The translations under genes and the position numbers were made by a program. The notes beneath the pieces are model-generated. The model made no database searches. It was given only the letters and a program-made list of their open reading frames with translations, and was not told where the DNA came from. From the NCBI GenBank assembly GCA_049303905.1, contig JBAQNP010000005.1, positions 61,655 through 125,654 of the forward strand: a stretch of DNA of 64,000 nt, read 5' to 3'. Source of the stretch: Candidatus Moraniibacteriota bacterium. GTDB taxonomy: Bacteria; Patescibacteriota; Minisyncoccia; Moranbacterales; UBA2206. Positions 1 to 64,000 of the stretch are shown piece after piece (within the stretch, counting starts at the first letter, position 1; every line of letters starts with the position of its first letter).

Positions 1-1
1 A

Positions 2-274
2 GGCGAAACAAGGGATATGACTAATTCAATCCATCCAGAGATAAAAGAAATATGCGCTCGGGCTTCTCGAGCAACTGGAAAAACCCTTGCTGGCATTGAT
101 CTCATTTGTGATGACATTACCTTGCCTCCCGACAAACAAAAAATCAGTATCTTAGAGATAAACGGCAAACCGGATATTTATATTCACTACAATCCTACTC
201 AGGGAGAAACTCAAAATGTAGTAAAGAAAATAATTGACTATATTCTAAAACTAAAAACTGTCTCTGTTTTATAA
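2..274 (+). CDS. C-terminal fragment of an ATP-grasp (RimK-like) ligase; reading frame is open to the window edge
   Basis: The C-terminal motifs (…AGIDLI…ILEINGKPD…) resemble the C-terminus of RimK / D-Ala-D-Ala-ligase-type ATP-grasp proteins. There is no in-frame stop upstream of the Met at 17. Confidence 0.45.
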   Translation, partial: GETRDMTNSIHPEIKEICARASRATGKTLAGIDLICDDITLPPDKQKISILEINGKPDIYIHYNPTQGETQNVVKKIIDYILKLKTVSVL

Positions 275-295
275 TTAATCTAATTTCATACCACC

Positions 296-1207
296 ATGCT
301 TCTAATTCTACGCACTAAGAAAAAATCTTCCAAAAAAATGACTGAGTTTAACAAAAAACTCTCTGCACATCTTAAGAAAAAAAATATTTCTTTTGATTTA
401 TCCAGTTTTGAAGATATGGAGTTATTTTTGGAAAATAAAAAAATAAATTTATTGATTGACGGAAAATCTTTGGAAAATTGGAAGACTATCTATCCCCGAA
501 AAGTTGGGCGTTATGGCGGAATGGCTTTTATCCTAGCTAATCTGTGCAAAAATAAAAATATACAATTCATCGACAAGTTTCATGAAAAAAGCAAGGCCAG
601 TTCTGACACAGCCAAAATAATTCAAATGTTCAAGTTTTCCCTTGGTAGTGTGCCTATTCCAAAAACATACTACTCGGTTGCTTATCAAAAAGATCACATT
701 CAAAATGCCGCTAAGTTTCTTGGCTTTCCTATTGTAATAAAGCAGTGCAACAGCTCTCAGGGTTCAGGAGTTTTTTTAGCTAAGAACAAAAAAATACTAA
801 CAGCAAAAATTACCGAGCTTATGCAAAAAGAAACAGGGAAAGAAATCTTTCTTCAAGAATTTATCCCCAATACTTTCGAATATAGAGTTTTTGTCACCGG
901 GAAAGAGGTGGGCGCAGTTGAGAAAAAAATTCGTACCAAAAAAAATGAATTCAGAAATAATGTTTTCCTTGGTGCCAGAGAAGAATTTATGAATATTACC
1001 TCAGTTAAAAAAATAATTCTTAATACTGCGTTAAGAGCTTCACGAGTGGCTAATATCCAAGTTTCTGGAGTGGATGTTGTAGAAAAGGAAAATGGCGAGG
1101 TTGCAATCTTTGAGGCTAATAGCTGTCCCAGTTTAACGCTTAATGAAAAAATTTCTCCTGAACTAAAAAGCTTAAGTGATTATTTAGAAAAATGCGAAAA
1201 AAAATAA
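296..1207 (+). CDS. RimK-like ATP-grasp ligase
   Basis: ATP-grasp fold signatures are present (FPIVIKQCNSSQGSGVFLAKN…, EFIP…YRVFVTG…, SGVDVVEKENGEVAIFEANSCPSL). The real start may be Met15 (MTEFNKK). Confidence 0.65.
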   Translation: MLLILRTKKKSSKKMTEFNKKLSAHLKKKNISFDLSSFEDMELFLENKKINLLIDGKSLENWKTIYPRKVGRYGGMAFILANLCKNKNIQFIDKFHEKSKASSDTAKIIQMFKFSLGSVPIPKTYYSVAYQKDHIQNAAKFLGFPIVIKQCNSSQGSGVFLAKNKKILTAKITELMQKETGKEIFLQEFIPNTFEYRVFVTGKEVGAVEKKIRTKKNEFRNNVFLGAREEFMNITSVKKIILNTALRASRVANIQVSGVDVVEKENGEVAIFEANSCPSLTLNEKISPELKSLSDYLEKCEKK

Positions 1208-2136
1208 TAATGTTTTTTAATAAGGAAAAATCAGAAGAAAACCCCTTTTTTGGTTTTGGTGAAAAAGAGGCGGTCTATTTTGATTTTTTCAAACAAGGCA
1301 CCCTTTCTGGTGCTGATATGTATATATCCAGTAAGGAAAAGAATTACCAAGGCGGATTAAAATTCAAAGATCCTCTCTTTTTTAATGGGAAAAAATTCAA
1401 AAAAATATCTGGCATCATAACTGCCGATGCAATTTATGATAGAAGTGGTGGATTGAAATTTCCTTCCAAAAAAATAAGTCAAAAAGTTTTGAACAACATT
1501 GCTTTCAAATCTCTTTGTTATAGTAAAAACAAAATGTATGAAACTCTTGGTGAATTTATGCCAAAAAGCTTTAAGATAAAAAATCAAAATGATTTTGAAA
1601 AAAAAATTAAATTATTTTCTCCAAATGAAATGGTTGTTATCAAGCCATCCGAAGGTTTAGGTGGAAAAGGTATTATCATAGACACTGTTTCAAATATTAT
1701 AAAATTAAAATTAGTTATTAAAAAAGAAACTGTTCTGCAAAGGTTTGTAGATACCTCTCTTGGAATAAAAAATATCACTAATGGTCGACACGATTTGAGA
1801 ATTGTTATAGTTTTTGGAAAAATAATTTTTGCCAGCCTGCGAACCCCCAAAGAAGGTAGTCTTCTTGCTAATGTCGCCCAGGGCGGAAAGATAAAAGAAA
1901 TTTCTATTAAAAAAATTCCTACTGAAGTCAAAAGTGTTGTTTTAAAAATACAAAAAGTTCTGGATAAAAAATTCAATTATCCAATTTATTCAATTGATCT
2001 TGGTATTGAAAATACCCAGCCTTTTGTTTTTGAATTAAATGATCAGATTGGTTTTCCTTCTAAGAAAATGAAAAGTTATAAGCTTTTTAATAAAGCCTTA
2101 ATTAAGTCTTTAGGAAAAATAGCAGCTCAAAAATAA
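1192..2136 (+). CDS. ATP-grasp family ligase, third in the tandem set
   Basis: Motifs MVVIKPSEGLGGKGIII, DLRIVIVFGK, ANVAQGGKI and SIDLGIE… fit an ATP-grasp protein. It overlaps the upstream gene by 16 nt, consistent with an operon. Confidence 0.55.
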   Translation: MRKKIIMFFNKEKSEENPFFGFGEKEAVYFDFFKQGTLSGADMYISSKEKNYQGGLKFKDPLFFNGKKFKKISGIITADAIYDRSGGLKFPSKKISQKVLNNIAFKSLCYSKNKMYETLGEFMPKSFKIKNQNDFEKKIKLFSPNEMVVIKPSEGLGGKGIIIDTVSNIIKLKLVIKKETVLQRFVDTSLGIKNITNGRHDLRIVIVFGKIIFASLRTPKEGSLLANVAQGGKIKEISIKKIPTEVKSVVLKIQKVLDKKFNYPIYSIDLGIENTQPFVFELNDQIGFPSKKMKSYKLFNKALIKSLGKIAAQK

Positions 2137-2206
2137 CTTTGCCTTGATAACTTTTCTCTTTTATAATAGAATATAAGATGCTTTATAAATAAGCTAAATA
2201 AATTGT

Positions 2207-4765
2207 ATGTATATCTTCAGCCCTAAAAATTCTACCGGATCATCCGGCAAAAAACGTTTTAAAATTAATTGGAAATTCCTACGAAAATCGGCTTTGATTT
2301 TTTTTGGCGCTATCTTGCTTTTTGTTATTGCGGTTTTCGCTTGGTTTGCCAAGGATCTTCCAAGCCCTGGGAATCTGAAGAATCGCGTCGTCATTCAATC
2401 AACTAAGATCTATGATCGCAGTGGAAATCATATTCTTTATGAAGTCCACGGAGAAGAAAAAAGAACGGAAATCCCCTTTTCCCAAATGCCGGAAAGTTTG
2501 CGTTATGCTACTATCGCCCTGGAAGATCAAAGTTTCTATAATCATATCGGTATTCAACCGAAAAGTATTTTGCGCGCTGCTCTAAAGGATGTTTTCAAGT
2601 TTGGCGCTTCTCAAGGTGGATCAACTATCACCCAGCAACTTATCAAGCAATCCCTCCTGACCTCAGAAAAAACTTTCACAAGAAAAATAAAAGAAGTTAT
2701 TCTGGCTATCGAACTAGAACAAAAATTTTCCAAAGACGAAATCTTAGCCATGTATCTTAACGAGATTCCTTATGGCTCTAATGCTTATGGCGTTGAAGCG
2801 GCCGCCCAAACTTTTTTTGGTAAACATGCCAGCGAACTAACACTGGATGAATCCGCTATCTTAGCTTCCCTACCTCAAGCGCCTTCTCGATATTCACCTT
2901 ATGGAACCCACACAGAAAACCTCAAGGCTCGTCAAGAGTATGCATTGAGTCAAATGGCTCGCTTAGGTTATATAACTCAAGATCAAGCCAATGAAGCAAA
3001 GGCAGTGGATATTTTTTCTAAGATAAAAACTTTTTCTGATAATATCAGTGCCCCACATTTCGTAATGTATATTAAAGAATCTTTAGAAAAAAAATATGGG
3101 GCTGAGGCGGTTGAACAAGGTGGACTAAAAGTTTATACCACCCTTGATTGGGATAAGCAAAAAATCGCTGAGGAAGCCATCAAAAACCACAGTGAAAAAA
3201 ATGCCACCACCTACAAGGCCAACAATCAGGCACTTGTGGCGATGGATCCAAAAACTGGTCAGATTTTAGCCATGGTAGGTTCAAAAGATTATTTTGGCAA
3301 AGCCGTTCCTGCCGGTTGCGTGTCTGGAAAAAATTGTAAGTTTGAAGGCAATTTCAATGTGGCTACTGCTCTTCGCCAACCCGGCTCATCCTTTAAGCCC
3401 TATGTCTATCTAACCGCATTTTCCAAAGGCTATACCCCAGAAACAAATCTTTGGGATGTAGACACTAATTTTTCTACTGATGATGGAAAAGAATATAATC
3501 CAAAAAATTATGACGGCGAAAATCGAGGTTTACTTAAGATGAAAGACGCGTTAGCAATGTCACTTAATGTTCCTGCAGTAAAAACACTTTATCTCGCTGG
3601 GGTGCAAGAATCCATAGATACAGCTCATAAAATGGGTATCACGACCCTAAAAAATCCTAAAGATTATGGTCTTTCTTTAGTTCTTGGTGGAGGTGAGGTA
3701 AAATTACTTGATCATGTTAATGCTTTTTCCACCTTTGCTACAGGCGGAATTCATCATTCCACTGTTTCTGTTTTAAAAGTTGAAAGCGGATCAGGTGAAA
3801 TTTTAGAAGAATATAAACCGAGCGACGGACAAAGAGTGATCGAAGAAAAACATGTCGCGATGATAGACTACGTTTTATCCACTAATGAACTTCGCGCTCC
3901 GGTATTTGGAGAAAACAATCCACTCAAATTTGAAAATCGTCCTGTGGCAGCTAAAACTGGCACTACCAATGAATGGCGCGATGGTTGGACTGTTGGGTAT
4001 ACTCCATCTTTAGTCGCGGGTGTTTGGGCAGGGAATAATGATAATTCCATAATGGCCGAAGGGGCGGATGGATCCTATGTTGCCGCACCAATCTGGCGTG
4101 AATTTATGGAAAAATCTTTAGTTAATTATGATATTGAAAAATTTCCGGAATACAAAAAAGATGAAGAAGAAACAGGAAAAGATGTGCTAGATGGAAAACT
4201 TGATGACAAAAAAGAAATCCGCGTCTGTAAGATTCCCGGCTCTGACGATTATTGTTTAGCTAATGATAATTGCCCAGAATCTGAAAGAGAGAAAAAGAAA
4301 TTCGCCGACGCGCATTCTATTTTATATTATGTAAAAAAAGATGATCCCCGTGGAGACAAACCAGAAAAACCCGAGGATGATCCGCAGTTTAAGGGTTGGG
4401 AAAAAGCCATTGAAAAATGGTTGGACAAAAAAGAAGGTTATTCTTCTCGACCAACTCCAGAAAAAGAATGTCGGTCAGATGATTTTAAGGATTTTGATCC
4501 AAGTATAAAAATATCAGCGCCTTCTAGTGTTAGCTCTTCTTCTTTTACTATAAAAGTAAAAGCAGATGCGCCATTTGGAGTGGATAAGATAACTTTGTCT
4601 ATTGAAGGCGAGGAAGTTAAATCATCCTCTGAATCCTCTTTTAGTTATGACTATTCAGTTCCTGATTCCAAGAAAAATACTACTCTTTCAATTAAGGCCA
4701 CTGTCAAAGATAAAAATGGCGACAGTGATTCCGATAACACATCCGTGAAAACAAATATTCCCTAA
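2207..4765 (+). CDS. Class A penicillin-binding protein (PBP1A: transglycosylase plus transpeptidase) with a C-terminal Ig-like extension
   Basis: N-terminal TM segment. GT51 motifs (EDQSFYNHIGI, GGSTITQQL). Transpeptidase motifs SSFKP (SxxK) and KTGTT. The Ser/Thr-rich C-terminus has Big-like repeats. Confidence 0.85.
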   Translation: MYIFSPKNSTGSSGKKRFKINWKFLRKSALIFFGAILLFVIAVFAWFAKDLPSPGNLKNRVVIQSTKIYDRSGNHILYEVHGEEKRTEIPFSQMPESLRYATIALEDQSFYNHIGIQPKSILRAALKDVFKFGASQGGSTITQQLIKQSLLTSEKTFTRKIKEVILAIELEQKFSKDEILAMYLNEIPYGSNAYGVEAAAQTFFGKHASELTLDESAILASLPQAPSRYSPYGTHTENLKARQEYALSQMARLGYITQDQANEAKAVDIFSKIKTFSDNISAPHFVMYIKESLEKKYGAEAVEQGGLKVYTTLDWDKQKIAEEAIKNHSEKNATTYKANNQALVAMDPKTGQILAMVGSKDYFGKAVPAGCVSGKNCKFEGNFNVATALRQPGSSFKPYVYLTAFSKGYTPETNLWDVDTNFSTDDGKEYNPKNYDGENRGLLKMKDALAMSLNVPAVKTLYLAGVQESIDTAHKMGITTLKNPKDYGLSLVLGGGEVKLLDHVNAFSTFATGGIHHSTVSVLKVESGSGEILEEYKPSDGQRVIEEKHVAMIDYVLSTNELRAPVFGENNPLKFENRPVAAKTGTTNEWRDGWTVGYTPSLVAGVWAGNNDNSIMAEGADGSYVAAPIWREFMEKSLVNYDIEKFPEYKKDEEETGKDVLDGKLDDKKEIRVCKIPGSDDYCLANDNCPESEREKKKFADAHSILYYVKKDDPRGDKPEKPEDDPQFKGWEKAIEKWLDKKEGYSSRPTPEKECRSDDFKDFDPSIKISAPSSVSSSSFTIKVKADAPFGVDKITLSIEGEEVKSSSESSFSYDYSVPDSKKNTTLSIKATVKDKNGDSDSDNTSVKTNIP

Positions 4766-4788
4766 GAATTGAAATTTTTTTCCACTAA

Positions 4789-4820
4789 AAAACTCCGGCA
4801 ATCCGGAGTTTTTATTTTTA
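4789..4820. terminator. Rho-independent terminator hairpin downstream of the PBP gene
   Basis: AAAAAACTCCGG-caat-CCGGAGTTTTTATTTTT: a GC stem followed by a U-tract. It lies between convergent genes. Confidence 0.7.
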
Positions 4821-4831
4821 TAAGTTTTATT

Positions 4832-5278
4832 TTAGGTCTCTTTTTTAATTGGTTTATCAATATTTCCAATTTGGTTTTTACTAAAAAAATAGAAAAATGG
4901 AATGACCACAAGAAGTGAAACAAGATGCATTGAAGAAAAAATATAATTCATCACACTACTTCCATCAAAAAAAACAATTCTAAAAACAAATAAAAACACA
5001 CAAAGATATATTGTGGAAATTCTCACAATATTTGTATTGTCTTTTATAGCAAAAGTTTTAGTTATAAATTTTGCTGAATAAATTATACTTATCCAAACGA
5101 GAAAAAATTTCACTGCCTCACCCAAGATTGCCAACCAAACAATCACTCCGAAATTATTAGCTATGCCTTTTACAATATATCCAAAAATTGCACTAACTAA
5201 AAATGGTGCAAAAACCCCAGCTAGCATCCAATGAATCAAAGCAATTTTCCAATCTTGTATTTTCTTTTTCTTTTTCAT
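4832..5278 (-). CDS. Hypothetical small membrane protein
   Basis: The 148-aa ORF has 4 predicted TM segments. No recognisable family. Confidence 0.4.
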   Translation of the reverse strand: MKKKKKIQDWKIALIHWMLAGVFAPFLVSAIFGYIVKGIANNFGVIVWLAILGEAVKFFLVWISIIYSAKFITKTFAIKDNTNIVRISTIYLCVFLFVFRIVFFDGSSVMNYIFSSMHLVSLLVVIPFFYFFSKNQIGNIDKPIKKET

Positions 5279-5347
5279 AATAAATTTTTATTTTTTGTCT
5301 TTTTTTATTATACAATATTTTTGAAATTCATCAAAATTAAAAAGTTT

Positions 5348-5629
5348 TTATTTTATTTTTATTTCCTTAATTGCACCCTCCCCCAATTCTTTGTTTATTT
5401 TTTTAATGATCGTGTTTCGATTGGAAAATAATTCACTCGCCCAAGCGGAGCTAGTGAGTTTTATAAAAATAGTCCCGTTTTTAAAATAATCCGCTCGAAG
5501 TTTTGACGCTCCGACATTACCAAATTCCTCCTTAATAACTCGATTAAAAATATAGAAAAAATCTTTGTCCGTTAAGGATATTTTTTTAGTCTCTTTTCTT
5601 TTGTATAAAAGGTTTTTTAGGGATTTCAT
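5348..5629 (-). CDS. DUF721 family protein, possibly a DciA-like helicase-loader
   Basis: 93 aa. The IKLTSSAWASEL… pattern matches the SSAWAQEL-type core of DUF721. It is encoded in the origin neighbourhood. Confidence 0.5.
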   Translation of the reverse strand: MKSLKNLLYKRKETKKISLTDKDFFYIFNRVIKEEFGNVGASKLRADYFKNGTIFIKLTSSAWASELFSNRNTIIKKINKELGEGAIKEIKIK

Positions 5630-5635
5630 AATATT

Positions 5636-6433
5636 TTATGTTTCAAAATTTTTCAAAAAATCTGGTAAGCTAAGAATCCATTTAGCTTGTTCGCTTTGGA
5701 AAATAAAAGGCGAAACATCTTTAATCGCTTGTTCTAAATCAGAAGCGGAAATAATTTTTTCAAGCTCGATGATTAATTCTTTTTTGTTTTTTACATTAAT
5801 CTTTTTCTCCTTAAAAATTGCATGATTTGGCTCGATGTTTTTTTGCGCTAAAAACCAAACTAGATCATAGAAGTCCCGCCCTTTTTGATAGGGTCTAAAT
5901 TTCAGAGCGATAATTTTTTGCGCAAAAAGCGTGGGTAAAGTATTAATCAAAATTGGAAATCTTTCTCCAAAACTATCCACAAATTTTGTTTCAAATTTGA
6001 TATTTTTATATGGATCAAAATCAATTTCAAATTTGATAGTTATTTTTTCATTCTCTTGAACATTAAACCCAAATTCTTGCAAAACATTTTTAAATTTAAA
6101 ATAAATAATATGAATATTTTCTGTCGTCTTAATTTTTGTGTCCAAGCTAAATCCTAAAAGCTCCAGCTTTCCAGCAATCTCTTTGCCTATTTGATTAATA
6201 TCAAAATTTTCTTTTTTCAATAAATCAAAATCCAAATCCTCGGAAAATCTTTCGATATTATGAAGAAAACGCAGACTGGTCCCTCCCAAAAAAGAAACTG
6301 CGTCATTAAATTCACTCATTGAAAGAACTTTGAGAATTTGCGTTTGCAAATACTCTCTCAAAACATCTCTTTCTCGCCAAGGAATGTTTTTCTTTTGACA
6401 ATAATCCCTAAAATATTTTTTATCCGGCAACAT
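5636..6433 (-). CDS. AbiEii/AbiGii-family nucleotidyltransferase toxin (type IV TA / abortive infection)
   Basis: The N-terminus (…LGGTSLRFLHNIERFSEDLDFDL…) is the characteristic AbiEii (DUF1814) signature. It overlaps the upstream antitoxin by 14 nt. Confidence 0.75.
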   Translation of the reverse strand: MLPDKKYFRDYCQKKNIPWRERDVLREYLQTQILKVLSMSEFNDAVSFLGGTSLRFLHNIERFSEDLDFDLLKKENFDINQIGKEIAGKLELLGFSLDTKIKTTENIHIIYFKFKNVLQEFGFNVQENEKITIKFEIDFDPYKNIKFETKFVDSFGERFPILINTLPTLFAQKIIALKFRPYQKGRDFYDLVWFLAQKNIEPNHAIFKEKKINVKNKKELIIELEKIISASDLEQAIKDVSPFIFQSEQAKWILSLPDFLKNFET

Positions 6434-7049
6434 AAAATTTAATAAAATTATTAGTTAATTCCAAAACTTTTTTATTCTCAAAAGCTTTGGCAAATCTCGT
6501 CAGTTTATTTTTATTATATCTAAAATCATCACTGAATCGATAACTCTCAAATTGAAGCTGACTACCATCTAAAATATTCTTATTCAGATAAAAAAAATCC
6601 ACCAAGGCTTTTTCCGGCAAAGCTAAATTAAATGAAATTCCGAATTCTCTTTTTTGAATCGTTTCATATCCACCAAAAGCCGTTTTTTTGATTTTACGAA
6701 AAGTAAATTTTCCAAAATCATTAGAAAGCTCTTTTGTTTCTCGACTGGTCACGGAAGTTGTGGTAAAAACCGCTTCTGGAATAATTCCATAATATCCCAG
6801 GGCCGTTTCTAAGCTCACATAGGAAGGCGCATAAATCTTTGAAGCCAAAATCATTGGATCAACTGCATGTTTTAGATAACCCAGTAAATATAAGCCTTTT
6901 CTGAGTTGCAAAAGATACTCTTTTTTTTTCCAATTTTCCAAATTATTCAGAAATGACCGCTTAAATTCAGCTCCCAAAATTAATCGTAATTCTTTTGTGT
7001 TAAAAAGCGGAAATTCCTCCATTTTTTGCCTAAATTCAATATAATTCAT
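6420..7049 (-). CDS. AbiEi-family antitoxin / transcriptional regulator
   Basis: It sits immediately upstream of, and overlapping, the AbiEii toxin. The N-terminal region (…LRLILGAEF…LRKGLYLL) fits an AbiEi-type wHTH. Confidence 0.6.
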   Translation of the reverse strand: MNYIEFRQKMEEFPLFNTKELRLILGAEFKRSFLNNLENWKKKEYLLQLRKGLYLLGYLKHAVDPMILASKIYAPSYVSLETALGYYGIIPEAVFTTTSVTSRETKELSNDFGKFTFRKIKKTAFGGYETIQKREFGISFNLALPEKALVDFFYLNKNILDGSQLQFESYRFSDDFRYNKNKLTRFAKAFENKKVLELTNNFIKFYVAG

Positions 7050-7285
7050 TGTCGTAATTCATAAATTTTTATGATTTATGACATTATTATATCAAACACT
7101 AACTTTTTTGTCAATCTTTTTTCCCTAAAACAGACTCGATTAAGCCAATAACTTCTATGCGAATAAAAAATCAAAAAAAATATTCAAACCCCATAACCAC
7201 TTTCTATGTATAATTATTGAAAATTATTTTAATAATGCATAATTGTTAACATTTTTGTTAATAATATTACATCATAAAAAATTTA

Positions 7286-8230
7286 TTATCCTTTATTTTT
7301 CTTAAGAAAATCATGAATTGCGCGCGCGGAAATTGCACCTTCGGAGGCAGCAGTAATCACTTGGCGAAATTTATCTGAGCCATCTGTGATATCACCAGCT
7401 GAAAAAACTCCTGCTACATTTGTCGCGCCATTTTTTTGAATTTTAATATAACCGCTTTCATCCAATTTGATTCCTAATTCACTAAAATATTCCGTCGCCG
7501 GATCCGAGCCAGCTTCGATAAAAAGTCCGTCTAAGTTTAATTCTTTTGAATTTTTATGTTCTCGGTCTAGTTTTACTTTTTCTAATTTTTGCTGGCCTAA
7601 AATTTCCACTACATTAGTTTCATATAACACTTCAATTTTCGGATTTTTCAAAATTAAATTTACCCAGAATGGCTCAGCGCGAAGTTCGGTTTTTCGATAA
7701 ATTAAATATACCTTCTGCGCTAAATCCGCTAAGTATAATGTAGCGGTCGCCGCGCTATCTGATCCACCAATTACGCCCACGATTTTATTTTTATAAAAAA
7801 ATCCATCACAAGTAGCACAATATGAAACACCTTTCCCAATAAATTCTTTTTCTCCAATAATATTTAATTTTCTTTTTTTTGTGCCAGTCGCTAAAAGAAT
7901 TGTTCGCGCTTGCAAGGTTTTTTTATTCGCTAAGATTATAGAAAAAATATTATTTTCTTTTTTTATTTCTTCCACTATATCTGGCAAAATTTCCACCCCA
8001 TATTTTTTGGCATGATTTCCCCATTTTTGACTAAAATCAAATCCGCTCATATCTTCCATCCCAGGATAGTTGTCAATTTTATGCGTCTCACTAATTTGCC
8101 CACCTAAAATAGCCCCAATAATAAGATGCTTTATCCCGTACCGCGAAGCGTAGATTGACGCTGCAAGTCCTGCCGGCCCCGCGCCAATTATTATTAGATC
8201 GTGAATTTTATTTTCTGTTTCATGTTTCAT
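7286..8230 (-). CDS. trxB: Thioredoxin-disulfide reductase
   Basis: FAD motif GAGPAG, redox-active CATCDG, NAD(P) motif GGSDSA. Confidence 0.9.
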   Translation of the reverse strand: MKHETENKIHDLIIIGAGPAGLAASIYASRYGIKHLIIGAILGGQISETHKIDNYPGMEDMSGFDFSQKWGNHAKKYGVEILPDIVEEIKKENNIFSIILANKKTLQARTILLATGTKKRKLNIIGEKEFIGKGVSYCATCDGFFYKNKIVGVIGGSDSAATATLYLADLAQKVYLIYRKTELRAEPFWVNLILKNPKIEVLYETNVVEILGQQKLEKVKLDREHKNSKELNLDGLFIEAGSDPATEYFSELGIKLDESGYIKIQKNGATNVAGVFSAGDITDGSDKFRQVITAASEGAISARAIHDFLKKNKG

Positions 8231-8248
8231 GCTATATGTTTAATGTTT

Positions 8249-9406
8249 TTAATTTTTTATCGGCATCACAATATAAGTGAAATCTTCCAAAACTTCGCCG
8301 GATTTTTCATTTATTTCACGAACTGCTACAGGCGTAGCTTCACTATTTAGCAAAATTGCCACCTGAGAAGTAGTAGTAGCGTTAATTCCATCCAAAAGAT
8401 ATTTAGAGTTAAAAACAACTTCCTGAGATGGTCCTGTGATGTCAAATTTAAGCTCAGCCGAATTTTCTCCAGCTTCAGCGCTAGAAGATAGAATAAAAAT
8501 TTTTTCTTCTTCTTGGCTAATTTTAAGCGTTATCTCATTTGATCCGCCTGCAGAAAAAACACTCGCCATTTTGATAGCATTTTGCAAAACTTGTTTCTCT
8601 CCCACTATTCTTGTTTTATATTCAGCCGGCATTATATGTTTATATTCTGGATATTTTCCATTTATAAGTCGGGAGACTAATTTAATACCATCTATTTCAA
8701 AAAATATTTGCCCCTCCTCAATACTTATTTTTACTCGATTATCAATATCAGGCGCCAGCATCCGATTTAATTCCCCTAAAACATTCGCAGGGATAATCAC
8801 ATTTTCATTTTTTTCAATAAAAAGCTTGTAAGTTTCCTTGTTTATATTAATTTCTTCTATTTTAATTTTACATTCCGATAAACGAAAACTATCTGTAGCC
8901 GCTAAAATAAGCTCTTTTTCTCTTAATATAAGGTTTATTCCTGTAAGTTCTTGACGTGATTCATTAAAGGCTACTGCTGGCATTACTTTTAAAATAGCGG
9001 TTTTTAACTCTAAACTAGAAAGATCCAATAGGTGTTCTGTTTTTCTAAGTGGCAGAAGAGGGAAATCTTCTGCTGAAATTCCCTTTATTATAGCTTTATT
9101 TATCCCACTTTTTATTTTTAAATTATTATCCACAAGTTCTAATGAAATATTCTCTCCACTTGGAAGATTAGTAGAAAAATTACTAATAAGTTTAGCTGGA
9201 ATTGTTATTCGCCCTTCTTTTTCTATTTTTGCCCCTATTTTAGAAGAAACTCCAATTTCTAAATTAGTAGCAGATAATTTCAATCCTCCTTTTTCTGTTT
9301 CAAAAAGGATATTATTTAAAATAGGTAAGGTATTTTTTTTTGAAACTACTCTTTCGCAATTAAAAATTGCTTTTTTAAAATTCACCTCCGTACAAATTAA
9401 TTTCAT
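8249..9406 (-). CDS. dnaN: DNA polymerase III beta subunit (sliding clamp)
   Basis: The N-terminus MKLICTEVNFKKAI…LPILNNILFET… is typical of DnaN. Length is 385 aa. It lies immediately downstream of dnaA. Confidence 0.9.
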   Translation of the reverse strand: MKLICTEVNFKKAIFNCERVVSKKNTLPILNNILFETEKGGLKLSATNLEIGVSSKIGAKIEKEGRITIPAKLISNFSTNLPSGENISLELVDNNLKIKSGINKAIIKGISAEDFPLLPLRKTEHLLDLSSLELKTAILKVMPAVAFNESRQELTGINLILREKELILAATDSFRLSECKIKIEEININKETYKLFIEKNENVIIPANVLGELNRMLAPDIDNRVKISIEEGQIFFEIDGIKLVSRLINGKYPEYKHIMPAEYKTRIVGEKQVLQNAIKMASVFSAGGSNEITLKISQEEEKIFILSSSAEAGENSAELKFDITGPSQEVVFNSKYLLDGINATTTSQVAILLNSEATPVAVREINEKSGEVLEDFTYIVMPIKN

Positions 9407-9693
9407 AGTATTTTATTTAATATTTAATTATTCTTATTATTAATATAAAGTTATTACTATTATTAGGGTGGTTGATAATTGGGGATAAGTAGTAATTTTG
9501 TTTTATATAAGCTAAAATATATGTGGATAAAGACTGAATAAGTGTTTATAGGGAGTGTTTTTTAAGCGGGATAATTGAAGGGTGAAAAATATATTTTAGA
9601 ACCCTTTCAATTTAGAAACAGGTTTTTTAATGTTTTAAGCACAGAGTTATTATAGTCTTTTTAAAGTGTTTTTCCACAGTTTATACACTTTTA
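9407..9693. promoter_or_regulatory. Candidate oriC: the dnaA-dnaN intergenic region, with DnaA boxes and an AT-rich unwinding element
   Basis: Perfect DnaA box TGTGGATAA at 9522-9530. Variants TTTTCCACA at 9676-9684 and TTATACAC at ~9688. An 80% AT stretch at 9410-9470. Confidence 0.5.
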
Positions 9694-11073
9694 TTAATTT
9701 ACTGCATATAAAAGATCTTTTAAATGAGTGATTTCTTCTTCGAGCCTTTCATCTATTTTAATTTCTTTGGAAATTTTTTCATAAGCATGCATAGCTGTAG
9801 TATGATCGCGACCACCTAATTTATCACCAATTCCTGGGTAAGAGAAAGAAAGTTCAGTTCGCATAAGAAACATCGCTATTTGACGAGGCTTTACCACCTC
9901 TTGTTTTCTGTTTTTAGCTACTAAATCATCTGGGGATATTTCATAAAAATCAGAAACAGCCTTAATAATATGTTTATGATTAATGCCTTTTTTCTTACCA
10001 CTAGAGATAATATCAGACAGAATTTGCTTTGTATAAGCTGAATCTAGTGATTTTTTGGTTAATTGAGCGCTTACAGATACACGATTTAGCGCACCTTCTA
10101 GCTCGCGAATATTGTTTTTAATGTTAGTGGCAATAAATTCTAGAGCCTCTTCGGTTATTTCTACTCCATTTTGAGCGGCTTTTATTTTTAAAATAGCTAG
10201 TCTAGTCTCAAGATCTGGCTTAGAAACATCTGCAATCATCCCACCTTCAAAGCGCGAACGCAGTCTTTCCTCAAGAATTTGAATGGCTTTAGGAGCGCGA
10301 TCGCTAGAAAGAACTATTTGCTTATTGAGCTGGTAAAGATAATTAAAAATATGGAAAAATTCCTCCTGAGTCTTCTCTTTTCCGGAGATAAATTGGATAT
10401 CATCAATAATAAGCAGGTCTATTTTTTGATAATATTCCTTAAATTCCTGAATTCTTTGATTTTTTATAGAATCTATTAAATCACTCGTGAATCTTTCGGA
10501 AGAAATGTATTTGACTCGAGTCTGAGGATTTATTTTTAGCGCCTCATTACCAATAGATTGAATGAGATGGGTTTTTCCTAATCCTACGCCACCATAAATA
10601 AAAAGTGGATTATAGACATTTCCTAGGCTCTTTGAGACAGCATAGCAAGCAGCTCGAGCTAATTCATTACTTCCTCCGATAACAAAATTATCAAAGATAT
10701 ATTTTGGGTTTAAATTACTTTCTTGGCCTATTGGTGGCTTTTTTTCATAAAAAATAGGTGATTTTTTGGGAGCTGAAACAGCATCGACGGTTATTTCTTT
10801 GTTTATTTTGGGAAAAGATTGGGTTGGACCGGAGGAAATCAAGCAAGAAACTGACTTTATATCATCCTGAATATTTTTCAAGGCTCTTAAAATATACAGA
10901 TCGTACTTATTTTCGAGCCATTCTTTAGCAAAGCCATTTGGCACGCCAATAACCACATGGCCGTCCTTAAGGGAAAGAATAGAGGTGTTTTTAAACCAAG
11001 TGATAAAATTAGCCTTAGAAATAGAAAGTTCTATTTCTCCTAGGGCTGTTTGCCAAAGTTCCTCGTTGGTCAT
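9694..11073 (-). CDS. dnaA: Chromosomal replication initiator protein DnaA
   Basis: Walker A GGVGLGKTHL. IIDDIQF box. Sensor and DNA-binding domain (RPRQIAMFLMRTEL…GGRDHTTAMHA). Start placed at the internal Met (MTNEELW) rather than at the ORF-track start. Confidence 0.9.
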   Translation of the reverse strand: MTNEELWQTALGEIELSISKANFITWFKNTSILSLKDGHVVIGVPNGFAKEWLENKYDLYILRALKNIQDDIKSVSCLISSGPTQSFPKINKEITVDAVSAPKKSPIFYEKKPPIGQESNLNPKYIFDNFVIGGSNELARAACYAVSKSLGNVYNPLFIYGGVGLGKTHLIQSIGNEALKINPQTRVKYISSERFTSDLIDSIKNQRIQEFKEYYQKIDLLIIDDIQFISGKEKTQEEFFHIFNYLYQLNKQIVLSSDRAPKAIQILEERLRSRFEGGMIADVSKPDLETRLAILKIKAAQNGVEITEEALEFIATNIKNNIRELEGALNRVSVSAQLTKKSLDSAYTKQILSDIISSGKKKGINHKHIIKAVSDFYEISPDDLVAKNRKQEVVKPRQIAMFLMRTELSFSYPGIGDKLGGRDHTTAMHAYEKISKEIKIDERLEEEITHLKDLLYAVN

Positions 11074-11162
11074 TTTGTTGGTTAAGTTAATAAAGAAAGT
11101 TTTACTAAAAAAAGTATAACACAACTGAAAAATCTAGTCTAAGAAAAAAGGGGATAAAGGTG

Positions 11163-11192
11163 TTGACAACATGTGGATGACTATAATTAAAT
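11163..11192 (+). promoter_or_regulatory. Possible sigma70-like promoter overlapped by a DnaA-box variant, in the dnaA/rpmH divergent region
   Basis: TTGACA is followed by TGTGGATGA and then TATAAT-like hexamers. Spacing is uncertain. Confidence 0.25.
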
Positions 11193-11221
11193 ATATAATA
11201 CAAAACAAAAAGAAATGCAAG

Positions 11222-11340
11222 TTTATCCCCCACCACTTCCGGGGCAAGGTTTTTTATAGGCAAAAATTTGATGCAAAGCATCGGCTACGCCTCTATTTTT
11301 ACCCCACAACAATCTTTTTGTAGAAGTGGTGGGGGATAAA
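11222..11340. repeat. Perfect 18-bp inverted repeat (TTTATCCCCCACCACTTC / GAAGTGGTGGGGGATAAA) flanking an 83-bp spacer; first copy of the C-rich palindromic element
   Basis: Read directly from the sequence. A second copy with the same ATCCCCCACCACTT core lies at 34647-34761. Confidence 0.8.
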
Positions 11341-11397
11341 TTGACTTTTTGCCTTTTAACTGGTAGAATTTTAAATGAATTAACTAATAATAATAAA

Positions 11398-11532
11398 ATG
11401 AGCGTAACATACCAACCAAAAGCAGGCCGAAGAAAAAAAAGACACGGTTTTATCGAAAGAAACAGCACTAAAAACGGAAAAGCCGTCCTAAAAAGAAGAA
11501 GACAGGCTGGTCGAAAAAAACTATCCGTCTAA
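11398..11532 (+). CDS. rpmH: 50S ribosomal protein L34
   Basis: [18 protein letters not shown]…[19 protein letters not shown] is the L34 consensus. The longer ORF-track version begins inside the palindromic repeat (MVGDKL) and is an artefact. Confidence 0.9.
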
Positions 11533-11542
11533 ATATAGTCCT

Positions 11543-11917
11543 ATGCTTCCCCGTAAAAACAGACTTATTCAGAAAAAAGATTTTGAGGTAATTAGTCGCA
11601 CAGGTACCTTTTTTTCTTTTGGGGAAGTTTTTTTGAGGATAAGGAGGAATAATAGTGAAGAAACTAGAATAGGTTTTTCTGTTGGAATTAAGTTTTCTCC
11701 TAAAGCAGTGGAAAGAAATAAGGCTAAGCGACAGTTGCGAGAAATATTTAGGAAAAATATAAAAAACATAGAAAAAGGCTTAGATATAATGGTTTCCCTT
11801 AAAAAAAGCAATAAAAAAGAATTTTCAAGTAATGATTTAGAGCAAGATGTTTTGGCAGTATTAAAAAAAAGCAAAATTAATATAATTAATCTTTATAAAT
11901 TTCTAAAACACATATGA
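11543..11917 (+). CDS. rnpA: RNase P protein component
   Basis: MLPRKNRL…FGEVFLRI…RIGFSVGIKFSPKAVERNKAKRQLRE is the classic RnpA sequence. The rpmH-rnpA-yidC arrangement is conserved. Confidence 0.9.
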   Translation: MLPRKNRLIQKKDFEVISRTGTFFSFGEVFLRIRRNNSEETRIGFSVGIKFSPKAVERNKAKRQLREIFRKNIKNIEKGLDIMVSLKKSNKKEFSSNDLEQDVLAVLKKSKINIINLYKFLKHI

Positions 11918-12675
11918 TATCTTTTTTATTTGGGGAAACTGTTTATAGGCCGATTTATAACTTTCTTATTTTTGTTTATAATATTATCCCGCTACATGAT
12001 TTTGGTGTGGCAATTATTGTGGTAACCTTGGTTTTGAAGTTTCTTTTGATTCCACTCAGCAAAAAACAAATTCAATCACAGAAAAAAATGCAAGAAATGC
12101 AACCAAAAATCAAAGAAATTCAAGAAAAACACAAAAATGATAAGGAAAAACAAAGCCGAGCCTTGATGGAATTTTATAAAACAAACAAAACTAACCCATT
12201 TTCCGGTTGTTTGCCAACAATTTTCCAGCTTATTTTTCTAATTGCTATTTATCAAGTATTATTTAATATTTCTAAAGCAGGACTATTAGTAGATCCAAAA
12301 GAGTTATATTCATTTATTCCAAATCCGGGGCAAATTAATCAATATTTTTTAGGAATTATTGATCTTTCAAAAACTATTAATTTAAGTCAGATAGATATCC
12401 GGGTTGTTCCCCAGATAATTCTTATCATTTTGGCGGCATTGGCTCAATATGTGCAAATAAAAATGATGACGCCTAAAATGAACATACAAAATAAAAAATC
12501 AGAGCCGGATATGTCGCAGATAATGTCAAAACAAATGATGTACCTTGGGCCTCTTCTAACTTTATTTATCGGCATAAAGTTTCCGGCTGGACTGGCTCTC
12601 TATTGGCTTGTTTCGACGATTTTTGCTATAATTCAGCAGACGAAAGTGTTAGAAAAGGAAAAGACTAATAGTTAA
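11914..12675 (+). CDS. yidC: Membrane protein insertase YidC (short form)
   Basis: 253 aa with multiple TM segments. The conserved GCLPTIFQL… motif is present. Synteny fits. Confidence 0.8.
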   Translation: MISFLFGETVYRPIYNFLIFVYNIIPLHDFGVAIIVVTLVLKFLLIPLSKKQIQSQKKMQEMQPKIKEIQEKHKNDKEKQSRALMEFYKTNKTNPFSGCLPTIFQLIFLIAIYQVLFNISKAGLLVDPKELYSFIPNPGQINQYFLGIIDLSKTINLSQIDIRVVPQIILIILAALAQYVQIKMMTPKMNIQNKKSEPDMSQIMSKQMMYLGPLLTLFIGIKFPAGLALYWLVSTIFAIIQQTKVLEKEKTNS

Positions 12676-12689
12676 TATTTTTAAATAAT

Positions 12690-13178
12690 ATGGAAAACGA
12701 GAATATAACGTCCGAAATAAAGGAAGAAATAAAAAAAGCTATTGAAGAATTAGTTCTGAAAATGGGATTTTTTTGTGAGGTTGAAATTATAGAAACTCAA
12801 AACCAAGAGCAGGAAGAATTAGTCTTTAATATTAAAACACAAGAGTCAAGTTATTTAATCGGACAATATGGAGTAAATCTTCAGGCTTTGCAACATATGG
12901 CCAGAATAATTTTTCGTGGAAAAACCGAAAATAAAGCCAATTTTACCCTAGACGTTAACTCTTATCGACAAGAAAAAAATGAATCTGTTTTTGCTCTAGC
13001 AAAAAATATGTCCGAAACAGCTCTTCGGGAGGGGCGTGCGGTGGTTATGCGTCCAATGTCACCATATGAAAGACGACTTGTGCATATGGAACTGGCTAAA
13101 AATGACCAAATTAAAACTGAAAGTATCGGCGAAGGAGAAGATCGAAGAGTGGTCATCAAACCAGCTAGCCTTGCCTAG
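12690..13178 (+). CDS. Jag/KhpB R3H-domain RNA-binding protein
   Basis: The C-terminal R3H region (MSPYERRLVHMELAK…DRRVVIKP) matches. It lies downstream of yidC. Confidence 0.75.
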   Translation: MENENITSEIKEEIKKAIEELVLKMGFFCEVEIIETQNQEQEELVFNIKTQESSYLIGQYGVNLQALQHMARIIFRGKTENKANFTLDVNSYRQEKNESVFALAKNMSETALREGRAVVMRPMSPYERRLVHMELAKNDQIKTESIGEGEDRRVVIKPASLA

Positions 13179-13388
13179 TTCTTGCGAAGCATTAATCAAA
13201 TAGAGACACAGAGTCACTAAAGAATTAAATTTTTTTCAAAATTAAACTCGAACTCTTAATTTTATAACCAAAAATTGCCCTCAATCGACGGCTGCCAATG
13301 GAAATTTTTGGATAAAATTCGAGCTCTTAAACAAAAATTTTGTAAAAAAATTAATTCTTTAGTAGTTTGAATATAATTTTTAGAATTA

Positions 13389-13432
13389 TTCGTAGATTAG
13401 TATATTTGTATTTGATTAGTAATTCGTAAGTA
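13389..13432. repeat. ATTCGTA/TACGAAT-containing intergenic repeat; one member of a dispersed family
   Basis: attcgtagattagtatatttgtatttgattagtaattcgtaag. Related copies sit at 48551-48595 and 61014-61060 (reverse complement). Confidence 0.6.
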
Positions 13433-13433
13433 T

Positions 13434-14855
13434 ATGGTTATAGCAAGAAAAATAGCGTATAACGTTCTGGTTAGTAGTTTTTCTAAAGTTCTCTCGACTA
13501 TTTTAGCGCTACTTTCTATTGGATTAATTACGAGATATCTTGGACAAGAGGGTTTTGGAAATTATGCCACCGTGTTGGCGTTTTTATCTTTTTTCACCGC
13601 CATTGCTGATCTTGGGCTTTATTCTACTGTTACTCGAGAAATTTCTCGTGAAGGGGCGGACGAAAAGAAAATTATTGGTAATGTTTTTGCTTTGCGATTG
13701 GGAATTTCTTTTATTGTTATGCTACTGGCGCCTGTAATTGTTTTTTTCTTTCCTTATCCGACGGAGGTTAAACAAGCAATTATGATAGTGGCGTTGTCCT
13801 TTCTTTTTTCTTCATCCTATCAAGTATTAAATGGGGTGTTTCAAAAAAACCTTGCCATGGACAAAGTGGCAATTTCTGAATTAACCGGGAAAATTATTCA
13901 GGTGCTGTTTGTTTTTTGTGCTATAAAACTTAACCTGAGTTTTCTTTGGATCATGGCTTCACTTCTGTTTAATATGATGATTAGTTTTTCTTTAATATAT
14001 CTTTTTTCTAAGAAATATATTTCTTTTTCTCTTAAATTTGATCTAATTTATTGGAAGAAATTTATAAAAGAATCTTATCCCTTGGGAATTGCTGCGATTA
14101 TTAGTTTTGTTTATTTTAAAATTGACACGATCCTTTTATCAGTTTTGAAAACTAGCGCGGAAGTTGGAATATATAACGTGGCCTATAAGGTGATCGAAAA
14201 CATCATTTTTTTTCCAGCTATGATAGTCGGGTTGGTTTTTCCAATTATATCGAAAAACATTTTTTCTGATCAAGCACGTTTTTGGGATATTTCTAATAAA
14301 ACTTTTAAGGTTTTTTGGCTTTTTGTTATCCCCTTGATTGTGGGTACGATGTTTCTTTCAGATGGAATTGTTGAGCTCATTGGAGGGAAGGGATTTTTTG
14401 CTTCAGGAATAGTTCTTCGTATTCTGGTTTTTTCTTTGGTGTGTATGTTTTTTAGTAATTTATTTAATGTCATTTTAATTTCTGGCAACAAGCAAAAAAA
14501 ATTAATGACAGTTATGATTTTAGCCGCCATTTTTAATGTAGGGGCTAATCTAATTTTTATCCCGATTTATTCTTATATAGCATCGGCAATAATTTCTGTG
14601 ACAACGGAACTTTTTGTGACCATAGCTACGCTTTATATTATAATTAAGGATCTAAAATATTTTCCCAAAGTGGAAAAATTTTGGGCGATTGTTTTTTCTG
14701 GCGTGGTGATGGCAATTTATTTTTTCGCCTTTTCTAAAATTAACTTTTTTCTCTTAGCTTTTTCTGGGACGGCCGTCTATGCTTTGGCTATCTGGTTATC
14801 AAAAGCAGTTGAGATCAAGGAAATTGCTAGTATAATTAGCAAAAATACAAAATGA
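13434..14855 (+). CDS. Polysaccharide/oligosaccharide flippase of the Wzx-like MOP superfamily
   Basis: 473 aa with ~12-14 TM helices, at the head of a glycosyltransferase / O-antigen-ligase cluster. Confidence 0.65.
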   Translation: MVIARKIAYNVLVSSFSKVLSTILALLSIGLITRYLGQEGFGNYATVLAFLSFFTAIADLGLYSTVTREISREGADEKKIIGNVFALRLGISFIVMLLAPVIVFFFPYPTEVKQAIMIVALSFLFSSSYQVLNGVFQKNLAMDKVAISELTGKIIQVLFVFCAIKLNLSFLWIMASLLFNMMISFSLIYLFSKKYISFSLKFDLIYWKKFIKESYPLGIAAIISFVYFKIDTILLSVLKTSAEVGIYNVAYKVIENIIFFPAMIVGLVFPIISKNIFSDQARFWDISNKTFKVFWLFVIPLIVGTMFLSDGIVELIGGKGFFASGIVLRILVFSLVCMFFSNLFNVILISGNKQKKLMTVMILAAIFNVGANLIFIPIYSYIASAIISVTTELFVTIATLYIIIKDLKYFPKVEKFWAIVFSGVVMAIYFFAFSKINFFLLAFSGTAVYALAIWLSKAVEIKEIASIISKNTK

Positions 14856-15709
14856 GCACACCTAAGGTTTTCATAATAATTCTAAATTATAACGGGCAAA
14901 ACTTTTTGAAAAAAACACTCGCCAGTGTTTTTCAGGTGGATTATCCAAATTTTGAAATAGTTTTAGTGGATAATAATTCCAAGGACGGATCTTTTGAAGA
15001 GGCGCGCAGAGTTTTCCCAAAAATAGCTTGCATAAAAAACAGCGAAAATCTTGGTTTTTCTGCTGGCAACAATATTGGAATTGAATATGCGCTGGAGCGC
15101 TTGGCGGATTATATTTTACTTTTAAATTATGATACAACAGTTAGGAAAAATTTCCTTCGACCACTAGTTGATCTTATGGAGGGTGATGAAAAAACTGGAA
15201 TTAGTAGCCCGGTGATTTTTGAAGGAGAAAGTTCTAATATTTGGTTTTCAGGAGGAAAAATTGATTGGTTTAAAATGAAAACAGAACACAAAAAAGAATC
15301 TATAAAAGAAAATAATTTTCAATCAGATTATATTGCCGGTTGCGCTATGATGATCAAAAAAGAAGTTTTCAAAAAAATAGGTCTTTTAGATGAAGATTAT
15401 TTTTTATATTGGGAAGACGCAGATTTTAGTGTCCGAGCTAAAAGGGCTGGATATAAATTAGCAGTTTGCGCGCGCAGTCAGATCAGCCATTTGGAAAAAA
15501 GCCAAGAAAAAAAAGCTAACAAAATTTATTGGCTGGTGCTGTCAGGGCTGATTTTTTTCAAAAAAAACTCACCTACCTATTTGCAACCGTGGATTTTTTT
15601 CTATGTTTTATTGCGTAAGATAAAAAATAAAAGAGATATAAAGCGCCAAAAAACTTCATTCAATGAGTCAGTGCAAAAAGCATATAGAGATTTTAAAAAA
15701 GTAAGTTAA
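14852..15709 (+). CDS. Family 2 glycosyltransferase
   Basis: N-terminal VFIIILNYNGQNFL…VDNNSKDGS and the DxD region are typical of GT2. Confidence 0.75.
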   Translation: MSTPKVFIIILNYNGQNFLKKTLASVFQVDYPNFEIVLVDNNSKDGSFEEARRVFPKIACIKNSENLGFSAGNNIGIEYALERLADYILLLNYDTTVRKNFLRPLVDLMEGDEKTGISSPVIFEGESSNIWFSGGKIDWFKMKTEHKKESIKENNFQSDYIAGCAMMIKKEVFKKIGLLDEDYFLYWEDADFSVRAKRAGYKLAVCARSQISHLEKSQEKKANKIYWLVLSGLIFFKKNSPTYLQPWIFFYVLLRKIKNKRDIKRQKTSFNESVQKAYRDFKKVS

Positions 15710-15712
15710 TTT

Positions 15713-16450
15713 TTGATGATCTCCATTATAATTGTTAACTATCGCAGTAAGACATATTTAGATAAGTGTTTGTTTTCAATAGACAAGCATTCTTTTAATG
15801 AGGACTTAGAAATTATTGTGATTAACAATGATCAAAAAGAAAAATTGATGGATTTGGTTGAAAGATATCCTAGAGTCAAGCTATATCAAAATAAAAAAAA
15901 TATGGGATTTGGCGCTGCTTGTAATTTTGGAGCACGAAAGGCGCAAGGAGAAAAGCTTCTCTTTTTAAATCCCGACACTCAATTTCTAAATAATTATATA
16001 AGAGAAATTTTAATTAAAATACAAAAATATCAGAATGTTGCCATAATAGGCCCGAGATTAATAACGGACGAAGGAAAAACGCAAGAATGGAGTACTGGTA
16101 AAGAAACAAATTTTATTCAAATAATAAAAAATAATTTATGGATGACGGAAAGTCGTTATTTTTGGGAAAGTAAAAATGATATTTTTGTCGATTGGGTGAG
16201 TGGAGCGGCAATGTTTATCAAAAAAGATGTTTTTGATAAAATAGGTGGGTTTGATGAAAAATTTTTCATGTATGGAGAGGACATGGATTTGTGTGCTCAA
16301 GCAAGAGAGTTAGGATATGATATTTTATATTCTCCAGAACTTACAATATTGCACAGTGGAGGGAAAAGTCGGAAAAGCTTAATTAAGCAAAAAATTCAAT
16401 TTTTTAAATCATCTCTCTACTATTTAGCGAAAAGACGGCTTAAAAAATAA
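15713..16450 (+). CDS. Family 2 glycosyltransferase
   Basis: ISIIIVNYRS…IVINNDQ… fits the GT2 fold. It is adjacent to the other GT2 gene. Confidence 0.7.
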   Translation: MMISIIIVNYRSKTYLDKCLFSIDKHSFNEDLEIIVINNDQKEKLMDLVERYPRVKLYQNKKNMGFGAACNFGARKAQGEKLLFLNPDTQFLNNYIREILIKIQKYQNVAIIGPRLITDEGKTQEWSTGKETNFIQIIKNNLWMTESRYFWESKNDIFVDWVSGAAMFIKKDVFDKIGGFDEKFFMYGEDMDLCAQARELGYDILYSPELTILHSGGKSRKSLIKQKIQFFKSSLYYLAKRRLKK

Positions 16451-16454
16451 AACA

Positions 16455-17708
16455 ATGTTATTTAATTTTTTCTTATTATTATGTTTTTACCTACCTTTTC
16501 AAATTGCGCTTAATCCAACGCAGGGTGTTGATTTGGCTTCGAGTAGAATTTTTATTTTAATCCTATTCTTTTTTTGGGCTTATGATAAGATAAAAAATAA
16601 GAAAAAAATAATTTTTAATACTCAAGCAAAAGCAATTCTAGTTCTTCTTTTCTTGAGTTGTGTTTCTTTGTTTTTTGCTCAAAATTATCTTTGGTCGGCA
16701 AGAAAACTAGCTTATTTATTTTCCATTTTTCCGCTTTATTTTGTGGCGAAAGATATTCTAACCAGCAGAGAAAGGATGATAAAAACCTTAACGGTTTTGG
16801 TTTTATCAGCTTCTTTAGCTTCTATCATTGGAATTATCCAATTTTCTTCGCAATTTTTTTGGAGCCACGAAGAAATTTCAAATTTCTATTTAAATTTTAT
16901 CGGACCAATTTTCTGGGGAGAAAATTTGGCACAAATGGTGGCAAGATATCCAAGTTTTTTAGTAGGGGTCTCTGGGCAGAATTATTTTCGCTCAATTGCC
17001 GTCTTCCCAGATCCTCATGCTTTCTCGCTATTTTTGGGAATGGTGCTACCGTTTTCTGTGATACTGTTTTTTAGCTCAAAAAAGAAAATTCTGTGGGTAT
17101 TTTCTTTTGGAGTTATTTTTGTGGCAAATATCTTGACTTTCTCGCGTGGTGGGTATGTGGCAATAGCTATGGGATTGGCAATATTTATTTTTGTTTTCTG
17201 GAAAAGAATGATTTGGAAACATAGGATAGTATCGAGTTTGATGGTGATATTTTTTATTTTAATGTTTTCGGTTCCTGGGCCAGTTTCACAGAGATTTGTT
17301 TCAAGTTTTGATTCATATGAAGGTTCGAATATGGGAAGAATCGCAATGTGGCAAAAATCATGGGAAATAATCCAGAAGAAGCCATTTTTTGGCACAGGGA
17401 TTGGCAACTTTTCTCTAGAGGTGGATAATGAAATAAATTATAGGAATCCAATCTATGCCCACAATACGTATCTAGACATTGCAGTTGAAACGGGAATACT
17501 ATCTGGTTTAGTGTGGATATTTGTTTCGCTTATAACATTTTGGAATTTTTGGGTTTTTTCTAAAAAAGATATGATATATAGTGGATTTTTCACAAGCCTA
17601 GCTGTTTTTTCTGTTCATTCCCTGGTTGAAACTGGTCTTTATTCTCCTATTATCCTTGCTTTATTTCTAGTCACTATTAGTTTTTATCCGAAATATGAAA
17701 AAAAATAA
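16455..17708 (+). CDS. O-antigen ligase / polymerase (Wzy_C) family membrane protein
   Basis: Polytopic. Wzy_C hallmarks are FSRGGYVAIAMG and AHNTYLDIAVETG. Confidence 0.7.
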   Translation: MLFNFFLLLCFYLPFQIALNPTQGVDLASSRIFILILFFFWAYDKIKNKKKIIFNTQAKAILVLLFLSCVSLFFAQNYLWSARKLAYLFSIFPLYFVAKDILTSRERMIKTLTVLVLSASLASIIGIIQFSSQFFWSHEEISNFYLNFIGPIFWGENLAQMVARYPSFLVGVSGQNYFRSIAVFPDPHAFSLFLGMVLPFSVILFFSSKKKILWVFSFGVIFVANILTFSRGGYVAIAMGLAIFIFVFWKRMIWKHRIVSSLMVIFFILMFSVPGPVSQRFVSSFDSYEGSNMGRIAMWQKSWEIIQKKPFFGTGIGNFSLEVDNEINYRNPIYAHNTYLDIAVETGILSGLVWIFVSLITFWNFWVFSKKDMIYSGFFTSLAVFSVHSLVETGLYSPIILALFLVTISFYPKYEKK

Positions 17709-18843
17709 AATATTAGAAAACTTAATTTATTTGGCAATATTTTTTATCCCGCTTTATTTAGTGAAGATTAGAATGGGGTTTTTGCCGACGAATATTTTAG
17801 AAATAATGATCGGAGCAATTTTTTTGCTCTGGGTTTTTAGTGATAAGAAGAAAATAAAAGTCAGAAAGTTTTTTGTTGGATATAAAAAGTATATTATTTT
17901 TGGCGGAATGATGTTTTCGGGAATTTTACTTTCAACTTTTTTTAGCGGAAACCAATTGCAATCGTGGGGAATAATAAAAAGTTGGTTTTTGATGCCACTA
18001 GCTTTATTTTTTCTTGCTTGGAATATAATAGAAAAAGAAAAAATAAAAAATGTTTTTTTAGTATATTTCTTTTCGGCAATTGCGGTGGCAATTATTTCCT
18101 TAGGATATTTTATATTAAATCAATTAACTTACGATGGACGATTAGCTGGGATATTTAACTCTCCAAATTATCTAGCTATGTATTTAGCGCCGGCAATTAT
18201 AATCGCGCTAGCTCAAGCCAAAAGCTTTAGAATCTTTATAGGTCTAATTTTTATTTTAATTGCTTTTTATTTCACTTATTCCTATGCAGCTTGGGCTTCA
18301 GTTGTTGCTACTTTTATAATTATAATGTTTATCAAAAAAAACATTTCTTTCAAAAAAATAGCCTTAATCAGTATTACAACCTTACTGCTTTTATTTTCTC
18401 AATTAAACAATAAAAAATTCACGGATTTATTAGTAAATGACCAGCGCTCATCCTTGGCTTCTCGCATAATGATCTGGAAAGCTTCGGAAAAAATGATTGA
18501 GGATAGTTTTGTTTTTGGTATCGGGCCAGGTAATTTTCAAAAAATGTATTTAGAATATCAAAAATTTTATCCGCCATATTTAGAATGGGCGGTGCCACAT
18601 CCAAATAATTTATATTTAACCTGGTGGCTTTATGGCGGGATATTAGGCTTGATGGGTTTTTTAGGTTTGGCATTCTCATTTTTGCGAGATATCTTTAAGA
18701 GATCAAAAAAAGAGCCTAGACAGGTTCTTTTTGTGGCTCTCGGTATAATGCTAGTCATTCTAAGTCACGGAATTTTTGACACAACTTACTTCAAAAATGA
18801 TTTAGCAATTGTTTTTTGGTTGAATTTTTTAGTTCTAAAATAG
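17695..18843 (+). CDS. Second O-antigen ligase (Wzy_C) family membrane protein
   Basis: Polytopic. HPNNLYLTWWLYGGILG is a Wzy_C-like motif. Paralogous to the upstream gene. Confidence 0.6.
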   Translation: MKKNKILENLIYLAIFFIPLYLVKIRMGFLPTNILEIMIGAIFLLWVFSDKKKIKVRKFFVGYKKYIIFGGMMFSGILLSTFFSGNQLQSWGIIKSWFLMPLALFFLAWNIIEKEKIKNVFLVYFFSAIAVAIISLGYFILNQLTYDGRLAGIFNSPNYLAMYLAPAIIIALAQAKSFRIFIGLIFILIAFYFTYSYAAWASVVATFIIIMFIKKNISFKKIALISITTLLLLFSQLNNKKFTDLLVNDQRSSLASRIMIWKASEKMIEDSFVFGIGPGNFQKMYLEYQKFYPPYLEWAVPHPNNLYLTWWLYGGILGLMGFLGLAFSFLRDIFKRSKKEPRQVLFVALGIMLVILSHGIFDTTYFKNDLAIVFWLNFLVLK

Positions 18844-18853
18844 TTCCTTTCTC

Positions 18854-18955
18854 TGTCATTCCTGCGAAAGCAGGAATCTAGTGTAGAAACTTAGTGATTT
18901 GAGACTGGATTCCTGCTTTCGCAGGAATGACAATATACACAAGCCCTTCAGGAGG
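18854..18955. terminator. Cluster of GC-rich hairpins between convergent genes (bidirectional terminators)
   Basis: ATTCCTGCGAAAGCAGGAAT and ATTCCTGCTTTCGCAGGAAT together form an outer TGTCAT…ATGACA inverted repeat. A third hairpin is AGCCCTTCAGGAGGGCT. Confidence 0.6.
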
Positions 18956-18961
18956 GCTAAA

Positions 18962-20116
18962 CTAGAGAATTATTTTGTATAATTTCTTGTCTATTTTATT
19001 TACAAAGAAAAGTAAACTTTCATCGCTGTTGAGAAAAAATTCAGAGGCATCAAAAGAAGTGTTTGGCATGTCGCTAGTTTCCACTAAGCGACTTTTTTCT
19101 CCCGTCATAGTATCAATTTTCCAGAAAGTATCAGCGGTAGTGAATTTTCCAGCCTTATAATCATTGGGTAAAATTAAATTGTCAGGGATGTTTCCTGGGA
19201 GAGCGCAAAAAATTGTCTTATTGTCTTTTGACCAAACACATTTAGAAACAAATGTTGGGAGACCTAAATTTTTATACTCTCCCCCATTATAATTCATAAC
19301 GCCAAGTTGTATTTTTGTGCCACCCTTGGTGTCTGTTTGGCTAACTAGAACATGACTGCCGGAATTATCCCAGAGATAATCAGCCCCAAAACTATCTTTG
19401 TAGAGACTTTTGGTGTCCTCTCCGAGCAAGGATACTGTTTGGAAATCAGTTGGATAATTCGCATCGCCATTATTCCAAAAAGAAATTAGACCGGAACGAG
19501 GAATTTGCAAGAAGGATATTTTGTCATGAGGGAGTTCTGTAATTTTTTTCCAATTTTTTCCATCTGCGTCAGAAATATTTAAGGAGCTTTTTTTGCTAGT
19601 TGGATCAAAATATTTATAAATTATTTTTGAAGAAATTGCTTGCCAAGAAATTTCATTGATATTTTTGTTAAGCGTAACAAGTTGATCATTTTTGATATCA
19701 AAAAGTAAGAAATAGCTTTCCTTGGAGTCTTTACTGGTCCTTAGGAGTATTTTGGATTTATCCGGAGACCAAGATCCACCTAGTAGGCTGATGATTTTTG
19801 TTTCAGTTATTTTTTTTGAAATCTCTCCGATGAAATCCGTTTCTTTTAGTTCTCCGAAAGCGTCAAAATACCAAATTTTATCATCGGTATTGGAAATAGT
19901 TGGAGAAATGACCGGTTCTTTTGAAACGATGGATATTTTTGTACTAGAGACAGCTGGAATTTTTGGCAAATTTTGTGAAACAGAATTATTTAGAGGGAGG
20001 ATATTGTCTTTTTTTATCTCAGCTTTTTTGAAAGACAAAATATAAATCCCCCAAAAAAGTAAGGAGAAAAAAAGAACAAATAATGATAAGAAAAATATTT
20101 TTTTAAGAGTAGACAT
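18962..20116 (-). CDS. Membrane-anchored TolB-like / WD40-like beta-propeller repeat protein
   Basis: N-terminal TM segment. Repeated SWSPDKSKI / VWSKDNKTIF-type blades. Confidence 0.45.
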   Translation of the reverse strand: MSTLKKIFFLSLFVLFFSLLFWGIYILSFKKAEIKKDNILPLNNSVSQNLPKIPAVSSTKISIVSKEPVISPTISNTDDKIWYFDAFGELKETDFIGEISKKITETKIISLLGGSWSPDKSKILLRTSKDSKESYFLLFDIKNDQLVTLNKNINEISWQAISSKIIYKYFDPTSKKSSLNISDADGKNWKKITELPHDKISFLQIPRSGLISFWNNGDANYPTDFQTVSLLGEDTKSLYKDSFGADYLWDNSGSHVLVSQTDTKGGTKIQLGVMNYNGGEYKNLGLPTFVSKCVWSKDNKTIFCALPGNIPDNLILPNDYKAGKFTTADTFWKIDTMTGEKSRLVETSDMPNTSFDASEFFLNSDESLLFFVNKIDKKLYKIIL

Positions 20117-20141
20117 GAAATAGTAAGATTGTTAAAAGAAA

Positions 20142-20618
20142 TTATTCAGTAGGGGTAGCAGAACTTTGTGTACTGCATTCAAATTTATTCCAAGCTTTGC
20201 GTTCTAGAGTGGCTTTGTTATCGGTTATTGATTCCGGATCAGCGGAAAGTATCCACATAACCGCATTAACAAAAAACCAAGCCATTAGTACGATAGTAAA
20301 ACCAGTGAGACTAGCAGTGAGAAAAGCTTTGGCATTTGTCATCATCCCTTCATTGCCAGCAGAAATTATATACATTACTCCTGCAATGAAAATTCCCACC
20401 GCGGCAACAGTGATGAGAAGCTTCAAGCCAAAATCTATAATGCCTTTTATGCCTATGATTAAATGGCAAAGGGTGCAAATTTGACTTTCGTCGACATTTG
20501 GAGTTAATGGATCATTTTTACTCGATCCGCAAGGGACGAGACCGGCGTGCGCCGAAAAAATTGGCAAAAAAATTCCGATAAATAGCAAAAAAATAGCGAT
20601 TTTTATTTTAGTTTGCAT
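20142..20618 (-). CDS. VirB2/TrbC-like pilin-type small membrane protein
   Basis: Signal peptide, two hydrophobic helices, and the motif GVMYIISAGNEG shared with the adjacent paralog. Size and topology resemble T4SS pilins. Confidence 0.4.
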   Translation of the reverse strand: MQTKIKIAIFLLFIGIFLPIFSAHAGLVPCGSSKNDPLTPNVDESQICTLCHLIIGIKGIIDFGLKLLITVAAVGIFIAGVMYIISAGNEGMMTNAKAFLTASLTGFTIVLMAWFFVNAVMWILSADPESITDNKATLERKAWNKFECSTQSSATPTE

Positions 20619-20636
20619 AAGTTTAATTTAAAAATA

Positions 20637-21566
20637 TTAGCTACTCTTGCATTGATTGTAAAAATTTAAAAACACATTGGTTCTTTCGGGCACTGGGCAA
20701 AGTAAATTACAATTAATCGTACAATCCCATTGTAAATAAGGACTTCCATAGCTATTGGTTCCAGAACAGTCGGCACTTGGGCTAAGCGCTACACAACCGC
20801 CGTTATATCCAGCATAAATATCTCTTATTTTTTGTTCTTCGTTAGTTGTTCTCCATTTAGAACTGCATTGTTTTAAATATCTTGCCGCACACTCGAGAGC
20901 TTTTTTTGGGTTGCTTTCTAAATCTTCGCAAGTGGTTCCGCAATTTGCATTGGCTGCAATTTGTACGGCGCTACAATCCCTTCCTCCATTTGTTCGGGCA
21001 GGAACTTGATTGCAACTAGATTCTTTGGCTACTAGAGCTTGAAGTATACATTTATCAAGGCCAGTACTACTAGAAACTTGTTGAAATAGCGTTTGCCACT
21101 CAGAAGAATTGCAATTTGCTGGCATCGTAGCTTTTACTGTGCTAGTTGTTGTACTAGTAGGCGTAGTAGATAATAATCCCCGTAGTGGCTTAAACTGAAC
21201 TAACTCAGGATTGATTGTCCAAAGCAAAACATAAGAAACTAAAGCGAGGATTAGACCAGCGATGGCGTCAGTAATGATTCCTTTGGCTTTGCCCGTTTGA
21301 GAATTGTTACCGGCAGAAGTCAGATACATATAACCACCAAGCATAATCATAAACATTGCTGAGGTTCCAATAGCCCACAGGCCAAATTTGTAGATTGCCA
21401 TTAGATAGGCTGGAAAATCTACCACTGTATTAGCTTGAATAAGTCCGGGAATTCCTTCCATTAGTTTATAGCCAGTAGATGGTGTTTCTGCGGCTAAACA
21501 AAAAAATGGGATAAAATTAATTATCAATAAAAGCAGAAATATTATTTTTATTTTTGTGAATTTCAT
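20637..21566 (-). CDS. Fusion protein: pilin-like N-terminal membrane domain plus a Cys-rich lytic transglycosylase (VirB1-like) domain
   Basis: The N-terminus is paralogous to the preceding gene (GGYMYLTSAGNNS). The C-terminus has the SLT-type catalytic region (…VAKESSCNQ…) and the AYNAG-like motif (DIYAGYNGG). Confidence 0.5.
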   Translation of the reverse strand: MKFTKIKIIFLLLLIINFIPFFCLAAETPSTGYKLMEGIPGLIQANTVVDFPAYLMAIYKFGLWAIGTSAMFMIMLGGYMYLTSAGNNSQTGKAKGIITDAIAGLILALVSYVLLWTINPELVQFKPLRGLLSTTPTSTTTSTVKATMPANCNSSEWQTLFQQVSSSTGLDKCILQALVAKESSCNQVPARTNGGRDCSAVQIAANANCGTTCEDLESNPKKALECAARYLKQCSSKWRTTNEEQKIRDIYAGYNGGCVALSPSADCSGTNSYGSPYLQWDCTINCNLLCPVPERTNVFLNFYNQCKSS

Positions 21567-21661
21567 TTTGTTTTTTTTACCCTATGGAGTACGGACTCAC
21601 AAGGTTGTTAACGCGATTTTTATATTAACGATAATGAATACACAAGAGGTGTATTATGAAA

Positions 21662-24421
21662 TTACTCCATAGGGTGAATTTCCGGAGCAAAGGAAAAAAC
21701 TAATTTAATTACAAATAAAATTAGGGATATCGTAAGGACTATTCGTAGAAGAAATGCTAGATAGGCGGGAGCGGAAGAATAAATAGTAGCGAATATTTTT
21801 TTTGATTTTGCGCTAGCTGTTGTAGTTGGAGCATCTTGCATAGTTATAATAGCATCATCAGAAACTGCTTTTTCATAGAATTGATTGTAAGTGACGCCCC
21901 AAATAGCATTCAGCGCTTTTTTGACCGAATTATTTTGCGTATAAAGGGTGCCAACTGAAATGTTATAGCTTTCCCCCTGTTTTTCTTTTGGAGGAATAGT
22001 CAATATGCCATTGCTATCAATTTTAAAACCATAAACACTAGCATTGGAATAGTTTACTGAATCACCATCGATTTCCCAACCTAAGTTTTCTGGTGAAGCG
22101 GTAAATCCGGTCGTGACTACTTTTAATTTTATATTGGAACTATTATAGGCCCAAAAATTTAATTGGCTATAATCATAAAATGAATTGCCATTAACATCAA
22201 AATATTTTCCTAAAACTGTTTGGTTACAGGTTGTTGTGTCAGCTGAGAGAATGGTGATTTTAGGATCGACCACTTGAAAATTTCTGGATATATTTATTTT
22301 TTCACCATTTTTGTTGGTGGCAATTAGATTTACGGTATATTGTTCCCCAACCTCTTTAAGAACCGGAAAGTAGGCAATGGAAGTTTGTTTTTCGGGGTCG
22401 CAATTTTTGAAAAAACAATATGGATAGGTAAAGGGCTTGCCATCGATTGTCCAGAGAAAATCAGGAGAAATTTCTTTGGGAAAATTATCTGCTGGAACAG
22501 ATAGTCCAACGATTTGATTTTTAGTTACAGGGCAAATGGCTTTGTCCATTGGGTTTTCATCGTCATTGCAAATTTCATTTCCTAAAGCTAAATCTACATT
22601 GGATAAATTACCAGGAATAGTGGTTGGTGTTGTCGGTGTGATATTATGAATGCTTATTTTTTCCTCAGTAGAGCTTATTGGGATAATTAGATCCTGAGTA
22701 TTTTTTCGGGGATGCTTTTCATCACCAGTATTTTCTGTGACGGTGAGAACAACCTTAATATATTTATTTGTTTCAGGTAAACCTAATTTGAATTTGAAAG
22801 TATTGATCCCTAGTCCGACTGATTGAGTTGAGTCTAATAATTCTGGCTTCAAAAGTAGGGTCCAATTATCAGAACTGATATCTGCGCCAGCATAAACCTT
22901 CCAATCATATTGTAAATAATTAGTGTCTTTAGCATTAGAAACAGAAGAATTGATTGTGAGTAAATCGCCATCGCCATCGGCACCAGAAGGGTCATTCATT
23001 GGATTATTTGGAGAATAAGAAAGACTAATGTCAAGCTTATTGCTTCCGGGAGTATTTTCTTGAGGAGAAACTAAAGAATTATAGAGAAATTTATTGAGAT
23101 CAGAAGTTTTTTCAATTTTTCCATCATCAAGTTCAAAATCGTCCGCCGAAAAATTTTCGGTGGAGTAAGTTATGATTGGATTGAGCACGGTATCTGTTTC
23201 GGCTACATTAGTATCGCTTACTAAGGCTTGAGAGATGGTATCTCTTACAACATTATGCATTGTGACAGTAGTTTTAATAGTGGCCATGCTATTAACAACT
23301 TCGCCATCAATTTCTTGGAGAGTTGTTTCGGTGAGATAGGTTGTTTGCCCGGCGACAGGAGTATCGACTGCAGTAGAGATAATTTCATCTGTAGTGGCTG
23401 GATATTCATTATTAGTAAAATCAGCATCAAACTCATTCAATCCTTCGTTCATTGCCCACATTGTTTTATAGGAAGAATCTTCGGTGAGTGGGGCCTCAGT
23501 AGAAACTCCTTCCACAACCACGCCAATCTTGTCGCCTTTTTGATAGCTCCAAGTGAAACTAATAACGCCAAGTCCAGCGACAGTAGCTTCATCGGAGTGC
23601 CCATTATTGGCGGTGTCATTGCTATTAGGATCGGTACGCCAGAATTTTTCTTCATCTCGGCCGAAATCTCCATCGCCTGTTTCTTCCGTATCCCAATCTA
23701 TGGAATTACCTTTATAGTCGATAAAATTTTCGTCTTTAGGGTCAGGGAATAAATGTTCACAAGTGATTTCATATTCCTTGCCAGATTGTGTATTATGGAT
23801 ATAGCAATAAGCATCCTTCCCTTTTTGATCATCGCCACCAAAAGAAGCTTCGTAACCATCATTATCAGAGGATGATTTGTAAATATCTTCAGAGCTTACC
23901 ACGAATCCATTACTGACAATAATTCTCATGGCTTTTATTTTATAGTCTTCTATATCAACCTCATCGTCATTGTTTAGGTCGCATTTATCAAAATCTCCTG
24001 ATTTGAATTTATTTTTATAATTAGACCCATCCAATTCTTCATCGTAACAGATATTTGATTTTAGAAACCAAGTATAGTATAAATTTTTAGGATCATTAAG
24101 GAAAGAAGTCGGGGAAGCGGTGGCAGTGACTTTTTCTCCTTCACTCGGATTGGTTGGGCTAAAGAAAAGTGAAACTTGAGGTGGGTTTTTTTTCTGAGGA
24201 GCGACATTCAACGCTCCGGTAAAAGTTTTGAGAGTTTCCAAATCAAGACCGGCCTCTTCGGCCATTTCACTCATAAGCATTCCCGGTCCGGATATTCCCC
24301 AGATTTTTGAAACACTGCCGACATTAATAGCTTGTGCTATTCCGGCTTGAGAAAAAAACAAAAAACCAATGAGGATAATATTAATTGTTTGATGTATTTT
24401 TTTTAACTTTTTATTTTTCAT
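21662..24421 (-). CDS. Large secreted/surface protein with a C-terminal membrane anchor (candidate adhesin)
   Basis: Signal peptide (MKNKKLKK…AQA). ~900 aa of Asp/Thr/Asn-rich repeats. C-terminal TM helix. Start placed at Met21, abutting the upstream gene. Confidence 0.5.
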   Translation of the reverse strand: MKNKKLKKIHQTINIILIGFLFFSQAGIAQAINVGSVSKIWGISGPGMLMSEMAEEAGLDLETLKTFTGALNVAPQKKNPPQVSLFFSPTNPSEGEKVTATASPTSFLNDPKNLYYTWFLKSNICYDEELDGSNYKNKFKSGDFDKCDLNNDDEVDIEDYKIKAMRIIVSNGFVVSSEDIYKSSSDNDGYEASFGGDDQKGKDAYCYIHNTQSGKEYEITCEHLFPDPKDENFIDYKGNSIDWDTEETGDGDFGRDEEKFWRTDPNSNDTANNGHSDEATVAGLGVISFTWSYQKGDKIGVVVEGVSTEAPLTEDSSYKTMWAMNEGLNEFDADFTNNEYPATTDEIISTAVDTPVAGQTTYLTETTLQEIDGEVVNSMATIKTTVTMHNVVRDTISQALVSDTNVAETDTVLNPIITYSTENFSADDFELDDGKIEKTSDLNKFLYNSLVSPQENTPGSNKLDISLSYSPNNPMNDPSGADGDGDLLTINSSVSNAKDTNYLQYDWKVYAGADISSDNWTLLLKPELLDSTQSVGLGINTFKFKLGLPETNKYIKVVLTVTENTGDEKHPRKNTQDLIIPISSTEEKISIHNITPTTPTTIPGNLSNVDLALGNEICNDDENPMDKAICPVTKNQIVGLSVPADNFPKEISPDFLWTIDGKPFTYPYCFFKNCDPEKQTSIAYFPVLKEVGEQYTVNLIATNKNGEKINISRNFQVVDPKITILSADTTTCNQTVLGKYFDVNGNSFYDYSQLNFWAYNSSNIKLKVVTTGFTASPENLGWEIDGDSVNYSNASVYGFKIDSNGILTIPPKEKQGESYNISVGTLYTQNNSVKKALNAIWGVTYNQFYEKAVSDDAIITMQDAPTTTASAKSKKIFATIYSSAPAYLAFLLRIVLTISLILFVIKLVFSFAPEIHPME

Positions 24422-25086
24422 TTTAGATGGTAAATTATAAAACTGTCTAAAATTATAAGGGAAAATAGAGAGGCTACCCAAGAATAAAATATAGAACGAC
24501 TCTTATAGACTATTATACCAGAAAATAAAGAAATTACGAGTGTCGGTGTCATTTGCCAGAAAGAATTTTCAGTTGGAATAAGAATCAGTGTATAAATAAA
24601 AAATTGCAAAAAAATTGCAAAAAAATCTATTTTTTTAGAAAAATAAAGCAAAACAAACCCTCTCCAGAAAAACTCTTGAATAAAAACAAAAATATTAGCT
24701 AAAATAAGTTCATAAAGCAGAAAAATCCAAAAATTATGAACGACGTAAGAGGATAGTAAATAGTTTTTCCGGAAATCTGTATAGTTATAAAGCAAAAAGA
24801 AGACTAAAAGAGTAACAAAAAACCCAAAAATTCCCCAAAAAAGGCCAGCCTTTTTATCGCCTAAAGTTAAACCAAAATCAGAAATATTTTTTCTAAGAAT
24901 TAATTTATAATAAAGGATAGGGACGATTATTAAAAAGAAAACATTTCTGGTTAATAGTTGAATAGAATTTTTAACAGGAAAAAAGAGGGAGAAAAGAAGA
25001 CAAAAAACAATCACACCAGAAGTGATGATGATTTCTTTGTTCTCGATTAAGCGAGAAGATAGTTTTCTTTTATGATAGTAACGCAT
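24418..25086 (-). CDS. CPBP-family (CAAX/Abi) intramembrane metalloprotease
   Basis: Polytopic. The conserved EExxxR-type motif appears as QEFFWRGFVL. Confidence 0.6.
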   Translation of the reverse strand: MRYYHKRKLSSRLIENKEIIITSGVIVFCLLFSLFFPVKNSIQLLTRNVFFLIIVPILYYKLILRKNISDFGLTLGDKKAGLFWGIFGFFVTLLVFFLLYNYTDFRKNYLLSSYVVHNFWIFLLYELILANIFVFIQEFFWRGFVLLYFSKKIDFFAIFLQFFIYTLILIPTENSFWQMTPTLVISLFSGIIVYKSRSIFYSWVASLFSLIILDSFIIYHLK

Positions 25087-25095
25087 TGATTTTTA

Positions 25096-25599
25096 TTACG
25101 CGTAGCTTTCTTGCTCCGCGTATCTTTGTTGCTCAATTTTCTCAGCATTTTTTTTTCTTTTTTTTAAAACTACAATATACATAGCTACTACTATGCCGGT
25201 GGTTGCAGGGAGGAGACTTATTCCAGGGAGTATTTCTGTAATAGTTCCACCTAAAAGCATAAGTAGAATGCTTATTCCACCGCCTCCACCAGCCAGAACT
25301 CCAAGCATTACCATAAAACCGATAAAAATGAAAATTAAAATAGTCATAATAACCACAAGAGCATAACCCGCACCAGTGACCTGAAAAAGACTTAATAAGT
25401 CATTTAGTGAAGCAGCCACAAGGGCAATATAAAAAAACACATCAGAAGATTTTCTTTGAGAAAAGAGAGAAGTGGATCGGATAATCTTATTAGCAGCAGC
25501 TAATTTTTTTCTAGCTTGTTCTCTTTCTCCAGCTTCTTTTTGTCGAGCCTCTTGCTGACTATTTTCTAATTCTTCTTTTTTTTGGTGGTCGTAATTCAT
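25096..25599 (-). CDS. Hypothetical membrane protein with a charged N-terminus and Gly-rich TM core
   Basis: 167 aa with two or three TM helices. Encoded directly upstream of the VirB4-like ATPase. Confidence 0.4.
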   Translation of the reverse strand: MNYDHQKKEELENSQQEARQKEAGEREQARKKLAAANKIIRSTSLFSQRKSSDVFFYIALVAASLNDLLSLFQVTGAGYALVVIMTILIFIFIGFMVMLGVLAGGGGGISILLMLLGGTITEILPGISLLPATTGIVVAMYIVVLKKRKKNAEKIEQQRYAEQESYA

Positions 25600-25602
25600 A
25601 AT

Positions 25603-27420
25603 TTATTCTTCATCAAACTCTTTCTTGGCTCTTTCAATTTCCAGCATTTGCGCTGGATCGGTGGTGATTATCTGGTCTTCGGAATAGGAAGCGACGACTT
25701 TAATGGCGACATGATTGGTGCCAGCGAAAAAAATTCCTTCTCCTACATTAGATTCAAGAAGTAGAAATTTTTCTTGATCAGTTAAATAGAATGTTTCGCT
25801 AATTACATCTACTGCTGCTGGAGATTGTTTTAGGAGTAGTTGAATAGAGGAGTTGGTGACAATGGCTTTGCCGTAGCGAGAACTCAAAAAATCATTAACG
25901 TCTTGAGTGACAGTAGTAAGCCCGGTATAATATTTTCGGCAACGCTTAGCGATTCCAAAAAGAAAAGAAGCAGCGTCATCATATTTCATCATTACCCAGG
26001 CTTCATCAGCTAAAACCAGTCTTTTTTTGAGAGTAGTTCTCATTTCATTCCAAATAAATTGCATTACCATATACATAGCAATCGGTCGGAGTTCTTCTTC
26101 CATATCGCGAATATTGAAAACCATCATCGGGTTGTCCACCACAACATTAGTAATATTATTTAGAAAACCGGAAAAAATTCCTTCTGTATATTTCTCCATG
26201 CGAATGGCTAAATTTTCTCCACCATCCATACTGCGCAAGATTTGATAGAGATCAGACATGGTTGGATAGGATTCTTTGGTAAGAGAATTAAAGTTTGTTT
26301 CAGCGGAAATATCTCGAACAGCATAAGTTTCTTTGATGGCTCGACCCAAAATCGAATCTTCTTCTGGGGTGATGTTACCAAGCATAATATGGAGTAGTCC
26401 CAAAAGATTAGCGATATTATTTCGTAATATATCTTCCGGATCTTCATCTTCTTTGATATGAGGAAGGTCAAATGGATTGATATGATTGTTTGAATTGAGA
26501 GAAATTTTTATAAAAGTTCCGCCCACTGTTTCACAAAGATGTTTATATTCATTTTCTGGGTCAATAATGATCACATCAGTTCCCATCATCAGCGAGCGAA
26601 GTACTTCCAGTTTTATGGTATAACTTTTTCCAGCGCCGGATTTAGCAAAAACTACCATATTGGCATTTTCCATTTTGAAGCGGTCAAAAATAATCAAACT
26701 ATTATTGTGACGATTTATTCCATAAAGAATTCCTTCATTGGAAGATAGGGTTGAGGAAACAAAAGGAAAAGTCGTGGAAAGCGGAGCGCTGTTCATACTG
26801 GAACCGATGTCCAGTTCATCATTAGCCAATGGCAAAGTTGAATTGAAACCTTGCTCAGATTTGAAAATGGCCGGTTTGACATAAACTAACTGAGCTTCCA
26901 AAATAGCTTCGATAGAACGAGTGATATCAGAAAGCTCTTTTTCATTTTCGCCGTAAGCGGTGATATAGAGTCCAAAGCGAAAAAACTTTTCTGTGCCTTG
27001 TTGCAAATTATTTCTAAGCTCATCGATATCTTGGATGGCAGTTTCAAGGGCGGGATCACGAATCATGCCTTTTTCTTGCTCGATATGAATTTGTGATTCA
27101 ACTCGGGTAGCATTTTTTTTGAGATCTTTCAAAATATCATAAGTTTCAATTGGATGGATAAACATTGAAATATCAATTGGCAAATCGATGTTTATAATGG
27201 GAGAAAACCAATTGCTATTGAGAAATCTTGGATAGGCCACCACAAAAATAGTCTGCGCCAGCGTTTCTCCAACGCGGATAAATTTCGGCATTATTTTTAT
27301 CGCAGCCGGAGCCAAAAGATCATTGAGACGCGAAACACCTTCCTGATAGTATTTTTCACCTTCAAGAATTTCGTTAGTTTTGGCTTGAGTGGTTGGGTTT
27401 TTTTTAAGAAAATTTAGCAT
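25603..27420 (-). CDS. VirB4/TrbE-like type IV secretion ATPase
   Basis: Walker A VVFAKSGAGKSYT. Walker B LVLADEAWVMMK. The C-terminal region resembles the AAA_10 / DUF87 family of conjugative VirB4 ATPases. Confidence 0.7.
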   Translation of the reverse strand: MLNFLKKNPTTQAKTNEILEGEKYYQEGVSRLNDLLAPAAIKIMPKFIRVGETLAQTIFVVAYPRFLNSNWFSPIINIDLPIDISMFIHPIETYDILKDLKKNATRVESQIHIEQEKGMIRDPALETAIQDIDELRNNLQQGTEKFFRFGLYITAYGENEKELSDITRSIEAILEAQLVYVKPAIFKSEQGFNSTLPLANDELDIGSSMNSAPLSTTFPFVSSTLSSNEGILYGINRHNNSLIIFDRFKMENANMVVFAKSGAGKSYTIKLEVLRSLMMGTDVIIIDPENEYKHLCETVGGTFIKISLNSNNHINPFDLPHIKEDEDPEDILRNNIANLLGLLHIMLGNITPEEDSILGRAIKETYAVRDISAETNFNSLTKESYPTMSDLYQILRSMDGGENLAIRMEKYTEGIFSGFLNNITNVVVDNPMMVFNIRDMEEELRPIAMYMVMQFIWNEMRTTLKKRLVLADEAWVMMKYDDAASFLFGIAKRCRKYYTGLTTVTQDVNDFLSSRYGKAIVTNSSIQLLLKQSPAAVDVISETFYLTDQEKFLLLESNVGEGIFFAGTNHVAIKVVASYSEDQIITTDPAQMLEIERAKKEFDEE

Positions 27421-27517
27421 AGTTTTTTTACGAACTACGAAATAAGTAAAATACGAAACGATTAAACTCCATTTTCGTACTTTCGTATTTAGTATTTATT
27501 TCGTAGTTCGTAAATGA
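27421..27517. repeat. TACGAA-rich hairpin element with an 18-bp perfect inverted repeat (TTACGAACTACGAAATAA … TTATTTCGTAGTTCGTAA)
   Basis: Read directly. It fills the whole spacer between the upstream gene's stop and the VirB4 start. Related to 28705-28797 and 43741-43855. Confidence 0.8.
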
Positions 27518-28240
27518 TTATTGTAATTCTAACTTTTCCACATCTTTTAATTCTGACGCATTGAAAATTTCTGGATTGTATGAATTGAACAGCAGTTCGA
27601 TGAGTTCTTCGGTTTTAAGTGGGGCAATGCGCAGTCCAATTCCAGAAAGAGCGGCGATTATATGGTCAACTCTTTGAAAAAGCTGATTTTTGTAAGTTTC
27701 AAAATTTTCATTTTTTTCGATGATGTTTTTTTGTGGGTTCATTAGACTGCCAATATTGGAAAAAAACCCTTTTCCAGTGTTTTCGATCGGAGAAAATGGA
27801 ATAATGATATAGAAATTCTTTTCCATAATATTGGAACCACTCACGAGTTGTTCAATGAAGCTTCTATATTCAGATAGTTGCAAGCGAAGAAGTTCGCTGG
27901 GCTGAGTTTTCTCTTTGCTAGTGACATAATCAAAATAATTTCGCATATCTAGTTTTCGCGAGCTCACTAGTATTTGTACAGGAAAATCTACCGAATTCAA
28001 GAAATTTTGATATTGATTAATGATGGCTTCTTGTTCTTGGGTTGATTTCAAATCAAAATTTATCGCTGACACAGCCAAAACGGAGCGCATAGCACCTGAT
28101 TTCAAAATGACCACATCATCTTTGACTTCTGCTACGTCCAAGTATTTTTGGGTTGGAGAAGATGATGGTTCAGTAGAGAGTTTTTTTGAGTGTAGAAATT
28201 CCATAGATATCTGAACCACATGATTCTCACTGATTAACAC
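27518..28240 (-). CDS. Hypothetical protein within the T4SS-like cluster
   Basis: 240-aa ORF, co-directional and tightly spaced with its neighbours. No recognisable family. Confidence 0.45.
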   Translation of the reverse strand: MLISENHVVQISMEFLHSKKLSTEPSSSPTQKYLDVAEVKDDVVILKSGAMRSVLAVSAINFDLKSTQEQEAIINQYQNFLNSVDFPVQILVSSRKLDMRNYFDYVTSKEKTQPSELLRLQLSEYRSFIEQLVSGSNIMEKNFYIIIPFSPIENTGKGFFSNIGSLMNPQKNIIEKNENFETYKNQLFQRVDHIIAALSGIGLRIAPLKTEELIELLFNSYNPEIFNASELKDVEKLELQ

Positions 28241-28308
28241 TTGATTGCATATGAATTAAAATTCAGTGAAATCAGGAAAATCATGTGATAATCAGTGGTT
28301 CTGATTTT

Positions 28309-28704
28309 TTATTTTCTGTTTAATATTTTTGTCAGTTCTTCTATCTTGCTATTATCCAAAACTTTTCTTTTGACAATAATTTCTTCTTTAGGTTTCTGGA
28401 TTTTTTTAGCTACTTTCATATTATCATAATATCGTTTCCAAACATAGACCTTAGGCTTGAGAAAAAAATTAACTCCAGACATTAGAAAATTGAGAAGTGG
28501 TTGGTTGTAGGGTCTATAGAAAGCTAGCGCGCCAAAAATTGCTAGAGTGATAACGGCTACAGGAAGAAAAGTAGAAAAAACCAGTGTGCTCCAAAAAATC
28601 AAAAGTAAAACGCCGGCAATTCCAAGCCAACCAAGTTGTTTGGCAGTAAGCGGACCGACAATCTTGTCCTCGATGTCGATGAATTGTGGTACGTTAAAAA
28701 GCAT
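28309..28704 (-). CDS. Small membrane protein, possibly a VirB3-like T4SS component
   Basis: 131 aa, two TM helices, a basic C-terminus. Positioned near the VirB4-like gene as VirB3 homologs are in Gram-positive T4SS. Confidence 0.35.
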   Translation of the reverse strand: MLFNVPQFIDIEDKIVGPLTAKQLGWLGIAGVLLLIFWSTLVFSTFLPVAVITLAIFGALAFYRPYNQPLLNFLMSGVNFFLKPKVYVWKRYYDNMKVAKKIQKPKEEIIVKRKVLDNSKIEELTKILNRK

Positions 28705-28797
28705 TTTGTGTGTATGGTTAATTATTTATTTACGAAAATACGAATTAAACTAAATTACGAATTCGTACTTTCGCTAGATTCGTATTTTCGTAAATGA
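28705..28797. repeat. TACGAA-rich hairpin element (TTACGAAAATACGAAT … ATTCGTATTTTCGTAA)
   Basis: 16-bp perfect inverted repeat. Its last ~15 nt (cgtaaatgattattg) are identical to those of the 27421-27517 element, and both abut a stop codon. Confidence 0.8.
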
Positions 28798-30159
28798 TTA
28801 TTGTTTATTCTTGAGGTTGACTATATTCCCCGGTGGCACATCGGTTTTTCGCATATTTTGCGAGGAAATTCGCATTGGCTGAGGCCCTGGATTAGGCAAT
28901 GGTTGTTGTATGGGTTGAATAGTCTGTTTTTCATAGGGCAATTTTTGCGGAGAACTGAAATTAATGTTGCCGGCATTTCTATTTTCGGTAGCCATTCTTT
29001 CTTCTTTGAAAATATCTTTTGGTTTTACTTCTTGTTTTTGAGAATTATAAACTTCTTGAATATTTCTTTGCGGTGTTTGGTAAATCACTCTTGGAGGTTC
29101 GACCTCCCTTTTGGAGGTCGAACCTCCATTGGAAACGGCTTGCTCGTGTCTTGAAAAAACTATTTGTTTTGTGTTCACATTAACATCCACCAAGGAATTT
29201 TCGTCATAAGCCTTTAAAAGAAAAGAAATTTTTTCACGGTCAGTTGAGTTCAAAACCTTGGCATTTTCATTGCGGAAAAGGTATGTTCCGCGATCCATGG
29301 CACTGTGTGATTCAAAACCGAGGCTGAAAGTGTAATCCGAAAGCCAATTACTGATTGATGGTCGCACCGGTTCTGGAAAATTTTTGAGTTTGATGCGCAT
29401 TGAAGTGACAAGTTGTTCACCAATTTCGGGAAATTTTTTGAGAGCGTCGGGAAGGAAGAGTTGTTCGATTTTTGTTTGTTCTTCCTGACTGTTAGAAATA
29501 GAGTTTTGAGGGATATAATTATGTAGGGTTTGGGGTTGTGGAGAAGAAAAATTCTGGGATGATTGATGATTGGAATTTAGAATTGCATCAAGTGTTGGTC
29601 CTGTAGCTGGTAAGGTAGTGACAAGCAAATAGTCATAAATATGAATAAACTCTTTGAGGCGACTTTTTTCAATAGGATTTAATGATATAGCATTTCGGTT
29701 GGTGTTTACGAAATCAACTGAAGCTGATAAATTTCTGGTTTTGATGTTATGATTTTTCTCAAATTCTGCTATCCATTCCGAGACTGTAAGCGATCCAAGT
29801 TTTTGTTGATTTTCCATAAGTGCTTGTTTGAGTTTTTGTCTGAGGGCATCACGAGGAATTTCTGGGACTAGAAATAATTTTACAGTCAATCTATTTTCCA
29901 TATCAATTTCTGCATCAAAAGAAGAAAGAAAATTATCTCTTAAAACTCTAGCTGTTTCTTCATCGGAAAGTTGTGGAATAGCGGTTAGATTAAGATAGAT
30001 GAGGATTTTTTGTAATTTCTCAAATAAGACAGGATTATTTTTTTGCACATTTTCTGACGCTAAAAAATCTCGCACATCCTTGATGAGTTTTTTTGCTTCC
30101 ACATCATCATAATGATGAATAGCATCATTCGAATTTTTTATAAAATCATTTGTTAACAT
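28798..30159 (-). CDS. Hypothetical protein within the T4SS-like cluster
   Basis: 453-aa ORF with no TM segment. The C-terminus is Gln/Pro-rich. Confidence 0.45.
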   Translation of the reverse strand: MLTNDFIKNSNDAIHHYDDVEAKKLIKDVRDFLASENVQKNNPVLFEKLQKILIYLNLTAIPQLSDEETARVLRDNFLSSFDAEIDMENRLTVKLFLVPEIPRDALRQKLKQALMENQQKLGSLTVSEWIAEFEKNHNIKTRNLSASVDFVNTNRNAISLNPIEKSRLKEFIHIYDYLLVTTLPATGPTLDAILNSNHQSSQNFSSPQPQTLHNYIPQNSISNSQEEQTKIEQLFLPDALKKFPEIGEQLVTSMRIKLKNFPEPVRPSISNWLSDYTFSLGFESHSAMDRGTYLFRNENAKVLNSTDREKISFLLKAYDENSLVDVNVNTKQIVFSRHEQAVSNGGSTSKREVEPPRVIYQTPQRNIQEVYNSQKQEVKPKDIFKEERMATENRNAGNINFSSPQKLPYEKQTIQPIQQPLPNPGPQPMRISSQNMRKTDVPPGNIVNLKNKQ

Positions 30160-30171
30160 AAAATATTTTAT

Positions 30172-32385
30172 CTATGGCTTAAAATTAGGATCATTTTTAA
30201 ATCCATCTACCCTTCTAATAAACTCATCAATTATTCCAGCTTGAGTTGGATTCGCAGTTCTAATTGAATTGGCGTGAGTTCGCATCTCAGGAATTTTTTG
30301 AGACATTCTATCAAAAAAATCTTTTCTGGCTCGGTTTAATTGACCTAATTCAGAAGGTGTCAGAGATTCAAGTTGCTTAAACCCAATTCCATGAATATTG
30401 CCAGTAGTTCCATCCGCATTTTGTTGTAAAAATGAATTCCAATGCCACAAGTCAGTTTTTGTTTGAGCTTTTATATTAGAAGCTTTTCCGGCTGCCATTG
30501 CAAATTGACCTGAATCAGCTCCTGTTGCTGGATCTAAATCGATATCTTCATTTTTTTGATATTTTCCTGTTTTTATATTAAACTTGCCCATTCCAAAGAG
30601 TTGAAAATTTCCTTTTCCGAATGAAATCTCTCCAATATCTGCTAATTGTTTTGCTGCTTGTTCTTTTGACATTCCTGATTTAGTTAATTGTGCGTATATT
30701 CTCTCCCTAACATTTGTTGGATCCATTGTATCTCCTTCTTCTTGCATAAAATCATTGAGATCATTATTTGATGCAATAATACGAAGTGTTGCTGACATTT
30801 TTTCATGATCACCAGCGCTTCTCGCCTTTTTGTATTCATTATAGAGATATCGAAAATCAGTACTAGTGCTTTGTAATTCCTTTTCTTTAGTGGCAATATT
30901 TCCTTGAATTGCAGTGTCTTTGAAATTTGTTTGCTCACCACTAATTTTATTTAATTTATCTCTCCATGATCCAGTAGCAATTTTGAAAGCTTTTCTTTCT
31001 TTTTCTGCTGTATTTTCTTTCCAGGCGGTTTTGAAAGCGGTTGGGCTTGCCCACCACATGTATTTGCTTTTTGCTAAGCCTCGATCTGTTTTTTTCAAAA
31101 GAGTAGACCCGCCCCATTTACCTGCCCTGACTGGCCAGTTCATGACTTTTTTCCCTTGACCGACTACCGCGCCTGCTCCGACAGCGCTCATTGATTGAGC
31201 GACGCCAATTCCCATCCAAAGAATAACGATTGGAATAGTGAAAAATGAAATACTAGCTATAAAATCTGGATTATCAGTTTGACTAGCGGCTATTTTTTGC
31301 ATAGAACCCATTCCACTTTTTCCAATCTCAGTCATCATTCCAGAGGCGATATACATCATAAATAGCATTATTGGCCCAAAAAAAGCATAATTGAAAAGTT
31401 TTTTCCACCAATCTGAGGCATAGGAAGAAAGTTGTGGAATGGCAGCTCCGACAAAAGCCAGAGAAGAAAAAATAATGAGTATTGCTAATGCAATTGTTCG
31501 CAAAACAAAGAGAACGGTGATAGTTACTATGGTTACGGCAAAGATAAAAACAAAAATAACAGCTGCAAGTAAGTATGTTGAATCAAAGGAACCAATTTCA
31601 TTATGAATAATTTCTGGTAATTTAGCAGCGCCAGCAAAATCAACCATTGTTCTTGCGCCATTGATTCCAAGGGCATCGGCAAAATAAAACATCATCACAT
31701 TAGAAACATCAATAATGAAGCGAGAAATAGGAAAGCTAAAATTGACTAAAAGTGCCATAATCACAATCCATAACAATGTTTTTTTGTAATTATATTTGTC
31801 AACTTGAAAAACAGTAGCAAAAGCGCTAAAAAGCAAAAACATAATAAATGAAACATTAAGCACATCGCGGACCATTGTCCAAGCATTATAAACGGAATTA
31901 TTGTTTATAACAGCAGTGACATTTTCTGGTTTCATTATCCATTCAAAAAGAGAAGCCGCAGATTCCATTAGCCATACCATGAGATTTAACAACATAAGCA
32001 GAGTACAATTCATGATGTTTTTACTAAATTCAGGGAGCGTACAAGAATCTGGACTAGGGTTAAGGGTAGTAGATGCACTATTATAGTTGCCAAGGCCAAT
32101 ATTAGAATCGGAATTGTCATCAAATGCACAATTGTCGGAAGCAACATTTTTAGCTTTGCACAAATCTTGACATTTTGCTTGTGTGACATTTTCTCCTAAT
32201 GGAGTATTTATAACATCAACTCTTTCGAAACAGTCTCCGAGAGGTTCTTCTGCTTTTGCCTTCTCCCCTTTCCCAAACCCAAAACCAATCACCAATATAA
32301 AAATGATAGCTAGTAAAATTTTGCGGGGATTTGTTTTTATGTGTGTTTGTTGGGACATGTATCTTATAAAATTTTCAATTTTCAA
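30172..32385 (-). CDS. Large polytopic membrane protein, VirB6/TrbL-like candidate
   Basis: Signal peptide. A Cys-containing extracytoplasmic domain. About 7 TM helices centrally. A C-terminal soluble domain. This topology is typical of Gram-positive VirB6 homologs. Confidence 0.4.
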   Translation of the reverse strand: MKIENFIRYMSQQTHIKTNPRKILLAIIFILVIGFGFGKGEKAKAEEPLGDCFERVDVINTPLGENVTQAKCQDLCKAKNVASDNCAFDDNSDSNIGLGNYNSASTTLNPSPDSCTLPEFSKNIMNCTLLMLLNLMVWLMESAASLFEWIMKPENVTAVINNNSVYNAWTMVRDVLNVSFIMFLLFSAFATVFQVDKYNYKKTLLWIVIMALLVNFSFPISRFIIDVSNVMMFYFADALGINGARTMVDFAGAAKLPEIIHNEIGSFDSTYLLAAVIFVFIFAVTIVTITVLFVLRTIALAILIIFSSLAFVGAAIPQLSSYASDWWKKLFNYAFFGPIMLFMMYIASGMMTEIGKSGMGSMQKIAASQTDNPDFIASISFFTIPIVILWMGIGVAQSMSAVGAGAVVGQGKKVMNWPVRAGKWGGSTLLKKTDRGLAKSKYMWWASPTAFKTAWKENTAEKERKAFKIATGSWRDKLNKISGEQTNFKDTAIQGNIATKEKELQSTSTDFRYLYNEYKKARSAGDHEKMSATLRIIASNNDLNDFMQEEGDTMDPTNVRERIYAQLTKSGMSKEQAAKQLADIGEISFGKGNFQLFGMGKFNIKTGKYQKNEDIDLDPATGADSGQFAMAAGKASNIKAQTKTDLWHWNSFLQQNADGTTGNIHGIGFKQLESLTPSELGQLNRARKDFFDRMSQKIPEMRTHANSIRTANPTQAGIIDEFIRRVDGFKNDPNFKP

Positions 32386-32492
32386 TTATCAAATATCTCT
32401 GGTTTGAAATTTTTTACTTAAAAATTCATTGAAAATTGAAAACTGAAGCTTGTTTTTGTATTTTGTTCGTTTCATTCGCATGTGGTTCGCCC

Positions 32493-32533
32493 GCCTCGAC
32501 TCGCGGAGACCGCTTGTCGACGCGAGGCGGGTA
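32493..32533. repeat. GC-rich ~42-bp palindromic element (CCCGCCTCG…GTCGACG…CGAGGCGGG)
   Basis: It stands out in an AT-rich genome. Near-identical copies at 43778-43819 and 60967-61013 (reverse complement). Confidence 0.75.
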
Positions 32534-32551
32534 GATTTGCGTCGCTATATA

Positions 32552-33550
32552 TTATAAAACAGTATCCCCGATTGATTTTTTTATATCAGTAGCTGTTTGT
32601 CCGGAATTTTTCACGGCGTCCACTCCGAATCTGGCGGCTGGACCGTAGGTGGTCATAGCGGAACTGGCGGCGCCGGTATATTTGGTTGCGCCGGCGGTAG
32701 CTTTGGCTGTTTTTGATTTGACACTCACAAATCCTTGCATAACCAGGCGACTAGTCATCTGAGTGACCAAGGCAGTGGCGATTTCCGGAACGCTAGAGGC
32801 GGCTTCCAAAAGGCGATCAGGCATAGTTTGCTTGCTGTTCATCAGTGCCCCGACGGTGCTTCCAGGCATAGTTTCTGTACCAGGAGAATCTCCAGGAACT
32901 CCCAAATATCCTCCACCGGCAATACCTTTGGCCATAGCGATTTTTTCTTCATTTTCAAGTACTCTTTGACGTTCAGTTTGAAGTGTCGTATAAACACCAG
33001 GTAAATAATTTGGTCTTTTAACAGAATTTCCTAGATTTTTAAAAGTGCCACTTTGAAGTGCTTGCCGTGGATTACCCTCATAGGTCACTTGAGGATTTTT
33101 AGCGTTTCCTAATAATTGGCCAACTTGTCCTAATTGAGCCGCATAATTATTTGGTCCGGAAAAACCTTCGGTGGAATAGAGAGAGGAAGAATTTCTTCCA
33201 CGAGTCATTTGACTGATATAGTCGTTCATATATAAATTTGTTTTGTTTTGTGGTTCGTTGATCAAATAATCTTCCCAATTGACAATAAAAGATGCTTGTC
33301 CACCAGCACCTCGTCCCGCCAAGGCGTCAACTTGCATACTGAGCATTATAACGGCTTGTTGCTTCAGTGTACCAACCATAAGACCATCTATCATATCCTC
33401 TATTATCATTAGTCCTTCCATAATAGCCGGATCAAGTCCTGGAATCCAAGCTGCCTGAGTTTTAGGCACACTGGAAAAGCAGAAAATTACTAGTATAAAA
33501 ACTATTAAAAATATTTTTATTATAATTTTATTTTTATAACGAAAAAACAT
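32552..33550 (-). CDS. Secreted hypothetical protein
   Basis: N-terminal signal peptide. Ala/Gly/Thr-rich. No recognisable family. Confidence 0.45.
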   Translation of the reverse strand: MFFRYKNKIIIKIFLIVFILVIFCFSSVPKTQAAWIPGLDPAIMEGLMIIEDMIDGLMVGTLKQQAVIMLSMQVDALAGRGAGGQASFIVNWEDYLINEPQNKTNLYMNDYISQMTRGRNSSSLYSTEGFSGPNNYAAQLGQVGQLLGNAKNPQVTYEGNPRQALQSGTFKNLGNSVKRPNYLPGVYTTLQTERQRVLENEEKIAMAKGIAGGGYLGVPGDSPGTETMPGSTVGALMNSKQTMPDRLLEAASSVPEIATALVTQMTSRLVMQGFVSVKSKTAKATAGATKYTGAASSAMTTYGPAARFGVDAVKNSGQTATDIKKSIGDTVL

Positions 33551-33564
33551 AATTTTTTTGTACT

Positions 33565-34584
33565 TTATTTTTCAAAAATATCCATACTAATCCCTTTGTC
33601 ATTTAGTTTGTTTTGAACATTCTCAGAATCAATGCCATAATCATTTAGTTTGGTTTGAATTTCATCATAAAAACTATTCAGGCTTTGCACAAAAGTTGCA
33701 ATTTTCGAGTAGTTTGCCAGATTTGATAACGGATCGGCTGGATCAATCTTGATTAAATTTTTCAAGTCCTGAGCATAGAGTCCATATTGCAAGGCTTTTA
33801 TCTGAGTATCAACCAAATCCTCCGGCACTTCCACTTCTTTTAGTTGTTCATAAATTTTTTTCCCGCTTTGGCTAAGATCAGTAAGATTGGCCGGATCGCC
33901 GGAAGTCAAGGAAGAAGAAATTTGAGTGACAATTTGATTTATCACGGCATTTGTGTCTGAAGCAGAAGTGAGTGGTTTGGGAGAATTGCTAGTGAAAATA
34001 TAGAGAATGGAAACAAAATAATTTGTAGCATCCTCCTTCATTTTTTCTTTGGCTTTTTCTTTGCTTAAATTTCCATAATTTTGTTTCAATATTTTTATGG
34101 AATCTTTGGAAATTTCTGGCAGTTCACTTTTGAGATTTTCGCCATTCATAATGGAGTCTAGGAGTGTCTGAACTTCCTCCATACCAATTTCTTGTTTGTC
34201 TACATCTTTTTCATTAGTTAGCACGGATATTTTTTGGGCCACATCTTGGGTTAGGTTTTGTTTTTCTTTTTTTGTATCAGTGCTTTCTCCTTTGACAGCT
34301 GGAACTAGGGAAGCAGTGAGTTTATCTCCGGGAGCTTTTTTTAGTGGGTCATACCCTGCTTTTATTTCAGCGCCGTCAGAATATCCATCGCCGTCCGTGT
34401 CAGCTTTTTTTGCGTCAGTACCATAAGTTTTTTCTTCCGCATCAGTGAGACCATCTTGATCAGAGTCGAGAAAAATATTTTTTGTGCCATTAGAATTTTC
34501 AGTGGCGCTCACAAAAAAAGCCAAGCTTAAAGACAATAAGCTCACTAGTATTAGTAGGGTTGCGTTGATATTTTTCAGTTTCAT
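33565..34584 (-). CDS. Secreted protein with thrombospondin-type-3-like Ca-binding repeats
   Basis: Signal peptide after Met27. Repeats DSDQDGLTDAEE / DTDGDGYSDGAE. The ORF-track N-terminal extension (MVGDKL…) runs through the palindromic repeat and is an artefact. Confidence 0.5.
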   Translation of the reverse strand: MKLKNINATLLILVSLLSLSLAFFVSATENSNGTKNIFLDSDQDGLTDAEEKTYGTDAKKADTDGDGYSDGAEIKAGYDPLKKAPGDKLTASLVPAVKGESTDTKKEKQNLTQDVAQKISVLTNEKDVDKQEIGMEEVQTLLDSIMNGENLKSELPEISKDSIKILKQNYGNLSKEKAKEKMKEDATNYFVSILYIFTSNSPKPLTSASDTNAVINQIVTQISSSLTSGDPANLTDLSQSGKKIYEQLKEVEVPEDLVDTQIKALQYGLYAQDLKNLIKIDPADPLSNLANYSKIATFVQSLNSFYDEIQTKLNDYGIDSENVQNKLNDKGISMDIFEK

Positions 34585-34646
34585 AATTGCAAATAAATTA
34601 TACCATAAAAAAGAAAAATTTAAAACAAATTTTAGGGTGTGGATAA

Positions 34647-34761
34647 GTTTATCCCCCACCACTTTTAGTTTTGTTTATTTTAATTAAATTCATTAAATTA
34701 ACTAAAAGGGTTTAAATTTACATTTTTATACAAAAATCTCATAAACTAAAAGTGGTGGGGG
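34647..34761. repeat. Second copy of the C-rich palindromic element (ATCCCCCACCACTTTTAG … CTAAAAGTGGTGGGGGAT)
   Basis: 18-bp perfect inverted repeat around a 75-bp AT-rich spacer. Preceded by TGTGGATAA (34637-34645). Lies in a divergent promoter region. Confidence 0.8.
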
Positions 34762-34810
34762 ATTTGCTCTGGGGGTGTACTTTTTCAAAATTATTTGCTA
34801 GATTTAGATT

Positions 34811-36442
34811 ATGAATAAGCTTAAAAAAATAGAAAATTTCTTGGATAGTTTGCTTGAAAAAAAAGCCAATCTTTCATCTTGGACGATGGCTTTTTTGAGT
34901 ATTATTTTCATAAGAATTTTTATTGAGCAGTTTTTGGCCATATCTAAGCCAATTTTGCCCTATGAGGTCGTAATTGAATATGTGCAAAGTTTTTATTTTT
35001 TTTCTTTGGTAATAGTCCTTTTTTGGCTTATATTAAGCCTTATTTTGAAAATAAAACCACAAAAACTATCTTTTGTGCTCATTTTTTCTCTGCTTTTAGT
35101 TCCTCTTCCTCCGCTTATTGATATAGCTAGAACAGGAGGAGAGGCTTATTGGAGTTTTTACCTCTTTAGCTCCCCATCTGATTTGTGGCTTCAATACCGA
35201 ACTATTTTTGGTCATTTGCCTAGTGCCATTGTTTATTTTGGAACTAAGATAATTTTTCTCTTGGTTATTTTTTTGCTAGTACTTTTGATATGGCTAAAAA
35301 CAAAAAACTATATTAAAACGATATTTAGCGCTGTTATGATTTACTCGATACTGTTCTTTATGGGTGGTTTCCCTTCTTTCTTCTATTATGGTTATAATTT
35401 TATTTTTGGAACAAAAAAATTCATTGAGATAAAATCTTTCGAAATTTTTGAATTTTTTGGTTCGCCGAATATGATTTTAGGAGTGAATTTCCAAAATTTC
35501 AAATATTCAGTGGCCTATCGCCTAGATTTTATTTATTTTCTTTTGCTAATCGCCTTACTTCTAATTTTATTTTGGTGGATTGATCGGCAAAAATTCATCG
35601 CAGTCTGGAAAAATGCTCGTTTCCCTCAGCTGGCCTATCATAGCGGACTTTTTTTCGTTGGAATTGCGATTGGTGCTTTGAACTATCCGCATAATTTGCG
35701 CTTTGATTTGTTTTCTATTTTTTCAATCTTAGTATTACTTATTAGCGTCTGGCTAGCCTGGCTCGCGTCAGTGGTTGTGAATGATGTAAATGATTTAGAA
35801 ATAGATTCTATCTCTAATCCTGAGCGCCCCTTACAAAAAAGAATTTTCACGCGAGAAGAATATATCCACTTGGGCTGGGCCTTCTTTTTTCTTTCAATTT
35901 TAGGCACTCTTTCAATTGGCTTTTCTTTTATGATATTAGTTATTTTTTACCAAATAATTGCTTGGATATATTCAGCTCAACCTTTTCGTCTTAAGAAATT
36001 TCCAATAATTGGAACGCTTATGAGTTCTTTGGCGCTACTGATGATTTTATTTCTAGGTTATATATTAATGTCGGATGGTCAAACTATTCACACTTTGTCT
36101 ATTCGAATTATTTTTCTGATGCTTATTAGCGGAACGATTTGTTTGCCAATTAAAGATTTTAAAGATATCGCTGGCGACAAAAGTGACAACATTTGGACAC
36201 TACCAGTAATTTTTGGAGAAAAAAAAGCGCGTCTGATTGTGGCAATCAATTTGTTTGTTTCTTTCATGCTTAGCGTTTTTCTTCTTAATGAGCTGGGTCT
36301 TTTTTGGTGGGCGCTTATTTTTGGTACAATTGCTTTTCTAATTGTAGTGTCGGATAAAATAAAACCGCGCCAAATATTTTGGCCGGTCTTGGGAATTATT
36401 TTTATTTACGGATTGATTATGGTAAGGGTTTTATTCTTTTAA
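34811..36442 (+). CDS. UbiA-family prenyltransferase fused to an N-terminal polytopic membrane domain
   Basis: The C-terminal half carries NDVNDLEID (NDxxDxxxD) and a second DxxxD-type motif (DFKDIAGDKSD). Many TM helices. Confidence 0.55.
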   Translation: MNKLKKIENFLDSLLEKKANLSSWTMAFLSIIFIRIFIEQFLAISKPILPYEVVIEYVQSFYFFSLVIVLFWLILSLILKIKPQKLSFVLIFSLLLVPLPPLIDIARTGGEAYWSFYLFSSPSDLWLQYRTIFGHLPSAIVYFGTKIIFLLVIFLLVLLIWLKTKNYIKTIFSAVMIYSILFFMGGFPSFFYYGYNFIFGTKKFIEIKSFEIFEFFGSPNMILGVNFQNFKYSVAYRLDFIYFLLLIALLLILFWWIDRQKFIAVWKNARFPQLAYHSGLFFVGIAIGALNYPHNLRFDLFSIFSILVLLISVWLAWLASVVVNDVNDLEIDSISNPERPLQKRIFTREEYIHLGWAFFFLSILGTLSIGFSFMILVIFYQIIAWIYSAQPFRLKKFPIIGTLMSSLALLMILFLGYILMSDGQTIHTLSIRIIFLMLISGTICLPIKDFKDIAGDKSDNIWTLPVIFGEKKARLIVAINLFVSFMLSVFLLNELGLFWWALIFGTIAFLIVVSDKIKPRQIFWPVLGIIFIYGLIMVRVLFF

Positions 36443-36492
36443 AAATATTTAGTCATTGCGAAGGAGCGTAGCGACTGTGGCAATCTCGTATT

Positions 36493-37368
36493 TTAATCTT
36501 GAGATTGCTTCGCTTTGCTCGCAATGACAGGTAGGGAGTTGGCTATTTTTTTCCAATCCTCCACGCTTAGTTCTTGTGCTCTTTGTTTTGGCGTAATGCC
36601 AATTTTTTTTAGTTTTTCCTCTACTTCTTTTTTGTCTAATTTGAGACTAGCGGATAAATTATTGACCAGTGTTTTTCTTTTAGACGAAAATCCCGCCTTA
36701 ACAATTCTAAAAAAATTCCCAGCCCCCTTTTCTTTAGTAAGGGGAATGGTTGTGGACGAGGTAGTGGATTGAAAAGGAGTAATTTTTATCACTGCCGAAT
36801 CCACTTCTGGCACTGGAAAAAAACTTTCTTTGTCAACATAAAATAGTAATTCCGGCTTGGCATAGTATTGCACACTTACAGCTAGAATACTCATTTGTCC
36901 GGGATTACTACAAATACGCTCCGCTACTTCCTTTTGCACCATCAGAATCATTTCACTTGGTGGAAACTTAGTTTCTAGAAAGAGTTGGATAATGGGCGAA
37001 GTAATATAATATGGAATATTGGCAACAACTTTGTAATGAATTGTGCCACCTTCTCCTTTGTAAGGAGAGGGGCTGGGGGTGAGGTTTGAAATGATTTCTG
37101 GCAAATTAATTTTTAAAATATCAGCATTTATTATTTCTATTTTTTTACTATCCTTATATTGTTTTTTTAATTTATTAGCCAGAGCTCCATCAACCTCGAT
37201 AGCCAAAACCTTGCCAGCATGCTTAAATAATTTTTCCGTGAGCACACCTTTTCCTGGTCCAATTTCAATTACAAAATTGTCCGATTTTAAGTTGGCGGAT
37301 TGAATAATTTTTTCTAAAACAGTTGTATCTCTTAGAAAATTTTGTCCTAAAGATTTTATTGGTTTCAT
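36493..37368 (-). CDS. rsmA: 16S rRNA (adenine1518/1519-N6)-dimethyltransferase RsmA/KsgA, carrying an in-frame palindromic insertion
   Basis: SLGQNFL, EIGPGKGVLT and NIPYYITSPI are KsgA motifs. The segment LTPSPSPYKGEGG is encoded by the ~40-bp GC-rich palindromic element at 37048-37088. Confidence 0.85.
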   Translation of the reverse strand: MKPIKSLGQNFLRDTTVLEKIIQSANLKSDNFVIEIGPGKGVLTEKLFKHAGKVLAIEVDGALANKLKKQYKDSKKIEIINADILKINLPEIISNLTPSPSPYKGEGGTIHYKVVANIPYYITSPIIQLFLETKFPPSEMILMVQKEVAERICSNPGQMSILAVSVQYYAKPELLFYVDKESFFPVPEVDSAVIKITPFQSTTSSTTIPLTKEKGAGNFFRIVKAGFSSKRKTLVNNLSASLKLDKKEVEEKLKKIGITPKQRAQELSVEDWKKIANSLPVIASKAKQSQD

Positions 37369-37372
37369 AAAT

Positions 37373-38332
37373 TTAATTTAGCACTTCTTCGACTTTCACC
37401 CCAATCACGCCGGCGCCAAGACTTGCAATCTTAGCGAAAGCCACCTTATCTAAGTCAATTATACGCCCTTTTCCTTGTGGTCCATAGTCATTAATTTGCA
37501 CTACGATGGATTTGCCATTGGCGGTATTGGTCACTTTAGCATAATTTCCCTTGGGAATGGTAGTTGAAGCGGCAAACATTCCGCCTCTATAAGCATACCA
37601 TGTTCCTTGCCCTTTGGCAGCTCCGCCCAATTTCATATAAGTTCCTTGGGTTTCAATTTGAGATACAGGATCTTTCGTAATATTTTTTTCCAATACCACT
37701 CTGGAAATTTCTTTGCCATTTTTGTAAGTGATTTTATATTTTACTTCGATTATTCCTTTTTCTCCTTTTTGCGTGACTATTTTTTCTCTCCAACCAAGTT
37801 TGGAATCATTTTTGGCAATTGTTTTGAAATCGATATCTTCTTTTTCAATTTTTTCTTCCACGTTTATTCTAGTTACAATAATCTTAGAATTATTTTCTAC
37901 CGGATAGCTTAGACGTGGTTCGGTTTTGTCTAATCTTGTGAGGATAACATTATTTTCTTTCAAAGCTTCGCTGATATTTTTCCCTAACGCATAAGTTTCA
38001 ATTTCTTTTCCATCAACTTCAATTTTTATTTTCGCTGCTCTTCGAATTTCAATTTTTGAGCCGGAAAAAATTCTAGCATTAATTTCCGGAACGATTTGAT
38101 CATGCTCAGTTAATGCTATATTTTCATCTCTCAGAAAATCAGAAATTGAATTAGAAGAAGTAGAGGTTTTAAAAACCAAACCATTGTCGTGCAGAAGAAT
38201 TGTTTTTTTGTAATTTGGATTCTCAGAAAAAATTCTTTTCTTTGATAGAGGAGAAAATTTATATGTAAAAAACAAAAAAACTAAAATAAAAAATAACCAT
38301 AAAATTTTTCGCAATCTTTTTCGGGGTTTCAT
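37373..38332 (-). CDS. YabE-like cell-wall-binding protein with a 3D (RlpA-like DPBB) domain and a G5-like region
   Basis: The C-terminal 3D domain (…VQINDYGP…IDLDKVAFAKI…) matches. N-terminal TM segment. Adjacent to ksgA, as yabE is in Firmicutes. Confidence 0.6.
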   Translation of the reverse strand: MKPRKRLRKILWLFFILVFLFFTYKFSPLSKKRIFSENPNYKKTILLHDNGLVFKTSTSSNSISDFLRDENIALTEHDQIVPEINARIFSGSKIEIRRAAKIKIEVDGKEIETYALGKNISEALKENNVILTRLDKTEPRLSYPVENNSKIIVTRINVEEKIEKEDIDFKTIAKNDSKLGWREKIVTQKGEKGIIEVKYKITYKNGKEISRVVLEKNITKDPVSQIETQGTYMKLGGAAKGQGTWYAYRGGMFAASTTIPKGNYAKVTNTANGKSIVVQINDYGPQGKGRIIDLDKVAFAKIASLGAGVIGVKVEEVLN

Positions 38333-38341
38333 AATGTATGT

Positions 38342-39079
38342 TTATTTAATCAGATTCCAGGTAAAATCAAAAAACTTTATAAAAGTTTGGGCTAGTTCTG
38401 GACTTTCAATCATAATCCCACTTTCATCTTTGAGAAATCCAATTAGGGATATTCGACTTGGACAAGCGCTGATGCGTCCGGTTATCGAACCCATACTTTC
38501 AGGCAAGTATTTAGTTGCAAGATTGGTAAATTGATTTCCATATTTTTCAAGATATGGAATTAGATCAGCGCTACCAATCATCTGAGTTTCAATCCCCATT
38601 TCTTGTCTTTGCTGAGCATATAGAATTCTAAAGTCGGCGTCAACACTATAGAAAGATGCGCCAGCCACTGTACGAAGGATTTTTTCTTCTTTATTTTTAT
38701 AATAACTCAGTTCGTCCAAAAATAGTTGCTGAATCCCTTTTCTGCCATTGTAATATTTGACTTTGGCGACATTATCTATTTTTTGCATAAAAGCTTCAAA
38801 TTGCGGGATGGCGTGCAAAAAAACGAGATTATTGTTTTGAAGTTTGTCAAAAAGTTGTCTAGGATGAACGGCTTGCAGGCTTCTTTCGGCCAAATTCTGG
38901 CTAATTAAGCCTTTTTTGCTCATTTTTTCAACAATTAGGTAAAGCGTCGTTCTCTTTAGGTTGGTTTCTTTGGCAAGTTGCGTGTAGTTGGCTTTTCCGA
39001 GTTTTAGAAGCGCCAAATATACCGCTGATTGGTCTTTTGGTATGTCTAAATTAGAGAGTATATTTTCGAGATGTTCCAT
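38342..39079 (-). CDS. TrmB-family transcriptional regulator
   Basis: The N-terminal HTH (…AVYLALLKLGKANYTQLAKETNLKRTTLYLIVEKMSKKGLI) matches TrmB. Confidence 0.65.
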   Translation of the reverse strand: MEHLENILSNLDIPKDQSAVYLALLKLGKANYTQLAKETNLKRTTLYLIVEKMSKKGLISQNLAERSLQAVHPRQLFDKLQNNNLVFLHAIPQFEAFMQKIDNVAKVKYYNGRKGIQQLFLDELSYYKNKEEKILRTVAGASFYSVDADFRILYAQQRQEMGIETQMIGSADLIPYLEKYGNQFTNLATKYLPESMGSITGRISACPSRISLIGFLKDESGIMIESPELAQTFIKFFDFTWNLIK

Positions 39080-39165
39080 GGTTTTGATGACGAAATTATC
39101 GTCATTAAGTATATCATAGCATTTAATTTATTTCAAATAAAGCAAAATATAAATATATATTTACA

Positions 39166-39195
39166 TAAATCTTGTCAAAACTCTAATTTTGGTGT
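39166..39195 (+). promoter_or_regulatory. Candidate sigma70-type promoter upstream of pncB
   Basis: TTGTCA, a 17-bp spacer, then TATATT. Confidence 0.25.
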
Positions 39196-39354
39196 ATATT
39201 GAAATACTAAGATAAAAAATGAATCAAAATAATAAGCTAGTATAATAATAAAGTATGGTAAAATAAAATCATAACGAAGATTTTAAATAAAGAGTGTTTT
39301 AAATACAATAAGAATTTGAATTTGAATTTTAATTTATTATTAAACAATAAAAGT

Positions 39355-40725
39355 ATGAATAATCTTTTTGAATTATCTGATTTACCATTAACACAATTTG
39401 CCTCAAGCTTTGCACAAGGATCTGTTTGGCTTGAAGAAGGAATGGATAAGCAAGTCGCCACTTTTGACTTGGTTGTAAGGGAGATGTCGGAATCAAGAAA
39501 CTATCTTGTGTATGGCGGACTTGAGGAGTTGGTGTTTTATATTCAAAATTTAAAATATTCCAAAAAACAAATTAAGGTTCTTTTAGATGGAAAGATAATT
39601 ACAAAGAAATTTGCAAAGTATTTAGAAAAATTTCGTTTTTCTGGGGATATACACGCAATGCCCGAAGGCACAATATTTTTTCCAGGTGAACCAATCGTTC
39701 GCATCACAGCACCTCTCATAGAAGCATCTCTTATTGAAATTGCTCTATTTAATATTACTGTCTCGAATGTTATTTTTCTTTCAAAGGCAGCTAGAATTAA
39801 AAGTGCAAGCCAAGGAAAAGGTGTGACACTTGGGATGCAAAGAGGACACTCTTTCGAATCAGGGATGAAAGGCTTACGAAGTGGATATATTTGCGGACTA
39901 CTTACTACTGGTTGGCCAAATTTTGTTCAAAAATATAATTTAGAACAAAAAAGAGAATATTTAATCAGTGGTCAACACTTTTTTATCAAATCATTCCCAA
40001 ATGAGATTGAAGCATTCGAAAAGCTGGCTAAATATTTTCCAAATAATACTGGCTTCATGATTGATACATACAATATTGACGAGGGAATATTAAATGCTAT
40101 TACTGTTGCAAAGGAGCTAAAAAGTAAAGGGAATAATTTACGCTTCGTTACAATAGATTCGGGTGATTTAATGGTACTATCTAAAAAGACCAGGAAAAGG
40201 TTAGATGAAAATAACTTAAAAGAAGTTAAAATTCTTGCAGCTACAAACATGAACGAATATAAGATCAAAAAATTGCTAGACAATGGAGCACCGATTGATT
40301 TCTTTATCTTAGCAACTGAATATGTGACCGTTTCTGATGCGCCAACACTTGAAGTGGTGTATAAAATGGCAGAGTTAAGGGATGGTAAAAAAATCCGCTA
40401 TACAGCTAAGTTAGCACAGGGAAAAACTAGTTACCCTGGAAGAAAACAGGTGTATCGTAACTTTAAAAACGGCATTATGTTTCAAGATATTGTGGGATTG
40501 GAAAATGAAAAACAAGGAGAACCACTGTTGAAAAAATATATTAGCAAAGGAATCCTGGTTAAAGAATTGCCAAAACTTGATGATATTAAGCGATATTTTA
40601 GTCAGCAAATTGAATTGATGCCTCCAAAATTATTAGACATCGAAAAGCAACAGAAATACCCAGTAGTTATTAGTGATAAAATTATTAAATTATTTAATGA
40701 GTTAAAAAATAGTCATCAAAAATAA
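39355..40725 (+). CDS. pncB: Nicotinate phosphoribosyltransferase
   Basis: The NAPRTase N-terminal region (…YGGLEELVFYIQNLKYSKKQIKVL…) and its ~450-aa length match. Start placed at the internal Met (MNNLFEL). Confidence 0.65.
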   Translation: MNNLFELSDLPLTQFASSFAQGSVWLEEGMDKQVATFDLVVREMSESRNYLVYGGLEELVFYIQNLKYSKKQIKVLLDGKIITKKFAKYLEKFRFSGDIHAMPEGTIFFPGEPIVRITAPLIEASLIEIALFNITVSNVIFLSKAARIKSASQGKGVTLGMQRGHSFESGMKGLRSGYICGLLTTGWPNFVQKYNLEQKREYLISGQHFFIKSFPNEIEAFEKLAKYFPNNTGFMIDTYNIDEGILNAITVAKELKSKGNNLRFVTIDSGDLMVLSKKTRKRLDENNLKEVKILAATNMNEYKIKKLLDNGAPIDFFILATEYVTVSDAPTLEVVYKMAELRDGKKIRYTAKLAQGKTSYPGRKQVYRNFKNGIMFQDIVGLENEKQGEPLLKKYISKGILVKELPKLDDIKRYFSQQIELMPPKLLDIEKQQKYPVVISDKIIKLFNELKNSHQK

Positions 40726-40874
40726 TTCGTTAAAAATGAGCAAAGAATATCGGCAAGATTTTGAGGAAGATTGCTTATGTGCCGGGTTTATTATTTGTAA
40801 GTGAAAATAAAATAAAGCTTGATAAGTTAAAACTTATAATTAGATTTGTGAGTAATAAAATAAAGAGTCTTTTT

Positions 40875-42404
40875 TTATTCCGTCTTAAAGCGGTATTGCA
40901 AGGCTTCGGCGATGTGGGTGGGGGAAATTTTTTCGGAACTTTCGAGATCGGCGATGGTGCGGGCGACTTTGATGATGCGATAATAGGCGCGGGCGCTCAG
41001 GTGAAAATTAGAAACCGCTTTTTTCATAAGTTCCAATGATTCAGGCGTAAGGCGACAGAAATTTTTTATTTGTTCACTGCCCATTTCGCTGTTGGAAATA
41101 GTTTGAGATCCGGAAAATCTTTCTTTTTGAATAGCGCGAGCTTTTTCGACGCGAACTCGGATGTCGCAAGATTTTTCTCCAACAGTGGCATCTTCAGAAA
41201 GTTTTTCAAATTTGATGCGCGGGACTTCGACATGGAGATCGATTCTGTCCATAATCGGTCCGGAAATTTTTCGTTGATATTTTATGATGGAAGCCGGATT
41301 GCAGACACAAGTTTTTTCCGGATCAGTGGCATTGCCACAAGGGCAGGGATTCATTGCGGCGATCAAAGTAAACCTCGCTGGAAATTCCATTGTGCCTTGG
41401 GCGCGAGAAATTGTTATTATTCCATCTTCCAGTGGTTGTCTCAAATTTTCCAAAACATTGCGAGAGAATTCAGGGAATTCATCCAGAAACAATATTCCAC
41501 GATGTGAAAGGCTGATTTCTCCAGGGCGAGGAAAGGTTCCTCCACCAACCAAAGAAACGGAAGAAGCACTGTGATGTGGGGAGCGAAACTGACGTTTGGT
41601 GATGAGTGAGTCGGAACGTTTTAGTTGTCCGGCAATGGAAAATATCTTTGTCACTTCCAAAGCTTCGGGAATGGTGAGTTTGGGCAAAATCGAAGACATG
41701 GTTTTGGCGAGAAGGGTTTTTCCACTTCCCGGTGGGCCGTTCAAAATCACATTATGTCCTCCGGCAGCCGCAATTTCAAGCGCGCGTTTAGCATGTTCTT
41801 GTCCGCGAACGTGTGACATATCCACAAGATAATCATCATAGGAAAAAAGTTCCTCCAGATTTATTTTTTCCGCGGGAATAATTTTTTGTTCTCCGGAAAG
41901 ATGATCAATAAGTTCAATGAGAGTACTTACTGGAAAAATTTCTACGCCAGAAATGACAGAAGCTTCGCCGATATTGTCCTTGGGGATATATAATTCTTTG
42001 ATATTTTTTTCTTTGGCTAAAATTGCCATTGGAAGCACACCTTTGATTGGTCTGACTTTTCCATCCAGCGACAATTCTCCTAGGAATATTTTGTCTTTGA
42101 AATCAAAGGTCAATTGATCAGTGGCTAAAAGAAAACCAAGGGCGATTGGCAAATCATAAATCGGACCTTCTTTTTTGAGATCAGCCGGAGCCAAATTGAC
42201 AGTGACGCGTCCAGCGCGATGCGGTGGCAAGAATCCAGAATTTCGAATAGCGGCGCTCACACGATCGCGAGATTCTTTGATGGCGGTATCAGGCAGTCCA
42301 ACAATATTGAATTGATGAAGACCAGCGCTGACTGTGTCTGCTTCCACTTCGACGAGCTCGCTTTTGAGTCCGATTGTTGCGGCCGAAAAAACTTTTGAAG
42401 ACAT
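40875..42404 (-). CDS. YifB/ComM-family Mg-chelatase-like AAA+ ATPase
   Basis: The N-terminal Lon-like domain (…ESRDRVSAAIRNSGF…) plus the Walker A site GPPGSGKT match. Start placed at MSSKVF; the longer ORF-track start lies inside CATGAAR repeats. Confidence 0.8.
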   Translation of the reverse strand: MSSKVFSAATIGLKSELVEVEADTVSAGLHQFNIVGLPDTAIKESRDRVSAAIRNSGFLPPHRAGRVTVNLAPADLKKEGPIYDLPIALGFLLATDQLTFDFKDKIFLGELSLDGKVRPIKGVLPMAILAKEKNIKELYIPKDNIGEASVISGVEIFPVSTLIELIDHLSGEQKIIPAEKINLEELFSYDDYLVDMSHVRGQEHAKRALEIAAAGGHNVILNGPPGSGKTLLAKTMSSILPKLTIPEALEVTKIFSIAGQLKRSDSLITKRQFRSPHHSASSVSLVGGGTFPRPGEISLSHRGILFLDEFPEFSRNVLENLRQPLEDGIITISRAQGTMEFPARFTLIAAMNPCPCGNATDPEKTCVCNPASIIKYQRKISGPIMDRIDLHVEVPRIKFEKLSEDATVGEKSCDIRVRVEKARAIQKERFSGSQTISNSEMGSEQIKNFCRLTPESLELMKKAVSNFHLSARAYYRIIKVARTIADLESSEKISPTHIAEALQYRFKTE

Positions 42405-42441
42405 AAATTCATGAAACATGAAGCATGAAACACGAAACAAT

Positions 42442-42897
42442 CTAGTTTAATTTTTGTTTCATGTTACATGTTATATGTTGCGTGATTAATATGATTATTC
42501 CTATTGTAATATAAATATCTGCGAAATTAAATATGGGCCAGAATTTTAGGTCGATAAAATCGATGACACAACCGAAGTGGAGCCTGTCAATAATATTAGC
42601 TATTGCTCCTGATAAAATTAACAAAAATGAAATAGATGGTATTACTTTAAAATTTTCAATTTTCAATTTACAATTTTCAATGAATTTTTTAATGTTCAAT
42701 TTTAAATGATAAATAAAAAATATTAAAAGTATAAAAGCTATTATAATAAAAAGATAATTAAATTTTAATCCAAAAGCCAAATTTTCATTGCAAATATAAA
42801 ATCCGCTTTTAGTGCGGATGATATATTTTGAAATCTGATCAAGCGAAATTAGAAATAAAAAACAAACAGTATAAATTATTTTTTTATATTTCCCCAT
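42442..42897 (-). CDS. lspA: Lipoprotein signal peptidase (signal peptidase II)
   Basis: 151 aa, 4 TM helices, the conserved FNFADIYITIG region. Confidence 0.75.
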   Translation of the reverse strand: MGKYKKIIYTVCFLFLISLDQISKYIIRTKSGFYICNENLAFGLKFNYLFIIIAFILLIFFIYHLKLNIKKFIENCKLKIENFKVIPSISFLLILSGAIANIIDRLHFGCVIDFIDLKFWPIFNFADIYITIGIIILITQHITCNMKQKLN

Positions 42898-42913
42898 TCG
42901 TGATTATTAGTAT

Positions 42914-43267
42914 TTAGCAGTCAAGACAAACTCGTGCGCTTGGATTAACCCGAAGTCTTTCTAGCGGAATATCCTTATCACAATTTTCGCATTTTCCATA
43001 AGTACCTTTTTCCATCTTTTCCAAAGCATCAAGAACATTTTGTAGTTGTTTTTCTAAAGAATTTTCTACGGATAAGTTTTGGGAATATTGATCAACTTCA
43101 GTTGCATTATCATCTTTATCATCGCCAAGTTCTTCAAAAGAAGTTTCATAATCCCCCTCTTCCTTGTTGATTGGTTTTGCGATTCGTCCTAAGTTTTTTT
43201 CCAAATCTTCTTTCTCATTGAGAAGCATTGCTTTTAGCTCATCTAATGTTTTTTGGTCGATAGCCAT
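42914..43267 (-). CDS. DksA/TraR-family C4 zinc-finger protein
   Basis: An acidic coiled-coil N-terminus and the C-terminal CENCDKDIP…VCLDC four-Cys finger. Confidence 0.65.
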   Translation of the reverse strand: MAIDQKTLDELKAMLLNEKEDLEKNLGRIAKPINKEEGDYETSFEELGDDKDDNATEVDQYSQNLSVENSLEKQLQNVLDALEKMEKGTYGKCENCDKDIPLERLRVNPSARVCLDC

Positions 43268-43333
43268 AAATTTATTTTAATCTAATTATTACTTAGCTAA
43301 TACAATTTTAGCAGAGAAAAAGGCTAATGTCTA

Positions 43334-43717
43334 TCAAAGACTGGGAATATGTTTTATTTTAGCTTCATTTGTTTCTTTATTTATCCAGACAGAAATAGCA
43401 TCAAAGCGGTAAGGCGCATTATGTAGATTTTTTGTGCGCAGGTAGACACTGGCAATTTTGTCGAGTTTTTTGAGTTTGGTGTAGGTAATATTCTCTTCCG
43501 GCAAAGTATTTTTATATTTTTCATATCCCCTAGTTTTGACTTCCACAAAAACAATTTCACCATTTTTCAATTCTTTGGCTATAATATCAATTTCTCCCAA
43601 TCTTCGGCCAAGATTATTTTGAAAATTGCGATCCAAAATTTTGTAGCCATTATTCTGTAGAAATTTGACGGCGGCATCTTCTCCGAGATTGCCTAAATTT
43701 TTAGTTTCAGTAGTCAT
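43334..43717 (-). CDS. YraN-family (UPF0102) endonuclease-like protein
   Basis: LGEDAAVKFLQNNGYKILDRNF…GEIDIIAK…VFVEVKTR is the YraN signature. Confidence 0.7.
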   Translation of the reverse strand: MTTETKNLGNLGEDAAVKFLQNNGYKILDRNFQNNLGRRLGEIDIIAKELKNGEIVFVEVKTRGYEKYKNTLPEENITYTKLKKLDKIASVYLRTKNLHNAPYRFDAISVWINKETNEAKIKHIPSL

Positions 43718-43740
43718 GAATATATTATAACAGATTTATA

Positions 43741-43855
43741 ATTTACGAAAATACGAATTAAACTAAATTACTAATTCGCCCAGCCTCGACTCGCGAAGAC
43801 GCTCGTCGACGCGAGGCGGGTACTTTCGCTAGATTCGTATTTTCGTAAGGATAAC
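43741..43855. repeat. Composite repeat: a TACGAA hairpin element (as at 28705-28797) interrupted by the GC-rich 42-bp palindrome
   Basis: The outer ~75 bp align almost base-for-base with 28721-28797. The inner block 43778-43819 matches 32493-32533. Confidence 0.8.
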
Positions 43856-44699
43856 AAAAAACACCCTTCTTAGGTGCCTCTAAAATCTAATAAAATTCTC
43901 CAACTTCACCCGCCCGATTACGCATAAGGTATGGTAACCGGGCATCCTATGCCCGTATAATAAATATAATTGACAAGAATGCCCGGTGTTTGTCATGTAT
44001 TAACATATAATACGGAAATTTTTTAGCCCGGGTGAGAGGCATCGAAATTATGATATATATGTATTTTATATACATGCCGTTTTTAGTATTCTTCTGACTT
44101 TTTTTGAATACTCTTCTTCTGCCATCCTCTGGCATAAAGCCTTTGGATTTAAAGAACTAACTTTTTATTTTTTATTTTTGTTTAAAAAGTTTTTATGACG
44201 TGTCCTCTTGAAAATATAACTTTATTTATAGTCTCAAGCGGACACATCATTTTTTGTTTTTGTTTTGGGTCTCCAAGGTCAGAAATCTTGGAGCGACTCC
44301 TGCGCGTTGGCAGGAATACTTGGACAGCAGAATAGTTTTCAATCGTAAATAGGGGGAAATTACGATTGAAAACTATTCTGCCATACCGCTGCGCAAGTTT
44401 TTAATGTTCAATATAACTATTATATCAAAAAAATTGGTAAAAGTCAATTATGCGCATGAATAATAATTCAGAAGACCATTGTTTATGCAGTTAAATGATA
44501 TTTTTTGGATAATTTTTCCTCTCTTTACTTTTTTAAAATAAAAATAGCTATTTTTTAAATGAAATCCTTTATTTCTATTGAGTTATCCACAGGTTATGCC
44601 GTTATAACTTAAATTATACTATTTTTAAGTGAGTATCATAGGTTTGTCTAGCAGAATTTCTTGTAAAATACAATTAAAATTGTTTAAGTTATAACGGTA

Positions 44700-45977
44700 T
44701 TATTCAGATAATCGATCTAAGGCTGAAAATAAGGTAGTTTTAGTAGTTCCGATGACTAATTTATTCCCAACAAATGCATAATCTAGTGCATAATCATCAG
44801 CTGAGGTGATATTCGTATAGCGGACAGCATGATTTTTGTATGTAGCAGAGGAAAAAGTACTTATAGTAGGCGCAGTTATGGTTGGATAAAGTGGGGATAA
44901 GCTAATTGGAAGGCTTTTTTCTTCTTTTGTGAGAGCGGTTTTCATGAAATTGTCATTTAGTACAGTCAAAAGTAATCCAAATCTTGTTTTGTCGCCGTAA
45001 TTATAGATATAGAGACTGAAGTCTTGGCCAATTTGAGCGGAAATTCCCGGAGTTAGGTTTATGCCGAGGGTTGTGGCAAAATCTTGAAAAGTGACAGGGG
45101 TGTTTGTTTCGTCAGTTATTAGAAATTCAAAAACTCCTATTTCATTAGTTGCCAAAACTTTAGTGGTATATTCATTTAGTGTTTGTTTTAGGTTTTCAGC
45201 ATTAGCCTGAGTCAGATTGATTTGCAAATAGTTGGAATTTTTGGATGAAAGAGTTGGGATTGGCGTTGTTTCCTCGGGCAGCGTTTCTTCTTCGGGAAAA
45301 GTCGTCTCGGGCTTGTCAATGATAATATCTTTTTGAACCGGAACTGATATGCGAGTCATCCAAAAATAGTATCCACCAGCGCTGGCAATTAGAATGACAA
45401 AAATCACAACTGCAATGGTAATTGCTTTGCCAATGCCATGATGTGGTTCGGCAATATTTTCTTTTGGAGTTTCTTGAAAAGTTTTTTGCATAGTAGGCTG
45501 AGAATTTTTTGGTATTTCTTGTGATTTGATATTTATTTTTTCTTCAACTTTCTTAGCATTAGTTGGTCTTGGCGCAGGCGCAGGAACTTCTCTTGGTGTT
45601 TCAACAGCTATTTTTTTTGGAAGTTCTACAGATTCATCAAAATAAAGGGGCTCATTTTTTGTTTGGGCAATTTTAGGCGCATAATTAGCAGGCTTTTCTT
45701 GAGTTTTTGGGGTTTCTGGGCGAAAGAACGGTCCATTTTTTTCCGGAGAAATATTTTGTGGTTTTGCATCAAAAGAAAATGTTTTTTTTGGCTCAATATT
45801 TTCAATCTGAATTTCTTTTTTGAGAGAAGGATTTTGCAATTCTTTTAAATCTTCTTTCATAGTATGAATTGGAAAATCTTCCAATTTGAAATTGTCTTCA
45901 TTGAGATTTATTTTTTCATCGCTTGTCTGATTTTTATTTTTTGGATCATTTGATCCTTTTGAATTTAGTCCAAACAT
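44700..45977 (-). CDS. Hypothetical Pro/Lys-rich single-pass membrane protein
   Basis: 425 aa. Low-complexity N-terminal half, one TM helix, C-terminal globular part. Confidence 0.45.
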   Translation of the reverse strand: MFGLNSKGSNDPKNKNQTSDEKINLNEDNFKLEDFPIHTMKEDLKELQNPSLKKEIQIENIEPKKTFSFDAKPQNISPEKNGPFFRPETPKTQEKPANYAPKIAQTKNEPLYFDESVELPKKIAVETPREVPAPAPRPTNAKKVEEKINIKSQEIPKNSQPTMQKTFQETPKENIAEPHHGIGKAITIAVVIFVILIASAGGYYFWMTRISVPVQKDIIIDKPETTFPEEETLPEETTPIPTLSSKNSNYLQINLTQANAENLKQTLNEYTTKVLATNEIGVFEFLITDETNTPVTFQDFATTLGINLTPGISAQIGQDFSLYIYNYGDKTRFGLLLTVLNDNFMKTALTKEEKSLPISLSPLYPTITAPTISTFSSATYKNHAVRYTNITSADDYALDYAFVGNKLVIGTTKTTLFSALDRLSE

Positions 45978-46127
45978 TTTGTTAAAAAATAATTTTTATT
46001 TTATTGAAATATTATTTGTAGATTCGCATCGCTATTATTATTTTACAATAGATTTGAAAATTTGGGAAATGGGATATTTTAAAATTAAAAAGCGGAGAGT
46101 GATTATTGCATCACCTCCGCTTTTTTT

Positions 46128-46215
46128 ATTTGTCATGCTGAATTTATTTCAGCATCTCTTCTTTAGATCCTGAAACCCGCCTGCCGGCGAGGCATGGCAA
46201 GTTCAGGATGACAAG
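46128..46215. terminator. Nested-hairpin terminator element (TGTCATGCTGAA…TTCAGCATCT…ATCCTGAAC…GTTCAGGATGACAA) downstream of pnp
   Basis: A second copy lies at 57951-58015. This copy also carries a GC-rich palindrome insert (CCGCCTGCCGGCGAGGC). Confidence 0.65.
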
Positions 46216-46223
46216 GAAAATAA

Positions 46224-48332
46224 TTATTCCTTATTCACATTCTTCATAGTGAGACTTATTTTTCCTTGATCGTCAATTGTTTTGACGCGTACGGGAACAA
46301 TTTGGCCAACTTTCAAGTAGTCTTCTACATTTTCTACGCGTTTATCGGCAATTTCACTGACGTGAATGAGACCATCTTGTCCTGGGAGAAGTTCGACGAA
46401 AGCGCCGAAAGCCATAATTTTGACTACCTTAGCTTGGAAGATTTCACCGGCTTTGACTTCTCGGGTGAGGTTATTAATCCATTCTTTCGCCTTTTCAGCA
46501 GACTGTTTGTCAACGGAAGTGATGAAAACTGAACCGTCGTCTTCAATGTCAATTTCTACTCCAGTTTCGTCAATTATTTCATTGATGACTTTGCCACCAG
46601 TACCGATGACATTTCTAATTTTGTCAGGATTGATATGCATAACGATAATGCGTGGAGCATATTGAGACATTTCAGGATTTGGAACAGCGATAGTGTCGGT
46701 AATTTTCTTGAGAATTTCCATTCTATTTTTTTGCGATTGGATAAGAACGGCTTCGAGCATTGGAATGGTCACTCCATCAAGTTTCACATCCATTTGCAAA
46801 GCGGTAATTCCTTCGCTTGTTCCAGCCGCTTTGAAGTCCATGTCGCCATAATGATCCTCGAGTCCTTGAATGTCCGTTAGAACTTTAAATTTTTGATTGT
46901 CCTTTTGATCAACGATAATTCCCATGGCAATTCCTGAAACAGGACGCTTAATCGGCACACCAGCATTCATAAGAGAAAGGGTGGATCCACAAGTAGAAGC
47001 CATTGAAGAAGAACCATTGGAAGAAAGTGTTTCACTCATAAGAAGAATTGTATATGGAAATTCTTCTTTGGAAGGCAAAACTGGCACGAGGGCTTTTTCT
47101 GCGAGTGCTCCATGGCCAATTTCTCGTCGCCCTGGACCGCGCATTGGTCGTACTTCTCCGACTGAGTATGGCGGGAAGTTGTAATAATGAATATATCTCT
47201 TTTTAGTGTCTACTTCCATCGTGTCGATTATTTGTTCCGCTCCCGGAGCACCAAGAGTTGTGACGGTGAGGGCTTGAGTTTCTCCGCGAGTGAAAAGCCC
47301 GGTACCATGAGTGCGTGGCAAAATTCCTACTTTGCATTCGATATGACGAATTTCTTCTAGTTTCCGTCCATCCGGTCGCATTTCTTTTTCTAGGATATTT
47401 TGATGTACAATTTCATCAGATACTTCTTCGGATACAATATCCGCTATTTCTTTGAGTTTCTCTGCTTCATCCGGATAGGTTTCCTTGATGAAAACAGAAA
47501 TTTTTTCACTAATTGCTTTGGTTTTCTCTTCAATAACCTTTTTGTCTTTATCATAAAGCGCTTCGGCTAGTCCTTCTGACAAAAGCATTTCCTTGATCTT
47601 ATTTTCAAATTCCTCTGTTCCTTTGACAAGCGCTGGCTCAGATTTTTCTTTTCCAATTTCTTTTTGAATTTGTCCAACAAATTCTGAGATTTTTCCAATG
47701 GCTTCATGAGCGAATTTAATTGCTTCGATCATTTCTGATTCTGGTACTTCCTTAGAAGCGCATTCAATCATATTGATTTTGTCTTGTGTTCCACTGACGA
47801 GAAGATCGAGTGATCCGTCAGTTAATTCTCCATTGACTGGGTTTAGGATTAGTTCTTCTCCAACTTTTCCTACGCGAACGGCGCTCACGGGTCCATTCCA
47901 AGGAATGTTGGAAATGGAAAGCGCGGCTGAGGCAGCGATAATAGCAACTACATCCGGATCGTTTTCGCCATCATATGATAAAACAGTACAAACTACTTGT
48001 ACATCATTTCTCATTCGAGAGTTGAAAAGTGGGCGAATAGTTCGGTCAACTGCGCGACCAGACAAAATTGCATCGTCGCTTGGTCGGCCTTCACGCTTGA
48101 TGAATCTCGAACCTTTAATTTTCCCAGCGGCATAATATCTTTCTTCAAAATCTACCATTAGTGGAAAATACCCACTCACTCTTGATGCAGATTTACTCAT
48201 GACAGCTGTAGCAAGCACCACTGTGTCGCCATAACGAGCCGTTACAGCGCCGTTGGCTTGACCGGCCAAAAGACCGGTTTCGATTTCCAAAATTCGTCCC
48301 CCAACTTGGAGGGACCATTTTTTTTGTTCCAT
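46224..48332 (-). CDS. pnp: Polyribonucleotide nucleotidyltransferase (PNPase)
   Basis: Two RNase PH domains, plus the KH and S1 domains (…GEIFQAKVVKIMAFGAFVEL…). 702 aa. Lies downstream of rpsO. Confidence 0.9.
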   Translation of the reverse strand: MEQKKWSLQVGGRILEIETGLLAGQANGAVTARYGDTVVLATAVMSKSASRVSGYFPLMVDFEERYYAAGKIKGSRFIKREGRPSDDAILSGRAVDRTIRPLFNSRMRNDVQVVCTVLSYDGENDPDVVAIIAASAALSISNIPWNGPVSAVRVGKVGEELILNPVNGELTDGSLDLLVSGTQDKINMIECASKEVPESEMIEAIKFAHEAIGKISEFVGQIQKEIGKEKSEPALVKGTEEFENKIKEMLLSEGLAEALYDKDKKVIEEKTKAISEKISVFIKETYPDEAEKLKEIADIVSEEVSDEIVHQNILEKEMRPDGRKLEEIRHIECKVGILPRTHGTGLFTRGETQALTVTTLGAPGAEQIIDTMEVDTKKRYIHYYNFPPYSVGEVRPMRGPGRREIGHGALAEKALVPVLPSKEEFPYTILLMSETLSSNGSSSMASTCGSTLSLMNAGVPIKRPVSGIAMGIIVDQKDNQKFKVLTDIQGLEDHYGDMDFKAAGTSEGITALQMDVKLDGVTIPMLEAVLIQSQKNRMEILKKITDTIAVPNPEMSQYAPRIIVMHINPDKIRNVIGTGGKVINEIIDETGVEIDIEDDGSVFITSVDKQSAEKAKEWINNLTREVKAGEIFQAKVVKIMAFGAFVELLPGQDGLIHVSEIADKRVENVEDYLKVGQIVPVRVKTIDDQGKISLTMKNVNKE

Positions 48333-48354
48333 AGATTGCGTAAATTCACGCGAA

Positions 48355-48395
48355 AGTCAAAAGTCAAAAGTCAAAAGTCAAAACTACAATTCAAA
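48355..48395. repeat. Heptamer tandem array (AAAGTCA)x4, decaying into related 7-mers, in the pnp leader region
   Basis: Read directly: aaagtcaaaagtcaaaagtcaaaagtcaaaactac…. Confidence 0.8.
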
Positions 48396-48594
48396 ACTTA
48401 AAAGTTAAATACTGAATTGTGGCTTTGAGTGGCTTTTCTTTAGCCTTGGGCGTGATTTTAAATTACTTAATTATTGTTAAAATTCTAGCTTATTTTAGGG
48501 GTTTTGTCAATTTTTTTAGGAAAAATAAAAAAACGGAGCATAATCCGTTTTTTGTATATTCGTATATTTGTAATAGATTAGTAATTCGTAAAGT

Positions 48595-49092
48595 TTAGAT
48601 CAAAAACTTCTTTTTATTCTCACTTAAGTTGATGAAAGCATCTAATTCTTCGACAAGTTTTCCGCTAGTGGACTCGCTAAAAGCAATGCCTTCGACGCGA
48701 CAGCCGGTAGTGGATTGAATATATTTGACAAGCGGAATATAGTCTCCATCACCTGAGACAAGCACAATTACATCCAAACTTTTGGACATTTTGATAGCAT
48801 CAATGGCAATTCCAACGTCCCAGTCGCCTTTTTTGGCACCACCGGGAAAAATTTGAAGATCCTTAGTTTTGACTTCATAGCCAACTTTTTCCAAAGCTTC
48901 AAAGAATTTTTCCTCTTGGCCTTCTAGGGTTTTGATTCCATAGGCAATAGCGCGGATGAGTTTTCGGTCCCCGACAGCTTCTTTTAGGATTTGTCCAAAG
49001 CTAACTTTCTTTTTATGCAAAACTTTGGCGCTATAATAGAGATTTTGAATGTCCACCAAGACACCCACTCTTTGCTCTTTGTATATGCTCAT
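48595..49092 (-). CDS. NYN-domain (LabA/DUF88-like) protein
   Basis: VGVLVDIQNLYYS…, IVLVSGDGDYIPLV. The PIN-like acidic residues are present. Confidence 0.6.
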   Translation of the reverse strand: MSIYKEQRVGVLVDIQNLYYSAKVLHKKKVSFGQILKEAVGDRKLIRAIAYGIKTLEGQEEKFFEALEKVGYEVKTKDLQIFPGGAKKGDWDVGIAIDAIKMSKSLDVIVLVSGDGDYIPLVKYIQSTTGCRVEGIAFSESTSGKLVEELDAFINLSENKKKFLI

Positions 49093-49106
49093 ATAGTATA
49101 AATTTC

Positions 49107-49240
49107 AGAAAAATAGTTTTTAGAGATTAGAAAATAGTTCAGGAAACTTGAAATTAGAAAATAGAATCAAAAAATATCCTTTTTCAATTTTCTTTTTTCT
49201 TGAGCTAACTTCCACTTTCCTTTTTACTTATTTCTTGTGG
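49107..49240. repeat. ~130-bp dispersed repeat, first copy
   Basis: …tagaaaatagttcaggaaacttgaaattagaaaatagaatc…ctaacttccactttcctttttacttatttctt. It aligns along its length with 58999-59130. Confidence 0.75.
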
Positions 49241-49241
49241 T

Positions 49242-49526
49242 CTATCCTTTTAAATCAAGCTTTTTAATCAAAGTTTTGTAGGCTTTTTCGTTGGTTTTTT
49301 GCAAGTATCCCATTAGTTTCTTTCTTTTAGAAACCATTTTCAAAAGTCCTCGGCGAGAATGAAAGTCCTTGGCATTCTTTTTGAGGTGAGTGGTGAGTTT
49401 TTTGATTTGTTCTGAGAAAAGGGCGATTTGGTATTCTGGAGAACCAGTATCCTTTTCGTGGCGAGCTACTTCCTTAGTTACTTTCTGCTTTTGTTTGGCG
49501 CTTAGAGCCATAGTTTTTTCGGCCAA
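49242..49526 (-). CDS. rpsO: 30S ribosomal protein S15
   Basis: …HEKDTGSPEYQIALFSEQIKKLTTHLKKNAKDFHSRRGLLKMVSKR… is the S15 consensus. The rpsO-pnp linkage supports the call. Confidence 0.9.
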   Translation of the reverse strand: MAEKTMALSAKQKQKVTKEVARHEKDTGSPEYQIALFSEQIKKLTTHLKKNAKDFHSRRGLLKMVSKRKKLMGYLQKTNEKAYKTLIKKLDLKG

Positions 49527-49656
49527 ACACTCGTTGCGAGAACTTCCCCCTCGAAAAACCAGTGTCGGCTAGTTAGAATTATTATATATCAATATTACAA
49601 TATAATTTAAGTTTTGGCAAATTTTTGGAATATTGAAATAAAAAAGAAGAAGGGCA

Positions 49657-49690
49657 TCTAAATTTTAGAAATTTAGATGCCCTTGTATGT
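49657..49690. terminator. Perfect 15-bp-stem hairpin terminator (AAGGGCATCTAAATTT…AAATTTAGATGCCCTT)
   Basis: Read directly. It separates the retron-RT transcription unit from the rpsO promoter region. Confidence 0.65.
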
Positions 49691-49715
49691 CTTCAGCCGT
49701 TTGGCTGGTTGTTTC

Positions 49716-50045
49716 CCCAGAAAGCTTAGAGGGTTGTCTCAACGACAAGGGGAGATTTGGGTCTTTCATTGCCGCGCTTTAATTTTAAATCCTCTCGAGT
49801 CGCCGATATCGGTAAAGATATGTGAAACACGCGAAGATACTCAAAAAAAACGTTCGCAAAGATCTTCAAGGGGAAGAAAAATGCTAGGCGATATGGGACA
49901 TTCCCTGACGAAACTTTCGGTTTCCGGAAATTCCCTCTACGCCATTTGAATGACGCAGATGTTTCTTACTGCTGGACTGAAAAAGGTATAAAATTTCATA
50001 CCTTCCCAATCAATCTCCCAATAAAGCCCTCTAAGCTTCTGATGT
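49716..50045. ncRNA. Candidate structured ncRNA bounded by a long-range inverted repeat, adjacent to the retron-type RT; possibly an msr/msd-like template RNA
   Basis: CAGAAAGCTTAGAGGG (49719-49735) is the reverse complement of CCCTCTAAGCTTCTG (50028-50042), with ~290 bp between. The segment is non-coding, GC-elevated, and has several local hairpins. Confidence 0.35.
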
Positions 50046-50066
50046 TTTAATCTTAGCAGAGTTTAT

Positions 50067-51161
50067 TTATTTGTGAAGTTTCCGCATTTCTCTAAATTTC
50101 AGGACAACTTCACTTTCTGATTTGTGACGGAAGGCATAAGGACTTCTTTTTCGCGTCACTGAGAAAAAAGCTCCCATCATACCTTGAATGATTTCAAAAG
50201 GTATGAGACCTTTTTCATAAAGATGTATTGCCCCATTAATTTTCCTGAGATAATTTCTGGGCAAAAAAGTTTCTCCTCTAAATTTCAATCCCACGCCGGT
50301 GATTATAATCTGGCGTTTCTCTGCCAAATCAATTACGGCTGATTTTTTGTGACTGATTTGCAGTCCGGCATCAATAATTACTTGGCGAATTTTTTTTCGC
50401 ACTCTTTTTCCGATTGGCTTCAAAGAAGAAAAAGCCAAATCATCAAGAAATCTGGTAAAACGAAGATCATTTTTTTCACAAATCTCCGCTAATGGCGCAT
50501 CTAATAAATACGCCGCAAAGATGTTTGCTAGATCTACTGAAGCTGGCGCGCCGGTTTTTAGTCCCGTGCCAGACTTCAAGAAGCAATATTTTTTCAAGAA
50601 TTTGGAGAGTTTTTTTCTATTTTCCCAAGTTGTCATACAGAGAATATCCAGTAGTCTATCTCCGTCAATGTTATTATAGAAGCTATGAATATCGAGGAGA
50701 TAAAAATATCTTCCGTTCTTATGCTTTTCTACATTTCTCAGTGGACTCCAGCCGGTGATTCCACCGGTGGCAAAACGAAGGCCAACTGGAAGCTCGTTTA
50801 TCAATTCTTTACTTCTCAGAACATTTCGAACAAATGCGCGATGAATTAAGCGCATAGTGAGGTTTGGATTGTGGATAGTCCGAAATTTACGGGTATTTTT
50901 TATTGGATTGAAATCTTCCAACTTATATACTCTGAATTTCGGAGACTGAAAAGTGAAAAAACAGAAATAAAAGTAGAAAATCCAAAAATTCAAACTTGCT
51001 TGAATTTCCTTGACTTCGAAATCCGGTTTTTTTCCGAAAAAAATCTGATATAAATTGTCAAATAACATAGGTCGCCCCCTTATTATTGAATGTTTTTTTA
51101 TTTGTTTTAGTTTAAAGCAGAATAGCAGAACAGGGCATAATTGGCAAGTTTTTGGCGACAA
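50067..51161 (-). CDS. Retron-type reverse transcriptase
   Basis: RT motif 1 RKFRTIHNP. Motif 2 TGGITGWSPLRNVEKH (the retron NAxxH). Motif 3 YFYLLDIHSFY. Motif 4 GLKTGAPASVDLANIF. Motif 5 FLDDLAFS (the YADD-equivalent). The retron VTG motif appears as IITGVG. The true start may be Met32. Confidence 0.7.
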   Translation of the reverse strand: MSPKTCQLCPVLLFCFKLKQIKKHSIIRGRPMLFDNLYQIFFGKKPDFEVKEIQASLNFWIFYFYFCFFTFQSPKFRVYKLEDFNPIKNTRKFRTIHNPNLTMRLIHRAFVRNVLRSKELINELPVGLRFATGGITGWSPLRNVEKHKNGRYFYLLDIHSFYNNIDGDRLLDILCMTTWENRKKLSKFLKKYCFLKSGTGLKTGAPASVDLANIFAAYLLDAPLAEICEKNDLRFTRFLDDLAFSSLKPIGKRVRKKIRQVIIDAGLQISHKKSAVIDLAEKRQIIITGVGLKFRGETFLPRNYLRKINGAIHLYEKGLIPFEIIQGMMGAFFSVTRKRSPYAFRHKSESEVVLKFREMRKLHK

Positions 51162-51190
51162 AGTTCCTAGTGTGGTAAGATGAGATTATT

Positions 51191-54100
51191 ATGCATGAAA
51201 TATTGGAAAAACTTAATGCTCCGCAAAGAGAGGCGGTGACGACGACGGAAGGGCCGGTTCTCATTATTGCGGGGGCAGGATCGGGGAAAACGCGCGCACT
51301 AACACACAGGGTGGCGTATTTGATTTGTGAAAAAAAGATTAGTCCTCGAAGAATTTTGGCGGTGACTTTTACTAATAAAGCGGCGGGAGAGATGAAGGAA
51401 AGGATTAGGGAATTACTTAGTGCAAATACGCGAATTGATGCGAATGATGCGAATGACCTCACCCCCAGCCCCTCTCCTTATAAAGGAGAGGGTAGCCAAT
51501 ATGATATGCCAACAGTCGGAACTTTTCATTCTATCTGCGTGAGGATTTTGCGTCATGAGATTGAGAAGATGGGATATAAAAGCTCTTTTAATATTTTTGA
51601 TGATCAAGATCAGCTGGCTCTCATGAAAAAAGTGATGAAAGAAATGGAAATTAACACCGATCAATTCAAACCAAAAGCAATTCTTGGCGCAATTTCCAAT
51701 GCGAAAAATGAACTCAAGAGTGCGGAGGAATTTTTAGCAGGAGTGGGTGGATATTTTGAAGAGATGGTGGCCAAGATTTATCTGAACTATCAAAAAAAAT
51801 TGAAAGATCAAGGTGCTTTGGATTTTGATGATATCTTGATGATTATAGTGAAGCTTTTCCAAAAGTTTCCAGAAGTTTTGGAAAAGTATCAGAATTTTTT
51901 TCAGTATATTATGGTAGACGAATATCAAGATACTAACCGCGCGCAATATTTGTTGGTAAAATTGTTGTCGGAAAAATATAAAAATTTGTGTGTGGTGGGT
52001 GATGATTGGCAATGTTTTCCGAGGGGAATAAAAATATCAGTGGATGACAAAAAAACCAAAAATATTGAGAAAATAAGAAAAGGAGATGCAATTATGTCAG
52101 CTTCAGGGCAAGGTGAGATTTGCCCTCAATCGATAGAAAGAAATAAAAAATCTAAATTCAAGGGAGAGCTAATAAAAATCACGACAAAATCAGGTAAAAG
52201 TTTAATGGCTACACCTAACCATATTCTTTTTTCTAAATTATCTTTAAGCGCAAATATATTCTATGTATATTTAATGTATAAAAAAGAGATAGGATATCGT
52301 ATTGGAATGGTAAAGGGAATTAGGATAGTTAAATCAAATGGACTTAATGCGGGATTAAATGTCAGGGCTAATCAAGAACGAGCAGACAGGATGTGGATTT
52401 TGAAAATTTGCCAGACAAAAACCCAAGCGCAATACTGGGAGCAATATCTTGGATTTTTTTATGGTATTCCGACGTTGGTTTTTATTGCGGGCAGTGGAAG
52501 AAAAATGAAATTTGAGCAAAAATATTTGGATGATTTGTATAAAAATATTAATACCTTAGAAAGAGTTAAGAAAATATTTTTAGATTTTAATTTAAATTTT
52601 GATTATCCTCATCATATTCCGCAATCAACCATAAGAAGTGGAATAAAAAGAGTTTCTGTTAACTTTACTTTATTTAGCGATCGCAGAAAAGGAATTTCAA
52701 TTAGCAATTGGGGAAGACACAGGATAAGCATTAATTCGAATGACAAAGAGACTAAAAAAATACTAGAGTTAGCTGGTTTCAAAACGAGAAAAGGAAAGAA
52801 GAATGATTGGCGATTGGAAATTTCTAGCAGAAAATATGAGGAAATGGAAAAGGTTCTAAATAAAATTATAAAAATTATTCCTAATATAGTGGTCACCAAA
52901 AGAGCGCTCTTAGCGGGAGGCAAAAGATTTTATTTTCAACCGGCGGGACATATCAGAGAAACAATGCTCGTGCCTATTTTAGAAAAAGGAAAAATTATTG
53001 AAGAGGAGATAGAAAAAGTTGAAAAAATAAAATATGCTGGTCCGGTTTATGATTTAGATGTAGCAAATGTGCATAATTATATTGCAAATAATTTTGTGGT
53101 GCATAATTCAATTTATGGATGGCGAGGAGCCAATATTCAAAATATTTTAGATTTTGAAAAAGATTATCCGCAGGCGCGCGTGATTAAGTTGGAGCAGAAT
53201 TATCGCTCGACGCAAAATATTTTAGACGCGGCTTATGGTGTGATTTCAAAAAACATTAATCGCAAGGACAAAAAAATTTGGACGGATAATCAAAGCGGGC
53301 ATCTTCTTTCTAGTTTTGAAGCAGAAGATGAAAAAGAAGAAGCACAGTTTATTGTGGATGAGATAAAAAAAATATGTCATCCTGAACTTGTTTCAAAATC
53401 TAATGAGGAGATTCCGGATCAAGTCCGGAATGACAAATACAGATTTTCCGATTTTGTAGTTCTCTATCGAACCAATGCGCAGTCTCGAATGATTGAAGAA
53501 GCGATGCTTCGAAATTCTATTCCGTACCGAATTATTGGCGGGGTAAAATTCTACCAAAGAAAAGAAATTAAAGATGTGATTGCATATCTGCGAGTGATTA
53601 ATAATTTTAATGATGAAACTTCGCTGGAACGAATTATTAATGAACCGAAGCGAGGGATAGGCGATGTAACACTGAGCAAGTGGATAAAAATAGCTCGATT
53701 AGATGAAAATAATTTAATAGATGCAGGGATTAAAATTAAACAGTTGCAAGATACAAAATACAAGATACAAGATACAAGACTGGATGCAATTGTGAAATTT
53801 TGCGAATTCATTCAGAGAATGTCAGAGCTCAAAGAAAAATTATCTCTTACTGATTTTATCCAAAAAATTTATAGTGAATCGGGGTATGAAAGATTTCTTA
53901 TGGACGGAACTGAAGAGGGAGAAATGAGAAATGAAAATGTTAGAGAGCTTCTCACTGTTGCAAAGAAATATGACGAGTATGAACCAATGGAAAGTTTGAA
54001 ATTATTTTTAGAAGAAGTAGCTTTGGTTTCTGACACGGATAATATTGATCAAGCTGTTGATGCGGTACATCTTATGACACTTCACAGTGCTAAAGGTTTA

Positions 54101-54577
54101 GAATTTAAAATTGTTTTTATTGCTGGGCTCGAAGAAGGGATTTTGCCACATTCCAGAAGTATGCTTAGCGACTCTGAAATGGAAGAAGAGAGACGCCTGA
54201 TGTATGTGGGAATCACGCGCGCTATGGAAAAAGTCTATTTGCTTTTTACTCGTATGCGAAATATTTTTGGTTCCACACAGATTAATGCTTCTTCAAGATT
54301 TTTGGAAGATGTGCCGGAGCATCTACTTGAGTCATATAACATGAAGCATGAAACATGTAACAAAAAACAAAGTGATAAGATTAGGCAAGGTTCGGAAAAA
54401 AATGCTTCATGCTTCATGCTTCATGCTTCATGTTTTAAGGACGGTGATCGGGTGCGACATGAGGTTTTTGGTGATGGCTTGATTGTTGCGAGTCAAGGCG
54501 ACATAATCACCGTCGCCTTTTCCAAGGCGGGACTCAAAAAACTTTCTACTTCAATCGCACACTTAGAAAAAATATAA
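51191..54577 (+). CDS. pcrA: ATP-dependent DNA helicase PcrA/UvrD, interrupted by an intein and carrying an in-frame palindromic insertion
   Basis: Walker A AGAGSGKTR. Motifs Ia, II (DEYQD) and IV-VI are present. Motif III reads VVGDDWQ|intein|SIYGWRGA. The N-terminal insert TPSPSPYKGEG is encoded by the palindromic element. Confidence 0.85.
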   Translation: MHEILEKLNAPQREAVTTTEGPVLIIAGAGSGKTRALTHRVAYLICEKKISPRRILAVTFTNKAAGEMKERIRELLSANTRIDANDANDLTPSPSPYKGEGSQYDMPTVGTFHSICVRILRHEIEKMGYKSSFNIFDDQDQLALMKKVMKEMEINTDQFKPKAILGAISNAKNELKSAEEFLAGVGGYFEEMVAKIYLNYQKKLKDQGALDFDDILMIIVKLFQKFPEVLEKYQNFFQYIMVDEYQDTNRAQYLLVKLLSEKYKNLCVVGDDWQCFPRGIKISVDDKKTKNIEKIRKGDAIMSASGQGEICPQSIERNKKSKFKGELIKITTKSGKSLMATPNHILFSKLSLSANIFYVYLMYKKEIGYRIGMVKGIRIVKSNGLNAGLNVRANQERADRMWILKICQTKTQAQYWEQYLGFFYGIPTLVFIAGSGRKMKFEQKYLDDLYKNINTLERVKKIFLDFNLNFDYPHHIPQSTIRSGIKRVSVNFTLFSDRRKGISISNWGRHRISINSNDKETKKILELAGFKTRKGKKNDWRLEISSRKYEEMEKVLNKIIKIIPNIVVTKRALLAGGKRFYFQPAGHIRETMLVPILEKGKIIEEEIEKVEKIKYAGPVYDLDVANVHNYIANNFVVHNSIYGWRGANIQNILDFEKDYPQARVIKLEQNYRSTQNILDAAYGVISKNINRKDKKIWTDNQSGHLLSSFEAEDEKEEAQFIVDEIKKICHPELVSKSNEEIPDQVRNDKYRFSDFVVLYRTNAQSRMIEEAMLRNSIPYRIIGGVKFYQRKEIKDVIAYLRVINNFNDETSLERIINEPKRGIGDVTLSKWIKIARLDENNLIDAGIKIKQLQDTKYKIQDTRLDAIVKFCEFIQRMSELKEKLSLTDFIQKIYSESGYERFLMDGTEEGEMRNENVRELLTVAKKYDEYEPMESLKLFLEEVALVSDTDNIDQAVDAVHLMTLHSAKGLEFKIVFIAGLEEGILPHSRSMLSDSEMEEERRLMYVGITRAMEKVYLLFTRMRNIFGSTQINASSRFLEDVPEHLLESYNMKHETCNKKQSDKIRQGSEKNASCFMLHASCFKDGDRVRHEVFGDGLIVASQGDIITVAFSKAGLKKLSTSIAHLEKI
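52013..53107 (+). mobile_element. Intein (365 aa) inside pcrA motif III, with a central endonuclease-like region
   Basis: Starts at Cys1 (CFPRG…). Block B TPNH. C-terminal blocks VYDLDVANVHNYIANNFVVHN followed by +1 Ser. Excision restores the canonical GDDxQSIYGWRGA. Confidence 0.8.
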
Positions 54578-54617
54578 AAAAAGTAGAATGTAGAAAGTAT
54601 AATGTATAAAGTAATTA

Positions 54618-54648
54618 AAAAATCCCCCCTCGGGGATTTTTTAATTTG
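54618..54648. terminator. Rho-independent bidirectional terminator (AAAAAATCCCCCCTCGGGGATTTTTT)
   Basis: Read directly. It lies between the convergent pcrA and the LysM-CHAP gene. Confidence 0.75.
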
Positions 54649-54659
54649 TGTATTTTGCT

Positions 54660-54700
54660 TACTACTTCCTACTTCCTACTTCCTACTTCCTACTTTCCAC
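54660..54700. repeat. Heptamer tandem array (TACTTCC)x5
   Basis: cttcctacttcctacttcctacttcctactttccactt. An imperfect inverted counterpart (GTAGAAA/GTATAAA)n lies at 54585-54615, on the other side of the terminator. Confidence 0.8.
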
Positions 54701-55693
54701 TTAGTATATGAATCCTTTAATCACCCTAGATTTTGAATCCAAAGTTCGGGTACTTTTCTTGGCAAATTTAACATAATTCATTTCGGAAACAGTAATAGAA
54801 TTGCCGGAAACTTTTTCAACGATTGCTACATGTCCCCACCAAGATTCGGAAGTCACCATAATTGCTCCAACGCGTGGAGATCTTCCTGTAGAATAACCCG
54901 CGGCTTTAGCATGGTATAGCCAAGTACCAGCGTTTCCGCCCCATGGGACATATCTTTTTTGTGCGACATACCAAGTACAATAGCCATAAGGGAATCGATG
55001 TCCTGTTCCAGCTTTGCCATCAAGTTTTTTTCCAGCAGAGAATGATTCATAAGGACGCTCAGCAATATTGAGCGGACTGGAAACAGAAGGAGTAGGACGC
55101 GGAACTTCTTTTTGCCCGTCAGGAATAGTAATTTCTTGACCAACTTCTAAATCTCCATTGGCGGGTAGATTATTGAAAGAAATAATCTTATTTTTATCCG
55201 CTTTATATTTTGAGGCGATATTATCAATTGTTTCTCCACTTTTGACTTTATGGTTAAGACCAGATACTGGCAAAATAAAGATTTTGTCGCCTGGTTTTAT
55301 AGAATCGACATTATCCAACTCATTAGACCATAAAATAGTGTTAATGGAAATATGATTAGCTGCAGCAATTGCGCCGACAGTATCCCCTTCTTTCACTTCA
55401 TAAATAATAACACCACCATCTTCTTCCGGATCTTTTTTGATAGGGCTATTACCAGCAACTAGGGCTTGTCCTTGAATTATCATTGATTCATCTTCGCGTT
55501 CTAAGCGGGCATTTTTAGGATCAGGCAATGTTTTAGCTTTGGATAGTCCGGCCAGAGTCGCACTGTTTTTTTCTGCAGTTTTCAAGAACATCGTGTCTTT
55601 TAAGGGATTTTCGTAGTTTTCATTTTCGCCAAAATAGCCAAACAAAAAACCACTGGACTCACGTCCTGCGGCTAGATTAGTAGCCGAAACCAA
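54701..55693 (-). CDS. Peptidoglycan hydrolase with two LysM domains and a C-terminal CHAP domain
   Basis: LysM-like segments (…GDTVGAIAAANHISINTI…; …GETIDNIASKYKADKNKI…). CHAP residues in …YGYCTWYV…GHVAIV…. The ORF uses a TTG start and is preceded by a hydrophobic stretch, so a signal peptide is likely. Confidence 0.65.
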   Translation of the reverse strand: MVSATNLAAGRESSGFLFGYFGENENYENPLKDTMFLKTAEKNSATLAGLSKAKTLPDPKNARLEREDESMIIQGQALVAGNSPIKKDPEEDGGVIIYEVKEGDTVGAIAAANHISINTILWSNELDNVDSIKPGDKIFILPVSGLNHKVKSGETIDNIASKYKADKNKIISFNNLPANGDLEVGQEITIPDGQKEVPRPTPSVSSPLNIAERPYESFSAGKKLDGKAGTGHRFPYGYCTWYVAQKRYVPWGGNAGTWLYHAKAAGYSTGRSPRVGAIMVTSESWWGHVAIVEKVSGNSITVSEMNYVKFAKKSTRTLDSKSRVIKGFIY

Positions 55694-56026
55694 GAAAGCG
55701 CTCGAAACAACAACGGCAAAAGCTGAATAGTTTCGAAACAGATGCAGACCCTTTATAGTTTGATGTTCCTTGATAAAGGTTGCGACAATTTTCTGTTTGA
55801 TATGAACCTGGTTTCTTATAAGTTGTAGATTTTCTCGAATATGAAGTTTTCTAACTGCTTCTATTAGTTTACTAATAGGGTTGGTCTTTCTTGTGGTTTT
55901 GATTTGAAAAAGCCTTATAAAAAGGCATCTTTCTCTTCTAAAACCCTAATATTTACTTCTAAAACAGTATAGCTTGTTAACGACTTTTTGTCAAACGTAA
56001 ATTATGAGGTATAATGAAATTAATTA

Positions 56027-57013
56027 ATGTCGCATAATATGAATATTAGAGATTATAAAACTCAATTTTTGGAATATTTGGAAGTGGAAAAACAGCGTTC
56101 ACCTAAAACGATTGAAAATTATGATCGTTATTTGGAAAAATTCTTAGTTTGGGCAAAAATTAGTGATCCAAAGGGTATTAATGATGATCTAATCCGAAGT
56201 TTTCGCCTCTATCTTAATCGATTTCAAAATGAAAAAGGCCAAAATATCAAGAGAATCACGCAAAATTATTACATTATTGCTATTCGATGTTTTTTAAAGT
56301 ATCTAGCCAAGAGAGACGTCAAAACTTTGCAGGCGGAAAAGGTAGAAATTGGAAAAACGCCAGAGCGAGAGGTGGATTTCTTGGAAAATAGCGAAGTGGA
56401 GAGGATTTTGGAGTCAGCTGGTGGGGTAAGCTTCAAATCTTTGCGTGATCGAGCCATTATGGAATTGCTTTTCTCAGCTGGACTTCGGGTTTCGGAATTA
56501 ACTAGCATTAATCGGGATAAATTGAATCTGAAAAGTGGAGAATTAAGTGTGCGAGGCAAAGGCAATAAGATTCGGGTAGTTTTTATCTCAGACACAGCTT
56601 CGGCGTCTCTTCGAGAATATCTCAAGAAAAGGGAAGATATTGATCCAGCTTTATTTGTGCGAGATGTGAAAGGTTTGGCGAAATTTAAGAAAAAAAATAA
56701 ATCCGCTGTAGAGACGAGGCAGTGCCTCGTCTCTATCAAGGATGATAATAATCTCCGCCTCACTCCGCGTTCTATTCAGCGAATTGTGAAATACTATGCT
56801 CTAAAGGCCGGAATCGTAAAAGATGTCCATCCGCATACCTTGCGTCATTCTTTTGCTACGGATCTTTTGATGAATGGAGCGGATATTCGCTCTGTTCAAG
56901 CAATGCTTGGCCATGCTTCGATCAATACTACTCAAATTTATACTCATGTTACCAATCCCCATCTCAAAGAGGTCCATCAGGCCTTCCATGCCAGAAGAAG
57001 GAAAAAAGATTGA
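56027..57013 (+). CDS. xerD: Tyrosine site-specific recombinase of the XerC/XerD family, with a palindromic in-frame insert
   Basis: Catalytic box HPHTLRHSFATDLLMNGADIRSVQAMLGHASINTTQIYTHV. The N-terminal SAM-like domain is present. A 27-bp perfect palindrome at 56709-56735 encodes AVETRQCLV. Confidence 0.8.
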   Translation: MSHNMNIRDYKTQFLEYLEVEKQRSPKTIENYDRYLEKFLVWAKISDPKGINDDLIRSFRLYLNRFQNEKGQNIKRITQNYYIIAIRCFLKYLAKRDVKTLQAEKVEIGKTPEREVDFLENSEVERILESAGGVSFKSLRDRAIMELLFSAGLRVSELTSINRDKLNLKSGELSVRGKGNKIRVVFISDTASASLREYLKKREDIDPALFVRDVKGLAKFKKKNKSAVETRQCLVSIKDDNNLRLTPRSIQRIVKYYALKAGIVKDVHPHTLRHSFATDLLMNGADIRSVQAMLGHASINTTQIYTHVTNPHLKEVHQAFHARRRKKD

Positions 57014-57052
57014 CCAATCTGCTTTTTTGAAATAGTATTAGAGATGTTATGC

Positions 57053-57126
57053 GGGTGTTTAGCTCAGCTGGTTAGAGCGTCACATTGACATTGTGGAGGT
57101 CACTGGTTCGAGTCCAGTAATACCCA
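57053..57126 (+). tRNA. tRNA-Val (anticodon GAC)
   Basis: Manual cloverleaf fold. Acceptor GGGTGTT/AATACCC (one G·U pair). D arm GCTC/GAGC. Anticodon arm TCACA-TTGACAT-TGTGG. T arm ACTGG-TTCGAGT-CCAGT. Confidence 0.7.
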
Positions 57127-57214
57127 CAGCATAAGAAATATGATAGAGTTAAAGAGTCGAGAAAGTACATTTAAAAAGATAATGGGACCATAGCTCAGTG
57201 GTAGAGCGCGCGGC

Positions 57215-57589
57215 TCAAGTAAATAATTCTAAACTGTGTTTTGGATGATGGAGTTCGGCATGACAATTGTTGCAAACAAGGATGCACTTTTTAAGTTCGG
57301 TATCAATCCAGGAAAGTTTGCGATTTGACAGGGATCTGATATCAAGCTGGAAATGTTTTTCTTTTGGATTTTTGTGATGAAAAGTCAAGGCGGCATAATT
57401 TTTTTTATACCCGCAGACACAGCAACATCCTCCAAGTTTTTTCACACAACTAATCTTTCTCTTCCAGCCTCGGGCTTGTTGAAGATGATAGGATTGGTTG
57501 ACGCTATTTTTGCAAGTGGGAGAACAATAACGTGTTTGTCTGCCCCCAAGAGGGTGATTACAAACTACGCAGGTTATGATTTTATTCAT
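57215..57589 (-). CDS. HNH endonuclease (homing-endonuclease-like), encoded antisense inside the tRNA intron
   Basis: Zn-ribbon CVVCNH…YCSPTC. HNH core CCCVCGY…LTFHHKNP…KH…N…LVCNNCHAELHH. Confidence 0.6.
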   Translation of the reverse strand: MNKIITCVVCNHPLGGRQTRYCSPTCKNSVNQSYHLQQARGWKRKISCVKKLGGCCCVCGYKKNYAALTFHHKNPKEKHFQLDIRSLSNRKLSWIDTELKKCILVCNNCHAELHHPKHSLELFT

Positions 57590-57838
57590 AATCTAATTAT
57601 AACACAAAATGAATAATTGCAACAGGGCTGTTTGAGAAGTAATTTTCAAATGAATTCTGTCAAATTCGGGGAAATCTTAAGTTTTTATTTTATATAAAAA
57701 AATGACAATCCCGAGCCAAGTCCCGACGCTAAGTCGGGAAAGGTGTAGAGACTAGATGGCAGACATCCCGAGTATTTGGGATGAAGGGATAGTCCAGCTT
57801 ACAAATTCGAAAGAAGTTGCGAAAGCAATAGTGAGATG
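57216..57838 (+). mobile_element. Group I intron (IC3-like, tRNA-intron type) with an antisense HNH ORF
   Basis: The core matches cyanobacterial-type tRNA introns: CAATCCCGAGCCAAGTCC, GGGAAAGGTGTAGAGACTAGATGGCAG, and the P7 pair AGACUA/UAGUCC. It ends in omega-G at 57838. Confidence 0.65.
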
Positions 57839-57884
57839 CATAACCGCTTGGTCGAAGGTTCGAATCCTTCTGGTCCCACAAAAA

Positions 57885-57920
57885 AACCGCCCTGATTAAA
57901 TCTCGGGGCGGTTTTAGATT
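57885..57920. terminator. Rho-independent terminator after the tRNA (ACCGCCC…GGGGCGGTTTT)
   Basis: Read directly. Confidence 0.65.
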
Positions 57921-57950
57921 TCTGGAATAATATAATTTTGTCATGCTGAA

Positions 57951-58015
57951 CTTGTTTCAGCATCTTAATCGTTAGAGATCCTGAAACGAGTTCAGGATGA
58001 CAATCGAAGATTAAT
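57951..58015. repeat. Second copy of the TGTCATGCTGAA…GTTCAGGATGACAA nested-hairpin element
   Basis: It aligns with 46128-46215 minus the GC-rich insert. Confidence 0.75.
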
Positions 58016-58988
58016 TCTCCTTCCTCGCTTCAATCACCGGCATTGGTTTTATGATGGGTTCGGTTTTTTCTTCAACTTCAATGATGGCCTCAGGAATTTT
58101 TGGTGTTGCAATTTCGTGGAAAAAAAGAATCCAGATAGCCTGAGAAAAAACCTCATATATACTTTTGGCAAAAATAGCATAAAGAAAGAAAATGACCAAT
58201 CCAATCGCACTGATAATGATGGCGGTAATTTTTCCCAAAGTAAGATAGCTAATTATGCCAAGGATAAGAAAAACAAGAAGTAGAAATGGTATGATAGCTA
58301 AGATAACAAGCATAAGAACAATTCCGAGTGGGATAAAAATCAAACTCAAAATAATACTCGCCCAAAAATTTTTGGCAAAAAGATTATAGGCGCTTTCAAT
58401 CGCTGGCCAGAAGCGAAGTTTTCCAAGGATGCAATAAAGGTAGCCATAATTTTTAAGATAGCTTGAAAGAATTGCAATTGGGATGAAAATTAAGATTGCC
58501 AGAAAAGTCAAGATTCCACCGATGATATAATTTTTGTTAAAAAACAAAACAGCCACTGGAGCGATAAGAATTAGTAGGGTAAGAAGAATGAATAATCCAA
58601 GTGAAAAATCGATAATAAATATTTTCCAGAAATTTTTCTTGCCATCCTTCCAACCGGATTTAAAATTGGAAACTTGTCCTTTAATATTTTTTTCGATAGA
58701 TGCAATAAGCGCGCCTCGGCCAAGTGTGTTTAGGATGAAAAAAATAATCAAAAGCAAAAAGACTATAGTTGCGAGTGCTATAATCCAGTGGATGTTTTGC
58801 GAAAAGAATTCCAGAATCTTTTCATTTTGTGCTGGATCAAGTTTTTTGTCTTCTCCTGAATTAAAGAAATAATTCATACTTCCTCCACCACCCAAAACAA
58901 CAAAAAAACCAAACCACCATAAATACCTGTTTTTCCAAGTAATTGCCCAAGCTTTTTTGATTATTTCGAGATAATTTATTTTGGACAT
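58011..58988 (-). CDS. Hypothetical polytopic membrane protein
   Basis: 325-aa ORF with ~8 TM helices. No recognisable family. Confidence 0.45.
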   Translation of the reverse strand: MSKINYLEIIKKAWAITWKNRYLWWFGFFVVLGGGGSMNYFFNSGEDKKLDPAQNEKILEFFSQNIHWIIALATIVFLLLIIFFILNTLGRGALIASIEKNIKGQVSNFKSGWKDGKKNFWKIFIIDFSLGLFILLTLLILIAPVAVLFFNKNYIIGGILTFLAILIFIPIAILSSYLKNYGYLYCILGKLRFWPAIESAYNLFAKNFWASIILSLIFIPLGIVLMLVILAIIPFLLLVFLILGIISYLTLGKITAIIISAIGLVIFFLYAIFAKSIYEVFSQAIWILFFHEIATPKIPEAIIEVEEKTEPIIKPMPVIEARKEN

Positions 58989-58998
58989 ATTTTTTTAG

Positions 58999-59130
58999 AG
59001 AATAGTTATTAGAAATTAGAAAATGGTTCAGGAAATTTGAAATAGGAAAATAGAATAAACATTTTTCTTTTTTCTATTATCTATTTTCTTAAACTAATTT
59101 CCATTTTCTTTTTCACTTACTTCTTTCTTT
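58999..59130. repeat. Second copy of the ~130-bp dispersed repeat; it extends into the 3' end of ftsH
   Basis: It aligns with 49107-49240 (tagaaaatRgttcaggaaayttgaaat…ttccaytttcyttttyacttayttctt). Confidence 0.75.
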
Positions 59131-60956
59131 TCTACTTTCGGAACTATTCCCATAATTTCATTAAATTCAATTTGTTCAATAGTTTCTTTTTCTAAAAGAG
59201 TAGTGGAAAGTTTTTCTAATAGTTCTTTTTTATCTTGCAAAATATTTTCCGCTACCTTGTAGGCATTTTCGATAAAACTTGAAACTTGTCGATCAATTTC
59301 CTCGGCAGTTTTTTCTGAGTAATTTTTTTCTTCATGCATTTCTTTGCCAAGAAAAACCATTTCTTGTTTGTGTCCAAAGGTTCGCGGTCCAAGTTCGCTC
59401 ATGCCATATCGAGTGACTAAACTTCGTGACATATTAGTAGCTCTTTCCAAATCATTGGAAGCTCCTGTGGTCACATCACCAAAAGTCAATTTTTCACTCA
59501 CATATCCTCCAAGTAGAACTGAGAGCTCGTCGATGAAATAATTTCTCGAATGTAAGGTCTTATCTTTTTCTGGAGTGCTGAAAGTATATCCACCGGCATT
59601 GCCTCGAGAGATGATAGAAATTTTTTGCACTGGATCAGCATTTTTGAGCGTAGCGCCCAAAATCGCGTGTCCTGCTTCATGATAGGCGATAATTTTCTTT
59701 TCTTCTTCATCAATTCGACGGCTTCTTCTTTCTGGCCCTAAGATTACTTTTTCGATTGACTCAGTGAGCTCATCCATTGAAATTGTTTTTCTGTTTCTTC
59801 TGGCGGCCAAAATAGCGCCTTCATTCAAAAGATTGGAAAGATCAGCGCCAGAAAAGCCGGGAGTTCTTTGGGCAATTTGTCGAAGGTCAGCGTCTTTTGT
59901 GAGAGGTTTGTTTTTGGAATGCAACTTCAAGATTTCTTCGCGTTCAGCGATATCTGGCAAATCCATTGTCACTCGGCGATCAAAACGTCCTGGGCGAAGA
60001 AGGGCTGGGTCAAGTACGTCTGGTCGGTTGGTGGCTGCAATGATAATTACATTAGTGTTAGTGTCAAAACCATCCATTTCTACCAAGATTTGATTCAATG
60101 TTTGCTCTCTTTCATCATGCCCACCACCAAGTCCGGCGCCACGATGACGTCCTACAGCATCGATTTCATCGATAAAAATGATTGCCGGGGCATTTTTCTT
60201 GGCTTGTTTGAAAAGATCCCGCACTCGGCTTGCACCTACTCCCACAAACATTTCCACGAATTCTGAACCACTAATATTGAAAAATGGTACATTAGCTTCT
60301 CCGGCTACTGCCTTGGAAATCAAAGTTTTCCCAGTTCCTGGGGAACCAAGTAAAAGAACACCTTTGGGAATTTTCGCCCCTAAATCCAAAAATTTCTTCG
60401 GATTTTTCAAAAATTCTACAATTTCATATAATTCTTCCTTAGCTTCCTTTGATCCAGCAACACTTTTGAAAGTCACTTTCTGATTTTTGTTTTTTGGATC
60501 AATCATTCGGGCTCGCGAACTACCAAAAGACATCGCTTGATTATTACCTCTTTGGGCTTGTCTCAGCATATACCAAATAAAAGCGCCAACAAGAAGAAAG
60601 GGTAAAAGAAAAGGGATAATTGAACCTAGCCAAAAACTCACACCTGATTCTCCTTGAATATTAATACTCACACTTTGAATTTTTTCACTGTCTACACCAT
60701 AATTCTTGAGAGTTTCCACTATTCCCGCGCTGGTTTCTTTGGTTGATTTTTCAGTAGAGCCGTCATTTAGGGTTATATCCAAATTATTAGAACTAACCTT
60801 TATCTCCTTAATTTTTCCTTCATTAACTTGTTGAGCAAGAGTTGAAAGTGAAACTGACGCTGGTTTTTTGGTTGGATTGCCATAAAGAACCATGATTCCA
60901 GAGATAAAAAGGAATATTATAATAACAACACCGATGTTTTTGAATAGTTTCTGCAT
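59094..60956 (-). CDS. ftsH: ATP-dependent zinc metalloprotease FtsH
   Basis: N-terminal TM segments. AAA Walker [12 protein letters not shown] region. Zn site HEAGHA. Start placed at MQKLFKN; the longer ORF reads through the GC-rich palindrome. Confidence 0.9.
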
Positions 60957-60966
60957 AATATTTTTA

Positions 60967-61060
60967 CCTGCCTCGCGTCGACGAGCGGTCGTTTCCGCGA
61001 GTCGAGGCTGGCGAATTACGAATCTATACAAATATACTAATGTACGAATTATATAAAAAC
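60967..61060. repeat. GC-rich 42-bp palindrome (reverse-complement copy) followed by a TACGAAT-type repeat, upstream of ftsH
   Basis: cctgcctcgcgtcgacgagcggtcgtttccgcgagtcgaggctgg, then cgaattacgaatctatacaaatatactaatgtacgaatt. Confidence 0.75.
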
Positions 61061-61099
61061 GTAGTAATTACTTATTAAGTTATTGTTTCATATTTCATG

Positions 61100-62044
61100 C
61101 TATATGTTGCATGATATTTGTAGCTTATCATTTTTCTTGGTAATTTTCAATCCCGGGAGTATTACAATCTGAGTCTTGTTTTTCGTGCTTTTTATGATTT
61201 TTATGATTTCTTCGATATTATTGGTACTGATATTTTTCAAGTCTCCCTTTGTATCTTTTATATTATTTCTTAAGACCCTGCGCAAAATTGCCGGATGTAA
61301 TTTTTCTAGTTTTTTAATCTCTAAGCTGTTTGAATTTTTCAAAGCAGTTTTTTCGAGATATTCCGAATCCTCAGAAATAGAAACCAAAGAATCAAAAATA
61401 GTTTCTTTGATCTTTGGGTTGAAATCTTTTTCTAAACTCGGGATGAGTTTGTTTCGGATTTTGTTTCGCAGATATAAGTTTTGTGCATTCGTCTTATCTG
61501 TCATATAGGTCAAATTTCTCTCTTGCAAATACTCTAAAATTTCTTTTCGACTAACGGAAAGCAATGGCCGAATTATTTTTTCATTTTTGAATTTCATAGC
61601 TGTGAGTCCTGACATTCCACTGCCTCGAAGGATGCGCATAAGAAATGTTTCCACTTGGTCGTCAGCGTTGTGTGCCACAGCCACAAAATCGAAATCATAA
61701 TCGACGCGAAGTTTCTCAAAAAAATCATAACGAATGTTGCGTAGATAATTTTCAGAAATATTTTTCTTGGGGATTTCGATGCTTTGCGCAAAAATTTCCA
61801 GATTATATTTTGTCGCCAAATCTTGCACGAATTTTTCGTCCCCCATACTGTCCTTACCGCGCAAATTATAATTGACATGGGCGATGATTAGTTCCAAGGA
61901 ATATTTTTTTTGCAGACGTGAAAAAACATCAAGCAAGCAGACGCTATCCGGCCCACCGGAAACCGCTAGGATTATTTTCGCCTCGCGGTTAAAAAGATTA
62001 TTCTGAAAGATTACATTCTGAACTTTTTTGGTTAAGTTAGGCAT
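61100..62044 (-). CDS. tilS: tRNA(Ile)-lysidine synthetase
   Basis: PP-loop AVSGGPDSVCLLDV, plus the conserved tilS-(hpt)-ftsH neighbourhood. Confidence 0.8.
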   Translation of the reverse strand: MPNLTKKVQNVIFQNNLFNREAKIILAVSGGPDSVCLLDVFSRLQKKYSLELIIAHVNYNLRGKDSMGDEKFVQDLATKYNLEIFAQSIEIPKKNISENYLRNIRYDFFEKLRVDYDFDFVAVAHNADDQVETFLMRILRGSGMSGLTAMKFKNEKIIRPLLSVSRKEILEYLQERNLTYMTDKTNAQNLYLRNKIRNKLIPSLEKDFNPKIKETIFDSLVSISEDSEYLEKTALKNSNSLEIKKLEKLHPAILRRVLRNNIKDTKGDLKNISTNNIEEIIKIIKSTKNKTQIVILPGLKITKKNDKLQISCNI

Positions 62045-62600
62045 TCATTTTTGATTGAATAAATTCCATTGTCTTTTCAAAAACTTTTTCTACAGAAAGA
62101 TTGGTGGTATCTAATATAAAGTCATAATTGCTATCATTATGAATTTTTATTCCATAATATTTTTGATAGCGTCTATCATTATTTTCTTTTCTATTTCTTT
62201 CACTGATAATTATATTATCTATAGAATTAAGATTTTTATCCTCCTTGCTTCTGGCACTACTTTTTTCTATTTCATTAAAGATTCTTTTAGCACCTTCTTT
62301 CTCGCTTACTTTTAAATAAATTTTAAGAGAGTTTGGGATAAAATGCCAAGCAGTTCGACTTTCTACTATAAAATCTTTTTCCTTCTTAGAGAGGTCAACT
62401 AAATAAGTATCTACTTTTTTATCAGCCGAAGGATCTTTTTCACATAAAGATTGAAATTCTGCTAAATTCAATCCCTCTTTCTCTGCTAAATCACGGAAAA
62501 TCTGTCCCATGTAGTATCGCGGGTAGTTTATTTTTTTTGCTATCATTTTGGCAATGGTACTTTTCCCGGAACCATGATCGCCATTAAAAGAAATAATCAT
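62037..62600 (-). CDS. cmk: Cytidylate kinase-like P-loop nucleotide kinase
   Basis: The P-loop ISFNGDHGSGKSTIAKMIA matches. It is encoded immediately upstream of rpsA, as cmk typically is. Confidence 0.55.
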   Translation of the reverse strand: MIISFNGDHGSGKSTIAKMIAKKINYPRYYMGQIFRDLAEKEGLNLAEFQSLCEKDPSADKKVDTYLVDLSKKEKDFIVESRTAWHFIPNSLKIYLKVSEKEGAKRIFNEIEKSSARSKEDKNLNSIDNIIISERNRKENNDRRYQKYYGIKIHNDSNYDFILDTTNLSVEKVFEKTMEFIQSKMNA

Positions 62601-62606
62601 TTGGAT

Positions 62607-63971
62607 TTATTTTTCTTCTTTCTTCTTAGTTTTACTCTTAACTTCTTTTTTCTCCTTAACCACCTTTTCTTTCTTTTCTGCTTTCTCCTTTTTTTCTTTC
62701 TTCTCTTTCTTCACTTCTTTTTCTTCAACCTTTTCCTCAACTTTTTCTTCCTTGTCTTCTTTTTTCTTTTTCTTATCTTTAGCAAGCACTAGCCCCATGC
62801 GATGTTCTTTTGGTTCGATAGAAAGAATTTCCCAATTATATTTTTCATTGGCCTTGATAAGTTCGCCCAAAGTTTTTCCTGGGTAGGCTTCAGACATTTC
62901 ACTGATGTGAGCCAAACCATGAATATCTTTGTCGAGATATACAAAGGCTCCGAAGTGATTGATTTTGTTGACTGTGCCGGAAACGATGTCGCCTTTTTTG
63001 TATTTAGCGGCAATTTCAGACCAAGGATCTTCTTGGAGAGCGCGAATAGAAAGAGAAATTTTGTCGCCATCAATTCCGATTATCTTGGCGCTTACTTTGT
63101 CGCCAACCTTCACAATTGTGCGAGGATCTTCAATTAGTTGCCAAGCAAGTTCTGAAATGTGTACCAATCCTTCGAGTTTTCGTTCAGAGTCATTTTCTTT
63201 TATCGAGAATTTCACAAAAGCACCGAAATTGACCACTCCACTGATTTCTCCAGATACTGTGTCACCAACATTCAAAGCGGAGATAACTTCCATATCTTTT
63301 TCGCTTTGGGCGGCTTTTTCACTGACGATAAGTTTTTGGGTTTCACGATCAGCGTCAATTATGCGTACTTCCAATTCTTGACCCACTAATTTTTTGAGCA
63401 AATTTAAGATTTTGTTCTTGTCGCCATCTTCAACTCGAGGATAATTTTTGCTGGAAAGTTGAGAAACAGGCAAAAATCCGGAAATGCTGTTGACTTCTAT
63501 CAGAAGCCCACCCTTATTAGCGCTTAAAACCTTAATATGAACTTTTTCTTGAGTATCTTTCTTGCTTTCTAGATCATCCCAAGCTTTTTCACAAGAAGCT
63601 TCACGAATGGACAGCTCAATATAACCATCTTCATTCTCCATGTCGATTATAGTCGCATTAACAACATCGTCAATTTTGAGTTTTCCACTTCCAAGACCGT
63701 CCTTGATTTCTTTTCCCAAAACTATACCTGTTCCAAAAGGTGGTAAATCAAGGTAAATTTCGTTGGAAGACACATAAATCACTTTTCCGTCAATTGTGTC
63801 GCCAACTTGAGGAAAACGAAAATTTCCCTTGGAAAACAAGAGATTCATTGGTGAATTATCTTCAGCTATTTCTACTATTTCCGCTTCTTTCTTCTTTTTT
63901 GGTGTTTTAGGGCTTACTTCTTCGGAAATCTTATCTACTTCTTTTGCTAAATTGTCTAGGATGTCTGACAT
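62607..63971 (-). CDS. rpsA: 30S ribosomal protein S1 with a Lys/Glu-rich C-terminal tail
   Basis: Four S1 repeats (…GDTVSGEISGVVNFGAFVKF…, …GDIVSGTVNKINHFGAFVYL…). The tail is low-complexity KE-rich. Confidence 0.8.
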   Translation of the reverse strand: MSDILDNLAKEVDKISEEVSPKTPKKKKEAEIVEIAEDNSPMNLLFSKGNFRFPQVGDTIDGKVIYVSSNEIYLDLPPFGTGIVLGKEIKDGLGSGKLKIDDVVNATIIDMENEDGYIELSIREASCEKAWDDLESKKDTQEKVHIKVLSANKGGLLIEVNSISGFLPVSQLSSKNYPRVEDGDKNKILNLLKKLVGQELEVRIIDADRETQKLIVSEKAAQSEKDMEVISALNVGDTVSGEISGVVNFGAFVKFSIKENDSERKLEGLVHISELAWQLIEDPRTIVKVGDKVSAKIIGIDGDKISLSIRALQEDPWSEIAAKYKKGDIVSGTVNKINHFGAFVYLDKDIHGLAHISEMSEAYPGKTLGELIKANEKYNWEILSIEPKEHRMGLVLAKDKKKKKEDKEEKVEEKVEEKEVKKEKKEKKEKAEKKEKVVKEKKEVKSKTKKKEEK

Positions 63972-64000
63972 AGTACCGATGCGAAACTACGAATTTAATG

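Follow-up and report, generated by a model that had tools for sequence, protein, structure and literature searches.

The ksgA gene of a Candidatus Moranbacteria genome carries, within the DNA for one loop of its protein, one unit of a dispersed repeat of the BoxC/PIT/TMECO type, most likely as a tolerated insertion that is selfish or neutral in character. The 41-nt unit is read in frame with the host gene, and a sister copy lies in pcrA in the same window (the whole stretch of 64 kb that was analyzed, with a GC content of 35%). Both the motif class and the in-frame behavior are known; the setting, with intragenic copies in the housekeeping genes of CPR bacteria, is undescribed in the literature searched. 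The genes and repeats concerned are these:

36493-37368, minus strand: host gene ksgA/rsmA (16S rRNA A1518/A1519 dimethyltransferase), 291 aa, intact
37045-37085, minus strand: repeat unit in ksgA, its C-rich strand being the mRNA-sense (minus) strand; encodes N95-T109, NLTPSPSPYKGEGGT
36724-36761, minus strand: older, decayed copy of the 41-nt family in ksgA, in the same orientation and another open frame
36452-36530, no strand assigned: unrelated GC-rich palindrome GTCATTGCGA...TCGCAATGAC, overlapping the ksgA stop codon
51191-54577, plus strand: host gene pcrA/uvrD, 1128 aa, with an intein inside
51456-51496, plus strand: sister copy of the unit in pcrA; encodes DLTPSPSPYKGEGS

The repeat unit and its sister copy

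The units in ksgA (37045-37085) and pcrA (51456-51496) form an inverted match over 41 nt in which 38 of the 41 positions (93%) are complementary, and 100 dinucleotide shuffles yielded no chance match to the 41-mer with three or fewer mismatches. Orientation and reading frame relative to the host gene are identical for the two copies. The sequence-only reading had given a figure of about 38/41 for the interval 37048-37088; the figure stands at 37045-37085, and at the former interval the best ungapped alignment reaches 36/41, the optimum lying 3 nt to the left. Its larger point, that ksgA holds a second, in-frame copy of a dispersed palindromic element, is borne out by the pairing of the two repeats and by the open reading frame. 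The pcrA site is occupied by the unit in three related metagenome contigs, and that insertion is thus common to relatives. Conservation of the unit in four pcrA orthologues was considered as a sign of selection and rejected, since its perfection is largely an artefact of having retrieved the loci by exact match to the unit.

Read on the G-rich strand, the ksgA unit has the following parts:

37049-37058, plus strand: C-block, the 5' hairpin arm, CCTTCTCCTT, with two mismatches to the family consensus CCCCTCTCC
37059-37061, plus strand: 3-nt loop TGT, between the C-block and G-block 1
37062-37072, plus strand: G-block 1, the 3' hairpin arm, AAGGAGAGGGG
37076-37084, plus strand: G-block 2, GGGGTGAGG, following a 3-nt loop CTG and an exact mirror of G-block 1

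In the segment GGAGAGGGG-CTG-GGGGTGAGG, 9/9 triads are of the allowed kinds (G.G:C, A.A:T and T.A:T) in both window copies, and G-block 2 could, to judge from its sequence, serve as the third strand of an intrastrand triplex of the purine-motif class. A generic finder of triplex motifs recovers both window copies and nothing else in the 64 kb. When the sense-strand RNA of the ksgA unit is folded by Watson-Crick pairing, it gives a hairpin of -16.6 kcal/mol (z -3.8), after which the sequence has no U-tract. Interpretations as a CRISPR array, a tRNA or a terminator were set aside on the unconserved flanks, the irregular spacing and the missing U-tract. An Rfam E-value scan of the ksgA site returned nothing relevant, nor did literature searches by the literal nucleotide or peptide sequence, or for CPR in combination with palindromic or RPE elements.

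Distribution of the family and constraint on its structure

The family was searched with the pattern CACCCCCARCCCCTCTCC-N3-9-GGAGAGG. In GTDB genomes this pattern occurs in at least 120 stretches from more than 10 phyla, with host GC contents of 0.35-0.73; taxa among the matches listed are Chloroflexota, Cyanobacteria, Bacteroidota, Alpha-, Beta- and Gammaproteobacteria, Planctomycetota, Acidobacteriota, Nitrospirae, Armatimonadota, Verrucomicrobiota, Bipolaricaulota and Patescibacteria. The family pattern is also found on 107 contigs of IMG/VR, a collection in which the exact CPR-type pattern has no match. BLAST places the unit on plasmids of cultured cyanobacteria, Cupriavidus and Prevotella as well, and one plasmid copy is in-frame in a DISARM methyltransferase gene. 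About 75% of the copies across other phyla are outside long ORFs. Inverted doublets are present at several loci (L162, L169, L183, L144 and, in E. coli, L352), and in 693 of 5426 complete E. coli genomes near-identical units form an inverted doublet in the phnK-phnL interval.

The core of the repeat is sharply bounded, as (c)CCTCACCCCCARCCCCTCTCC - loop - GGAGAGGGGAG with unconserved flanks, and the family consensus is (c)CCTCACCCCCAR...GGAGAGGGGAG. Throughout the 244 units in the fetched loci the blocks are invariant, the loops variable and the flanks unconserved. The loop-closing positions pair in 88% of units, as against 61% in shuffles, by CG, TA, AT and GC pairs; the next position beyond is paired in 55%, as against 23%. 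This excess of loop-closing pairing over shuffles implies that the hairpin is under structural constraint.

A stem that is constrained family-wide, together with a sense-strand RNA hairpin of -16.6 to -17.6 kcal/mol (z about -3.6), might suggest that the hairpin has been exapted for a nucleic-acid role in ksgA, as a pause site, a stabilizer or processing site of the mRNA, or a signal for replication or recombination. The units that occupy successive intergenic spacers of one gene cluster in Paceibacterota would fit such a role. We nevertheless consider it unlikely for ksgA: the closest orthologues of the gene have no unit at this site, a U-tract is missing after the hairpin, and the studies reviewed by Holder et al. 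(2015, PMC4666352) ascribe to PIT/TMECO no promoter or terminator activity and no in vivo effect on polymerases.

KsgA and the position of the insert

The host gene is intact. Its ORF is open over all 291 aa, and the frameshift or stop codon that the sequence-only reading had named as the sign of a pseudogene is absent from the KsgA frame. The Pfam RrnaAD domain spans residues 5-279 (E 2e-60), and all the invariant KsgA columns are retained in an alignment of homologues. The intact ORF, the near-full Pfam match and the retained columns agree with the earlier judgment that the insertion is tolerated. A 100% identical protein from a Candidatus Moranbacteria MAG at NCBI is annotated as RsmA; look-up of the window KsgA by exact sequence produced no record.

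Within the protein, the repeat-coded residues stand as ...ADILKINLPEIIS-NLTPSPSPYKGEGGT-IHYKVVANIPYY..., with the longer left flank NADILKINLPEIIS. They had been described as lying between KsgA motifs, and alignment with solved KsgA structures does place the extra residues there, between the D(I/V)L motif (DILK) and the NxPY motif (NLPYY). An AlphaFold model built with 39 homologues as input has a mean pLDDT of 84.5 and a pTM of 0.83, and superimposes on crystal and 30S-bound cryo-EM structures of KsgA with a TM of about 0.8. Modeling had been recommended as a way to learn whether the insert maps to a loop; in the model it is a coil (residues 97-112, block pLDDT 66-76) between helix 89-96 and strand 113-116 (beta4), just before NxPY. 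In Rossmann-type methyltransferases, helix-to-strand connections are found on the side of the sheet opposite the pocket for SAM and adenine, and by that topology the insert loop should lie on the sheet side away from the pocket. Judged by sequence and model, the KsgA enzyme looks intact, its fold and catalytic motifs apparently unaffected by the insert.

Further repeat-derived segments are present in ksgA. The palindrome at 36452-36530 codes for an extra C-terminal tail, PVIASKAKQSQD (the last ~12 residues of the protein), and residues 281-291 have pLDDT values of 37-50 in the model. The decayed copy at 36724-36761 reads TSSTTIPLTKEKG, derived from TSPPAPLLIKERG; when the window is scanned with the family consensus it is the fourth match, a weaker one, with a local alignment score of 34, compared to at most 26 in shuffles, and ~76% identity by hand count. 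This copy is common to the homologues P0002, P0012 and P0077 (alignment columns 320-350), coincides with a segment of pLDDT below 50 (residues 203-209), and has decayed toward AT. The tally for the 64-kb window is two fresh copies and one decayed copy of the 41-nt family.

Insertion at the KsgA loop

The closest KsgA orthologues (P0002, P0005 and P0008) have a loop of 10-12 aa with no insert (e.g., EIIKQNNFQK), and the polarity of the event is read from these empty-site relatives, which are 77-82% identical to the window protein, none exceeding 95%. Three related loci illustrate the states of the site in DNA. One (L003) has the empty site AAAAATAATAATTTTCAAAAA; another (L002) has a different palindrome, GTAGAGACGAGGCACTGCCTCGTCTCTAC, whose family is also represented in the window at 56700-56734; and a more distant one from a Logan assembly (L001, 65% identity) has the same unit as the window at the ksgA loop. 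In the DNA alignment the window allele is 33 nt longer than the empty allele, which implies either that some native loop codons were lost when the unit went in or that the ancestral loop differed. Neither a target-site duplication nor a clean excision boundary is visible in this alignment, and the units share no conserved target motif apart from a preference for A or C at position -1.

The loop is a recurrent site of insertion. The limits of the loop could be set in 91 Moranbacteria-like KsgA homologues, and about half of these have an insert there, from at least six families; those other than the 41-nt family include PHP..HPLPxGE, ..ERGLGGEG, VETRHCLVST, RHSERxxA.. and RGHSMSIMD / LPAGRQG. 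In an NJ tree, the window KsgA is nested among relatives that have an empty loop or a different insert, and the 41-nt family has been gained at the loop at least three separate times (in P0001, in P0031 and in the P0020/P0047/P0078 clade); the P0047 copy is visibly decayed. The occupation of one loop by unrelated repeat families is what a filter for permissive sites would produce, and argues against a single enzyme with a preferred target. The ksgA gene records the insertion, retention and decay of repeats.

Copies inside other CPR-like genes

An exact search of JGI metagenomes for the AT-loop variant of the unit gave 30 stretches, mostly with GC contents of 0.32-0.46, and about 9 of the roughly 20 distinct CPR-type sites are inside long ORFs. 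Proteins with in-frame units are PcrA (at the window's site, in the three contigs), LigA, PurL, UvrC, Lgt, an M23 peptidase and a membrane protein. The UvrC cases are two distinct genes, both of which contain several repeat-derived inserts, and an in-frame inverted doublet is present in L247. Intragenic copies use only three stop-free frames, F1 (TSPPAPLLIKERG), F2 (LTPSPSPYKGEG) and, on the opposite strand, R2 (APLSFIRRGAGGEV), and their orientation ratio of about 2:1 is that predicted by a stop-codon filter.

These data also bear on whether the Pro/Gly-rich loop is adaptive in KsgA, for example by adding a contact with the 30S subunit or with a partner, its similarity to pcrA then being secondary. 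Gain of the 41-nt family at the KsgA loop in at least three lineages, and retention of the pcrA insert in three related contigs, are compatible with selection for the peptide. Such a benefit is very unlikely, however, given that the same nucleotides lie mostly between genes and, where they are within genes, occur in unrelated ones and in three frames that specify unrelated peptides. The nearest KsgA orthologues do without the insert, many unrelated repeat families have entered the same loop, the modeled insert is of low confidence with no packed structure, and the older ksgA copy is decaying. That the insert is an artefact of assembly, binning or chimera formation can be dismissed almost entirely, for although the source is a MAG and short GC-rich repeats can mislead assemblers, the ksgA ORF keeps its frame, three metagenome assemblies independently show the pcrA site, the ksgA-loop insert recurs in the independent Logan assembly, and cultured strains, E. 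coli among them, have the unit in their finished genomes and plasmids.

The preferred explanation, a tolerated insertion of a dispersed repeat, can be put as a sequence of probable events. One unit of the GC-rich family (a 9-11 bp hairpin plus a mirror G-block) would have entered the DNA for the helix-beta4 loop of KsgA and landed in one of the three stop-free frames, lengthening the loop by about 11 residues and sparing the fold and the catalytic motifs. The insertion would be selfish or neutral and of no use to KsgA. Genomes as compact as those of CPR bacteria may leave few places where copies survive, permissive surface loops of housekeeping genes among them, with selection presumably removing all but in-frame, surface-loop insertions. 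Spread would depend on a trans-acting enzyme, or on a repair or replication process that acts on the single strand in its folded form; among enzymes, there is evidence for one candidate only, the DUF559 endonuclease discussed below.

It would follow that minimal CPR genomes, too, carry short selfish or neutral repeats. There is little intergenic DNA in these genomes, and many copies are therefore expected inside essential genes, where they would add surface loops that drift. Repeat inserts of this kind are a source of variation in protein length, and annotators and phylogeneticists should mask them. With these observations, the range of BoxC/PIT/TMECO, for 30 years an orphan repeat of E. coli, comes to include many phyla and coding DNA.

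DUF559 endonucleases as candidate partners

BoxC/PIT/TMECO-type repeats are possibly, and we suggest this only tentatively, the cognate repeats of DUF559 endonucleases, which would constitute a second kind of 'REPtron' with a non-RAYT fold. The lead came from clustering all ORFs within 120 nt of the 244 units, with no prior choice of family. The largest cross-taxon neighbor family is Pfam DUF559, a Vsr-like PD-(D/E)XK endonuclease (E 1e-33 to 3e-38). A DUF559 gene is 150 nt or less from a unit in 9/11 loci, often in a bracketed arrangement (unit > gene < unit). One CPR-like contig (L257, GC 0.38) has, at ~4574-5028, a complete cassette of unit, DUF559 gene and inverted unit, in which CCTCACCCCCAACCCCTCTCCTTATAAAGGAGAGGGGAG is followed by 38 nt and the DUF559 ORF, with the stop codon of the ORF inside the inverted unit; the unit has the same loop, TTATAAA, as the window copies. 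The closest CPR homologues of this DUF559 protein end in repeat-coded residues (..LPSPL*, ..PSPYKGEGVGMR) in 25 cases out of 28. Across Paceibacterota the gene order is FtsW-FolD-(orf)-DUF559-PAP2-SecDF, with units clustering within 2 kb, and this synteny indicates vertical inheritance, as with RAYTs.

Reciprocal tests made use of 80 DUF559 loci that were picked by homology alone. The strict-arm regex of the window unit matches at 1/80 of these loci, from which it appears that the association of DUF559 is with the type of motif and not with the exact sequence. Inverted repeats of 16 nt or more flank the gene at 15/68 loci, as against 0/136 controls of the same geometry. Triplex motifs detected by the generic finder have a density of 0.46/kb around the DUF559 gene and 0.049/kb elsewhere, a difference of ~9-fold; counted by bins, 13/80 that contain the gene and 11/326 others have such a motif (Fisher p = 1e-4, some of the loci being interrelated). 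Several repeat families are involved at these loci, each with mirror G-blocks, and most DUF559 genes lack such a flank. The strict repeat-coded peptide occurs in 5/129 diverse DUF559 representatives, a protein-tail test that is insensitive because the units are usually outside the ORF.

In E. coli K-12, the end of the DUF559 gene ycjD (..SPSP*) falls within a degenerate unit, and between ycjD and fabI, 168 nt downstream of the gene, there is a canonical BoxC; with 23 copies per 4.64 Mb, the chance of a BoxC at this place was estimated at ~0.002. Copy number of the repeat per genome is 1-29 in E. coli and zero in Salmonella. The 64-kb window itself showed neither a transposase gene nor a DUF559 gene, and the literature searched yielded no link between DUF559 or YcjD and repeats. 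If the association is causal, the DUF559 gene, bracketed by its own inverted units, would have a putative activity that generates, maintains or processes dispersed copies, and the ksgA and pcrA units would be non-autonomous copies. Should this lead prove true, an uncharacterized nuclease family, which includes YcjD of E. coli, and the repeat would both gain a function that is testable in a model organism.

Comparison with known repeat systems

REP sequences and the REPIN-RAYT systems offer one point of reference. REPs are imperfect palindromes of 20-40 bp, and the 41-nt family is likewise a short hairpin repeat that occurs as singlets and inverted doublets; in both cases repeats cluster at or bracket a single-copy, vertically inherited nuclease gene, here DUF559. 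Unlike RAYTs, which are HUH/Y1 transposases, the product of the associated gene is a Vsr-like endonuclease of the PD-(D/E)XK type. REPs are lineage-specific, whereas a near-identical unit of the present family is shared across phyla, and the family consensus is without the 5' GTAG/CGTC tetranucleotide of REPs; the pcrA copy does contain a GTAG, as a variant of GGGGAG confined to that one copy.

The sequence-only reading had called the ksgA element RPE-like, a term that holds as an analogy of behavior and fails as an identity, in view of the length (41 nt versus 100-150 nt), a host that is not Rickettsia, and an architecture of the BoxC/PIT/TMECO kind. RPE-1 type elements are 100-150 bp long and are not known outside Rickettsia. 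The analogy with RPEs and intragenic REPs is that host genes remain functional (judged here from motifs and fold) after in-frame insertion of a palindromic repeat, that genes of replication and repair are among the hosts (here PcrA, UvrC and LigA), and that one gene may have multiple inserts or in-frame dimers (here L247 and L243). For intragenic REPs, the favored hosts are UvrA/B/C, the UvrD/Rep helicases, DNA ligase and DnaE; these REPs carry a GTAG or CGTC tag, and a bias toward replication and repair genes also applies to RPE-4 and RPE-6, which are REPs with the CGTC tag (Di Nocera et al. 2013, PMC3733652). The window unit differs from RPEs in being 41 nt long, without CGTC/GTAG, and hosted by Candidatus Moranbacteria, a separation drawn by size, tag and host. 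It differs from RPEs and REPs alike in its mirror-repeat third block and its cross-phylum distribution.

The closest likeness is to BoxC/PIT/TMECO, whose consensus is 5'-CCCTCNCCC N3-6 GGGNGAGGG N3 GGGNGAGGG-3' (Holder et al. 2015, PMC4666352). According to the same source, E. coli MG1655 has 23 copies of TMECO, which are said always to be intergenic; its single-stranded DNA forms a triplex in vitro; it has no link to mobile elements, local instability being raised at its loci; and the strict TMECO pattern is confined to Proteobacteria (PMC4666352). The window units have the same succession of a C-block, a loop of 3-9 nt, a complementary G-block, a 3-nt loop and a mirror G-block. They also share the length of ~37-41 nt, the GC-rich composition, the many dispersed copies, the inverted doublets, and loops that are less conserved than the blocks. 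The segment GGAGAGGGG-CTG-GGGGTGAGG of the window is nearly superimposable on the E. coli GGGAGAGGG-CCG/TTA-GGGTGAGGG. The strict published TMECO regex matches nowhere in the window, although it does match the E. coli K-12 unit by ycjD, because the register of the window units differs by one G; their stems are A/T-extended; and they are intragenic and in-frame in a CPR genome of 35% GC, where those of E. coli are described as intergenic throughout. On the sequence, the analysis files the window units as a related variant of the BoxC/PIT/TMECO class, and not as TMECO sensu stricto.

Repeat families at the KsgA loop and elsewhere in ksgA

One loop of KsgA, lying between a helix and a strand before the NxPY motif, is a site at which different repeat families swap, since in the close relative L002/P0003 the same loop is filled by the GTAGAGACGAGGCAGTGCCTCGTCTCT palindrome family, there read as the peptide VETRHCLVST. 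Two further repeat-derived segments are found within or at the end of the window's ksgA.

Window 56700-56734 and L002 about 9750-9800: palindrome GTAGAGACGAGGCAGTGCCTCGTCTCT
36724-36761, minus strand: second ksgA copy of the BoxC-type 41-nt family, decayed and read as TSSTTIPLTKEKG in the other open frame
36452-36530: GC-rich palindrome GTCATTGCGAAGGAGCG...CGCAATGAC, unrelated to the 41-nt family, spanning the ksgA stop codon

The decayed copy is common to the homologues P0002, P0012 and P0077, and falls on the least confident portion of the KsgA structural model. The palindrome at the stop codon contributes the C-terminal tail of the protein, PVIASKAKQSQD, which is absent from most homologues.

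Further inserts and neighbours of pcrA

In addition to its 41-nt unit, pcrA carries two more repeat families in-frame, at 53373-53439 and 54326-54439, and an intein at about residues 273-640 of PcrA. A reverse-transcriptase ORF lies directly upstream in divergent orientation.

In-frame repeat TGTCATCCTGAACTTGTTTCA.../...CCGGAATGACA, encoding HPELVSKSNEEIPDQVRNDK; other window copies at 46127-46176 and 57937-57965
In-frame CATGAAACATGAAGCATG-type repeats, encoding MKHETCNKK...CFMLHASCF
51433-51455: tandem repeat of 9-nt period, GATGCGAAT, peptide DAN, directly 5' of the pcrA 41-nt unit
50067-51161, minus strand: reverse-transcriptase ORF, 364 aa (Pfam RVT_1, E 2e-13)

The copy number of GATGCGAAT varies among pcrA orthologues, with two in the window, two in the related contig L234, and fewer in L245 and L258.

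Other palindromes and arrays

Two other palindrome families were recognized in the window, the first of which is set within AT-rich 'ATTCGTA/TACGAAT' repeats. Units of the 41-nt family also form a tandem array in an Anaerolineales MAG (L128); none like it was found in the other loci.

32468-32548, 43771-43837 and 60961-61024: three-copy GC-rich palindrome family CGCCCGCCTCGACTCGCG...CGCGAGGCGGG
18854-18932: inverted repeat TGTCATTCCTGCGAAAGCAGGAATC, 29 nt, 97%, spacer 21 nt; a separate short palindrome family
L128 440-790: head-to-tail array of at least 8 units, period about 42-45 nt
L268 12192-13611, L269 6520-7939 and L002 18295-18687: DGR-like pairs of bAvd and reverse-transcriptase genes

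These DGR-like pairs, on related CPR contigs, lie a few kb from DUF559 or ksgA neighbourhoods.

BoxC-type units in E. coli

L352 3000-3110: two BoxC-type units forming an inverted doublet, with a spacing of about 35 nt, in the phnK-phnL spacer of strain 600468
L353 5200-5430: repeats in the ycjD-fabI spacer of K-12

The doublet is a presence/absence polymorphism in E. coli, and 693 of 5426 complete genomes carry it at this or an equivalent single site. In K-12, the final 45 or so nucleotides of the DUF559 gene ycjD are duplicated downstream (GGAGACGGTGCTGGAGAATATTC...), and a degenerate triplex-type unit lies just after each copy of the ycjD end, with a canonical BoxC beyond them; the duplicated end, together with the triplex-type units downstream, suggests a rearrangement at the 3' end of ycjD.

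Follow-up and report, generated by a model that had tools for sequence, protein, structure and literature searches.

The closest described relatives of the locus considered here are the retrons (Retron-Eco1/Ec86, Ec83), in which a reverse transcriptase (RT) gene adjoins, in the same orientation, the gene of an RNA without coding function (ncRNA), which is closed by the a1 and a2 arms and carries conserved hairpins of small size and, after them, a long variable one. The ncRNA gene of retrons usually lies immediately 5' of the RT gene, the two being transcribed together, and most of the characterised retrons have an effector. The msr part comprises 1-3 short hairpins and the msd part a long stem-loop, while a G at the 3' end of a1, opposite a G that precedes a2, serves as the branch point of the 2'-5' branched msDNA. 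DRT2 comprises a UG2 RT and an upstream ncRNA, and its rolling-circle reverse transcription yields the neo gene; it also combines an RT with a structured ncRNA, possesses no protein effector and has short repeats flanking a possible template. Stand-alone (msr-msd)-RT cassettes have been noted in the RT clades 2 and 11 (PMC7736814), while the RT and the ncRNA of retrons were found to work with their order artificially inverted, RT-DNA being made for many retrons (PMC10849725). Candidate type XI-like retron lineages, which are WYL-associated and for which a1/a2-flanked msr/msd-like RNAs were predicted computationally, also include new retron-like RTs, and the available part of the preprint makes no mention of CPR/Patescibacteria or of a 3' ncRNA gene (bioRxiv 10.64898/2026.05.14.725207). 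In the literature that we searched, we met with no report of retrons in connection with CPR lineages, nor with one of an ncRNA encoded naturally on the 3' side.

The locus lies in a 64-kb stretch of DNA (hereafter, the window), for which a preliminary description had proposed an msr/msd-type RNA encoded 3' of a retron RT. This proposal is supported on every point that can be tested with sequences, namely the RT motifs, the conservation, the match to a covariance model of the RNA (R1, see below) and the a1/a2 arms. The window provides a 3'-RNA example of a previously undescribed retron-like family of CPR bacteria, characterised by an ncRNA signature of its own, the absence of a conserved effector and a variable position of the RNA gene.

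The ORF of the RT spans 50067-51161 (-), with the stop codon at 50067-50069; the ATG at 51068 (codon 32) is its likely start, which gives a CDS at 50067..51068 (-) and a protein of 333 aa, to which an NCBI entry from a Candidatus Moraniibacteriota MAG is 100% identical. The protein is matched by Pfam RVT_1 and by PADLOC retron RT models (~1e-30) and contains the motifs NVxxH, (Y/F)LDD and ITG. The top 25 PADLOC matches are all retron RT models, with E-values from 1e-30 to 1e-17, and none stands out, the models of types II-A, III-A and VI giving similar values of ~1e-30 each. Member-level matches to any retron type (I-XIII) or NCBIfam retron family were not found, as the RT scores below every curated cutoff (for NCBIfam retron_St85_RT, 110.7 bits at a cutoff of 235); the score of the Drt2 model is 31.6 bits at a cutoff of 390. 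When the profile of the RT family was compared with PDB, retron RTs came first (Ec83, Ec86, Ec78, Ec67, and Eco8, at 1e-28 to 1e-11; the first three at 1e-28 to 1e-20), followed by weaker matches to a group II intron RT (1e-7), Drt3a (4e-7), and Drt2 (5e-6). Thus, the RT is most similar to those of retrons, whereas its similarity to the RT of DRT2 is weak (5e-6 vs 1e-28) and the RNA architecture differs from that of DRT2 as well.

Retron RTs are recognised by the motifs NAXXH in region X and VTG in region Y (PMC7736814), and the same positions are occupied in the family under consideration by NVxxH and ITG, with V replacing A and I replacing V. In the alignment of 17 sequences, N112 and H116 of the N-V-x-x-H motif are invariant and V113 nearly so (NVEKH in the window RT), and G258 of the I(T/N)G(V/I) motif is nearly invariant (IITGVGL in the window RT). 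The catalytic box of the window RT is FLDD (RFLDD, residues 206-210 of the 333 aa), while YLDD or YVDD occupies this place in the nearest relatives and elsewhere in the family, a difference that we counted against the retron reading. No extra Pfam domain was found in the ~300-aa RT. The RTs of the window clade (P0001-P0003) carry an N-terminal extension of ~30 aa within residues 1-40 (window 50949-51068 (-)), absent from other members of the family; it includes an aromatic, hydrophobic run, NFWIFYFYFCFFTF, and could be a membrane segment.

An exhaustive HMMER search with the RT retrieved 166 cluster representatives (50% identity) at E <= 1e-30, mostly of ~300 aa and, with few exceptions, from Patescibacteria/CPR. 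Among the GTDB species genomes, a scan gave 329 loci, the best 40 of which belong almost exclusively to Patescibacteria/CPR MAGs (Saccharibacteria, Parcubacteria, Berkelbacteria, and others) and encode RTs with 33-46% identity. In this near-restriction to Patescibacteria/CPR MAGs the family differs from retrons. No close relatives of the RT are present in IMG/VR, where the RTs are merely 22-28% identical, and a phage origin of the gene was therefore rejected.

The RNA element starts 25 nt beyond the stop codon of the RT and does not reach the promoter region of rpsO, so that the order on the RT-sense strand is RT, element, terminator. The preliminary description placed it at 49716-50045 and bounded it by an inverted repeat of 16-17 bp. 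The repeat itself is real (plus-strand arms CAGAAAGCTTAGAGGG at 49718-49733 and CCCTCTAAGCTTCTG at 50027-50041) and shorter than claimed, comprising 15 bp, of which 12 form a perfect helix and 3 follow a bulge of 1 nt. The 12-mer, with up to one mismatch allowed, occurs in the 64 kb at just these two sites, with 0.25 matches expected by chance. As to the boundaries, the core enclosed by a1 and a2 is slightly narrower than was proposed, while the likely transcript would be longer, from ~50043 down to 49640. The ~290 nt between the arms had been described as non-coding and relatively GC-rich, and the GC content is indeed 42%, compared with 35% in the window. The possibility that this is a degraded coding sequence was not borne out: there is no Pfam match, the indels are mostly not multiples of 3, and the variable columns show no codon periodicity. 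In the folding check, the RT-sense strand gave z = -4.5 (0/100 shuffles as good) and the opposite strand z = -2.4. Rfam contains nothing relevant to positions 48000-52000 at E <= 10.

Read in the RT sense (all the features below are on the minus strand), the element is preceded by a promoter-like site, TTCACA-16-TGcTAAGAT (50050..50077), overlapping the last RT codons. This is a consensus match only, such sites being found 7 times vs 4.6 expected; its extended -10 pattern, TGnTAnnnT, is kept in the three closest relatives, L001-L003. Judging from its position, it would start transcription at ~50043, just 5' of the a1 arm. The a1 arm, CAGAAGCUUAGAGGG (50027..50041), is the 5' arm of the closing stem and is followed by X1, GGGAGAUU (50012..50019), which, as the 5' strand, forms another long-range helix with the motif X'. 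Between X1 and the first of the two hairpins typical of the family lies a hairpin specific to the window clade (49975..50011), which stretches the distance from a1 to hairpin A from ~40 nt to 65-70 nt. Hairpin A (49937..49958), with the loop UCAA, and hairpin B (49895..49935), which starts with AGGGAAUU and has an apical insertion of 19 nt, constitute the family signature; both show covariation and fall within the match to the model R1 at 49891-49961. Downstream of them are the pyrimidine tract CAUUUUUCUUCCCCUU (49868..49883) and a long imperfect hairpin of ~100 nt (49762..49862), predicted by folding, which corresponds to an msd-like variable domain. Then follow the internal motif X', AAUCUCCCC (49749..49757), a small hairpin, UUGUCGUUGAGACAA, just 5' of a2 (49734..49748), with U, C or G at a loop position among the relatives, and the a2 arm, CCCUCUAAGCUUUCUG (49718..49733), which is the 3' arm of the closing stem. 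The local hairpins pointed out previously all find their place in this scheme: CCGATATCGG and GAAACTTTCGGTTTC are the tips of the long hairpin and of hairpin B, respectively, and GGTATAAAATTTCATACC is the clade-specific hairpin.

The a2 arm is abutted by X2, GGGGA (49714..49718), which corresponds to the CGCUGA motif of the family, and then by the hairpin CCAGCC-AAAC-GGCUGA (49693..49708), which appears to carry the CAGC:GCUG core of the X':X2 helix of the family. The terminator claimed for 49657-49690, 3' of the element, was also recovered: the hairpin occupies 49650-49684, and the T-run is on the minus strand only, so this terminator ends the RT-sense transcript. In full, the intrinsic terminator (49636..49684) consists of a 16-bp stem followed by CUUCUUCUUUUUUAUUU, and it is conserved in L002.

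Preservation of the element in homologous loci was checked first of all in the contigs L001, L002, and L003, whose RTs are 82-84% identical to the window RT at the protein level. All three keep the downstream element, with 86-89% nucleotide identity (local blastn), compared with ~80% for the RT CDS. The C->U substitution in the a2 arm of L002 and L003 retains a G:U pair in the RT-sense RNA and would create a C:A mismatch on the other strand. The three sequences of the window clade contain one compensatory pair, their variation being too small for a covariation analysis. A metagenome scan with P0004 for intermediate relatives with an intact downstream flank yielded one distant locus only. Direct comparison of the element with distant RT loci (blastn, nhmmer) revealed nothing significant, and in 20 related loci the Rfam gathering score was reached by tRNAs only; the RNA of the family is recognisable only by its structure and short motifs.

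These were found by scanning 700 nt on either side of the RT in 45 RT loci for long-range stems. Many of these loci possess arms of 12-16 bp, 200-290 nt apart, that end 20-60 nt before the RT start, and in others equivalent arms occur just after the RT stop. The common layout, which emerged when these elements were folded, includes the a1 arm, ~40 nt, hairpin A (9 bp, loop YCAWG), hairpin B (beginning with AGGG), a pyrimidine tract (UUUUUCUUC-like), one or more variable long hairpins, the sequence CYUCAGCG, 20-35 nt, and the a2 arm. The pyrimidine tract was read by eye: of the 28 family elements listed, most have one after hairpin B, and its conservation is an addition to what is seen in retrons. 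Hairpins A and B are conserved among the relatives, while the long hairpin is variable, and the names msr-like (for the former) and msd-like (for the latter) were assigned by position only.

To obtain the covariance model R1, we used 18 hairpin A+B segments from loci with 33-46% RT identity, the window clade being left out, and compensatory changes were observed at 14/14 modelled pairs of this seed alignment. In the 64-kb window R1 has one significant match, 49891-49961 (-), with 34.4 bits and E = 8.3e-6 (the next has E = 0.13), i.e., within the element. In 88 loci (509 kb), 39/42 matches are RT-sense and adjoin the RT; those outside the seed come from L005, L015, L011, L020, L022, L056, and the relatives of the window. 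Paired cells make up 90.7% in the alignment of the 42 matches, vs 66% after shuffling and 44-61% with the partners slid, and the covariation score is 0.80 vs 0.33 (0/500 shuffles as high), although fitting of this alignment to the R1 model favours the structure somewhat. The covariation in related genomes that had been proposed as a check is thus present in hairpins A and B across distant RT loci. Besides, an enclosing stem of 11-18 bp surrounds 30/34 model matches, its 5' arm ending ~31-46 nt before hairpin A (Mann-Whitney p = 3e-16 in comparison with 400 random control sites of the same loci). The element of the window is homologous to the RNAs adjoining distant RTs.

A further feature of the family, not known in retrons and counted by us against the retron reading, is that the motif X' (CCUCAGCG) has two covarying partners. 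It pairs either with X1 (CUGAGG, 5' of hairpin A) or with X2 (CGCUGA, starting 0-3 nt after a2), and X1 and X2 have CUGA in common. Compensatory variants of the X':X2 helix are found in L025 (CAACGAUC / GAUCGUUG and, in its second RNA copy, UCAACGACC / GGUCGUUGA) and L056 (UUCCGUACAGU / GCUGUACGGGA), as well as in L041, L035, and L023. Cognate X':X2 pairs are better than non-cognate ones (permutation p ~2e-4), and the same holds true for the pairing of the 5' region with the 3' region (p ~4e-4). The window keeps this topology with different sequences, X' forming 8 bp with X1 and 5 bp with X2. Since the X':X2 helix would hold a2 in its loop, it competes with the a1:a2 closing stem; this suggests either two alternative folds or a role of X1 and X2 as staggered repeats.

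The 3' position of the candidate RNA had been singled out as unusual, and it is indeed the less frequent arrangement. Counting R1 matches at E <= 0.1, we found the RNA upstream of the RT in ~19 loci and downstream of it in seven (L017, L018, L021, L023, L024, L025, and L027) and in the window clade. L019 has the RNA on both sides of the RT (2718-2935 and 4035-4274), and the gene that follows its second copy is presumably FtsK-like, judging by the look of its sequence, and not a second RT. Tandem copies are located upstream of the RT in L011, L015, and L020, and downstream of it in L025 (3980-4178 and 4275-4581); in L030 (2623-2927), one a1/a2-bounded element contains the hairpin A+B module twice. 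A rough neighbour-joining tree shows the downstream state at four places or more, and the window clade is the sister of the downstream-type pair L017/L018. The ~120 nt upstream of the window RT contain no R1 match. Neither does the 143-nt gap upstream of the RT in L004 (RT 53-60% identical), a contig that ends inside the RT, and this is consistent with a downstream RNA there. Thus, unlike retrons, where the ncRNA gene is usually 5' of the RT, the window and several other lineages of the family have it on the 3' side. The same order exists in the engineered promoter-RBS-RT-ncRNA operons (PMC10849725), but there it is artificial, while the present family has it in nature, with recurrence in several lineages and conservation among close relatives. 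As inverted retron operons work, the gene order should be mechanistically neutral.

As for a possible effector, none is conserved in the family, in contrast to most characterised retrons: within 3 kb of the RT in 43 loci there is no ORF cluster that recurs beyond local synteny. According to Pfam, the genes around the RT of the window look like ordinary housekeeping genes, including rpsO (49242-49526) and a PNPase gene. The gene of an NYN-domain (LabA-like) nuclease, identified with Pfam and PADLOC at 48595-49092 (-), is separated from the RT by rpsO; an NYN gene is present at <=2 kb from the RT in 3/43 family loci (the window, L014, and L050), which is too rare to call it an effector.

It is highly probable that the element is the cognate RNA of the adjacent RT. 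We also consider it fairly probable, although with less confidence, that it is a structured ncRNA which serves a retron-like RT as a template of the retron style and is encoded 3' and not 5' of it. The RT is retron-like, the RNA has the retron layout, and the two are inseparable while the other neighbours vary, which argues for a template and recognition RNA. We have moderate confidence that the element works as a classical msDNA template. Transcription would proceed in the RT sense, the RNA either belonging to the RT mRNA as its 3' part or arising from a start at the promoter-like site over the last RT codons, and would end at the terminator 49636-49684. The a1/a2 arms, extended by the X1:X' helix, would close the RNA. 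By analogy with retrons, hairpins A and B presumably act as an msr-like recognition module that the RT would bind, and the long variable hairpin is presumably an msd-like template copied into a small single-stranded cDNA, the synthesis of which would be primed probably by a 2'-OH near the closing stem.

Some of the observations described above would also fit a partner RNA of the RT whose templated synthesis is of a non-msDNA type, the cDNA itself, and not a protein effector, carrying the function; this could involve X1 and X2 as staggered direct repeats that allow template jumping with the formation of repetitive cDNA, as in DRT2, or slippage on the U/C tract, as in DRT9. We regard this explanation as unlikely. 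It is favoured by the composition of the cassette (RT and ncRNA only, with no conserved neighbour gene, as in DRT2), by the two covarying partners of X', both containing CUGA, and by the pyrimidine tract after hairpin B. The branching-G, or 'two opposing G', signature was sought at the inner a1/a2 ends and is not seen either, as the family stems have no consistent G:G pair, so that a branching G cannot be assigned, which we also counted against the retron reading, as we did the lack of a conserved effector and the RT scores below the curated cutoffs; G-rich a1 ends are common in the family, but they are not diagnostic. On the other hand, the RT is far closer to the RTs of retrons than to Drt2 or Drt3a, and the a1/a2 arms together with the short hairpins and the long hairpin represent the layout of a retron RNA. 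A neo-like concatemer ORF is unsupported, since there is no consistent stop-free frame in the elements, and this DRT2-like candidate was rejected because the stop-free runs do not exceed those in shuffled sequences. We hold to be distinctly improbable the more specific idea that the CPR cassettes are RT-ncRNA systems lacking an effector, with an RNA that alternates between folds (X':X1 with a1:a2 vs X':X2) and with repetitive or concatemeric cDNA, made via X1/X2 or the U/C tract, as the functional product.

The location of the element, which has the RT stop codon on one side and the terminator on the other, as well as the resemblance of the alternative X':X1 and X':X2 pairings to a regulatory switch, could be explained by a cis-acting element in the 3' UTR of the RT mRNA, which affects stability or attenuation or binds the RT for autoregulation and is not reverse transcribed. 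However, most relatives have this RNA upstream of the RT, and L019 has it on either side, so its role is independent of being a 3' UTR; moreover, its layout matches retron template RNAs, and the free evolution of the long hairpin contrasts with the conservation of hairpins A and B, all of which makes the 3'-UTR explanation very improbable. That the element has nothing to do with the RT, being a mobile element of the miniature inverted-repeat kind, a piece of a decayed gene or an inverted repeat arisen by chance, is hardly credible in spite of the terminal inverted repeats around ~300 bp, considering that the element is single-copy within the 64-kb window, that 39/42 of the R1 matches adjoin an RT homologue in the RT sense across 88 loci, that its stems covary and that the pattern of indels, the codon periodicity and Pfam give no coding signal; a coding remnant, a MITE and a DGR template/variable repeat were rejected on the grounds of the copy number and the lack of this signal.

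The template RNA gene of natural retron-type cassettes can therefore be located on either side of the RT, and pipelines that inspect only the upstream side will miss ncRNAs. The family defined here is large (166 clusters) and retron-like; its RTs are compact (~300 aa), its RNA can be recognised by a signature, and an effector gene is absent, so that one may ask what an RT and an RNA do on their own in such small genomes. If active, its members would add new compact RT/ncRNA pairs to those used for making DNA with retrons. Should the reading with switching folds and repetitive cDNA be true, bacteria with minimal genomes would possess in this family a counterpart of DRT2/DRT9 derived from retrons.

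Several minor observations concern the surroundings of the RT genes. An ORF of 96-97 aa, which we take to be acylphosphatase-like by the look of its sequence, is found 3' of the RNA in three related loci only (L021, 2475-2765; L023, 1964-2254; L024, 5073-5366) and was taken as local synteny and not as a component of the system. In the window, a group I catalytic intron (Rfam RF00028, 81.7 bits) is located at 57605-57819 (+), ~480 nt after tRNA-Val (57053-57127), in a stretch that has no rRNA or tRNA match. The gene divergent from the RT (51191-54577 (+)) encodes, according to Pfam, a PcrA/UvrD-type helicase with an intein: the Intein_splicing and Hint domains occupy residues ~273-640, between the two helicase halves.

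What the first reader, a model, noticed from the sequence alone, without database searches (positions are those of the whole stretch)
50067..51161. Retron-type reverse transcriptase wedged between rpsO and pcrA
The ORF has all RT motifs. It also has the two retron hallmarks: NAxxH (…PLRNVEKH) in motif 2, and a VTG-like segment (IITGVG) after the YADD-equivalent FLDD. At ~330 aa it is too small for a group II intron RT, and it lacks a maturase X domain. No effector gene is obvious. The immediate upstream flank is only ~120 bp to the divergent pcrA, which leaves little room for a canonical upstream msr/msd. Retron-like RTs in CPR-type genomes are poorly characterised.
Basis: partly seen in the sequence, partly recalled or inferred. 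Interest (0 to 1): 0.75.

Follow-up and report, generated by a model that had tools for sequence, protein, structure and literature searches.

The report
Effector-less retron-like RT with downstream ncRNA

Summary
The ORF is real. It lies on the minus strand, and its likely start is ATG 51068, giving 333 aa rather than 364. It is a reverse transcriptase (RT) of the retron lineage. Sequence profiles and a structure search both rank retron RTs first, ahead of group II, DRT2, DRT9 and DGR enzymes. No single retron type stands out. The gene is under strong purifying selection (dN/dS 0.07-0.10).

It is closed by a 14-bp stem and followed by a strong terminator. It is more conserved than the RT gene itself.

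A covariance model of its core finds the same RNA beside homologous RTs in 38 CPR loci. The core is an A-rich linker, two hairpins and a pyrimidine tract. The RNA is on the RT strand in 44 of 45 matches: upstream in 21 loci, downstream in 16, both in one. All 17 core pairs covary.

No protein gene is conserved beside the RT in 56 loci. No VR/TR pair, group II RNA or Rfam family matches.

Best reading: a two-part, orphan retron-like module specific to CPR bacteria. Its RNA layout is non-canonical. I rate it a new variant of a known kind.

The parts
50067..51068 (-). Reverse transcriptase gene (333 aa), retron lineage, CPR-specific clade
   Evidence: ORF and RBS. Identical to annotated P0001. 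RVT_1. Retron RT models are best in PADLOC and NCBIfam. PDB profile search and Foldseek both rank retron RTs first. dN/dS 0.07-0.10 against L001 and L002.
51119..51147 (-). Promoter-like site for the RT (TTGCCA-17-TATTCT with TG); upstream edge of the conserved module
   Evidence: Consensus scan. Similarity among the window, L001 and L002 begins at this -35 region, although their upstream genes differ.
49719..50040 (-). Partner ncRNA (about 322 nt) from the 5' arm to the 3' arm of the closing stem
   Evidence: Fold z-score -5.2 to -6.0. 87-91% nt identity to L001 and L002, against 81% for the CDS and pS about 0.56-0.59. The homologous RNA lies next to homologous RTs in 38 loci. No Rfam match.
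50027..50040 (-). Closing stem, 5' arm (AGAAGCUUAGAGGG)
   Evidence: Pairs with 49719-49733. Stems of equivalent position and length (9-18 bp) but unrelated sequence enclose the core in 18 loci. They beat flank shuffles in most of them.
49719..49733 (-). Closing stem, 3' arm (CCCUCUAAGCUUUCU)
   Evidence: L002 carries a C-to-U change here that keeps the pair as G-U.
49855..49978 (-). Conserved ncRNA core: A-rich linker, hairpin A (49936-49959), hairpin B (49895-49935), pyrimidine tract UUUUUCUUCCCCUU (49868-49881)
   Evidence: Model R1 hit at 98.9 bits, E 8e-17. Covariation: 17 of 17 pairs change on both sides, and 92% of cells pair against 46-61% in slid controls, over 42 distinct sequences.
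50050..50077 (-). Promoter-like site (TTCACA-16-TAAGAT, TG) that would start transcription at about the 5' arm of the closing stem
   Evidence: Consensus scan only. It is not conserved in L001 or L002, so co-transcription with the RT is equally possible.
49650..49684 (-). Intrinsic terminator (16-bp stem plus U-run) ending the RT-ncRNA unit, upstream of the rpsO promoter
   Evidence: Terminator scan. Conserved in L002.

Best explanation
Window 51147-49650 (minus strand) is a self-contained two-part retroelement module of a Candidatus Moraniibacteriota (CPR) genome. It consists of a promoter, a 333-aa retron-lineage RT, a roughly 320-nt structured ncRNA and a terminator.

Shown:
- The RT is intact and under purifying selection.
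- The ncRNA is conserved, covaries, and travels with this RT family on the same strand. It lies upstream in some clades and downstream in others.
- No protein partner is conserved.

Inferred:
- The RT recognises the two conserved hairpins.
- It then reverse-transcribes a segment of the same RNA into a short RT-DNA (msDNA-like), primed from a 2'-OH of the RNA.
- The best priming candidate is the G of the family's conserved CAGCG motif. That motif sits at the 3' exit of an internal helix, downstream of the hairpins. A canonical retron places its priming G beside the 5' arm of the closing stem, so this order would be permuted and more like a DGR.
- The window's own subclade has a diverged version of this motif (GACUCGAGAGG).
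- The biological role is most likely phage defence or another nucleic-acid-level function carried out by the RT-RNA-cDNA complex itself or with a factor encoded elsewhere. It would resemble an 'orphan' retron such as the Ec107 branch.
For: RT identity:
- Retron models rank first in PADLOC (E 1e-30) and NCBIfam retron_St85 (110 bits).
- The PDB profile search puts retron Ec83, Ec86, Ec78 and Ec67 at E 1e-24 to 1e-14. Group II is at 1e-6 and Drt2 at 1e-5. No DGR RT appears.
- The AF2 model has pLDDT 84.7. The Foldseek top 10 are all retron RTs.

Constraint:
- dN/dS is 0.07-0.10 at dS of about 1.
- The ncRNA is 87-91% identical where the CDS is 81%.

ncRNA:
- Fold z-score is -6.
- The core model hits 45 sites, 44 of them on the RT strand and adjacent to the RT.
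- All 17 core pairs covary.
- Closing stems of unrelated sequence occur in 18 loci.
- L017 carries two copies with the same core and compensatory closing stems.

No effector:
- Only the RT recurs among ORFs of at least 90 aa in 26 loci and at least 35 aa in 56 loci.

Priming motif:
- (A/C)C(C/U)UCAGCG occurs in about 28 of 41 ncRNAs.
- Retron priming Gs sit in TAGC, CAGC or similar contexts at the end of a helix strand (PMC6868368).
- In the L016 subclade a covarying helix ends immediately before CAGCG.
Against: - No cDNA, msDNA or branch point can be observed with these tools.
- No conserved YAGC follows the 5' arm of the closing stem, where a canonical retron would have it.
- The window subclade lacks the exact CAGCG motif.
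- The helix partner of the CAGCG strand is ambiguous: YUGAGG upstream of hairpin A, or AAGG after hairpin B.
- Characterised retrons act through an effector, and none is present here.
- CM-based alignments lean towards the modelled structure.
- 17 of the related loci gave no core hit. Some are truncated contigs and some carry divergent RTs.
Confidence: 0.68

Rival explanations
1. DRT2- or DRT9-like logic. The RT plus ncRNA is the whole system, and the product is not a short msDNA. It would instead be a long, concatemeric or homopolymeric cDNA, for example templated by the conserved U-rich tract or by rolling-circle copying of a loop closed by the stem. That cDNA, or a gene it creates, would be the effector.
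For: The module is RT plus ncRNA only, like DRT2 and DRT9. The ncRNA has scaffold hairpins, a conserved UUUUUCU tract and a stem that brings distant segments together. DRT9 and DRT2 RTs are detectable structural relatives at ranks 24 and 27.
Against: Sequence and fold both place the RT with retrons, not UG/DRT classes. Stop-free frames in the ncRNAs are no longer than in dinucleotide shuffles. The antisense ORF 49677-49949 is broken by 1-2-nt indels in relatives. The RT is only about 300 aa and lacks the extra domains of DRT9.
Confidence: 0.12
2. A canonical tripartite retron whose effector is simply not adjacent. It could be encoded in trans, or be a neighbour such as the NYN-domain nuclease at 48595-49092.
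For: Retron-lineage RT with a closing-stem ncRNA. An NYN (PIN-like nuclease) gene lies two genes downstream. Mestre et al. 2020 raise trans effectors for orphan retrons.
Against: The NYN gene and every other neighbour fail to recur beside the RT in 26 and 56 loci. The genomic contexts are unrelated housekeeping genes: leuS, ruvA, mur ligases and pilin.
Confidence: 0.1
3. A diversity-generating retroelement RT. This is the commonest RT class in CPR bacteria. The adjacent RNA would be its TR/spacer.
For: About 80% of CPR RTs are DGRs (PMC8632793). The inferred order, with the priming nucleotide 3' of the template, would resemble DGR RNA.
Against: No segment of 49527-51190 has a copy elsewhere in the 64-kb window, with or without adenine-specific mismatches. 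The DGR bRT is absent from the PDB sequence hits and ranks only 37 by fold. Motif 4 reads GAPASVDLAN, which is retron-like. No Avd-like or target gene recurs.
Confidence: 0.02
4. A group II intron remnant or group-II-like RT, or a decaying pseudogene with a fortuitously structured spacer.
For: Group II RTs are detectable relatives (E 1e-6 by sequence; rank 11 by fold).
Against: There is no maturase or endonuclease domain, and no group II RNA hit even at E<=10. Selection on the RT is strongly purifying. The ncRNA covaries across 42 sequences.
Confidence: 0.02
5. The structured RNA is only a cis-regulatory UTR element, such as an RT autoregulatory binding site, and not a template.
For: The RNA always lies on the RT strand and next to the gene.
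Against: It works from either side of the gene. In L005 it has its own promoter-like site and terminator. It is present in two diverged copies per RT in L017, L015 and L022. A closing stem with variable cargo is typical of template RNAs.
Confidence: 0.06

Closest known systems
Retrons, especially 'orphan' retrons of the Retron-Eco5 (Ec107) branch
   Same: The RT has the retron-specific N(A/V)xxH and (V/I)TG signatures and a retron-like fold. The adjacent ncRNA on the same strand is closed by a long inverted-repeat stem, with small hairpins and a variable region. The Ec107 branch also mostly lacks an associated effector (PMC7736814).
   Different: The RT sits outside all 13 typed clades, with roughly equal moderate scores to all of them. 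The host range is CPR/Patescibacteria. The ncRNA lies downstream of the RT in this and several other clades. No conserved priming-G context follows the 5' arm of the closing stem, and the only conserved CAGC lies 3' of the hairpins. The ncRNA matches no Rfam family. msDNA has not been demonstrated.
DRT2 (UG2) and DRT9 (UG28) defence RTs
   Same: They are two-component RT plus structured ncRNA systems with no separate effector gene. The cDNA product itself is the functional output.
   Different: The RT lineage differs: Drt2 scores 31 bits against 110 for the retron model, and the fold ranks are 24-27. There is no evidence for a repeat-encoded ORF. The protein is smaller.
Diversity-generating retroelements
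   Same: They are common in CPR bacteria. The RNA is self-primed from an internal 2'-OH located 3' of the template, which is the order proposed here.
   Different: There is no TR/VR pair, no Avd and no target gene. The RT is not DGR-like by sequence or fold.

Membership tests
Retron | RT belongs to the retron clade and carries the NAxxH motif (region X) and the VTG triplet | tested here: met
   Retron RT models and structures are the best matches. The motifs are NVEKH and ITGVG here, and N(V/A)xxH and (I/V)(T/C)G across the family. The A-to-V and V-to-I substitutions are conservative.
Retron | Contiguous ncRNA on the RT strand whose ends pair (a1/a2), enclosing small hairpins and a variable stem-loop | tested here: met
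   Closing stem 50027-50040 / 19-33 of 497xx (49719-49733), with internal hairpins. The same architecture occurs in 18 examined loci with unrelated stem sequences. The core covaries.
Retron | ncRNA located upstream of the RT in one msr-msd-ret cassette | tested here: not met
   In the window the ncRNA is downstream of the RT stop. Family-wide it is upstream in 21 loci, downstream in 16 and on both sides in 1.
Retron | Conserved priming G (TAGC, CAGC or similar) at the inner 3' end of the 5' arm (a1) | tested here: inconclusive
   No conserved YAGC follows the 5' arm of the closing stem. A conserved CAGCG exists but lies 3' of the hairpins, at the exit of an internal helix. It is diverged in the window's subclade.
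Retron | Production of branched msDNA (2'-5' linked RNA-DNA) | not testable with these tools
   This requires expression followed by nucleic-acid analysis.
Retron | Associated effector protein or fused effector domain (tripartite system, types I-XIII) | tested here: not met
   No recurrent neighbour ORF of at least 35 aa in 56 loci. The RT is a single domain of about 300 aa. This is also true of the Ec107-like orphan retrons.
Any one of retron types I-XIII (PADLOC/Mestre) | RT scores specifically and strongly with one type's model | tested here: not met
   All 32 family members hit all the retron RT models listed, with the best E-value per model about 1e-26 to 1e-39. None dominates. NCBIfam retron_St85 gives 110 bits against a cut-off of 235.
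DGR | TR next to the RT and a VR copy with adenine-specific differences in a target gene | tested here: not met
   Zero A-masked matches and no significant repeat of 49527-51190 elsewhere in the window. Only 64 kb of the genome could be examined.
Group II intron | Intron RNA domains plus a maturase (X) domain in the RT | tested here: not met
   No group II Rfam hit at E<=10 in 48000-52500. The TIGR04416 group_II_RT_mat model gives 38 bits against a cut-off of 300.
DRT2 / UG-Abi RTs | RT of the UG/Abi lineage | tested here: not met
   Drt2 scores 31 bits (cut-off 390) and Drt3a 37.5 bits (cut-off 200). All of the top 25 PADLOC hits are retron RT models.

The most novel reading that the evidence does not exclude
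This could be a CPR-wide 'permuted minimal retron'. A retron-lineage RT would prime from a conserved G (CAGCG) located 3' of its recognition hairpins. It would then copy the 5' part of its ncRNA or the hairpin core. The resulting RT-DNA/RNP, with no toxin, would be the functional end product. The cargo region would be modular: it is duplicated and diverged in some genomes. If so, this is a distinct retroelement class, intermediate between retrons and DGRs in priming geometry. Its role could be other than abortive infection.
Probability: 0.25. Interest if true: 0.8.

Novelty: new variant of a known kind. Interest (0 to 1): 0.62.

Why it matters
Retrons are understood as tripartite toxin-antitoxin-like defence systems, found mainly in Proteobacteria. 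CPR bacteria are thought to carry almost only DGR-type RTs. This finding differs on both counts:

- It is a sizeable family: 397 clusters at 50% identity reach E<=1e-30 against the family profile. Other retron RTs score about 1e-24 to 1e-14 against the same profile in the PDB search, so part of these 397 clusters may be other retron RTs rather than this family.
- It belongs to the retron lineage but has no effector.
- Its partner RNA can sit on either side of the gene.
- Its only retron-like priming motif is in a non-canonical place.

If the module makes RT-DNA, three things follow. It would show what a retron core does without an effector. It would widen the known host range. It would also offer very compact (about 1.4 kb) RT and ncRNA pairs with naturally swappable cargo for retron-based DNA production tools. 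The ncRNA is absent from Rfam 15 and could be added as a new family.

Tried and rejected
- **DGR.** An A-masked search and blastn of the whole RT-ncRNA region against the window found no VR.
- **Known RNA families.** Rfam at E<=10 on the window region, and at E<=0.1 on 13 related loci, returned only noise and tRNAs.
- **Neo-like ORF created from cDNA.** Many ncRNAs have long stop-free frames. These are no longer than in dinucleotide shuffles. The window's antisense ORF 49677-49949 is broken by indels in relatives.
- **Conserved effector.** All-against-all BLASTP of neighbour ORFs, at >=90 aa in 26 loci and >=35 aa in 56 loci, gave only the RT, its antisense shadows and local synteny such as leuS.
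- **N-terminal hydrophobic insert as a fused membrane effector.** It is restricted to the window's subclade. Its Kyte-Doolittle score is 1.3 and its pLDDT is low.
- **Phage origin.** The RT is absent from IMG/VR. INPHARED holds only retron RTs at 25-30% identity, and the ncRNA has no match there.
- **Helix P2 (YUGAGG/CCUCAG).** Cognate pairing is barely better than non-cognate pairing, 4.4 against 4.0 bp, because both motifs are conserved in sequence. The helix is therefore only 'probable'.
- **Weak model R1 hit inside the RT N-terminal coding region** (50937-51043, E 0.66). I treated it as noise.
- **Literature.** Searches for retrons in Patescibacteria/CPR, or for retron ncRNAs downstream of the RT, found nothing specific.

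Full report
**1. The observation**

The minus strand carries an ORF at 50067..51161 (364 aa from a TTG). The sequence shows an AGGGGG ribosome-binding site 6 nt before ATG 51068. The 333-aa product from that ATG is identical to the NCBI protein P0001, annotated 'reverse transcriptase domain-containing protein [Candidatus Moraniibacteriota bacterium]'. The taxonomy lookup places this organism in the Patescibacteria/Parcubacteria group. I therefore take 50067-51068 as the gene.

Pfam RVT_1 matches at E 2e-13. The catalytic aspartates are invariant in 32 homologs.

The neighbours are as described:
- S15 (rpsO) at 49242-49526(-).
- An intein-bearing PcrA/UvrD at 51191-54577(+).
- An NYN-domain gene and pnp further downstream.

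**2. What kind of RT it is**

Retron RTs are the closest relatives by every measure.
- PADLOC's top 25 hits are all retron RT models. The best are II-A, III-A and VI at E of about 1e-30.
- NCBIfam ranks retron_St85 first at 110 bits, below its 235-bit cut-off. The group II model scores 38 bits, Drt3a 37.5 and Drt2 31.
- A profile of the family searched against all PDB sequences gives retron Ec83, Ec86, Ec78, Ec67, Kva2 and Eco8 at E 1e-24 to 6e-7. Group II RTs follow at about 1e-6 and Drt2 at 1e-5. No DGR RT appears.
- An AlphaFold model (pLDDT 84.7) has retron RTs as its ten best Foldseek matches in the PDB. Group II is at rank 11, DRT9 at 24, DRT2 at 27 and the DGR bRT at 37.

All 32 family members score about equally against every retron type. 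The family therefore lies in the retron lineage but is none of the typed clades.

The gene is under strong purifying selection. dN/dS is 0.07-0.10 against two relatives, at dS of about 1.

**3. The family**

The word-indexed protein search found only 7 relatives. An exhaustive HMM search of 1.84 billion cluster representatives found more:
- 397 representatives reach E<=1e-30.
- All 150 listed hits have E below 1e-57.
- Nearly all are single-domain proteins of about 300 aa.

Since characterised retron RTs score 1e-24 to 1e-14 against the same profile, the 1e-30 count may include some RTs from other retron clades.

Genome and metagenome scans returned 20 and 35 loci. All named hosts are CPR lineages: Saccharibacteria, Paceibacterota, Parcubacteria, Berkelbacteria and Wildermuthbacteria. 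No IMG/VR contig encodes the RT. INPHARED phages hold only retron RTs at 25-30% identity.

**4. The missing RNA**

A 540-bp gap separates the RT stop from rpsO. On the RT strand it folds far better than shuffles (z = -5.96). It begins with AGAAGCUUAGAGGG (50040-50027), which pairs with CCCUCUAAGCUUUCU (49733-49719). It ends in a 16-bp terminator at 49684-49650.

In L001, L002 and L003 (RT 82-84% identical in protein), this region is 87-91% identical in nucleotides. The CDS is 81% identical, and synonymous sites differ at 54-59%. Conservation begins exactly at the 5' arm of the stem.

More distant homologs have a related RNA upstream of the RT.

I built a covariance model of the shared core: an A-rich linker, a 9-bp hairpin A with an nCAn loop, hairpin B with a GNRA-like loop, and a UUUUUCU-type pyrimidine tract. 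I refined it once.

- It finds 45 sites in 62 sources.
- 44 sites are on the RT strand and directly beside the RT.
- By locus, the RNA is upstream in 21, downstream in 16 and on both sides in L017.
- Over 42 distinct sequences, all 17 core pairs show changes on both sides. 92% of cells pair, against 46-61% when partners are slid.
- These alignments are fitted to the model, which favours the structure.
- A MAFFT-only alignment of seven sequences from one subclade independently gives the same hairpins, the closing stem and one further helix, all with compensatory changes.

In 18 loci examined, the core is enclosed by a perfect stem of 9-18 bp with unrelated sequence in each locus. In 13 of the 18, the stem beats all or all but one of 60 flank shuffles.

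L017 has two copies, one on each side of its RT. They share a nearly identical core and differ in the closing stem by compensatory changes, and in the variable region. L015 and L022 have tandem pairs.

No Rfam family matches any of these RNAs. The distant non-CPR RT loci L031-L035 lack the core.

**5. Position of the RNA tracks RT phylogeny**

In a neighbour-joining tree, one large clade has the RNA downstream: the window subclade plus L016, L040, L045, L046, L049, L054, L058 and L063. L018, L020, L021 and L022 also have it downstream. The remaining loci have it upstream. This implies at least three switches.

In the window, the conserved module starts at the RT promoter-like site at 51147-51119. 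Upstream of that point the three close relatives have different genes.

**6. No effector**

I clustered all ORFs of at least 90 aa in 26 loci, and at least 35 aa in 56 loci. The clusters contained only the RT itself, antisense shadows of the RT or ncRNA, and small synteny groups such as leuS. The NYN gene near the window's RT does not recur.

The aromatic N-terminal insert (residues about 9-43) is confined to the window's subclade. It is weakly hydrophobic and modelled with low confidence.

**7. How it probably works**

Shown: an intact polymerase, a cognate structured RNA and nothing else.

Inferred from the retron lineage and the RNA architecture: the RT binds hairpins A and B and copies part of the RNA into a short RT-DNA, primed from an RNA 2'-OH.

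The site of priming is unresolved.
- In characterised retrons, the priming G lies in TAGC, CAGC, CAGA, GAGC or ACGC, at the inner end of the 5' arm (PMC6868368).
- Here no such motif follows the 5' arm.
- About 28 of 41 ncRNAs instead carry (A/C)C(C/U)UCAGCG, 40-130 nt 3' of the pyrimidine tract.
- This motif sits at the 3' exit of a helix. The partner strand is either YUGAGG just upstream of hairpin A (6-7 bp in about 14 loci, with a subclade switch to UUGAAG/CUUCAG) or AAGGNNNN just after hairpin B (covarying in the L016 subclade).
- If the G in this motif is the primer, the priming nucleotide lies 3' of the template. That order is permuted relative to retrons and resembles DGR RNA.
- The window's subclade has a diverged version, GACUCGAGAGG, so for this particular locus the inference is weaker.

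**8. Alternatives**

- DGR: no VR/TR in the window, and the RT is not DGR-like.
- Group II: no intron RNA and no maturase.
- DRT2-like gene synthesis: open frames are not in excess, and the antisense ORF is not conserved.
- cis-regulatory UTR: unlikely. The RNA works from either side of the gene, has its own promoter and terminator in L005, and occurs in duplicate copies.
- Trans effector: cannot be excluded.

**9. Comparison and novelty**

The closest precedent is the effector-less 'orphan retron' branch around Retron-Eco5/Ec107. Mestre et al. left its function open.

Reviews describe CPR RTs as about 80% DGRs. The only CPR-specific group they mention is the small UG38 group. Searches for retrons in Patescibacteria, or for retron ncRNAs downstream of the RT, found nothing specific.

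I therefore rate this a new variant of a known kind. It is a CPR-specific, two-component, retron-lineage module with a new ncRNA family and a flexible, possibly permuted layout. Interest is moderate to high. It would rise if the permuted priming or an effector-independent function were shown experimentally.

Noticed in passing
window 51191-54577 (+), intein roughly 52000-53110: The PcrA/UvrD helicase gene is interrupted by an intein. Pfam Intein_splicing and Hint match residues about 273-640, and the product is 1128 aa.
   Followed up: partly
window 48595-49092 (-): A 165-aa NYN-domain (PIN-like nuclease) gene sits between rpsO and pnp. It is not found next to the RT in other loci.
   Followed up: partly
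L017 2718-2935 and 4035-4274; L015 2437-2526 and 2790-2872; L022 4022-4117 and 4324-4420: Some genomes have two diverged copies of the ncRNA for a single RT. They flank the gene in L017 and are in tandem in L015 and L022. The copies share the core but differ in the closing stem and the variable region.
   Followed up: partly
L002 about 225-250, compared with window 51170-51215: L002 keeps the RT promoter and the first 8 or so codons of the divergent pcrA, then switches to unrelated sequence. The next gene is a different one. This is a rearrangement breakpoint right beside the module.
   Followed up: partly
window 50937-51043 (-), RT residues about 9-43: The window subclade's RT has an aromatic/hydrophobic insert of about 35 aa (FWIFYFYFCFFTF), encoded by U-rich DNA. 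The ncRNA core model gives a weak hit there (18.5 bits, E 0.66). This is probably noise, but it could be a relic of an upstream ncRNA copy.
   Followed up: partly
L004 512-3763 (-): The leucyl-tRNA synthetase gene next to that RT lists GIY-YIG and NUDIX Pfam hits inside the synthetase. This suggests an inserted element.
   Followed up: no
L004, L013, L023, L042, L043: In five loci an ORF beside the RT falls in one homology cluster that includes the L004 leuS product (called genes were seen only for L004). This is local synteny rather than a functional partner.
   Followed up: no
window 49592-49620 (-): A promoter-like site (TTGCCA-17-TAATAT) for rpsO lies directly after the ncRNA terminator. 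It is conserved in L002, so the RT-ncRNA unit is transcriptionally insulated from rpsO.
   Followed up: partly

Follow-up and report, generated by a model that had tools for sequence, protein, structure and literature searches.

A class-1 intein in motif III of a PcrA-like helicase from Candidatus Moraniibacteriota and its conserved central module, probably GIY-YIG-like

In a 64,000-nt stretch of DNA from a metagenome-assembled genome (MAG) of Candidatus Moraniibacteriota (the window, by which we mean the whole stretch analyzed), the gene of a UvrD-family helicase is interrupted within motif III by 365 codons. The locus raises two questions: whether this insert is an intein able to leave the helicase by protein splicing, and what the endonuclease-sized domain in its middle does. 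As set out below, the insert in the PcrA-like helicase is almost certainly an intein, and the locus as a whole is rather likely to be explained by a canonical class-1 intein that carries a GIY-YIG-like homing-endonuclease module. Taken as an intein, the insert is unremarkable, inteins in UvrD-type helicases being known already. Positions of all features are collected in Table 1.

Table 1. Features of the helicase gene and its insert, in window coordinates
Feature	Position	Strand	Basis
Precursor gene, PcrA-like UvrD-family helicase with intein, 1128 aa	51191..54577	+	ORF translation, TIGR01073
N-extein, 274 aa, C-terminal end ...VVGDDWQ (first half of motif III)	51191..52012	+	
Intein, 365 aa, Cys1 to His364-Asn365	52013..53107	+	HMMs, AlphaFold model
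N-terminal Hint half, intein residues 1-77 (Cys1, 52013-52015)	52013..52243	+	
Block B, TPNH, residues 67-70	52211..52222	+	T67, P68 and H70 invariant in the 7 first relatives
GIY-YIG-like nuclease core (putative), residues 80-160	52250..52492	+	Model, conservation, alignments
Near-invariant core residue Y86	52268-52270		
Near-invariant core residue R96	52298-52300		
Near-invariant core residue R118	52364-52366		
Near-invariant core residue E122	52376-52378		
Near-invariant core residue E143	52439-52441		
Helical linker, residues 161-214, partly of low pLDDT	52493..52654	+	
Near-invariant P199-H200 in the helical linker	52607-52612	+	
C-terminal alpha/beta subdomain, residues 215-300, candidate DNA-binding module	52655..52912	+	
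C-terminal Hint half, residues 301-365	52913..53107	+	TIGR01443, PDB intein alignments, full-length model
Block F, VYDLDV, residues 345-350	53045-53062	+	
Block G, NFVVHN, residues 360-365	53090-53107	+	
C-extein, 489 aa plus stop, N-terminal start SIYGWRGA (second half of motif III)	53108..54577	+	
Putative co-conversion tract, Ser+1 codon plus three codons (TCA ATT TAT GGA)	53108..53119	+	Allele comparison

The host helicase and the splicing domain

The reading frame runs uninterrupted across both exteins and the intein, and the 1128-aa precursor is 100% identical to NCBI protein P0156, the source of which is a Candidatus Moraniibacteriota MAG. Both UvrD helicase domains, N- and C-terminal, are present in it (PF00580, 284 bits; PF13361, 245.7 bits). 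TIGR01073 (PcrA) is still the best family for the host, scoring 844.5 bits on the unspliced precursor in two separate stretches and 870.9 bits on the insert-free protein in one stretch (residues 5-760 aligned to positions 2-724 of 725). Because neither score reached the TIGR01073 equivalog cut-off of 911.2 bits, we name the host a PcrA-like UvrD-family helicase. Annotation pipelines name such proteins just 'UvrD-helicase domain-containing', and the insert drives the PcrA score still lower under the equivalog threshold.

The insertion point lies between the Gln and the Ser of SF1 helicase motif III. In the precursor, the flanks read YKNLCVVGDDWQ, followed by C...VVHN of the insert and then by SIYGWRGANIQ, and the host motif regained on removing the insert is GDDWQSIYGWRGA. 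The 763-aa insert-free protein was aligned with Geobacillus PcrA (1pjr) at an E-value of 5.6e-200 with an ungapped junction (vgddwqsiygwrga with vgdadqsiyrwrga), and the junction peptide of the ligated helicase is ...VVGDDWQSIYGWR.... The original prediction, made from the sequence, was of a 365-aa intein that splits motif III and reads VVGDDWQ/C...VVHN/SIYGWRGA; this reading is present, and the boundaries proved correct to the base when HMMs, fold search, extein alignment, and intein-less orthologues were consulted. Its further claim that removal of the insert restores the SF1 motif was borne out by the extein-only alignment that it had proposed, gap-free across the junction with 1pjr, and by the single stretch of the TIGR01073 match.

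When scanned alone, the insert scored above the cut-offs of PF14890 Intein_splicing (63.5 bits; cut-off 35.8), PF01079 Hint (31.8 bits; 29.7), TIGR01445 for the intein N-terminal region (30.3 bits; 24.5), and TIGR01443 for the intein C-terminal region (20.0 bits; 15.6). In phmmer searches, its last 40-60 residues were aligned with solved inteins including Pho RadA, MJ0781 KlbA, and NpuDnaB, and the AlphaFold model of the intein (pLDDT 83.6, pTM 0.80) has the Hint fold. The motif blocks are thus detected by HMMs: the C-terminal blocks VYDLDV...NFVVHN, earlier described as splicing motifs, are covered by the TIGR01443 and PF14890 matches, and the Cys start, the block B TPNH, and the terminal HN followed by Ser were all found in their places. 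Of the two profiles earlier suggested for this check, PF14890 matched above its cut-off but PF14528 gave no match. The GC content of the intein is 31.4%, compared with 39.5% and 36.6% in the exteins.

Since the class-1 splicing residues (Cys1, Thr67/His70, His364, Asn365, and Ser+1) are all present, the intein is predicted to be a splicing-competent member of the canonical class-1 type. From these conserved residues and established intein chemistry, we infer a four-step class-1 reaction. An N-S acyl shift at Cys1 of the 1128-aa precursor would be followed by transesterification onto Ser+1 and by cyclization of Asn365, aided by His364 and by His70 of block B, and a final O-N shift would yield the 763-aa helicase, with GDDWQSIYGWRGA restored, together with the free 365-aa intein.

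The central module, its family, and its conservation

A central module of ~220 aa (residues ~78-300) lies between Hint blocks B and F. In the model, the core of this module first forms a hairpin (83-90, 94-101) and a small extra hairpin, and then a helix (114-121), a strand (126-133), and a second helix (136-150). Beyond the core come two more helices and a beta-beta-alpha-beta-alpha-beta unit (215-301); this C-terminal alpha/beta subdomain is weakly similar to the C-terminal DNA-binding domain of T4 MotA and, as modelled, probably binds DNA.

Residues ~78-300 matched nothing in Pfam, NCBIfam, PHROGs, or PDB sequences, whether single sequences or profiles were used, and phmmer and profile hmmsearch with 7-sequence and 44-sequence alignments gave zero matches to PDB sequences at E<=10. 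LAGLIDADG domains are the usual endonucleases of inteins. Their profiles (PF14528 and PF00961) matched neither the window copy nor the 7 + 44 relatives at E<=10, and the PF14528 test is a valid one, this profile being matched by other inteins in the same host family (P0144). The HNH endonuclease profile PF01844 likewise had no match in the window copy or its relatives. The usual LAGLIDADG or HNH domain was rejected as an identity for the module on these results.

An exhaustive HMM search with the central-domain alignment recovered at least 1727 cluster representatives (50% identity) at E<=1e-3, with 970 remaining at E<=1e-10 and 223 at E<=1e-30. A word-indexed protein search with the insert returned 6 relatives only, which badly understates the family. 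Most members are proteins of ~1000-1100 aa with the domain at ~330-550. Five of the six hosts examined are UvrD-family helicases and the sixth (P0119) matches the intein model only; some hosts have additional inteins at other positions, whose domains are LAGLIDADG or DUF559/Vsr-like. Motifs and lengths were taken from 156 sequences, namely the best 150 and the first six relatives. GDxxQ directly followed by Cys was found in 113 of these 156, HN followed by Ser or Cys and then IYxWRGA in 105, and the median insert length was 363 aa (interquartile range 359-367). The domain is likewise present in giant UvrD-like proteins, in inteins that lie after motif II (LVDEAQDLNK/C) and at a further site (...LIKHN/C). 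When species-representative genomes were searched with one peptide pattern, 190 loci were obtained, and the 80 that were kept came mostly from Saccharibacteria and other Patescibacteria, with scattered loci in Clostridia, Desulfosporosinus, Bdellovibrionales, Anaerolineales, and Bacteroidales. The family of the central module is large and unannotated, and is apparently specific to helicase inteins.

Near-invariant residues of the core include G98, W128, P153, and F157 in addition to those listed in Table 1. Across 149 members, 13 residues of the module are at least 95% conserved (Y86, M88, G94, R96, G98, R118, E122, W128, E143, P153, F157, P199, and H200), and the window copy retains all of them. 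Between the window and the intein-bearing locus L083, dN was 0.152 in the core, 0.160 in the rest of the insert, 0.21 in the strongly constrained exteins, and 0.30 in the N-terminal Hint part; dS was saturated or undefined, and dN/dS is therefore semi-quantitative only. With its invariant residues kept and a dN as low as in the helicase, the central module is conserved and under selection, not degenerate. Of the suggestion that the central region houses a homing endonuclease, possibly degenerate, the first part is probably right, with an endonuclease of GIY-YIG-like type, and the second is not borne out.

Proposed relation to GIY-YIG nucleases

In a fold search with an independent full-length model, GIY-YIG proteins were again the first non-Hint matches. 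The structural evidence is modest, however: a Foldseek search of the PDB returned no match at E<=1e-3 and had no GIY-YIG protein among its top 50, and its best local matches were to eIF1 and to the DNA-binding C-terminal domain of T4 MotA.

Alignments by hhalign and hmmsearch placed the GIY Tyr (VYLMY / GVYRMY) and the YIG Gly (YRIG / IYVG) in register with those of UvrC domains, as they did the catalytic Glu (EAxYxE / TEALLLE); the near-invariant Y86, G98, R118 (or R104), and E143 are accordingly the residues in register with UvrC. The hhalign probability against the UvrC profile was 2%, with a shallow profile of 3 non-redundant sequences from close gammaproteobacterial UvrCs, and that of the core profile against I-TevI was 0.06%, which is no signal, with an approximate I-TevI sequence. 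The family HMM scored 2-5 bits on UvrC domains compared with -0.5 for reversed controls, and I-TevI received no score. When 44 diverse core sequences were scanned one by one, PF01541 was the Pfam family that matched most members, with 3 of the 44 and a best E-value of 0.019, below the gathering score; other Pfam families matched 1-2 members each of the 44, and the NCBIfam scan of the core sequences gave single-member noise only. The PF01541 profile had no significant match in the window copy and the 44 relatives, and none in the window copy even at E<=10. All GIY-YIG sequence signals are below significance. No canonical GIY-YIG protein is encoded within the 64-kb window.

The motif itself is non-canonical. 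Compared with GIY-YIG nucleases, the central module has Y/F-R-I-G as its YIG, in which the place of the YIG Tyr is taken by R96 or shifted to Y/F95, and it has an extra beta hairpin between strand 2 and the Arg helix. This hairpin parts the YIG-like motif from the helix of the invariant Arg, so that R104 and R118 are indistinguishable as the catalytic Arg. The module also has additional invariant residues (E122, D125, and W128), whereas the conserved Asn of the GIY-YIG family is absent from its own family, and it shares no significant sequence similarity with I-TevI, I-BmoI, the UvrC N-terminal domain, or Slx1.

On balance, we lean towards identifying the central module as a homing nuclease with the GIY-YIG fold. 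It would then consist of a GIY-YIG-like catalytic core (Y86, R96/G98, R118, E122, and E143), a helical linker with Pro-His, and an alpha/beta DNA-binding subdomain. We propose that the module acts in homing as the endonuclease: pcrA/uvrD alleles that lack the intein would be cleaved close to their motif III codons, and through repair on the intein-bearing copy the intein would be passed on along with a few adjoining bases. A more specific reading, which we put forward tentatively, is that such modules form an undescribed family of homing endonucleases that are embedded in inteins and descend from the GIY-YIG fold, with a remodelled active site, a MotA-like DNA-binding domain, and a specialization on UvrD helicases. 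It is conceivable that the active site of such a family comprises Tyr...Arg-x-Gly...Arg-x3-Glu...Glu with a distal Pro-His. Besides motifs II and III, its targets in UvrD-family helicases could perhaps include at least one other site, with the family abundant in Patescibacteria and notably in Saccharibacteria.

Alleles of the insertion site, rival explanations, and known systems

Presence of the inserted segment as ordinary protein sequence in relatives had been named as evidence against an intein, and this was not observed. The nine closest PcrA relatives (P0157-P0165; 78-89% identity, 721-793 aa) are without the insert, and 6 of the 119 other best PcrA relatives are intein-sized (P0187, P0204, P0233, P0236, P0260, and P0272). 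The gene order NYN, S15, PcrA, LysM/CHAP, and tyrosine recombinase is common to the intein-minus loci L081 and L082 and the intein-plus locus L083. The two halves of the intein-less insertion site are ...GGTGATGATTGGCAA and TCAATTTATGGATGGCGA.... In the five closest aligned intein-less proteins (P0157-P0160 and P0162), the site is GDDWQ/GIYSWRGA, with Gly at the +1 nucleophile position, and its Gly+1 form in L081/L082 is GGAATATATTCT; the window and the intein-bearing P0204 read SIYGWRGA after the insertion point.

This difference extends over the first four codons of the C-extein. The intein-bearing L083 has TCA ATT TAT GGT, identical to the window at 11 of 12 bases including the synonymous ATT, whereas the intein-less L081 (GGA ATA TAT TCT) and L082 (GGC ATA TAT TCG) share 6 of 12 bases each with the window. 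The 15-nt windows adjoining the patch on both sides are identical to L081 at 13-15 of 15 positions, and the binomial probability of the mismatches within the patch at the background rate is 0.004. Sharing of the patch with an intein-bearing allele is as expected after homing, and its simplest reading from these alleles is a short, putative co-conversion tract; selection for Ser+1 accounts for the first codon alone. We speculate that alleles with Gly+1, as in the nearest relatives, are resistant to invasion, in that they would withstand cleavage and that Gly could not serve as the nucleophile.

Intein identity follows extein identity across the intein-bearing proteins (Spearman 0.72). The nearest intein, that of P0204, is 73% identical and its host likewise 73%, and recent long-range horizontal transfer was rejected on this similar divergence. 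It follows that any transfer took place within the clade, or that descent was mostly vertical with repeated precise loss, with which the identity pattern is also compatible. Both courses belong to the homing cycle.

The identity correlation also bears on a rival explanation, in which the intein is real and its central module is no nuclease but a DNA-binding, structural, or regulatory domain that might, for example, tune splicing. The intein would then be essentially immobile and vertically inherited, and its absence would reflect loss. No nuclease family was matched significantly by sequence, the best local Foldseek matches (eIF1 and the T4 MotA C-terminal domain) are non-catalytic, and the domain is uniformly retained over a very large family where the classical homing cycle predicts frequent decay of the endonuclease; all these observations, like the correlation, speak for a non-nuclease module, which we nevertheless consider rather unlikely. 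Still less probable is a homing endonuclease of another fold, either a highly diverged LAGLIDADG enzyme or a wholly new one, with the GIY-YIG likeness a chance resemblance of a small alpha/beta unit.

That the intein is dead and no longer splices, the gene being a pseudogene or the helicase tolerating a 365-aa insertion, is highly improbable. The genome is metagenome-assembled, which leaves some room for this explanation, but the splicing residues (Cys1, T67/H70, H364, N365, and Ser+1) are intact in an uninterrupted ORF, and both exteins are still under strong constraint (dN 0.21, with dS saturated). A helicase with 365 aa in motif III is also unlikely to be functional, because this motif is universally conserved among SF1 helicases. 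The preferred reading remains a GIY-YIG-like homing endonuclease within a splicing-competent intein.

To our knowledge, the GIY-YIG homing endonucleases described so far are either free-standing or encoded within introns. The intein resembles other class 1 UvrD/PcrA inteins in its Hint fold, Cys1, TxxH, and HN followed by a Ser/Cys nucleophile, in its insertion into a catalytic motif of a P-loop helicase, in the endonuclease-sized domain between blocks B and F, and in its patchy distribution. It differs from them in that its host belongs to the CPR (Moranbacteria) and its central domain is neither LAGLIDADG nor HNH. With the LAGLIDADG inteins PI-SceI, PI-PfuI, and PI-MtuI it shares the Hint-endonuclease-Hint arrangement, the insertion between blocks B and F, and a presumed homing cycle, but its catalytic part has no LAGLIDADG motif, Pfam match, or matching fold.

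One survey lists UvrD as an intein host with 16 cases in Acidobacteria, Actinobacteria, Deinococcus-Thermus, Firmicutes, and Proteobacteria (Novikova et al. 2016, PMC4760082). The available part of a review puts DnaB/PcrA/UvrD inteins at the P-loop (PMC5874633), whereas the present intein lies in motif III. According to Dassa et al. 2009 (PMC2677866), the GIY-YIG type was not known in inteins, and a split intein with a free-standing endonuclease was proposed there as a route to new intein endonuclease domains. The fractured genes described in that work, with split inteins and free-standing GIY-YIG or Vsr-like genes, resemble the present case in combining Hint halves with a GIY-YIG-type endonuclease in DNA-metabolism genes; here, however, the nuclease-like domain is fused in frame within a contiguous intein, with no separate gene. 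Neither a later report of a GIY-YIG-type intein endonuclease nor a report of UvrD inteins in CPR bacteria was found in the open-access literature that was searched.

The novelty of this locus lies in its endonuclease-sized domain, which belongs to a large family with near-invariant residues, is missed by every curated profile library, and has GIY-YIG nucleases as its best structural relatives. That the domain is retained so uniformly raises a question about the homing-cycle model, in which endonucleases are expected to decay often. If the preferred reading is true, GIY-YIG would be added to the homing endonuclease folds used inside inteins, and a natural GIY-YIG core fused within a Hint domain would be relevant to the acquisition of endonucleases by inteins; on the more specific reading above, it would be the fused product at the end of the route that Dassa et al. 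2009 (PMC2677866) put forward. A new family of long-target nucleases would also become available, directed at SF1 helicase genes in their highly conserved codons for motifs II and III.

Insertions beside pcrA and, apparently, in a tRNA gene

Between the S15 gene and pcrA is an ORF of 364 aa that encodes a reverse transcriptase domain and runs on the opposite strand from the intein-bearing helicase gene (Table). Because the interval between S15 and pcrA is only 157 bp in the closest relative, at the intein-less locus L082, the ORF is an additional insertion adjoining the intein-bearing gene. Further downstream, a tRNA gene appears to be interrupted in the anticodon loop by a group I intron of ~620 nt. 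A tRNA, possibly Met/CAU, was called by ARAGORN once the two halves were joined. The intron also contains, in antisense, a Cys/His-rich ORF of 124 aa.

Insertions and palindromic repeats in the window
Feature	Position (nt)	Strand	Match
S15 gene	49242-49526		
Reverse transcriptase ORF	50067-51161	-	PF00078 RVT_1, 50.9 bits
Apparent interrupted tRNA gene	~57185-57880	+	
tRNA 5′ half	~57185-57216	+	
Intron-internal ORF	57215-57589	-	sub-threshold HNH match only, E 0.093
Group I intron core	57605-57819	+	Rfam Intron_gpI, 81.7 bits
tRNA 3′ half	~57836-57880	+	
Repeat-derived stretches inside pcrA	51425-51505, 53375-53446, 54341-54436		
Repeat copies elsewhere	37052-37085, 57939-57959, 57982-58002, 46198-46213, 42410-42429, 8211-8233		

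Palindromic repeats in PcrA loops

PcrA has three hypervariable, low-complexity loops (NTRIDANDANDLTPSPSPYKGEGSQYD; CHPELVSKSNEEIPDQVRNDKY; HETCNKK...ASCFMLHASCF), all of which are small palindromic repeats copied in frame, and further copies are found across the window. In the intein-less orthologue P0159, the HPELVS..IPDQVRNDK peptide occupies a different variable site from that in the window PcrA. These repeats resemble Rickettsia palindromic elements, whose insertions into genes keep the reading frame.

Distribution of the central domain and the motif III position

Related proteins from outside the window include giant UvrD-like members with lengths of 1800-2500 aa (P0058, P0085, P0089, P0090, P0116 and P0149). 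Each carries two or three inteins, all with the central domain of the window intein, at different helicase motifs, namely motif II, motif III and a site following ...LIKHN. In two other relatives, P0084 and P0144, the central domain occurs alongside inteins with DUF559/Vsr-like or LAGLIDADG domains. In addition, phrog_10829, an unannotated phage protein family in PHROGs, was matched by 3 of the 44 core-domain sequences (best E = 7e-4), suggesting that phage proteins may hold a domain related to the intein core.

In the five closest intein-less proteins among those aligned, Gly was found at the motif III position matching window codon 53108-53110, encoded by GGA/GGC at the intein-less loci L081 and L082. 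Most PcrA/UvrD proteins have Ser at this position, as do all intein-bearing alleles. The Gly allele may be unable to host the intein or to serve as its target.
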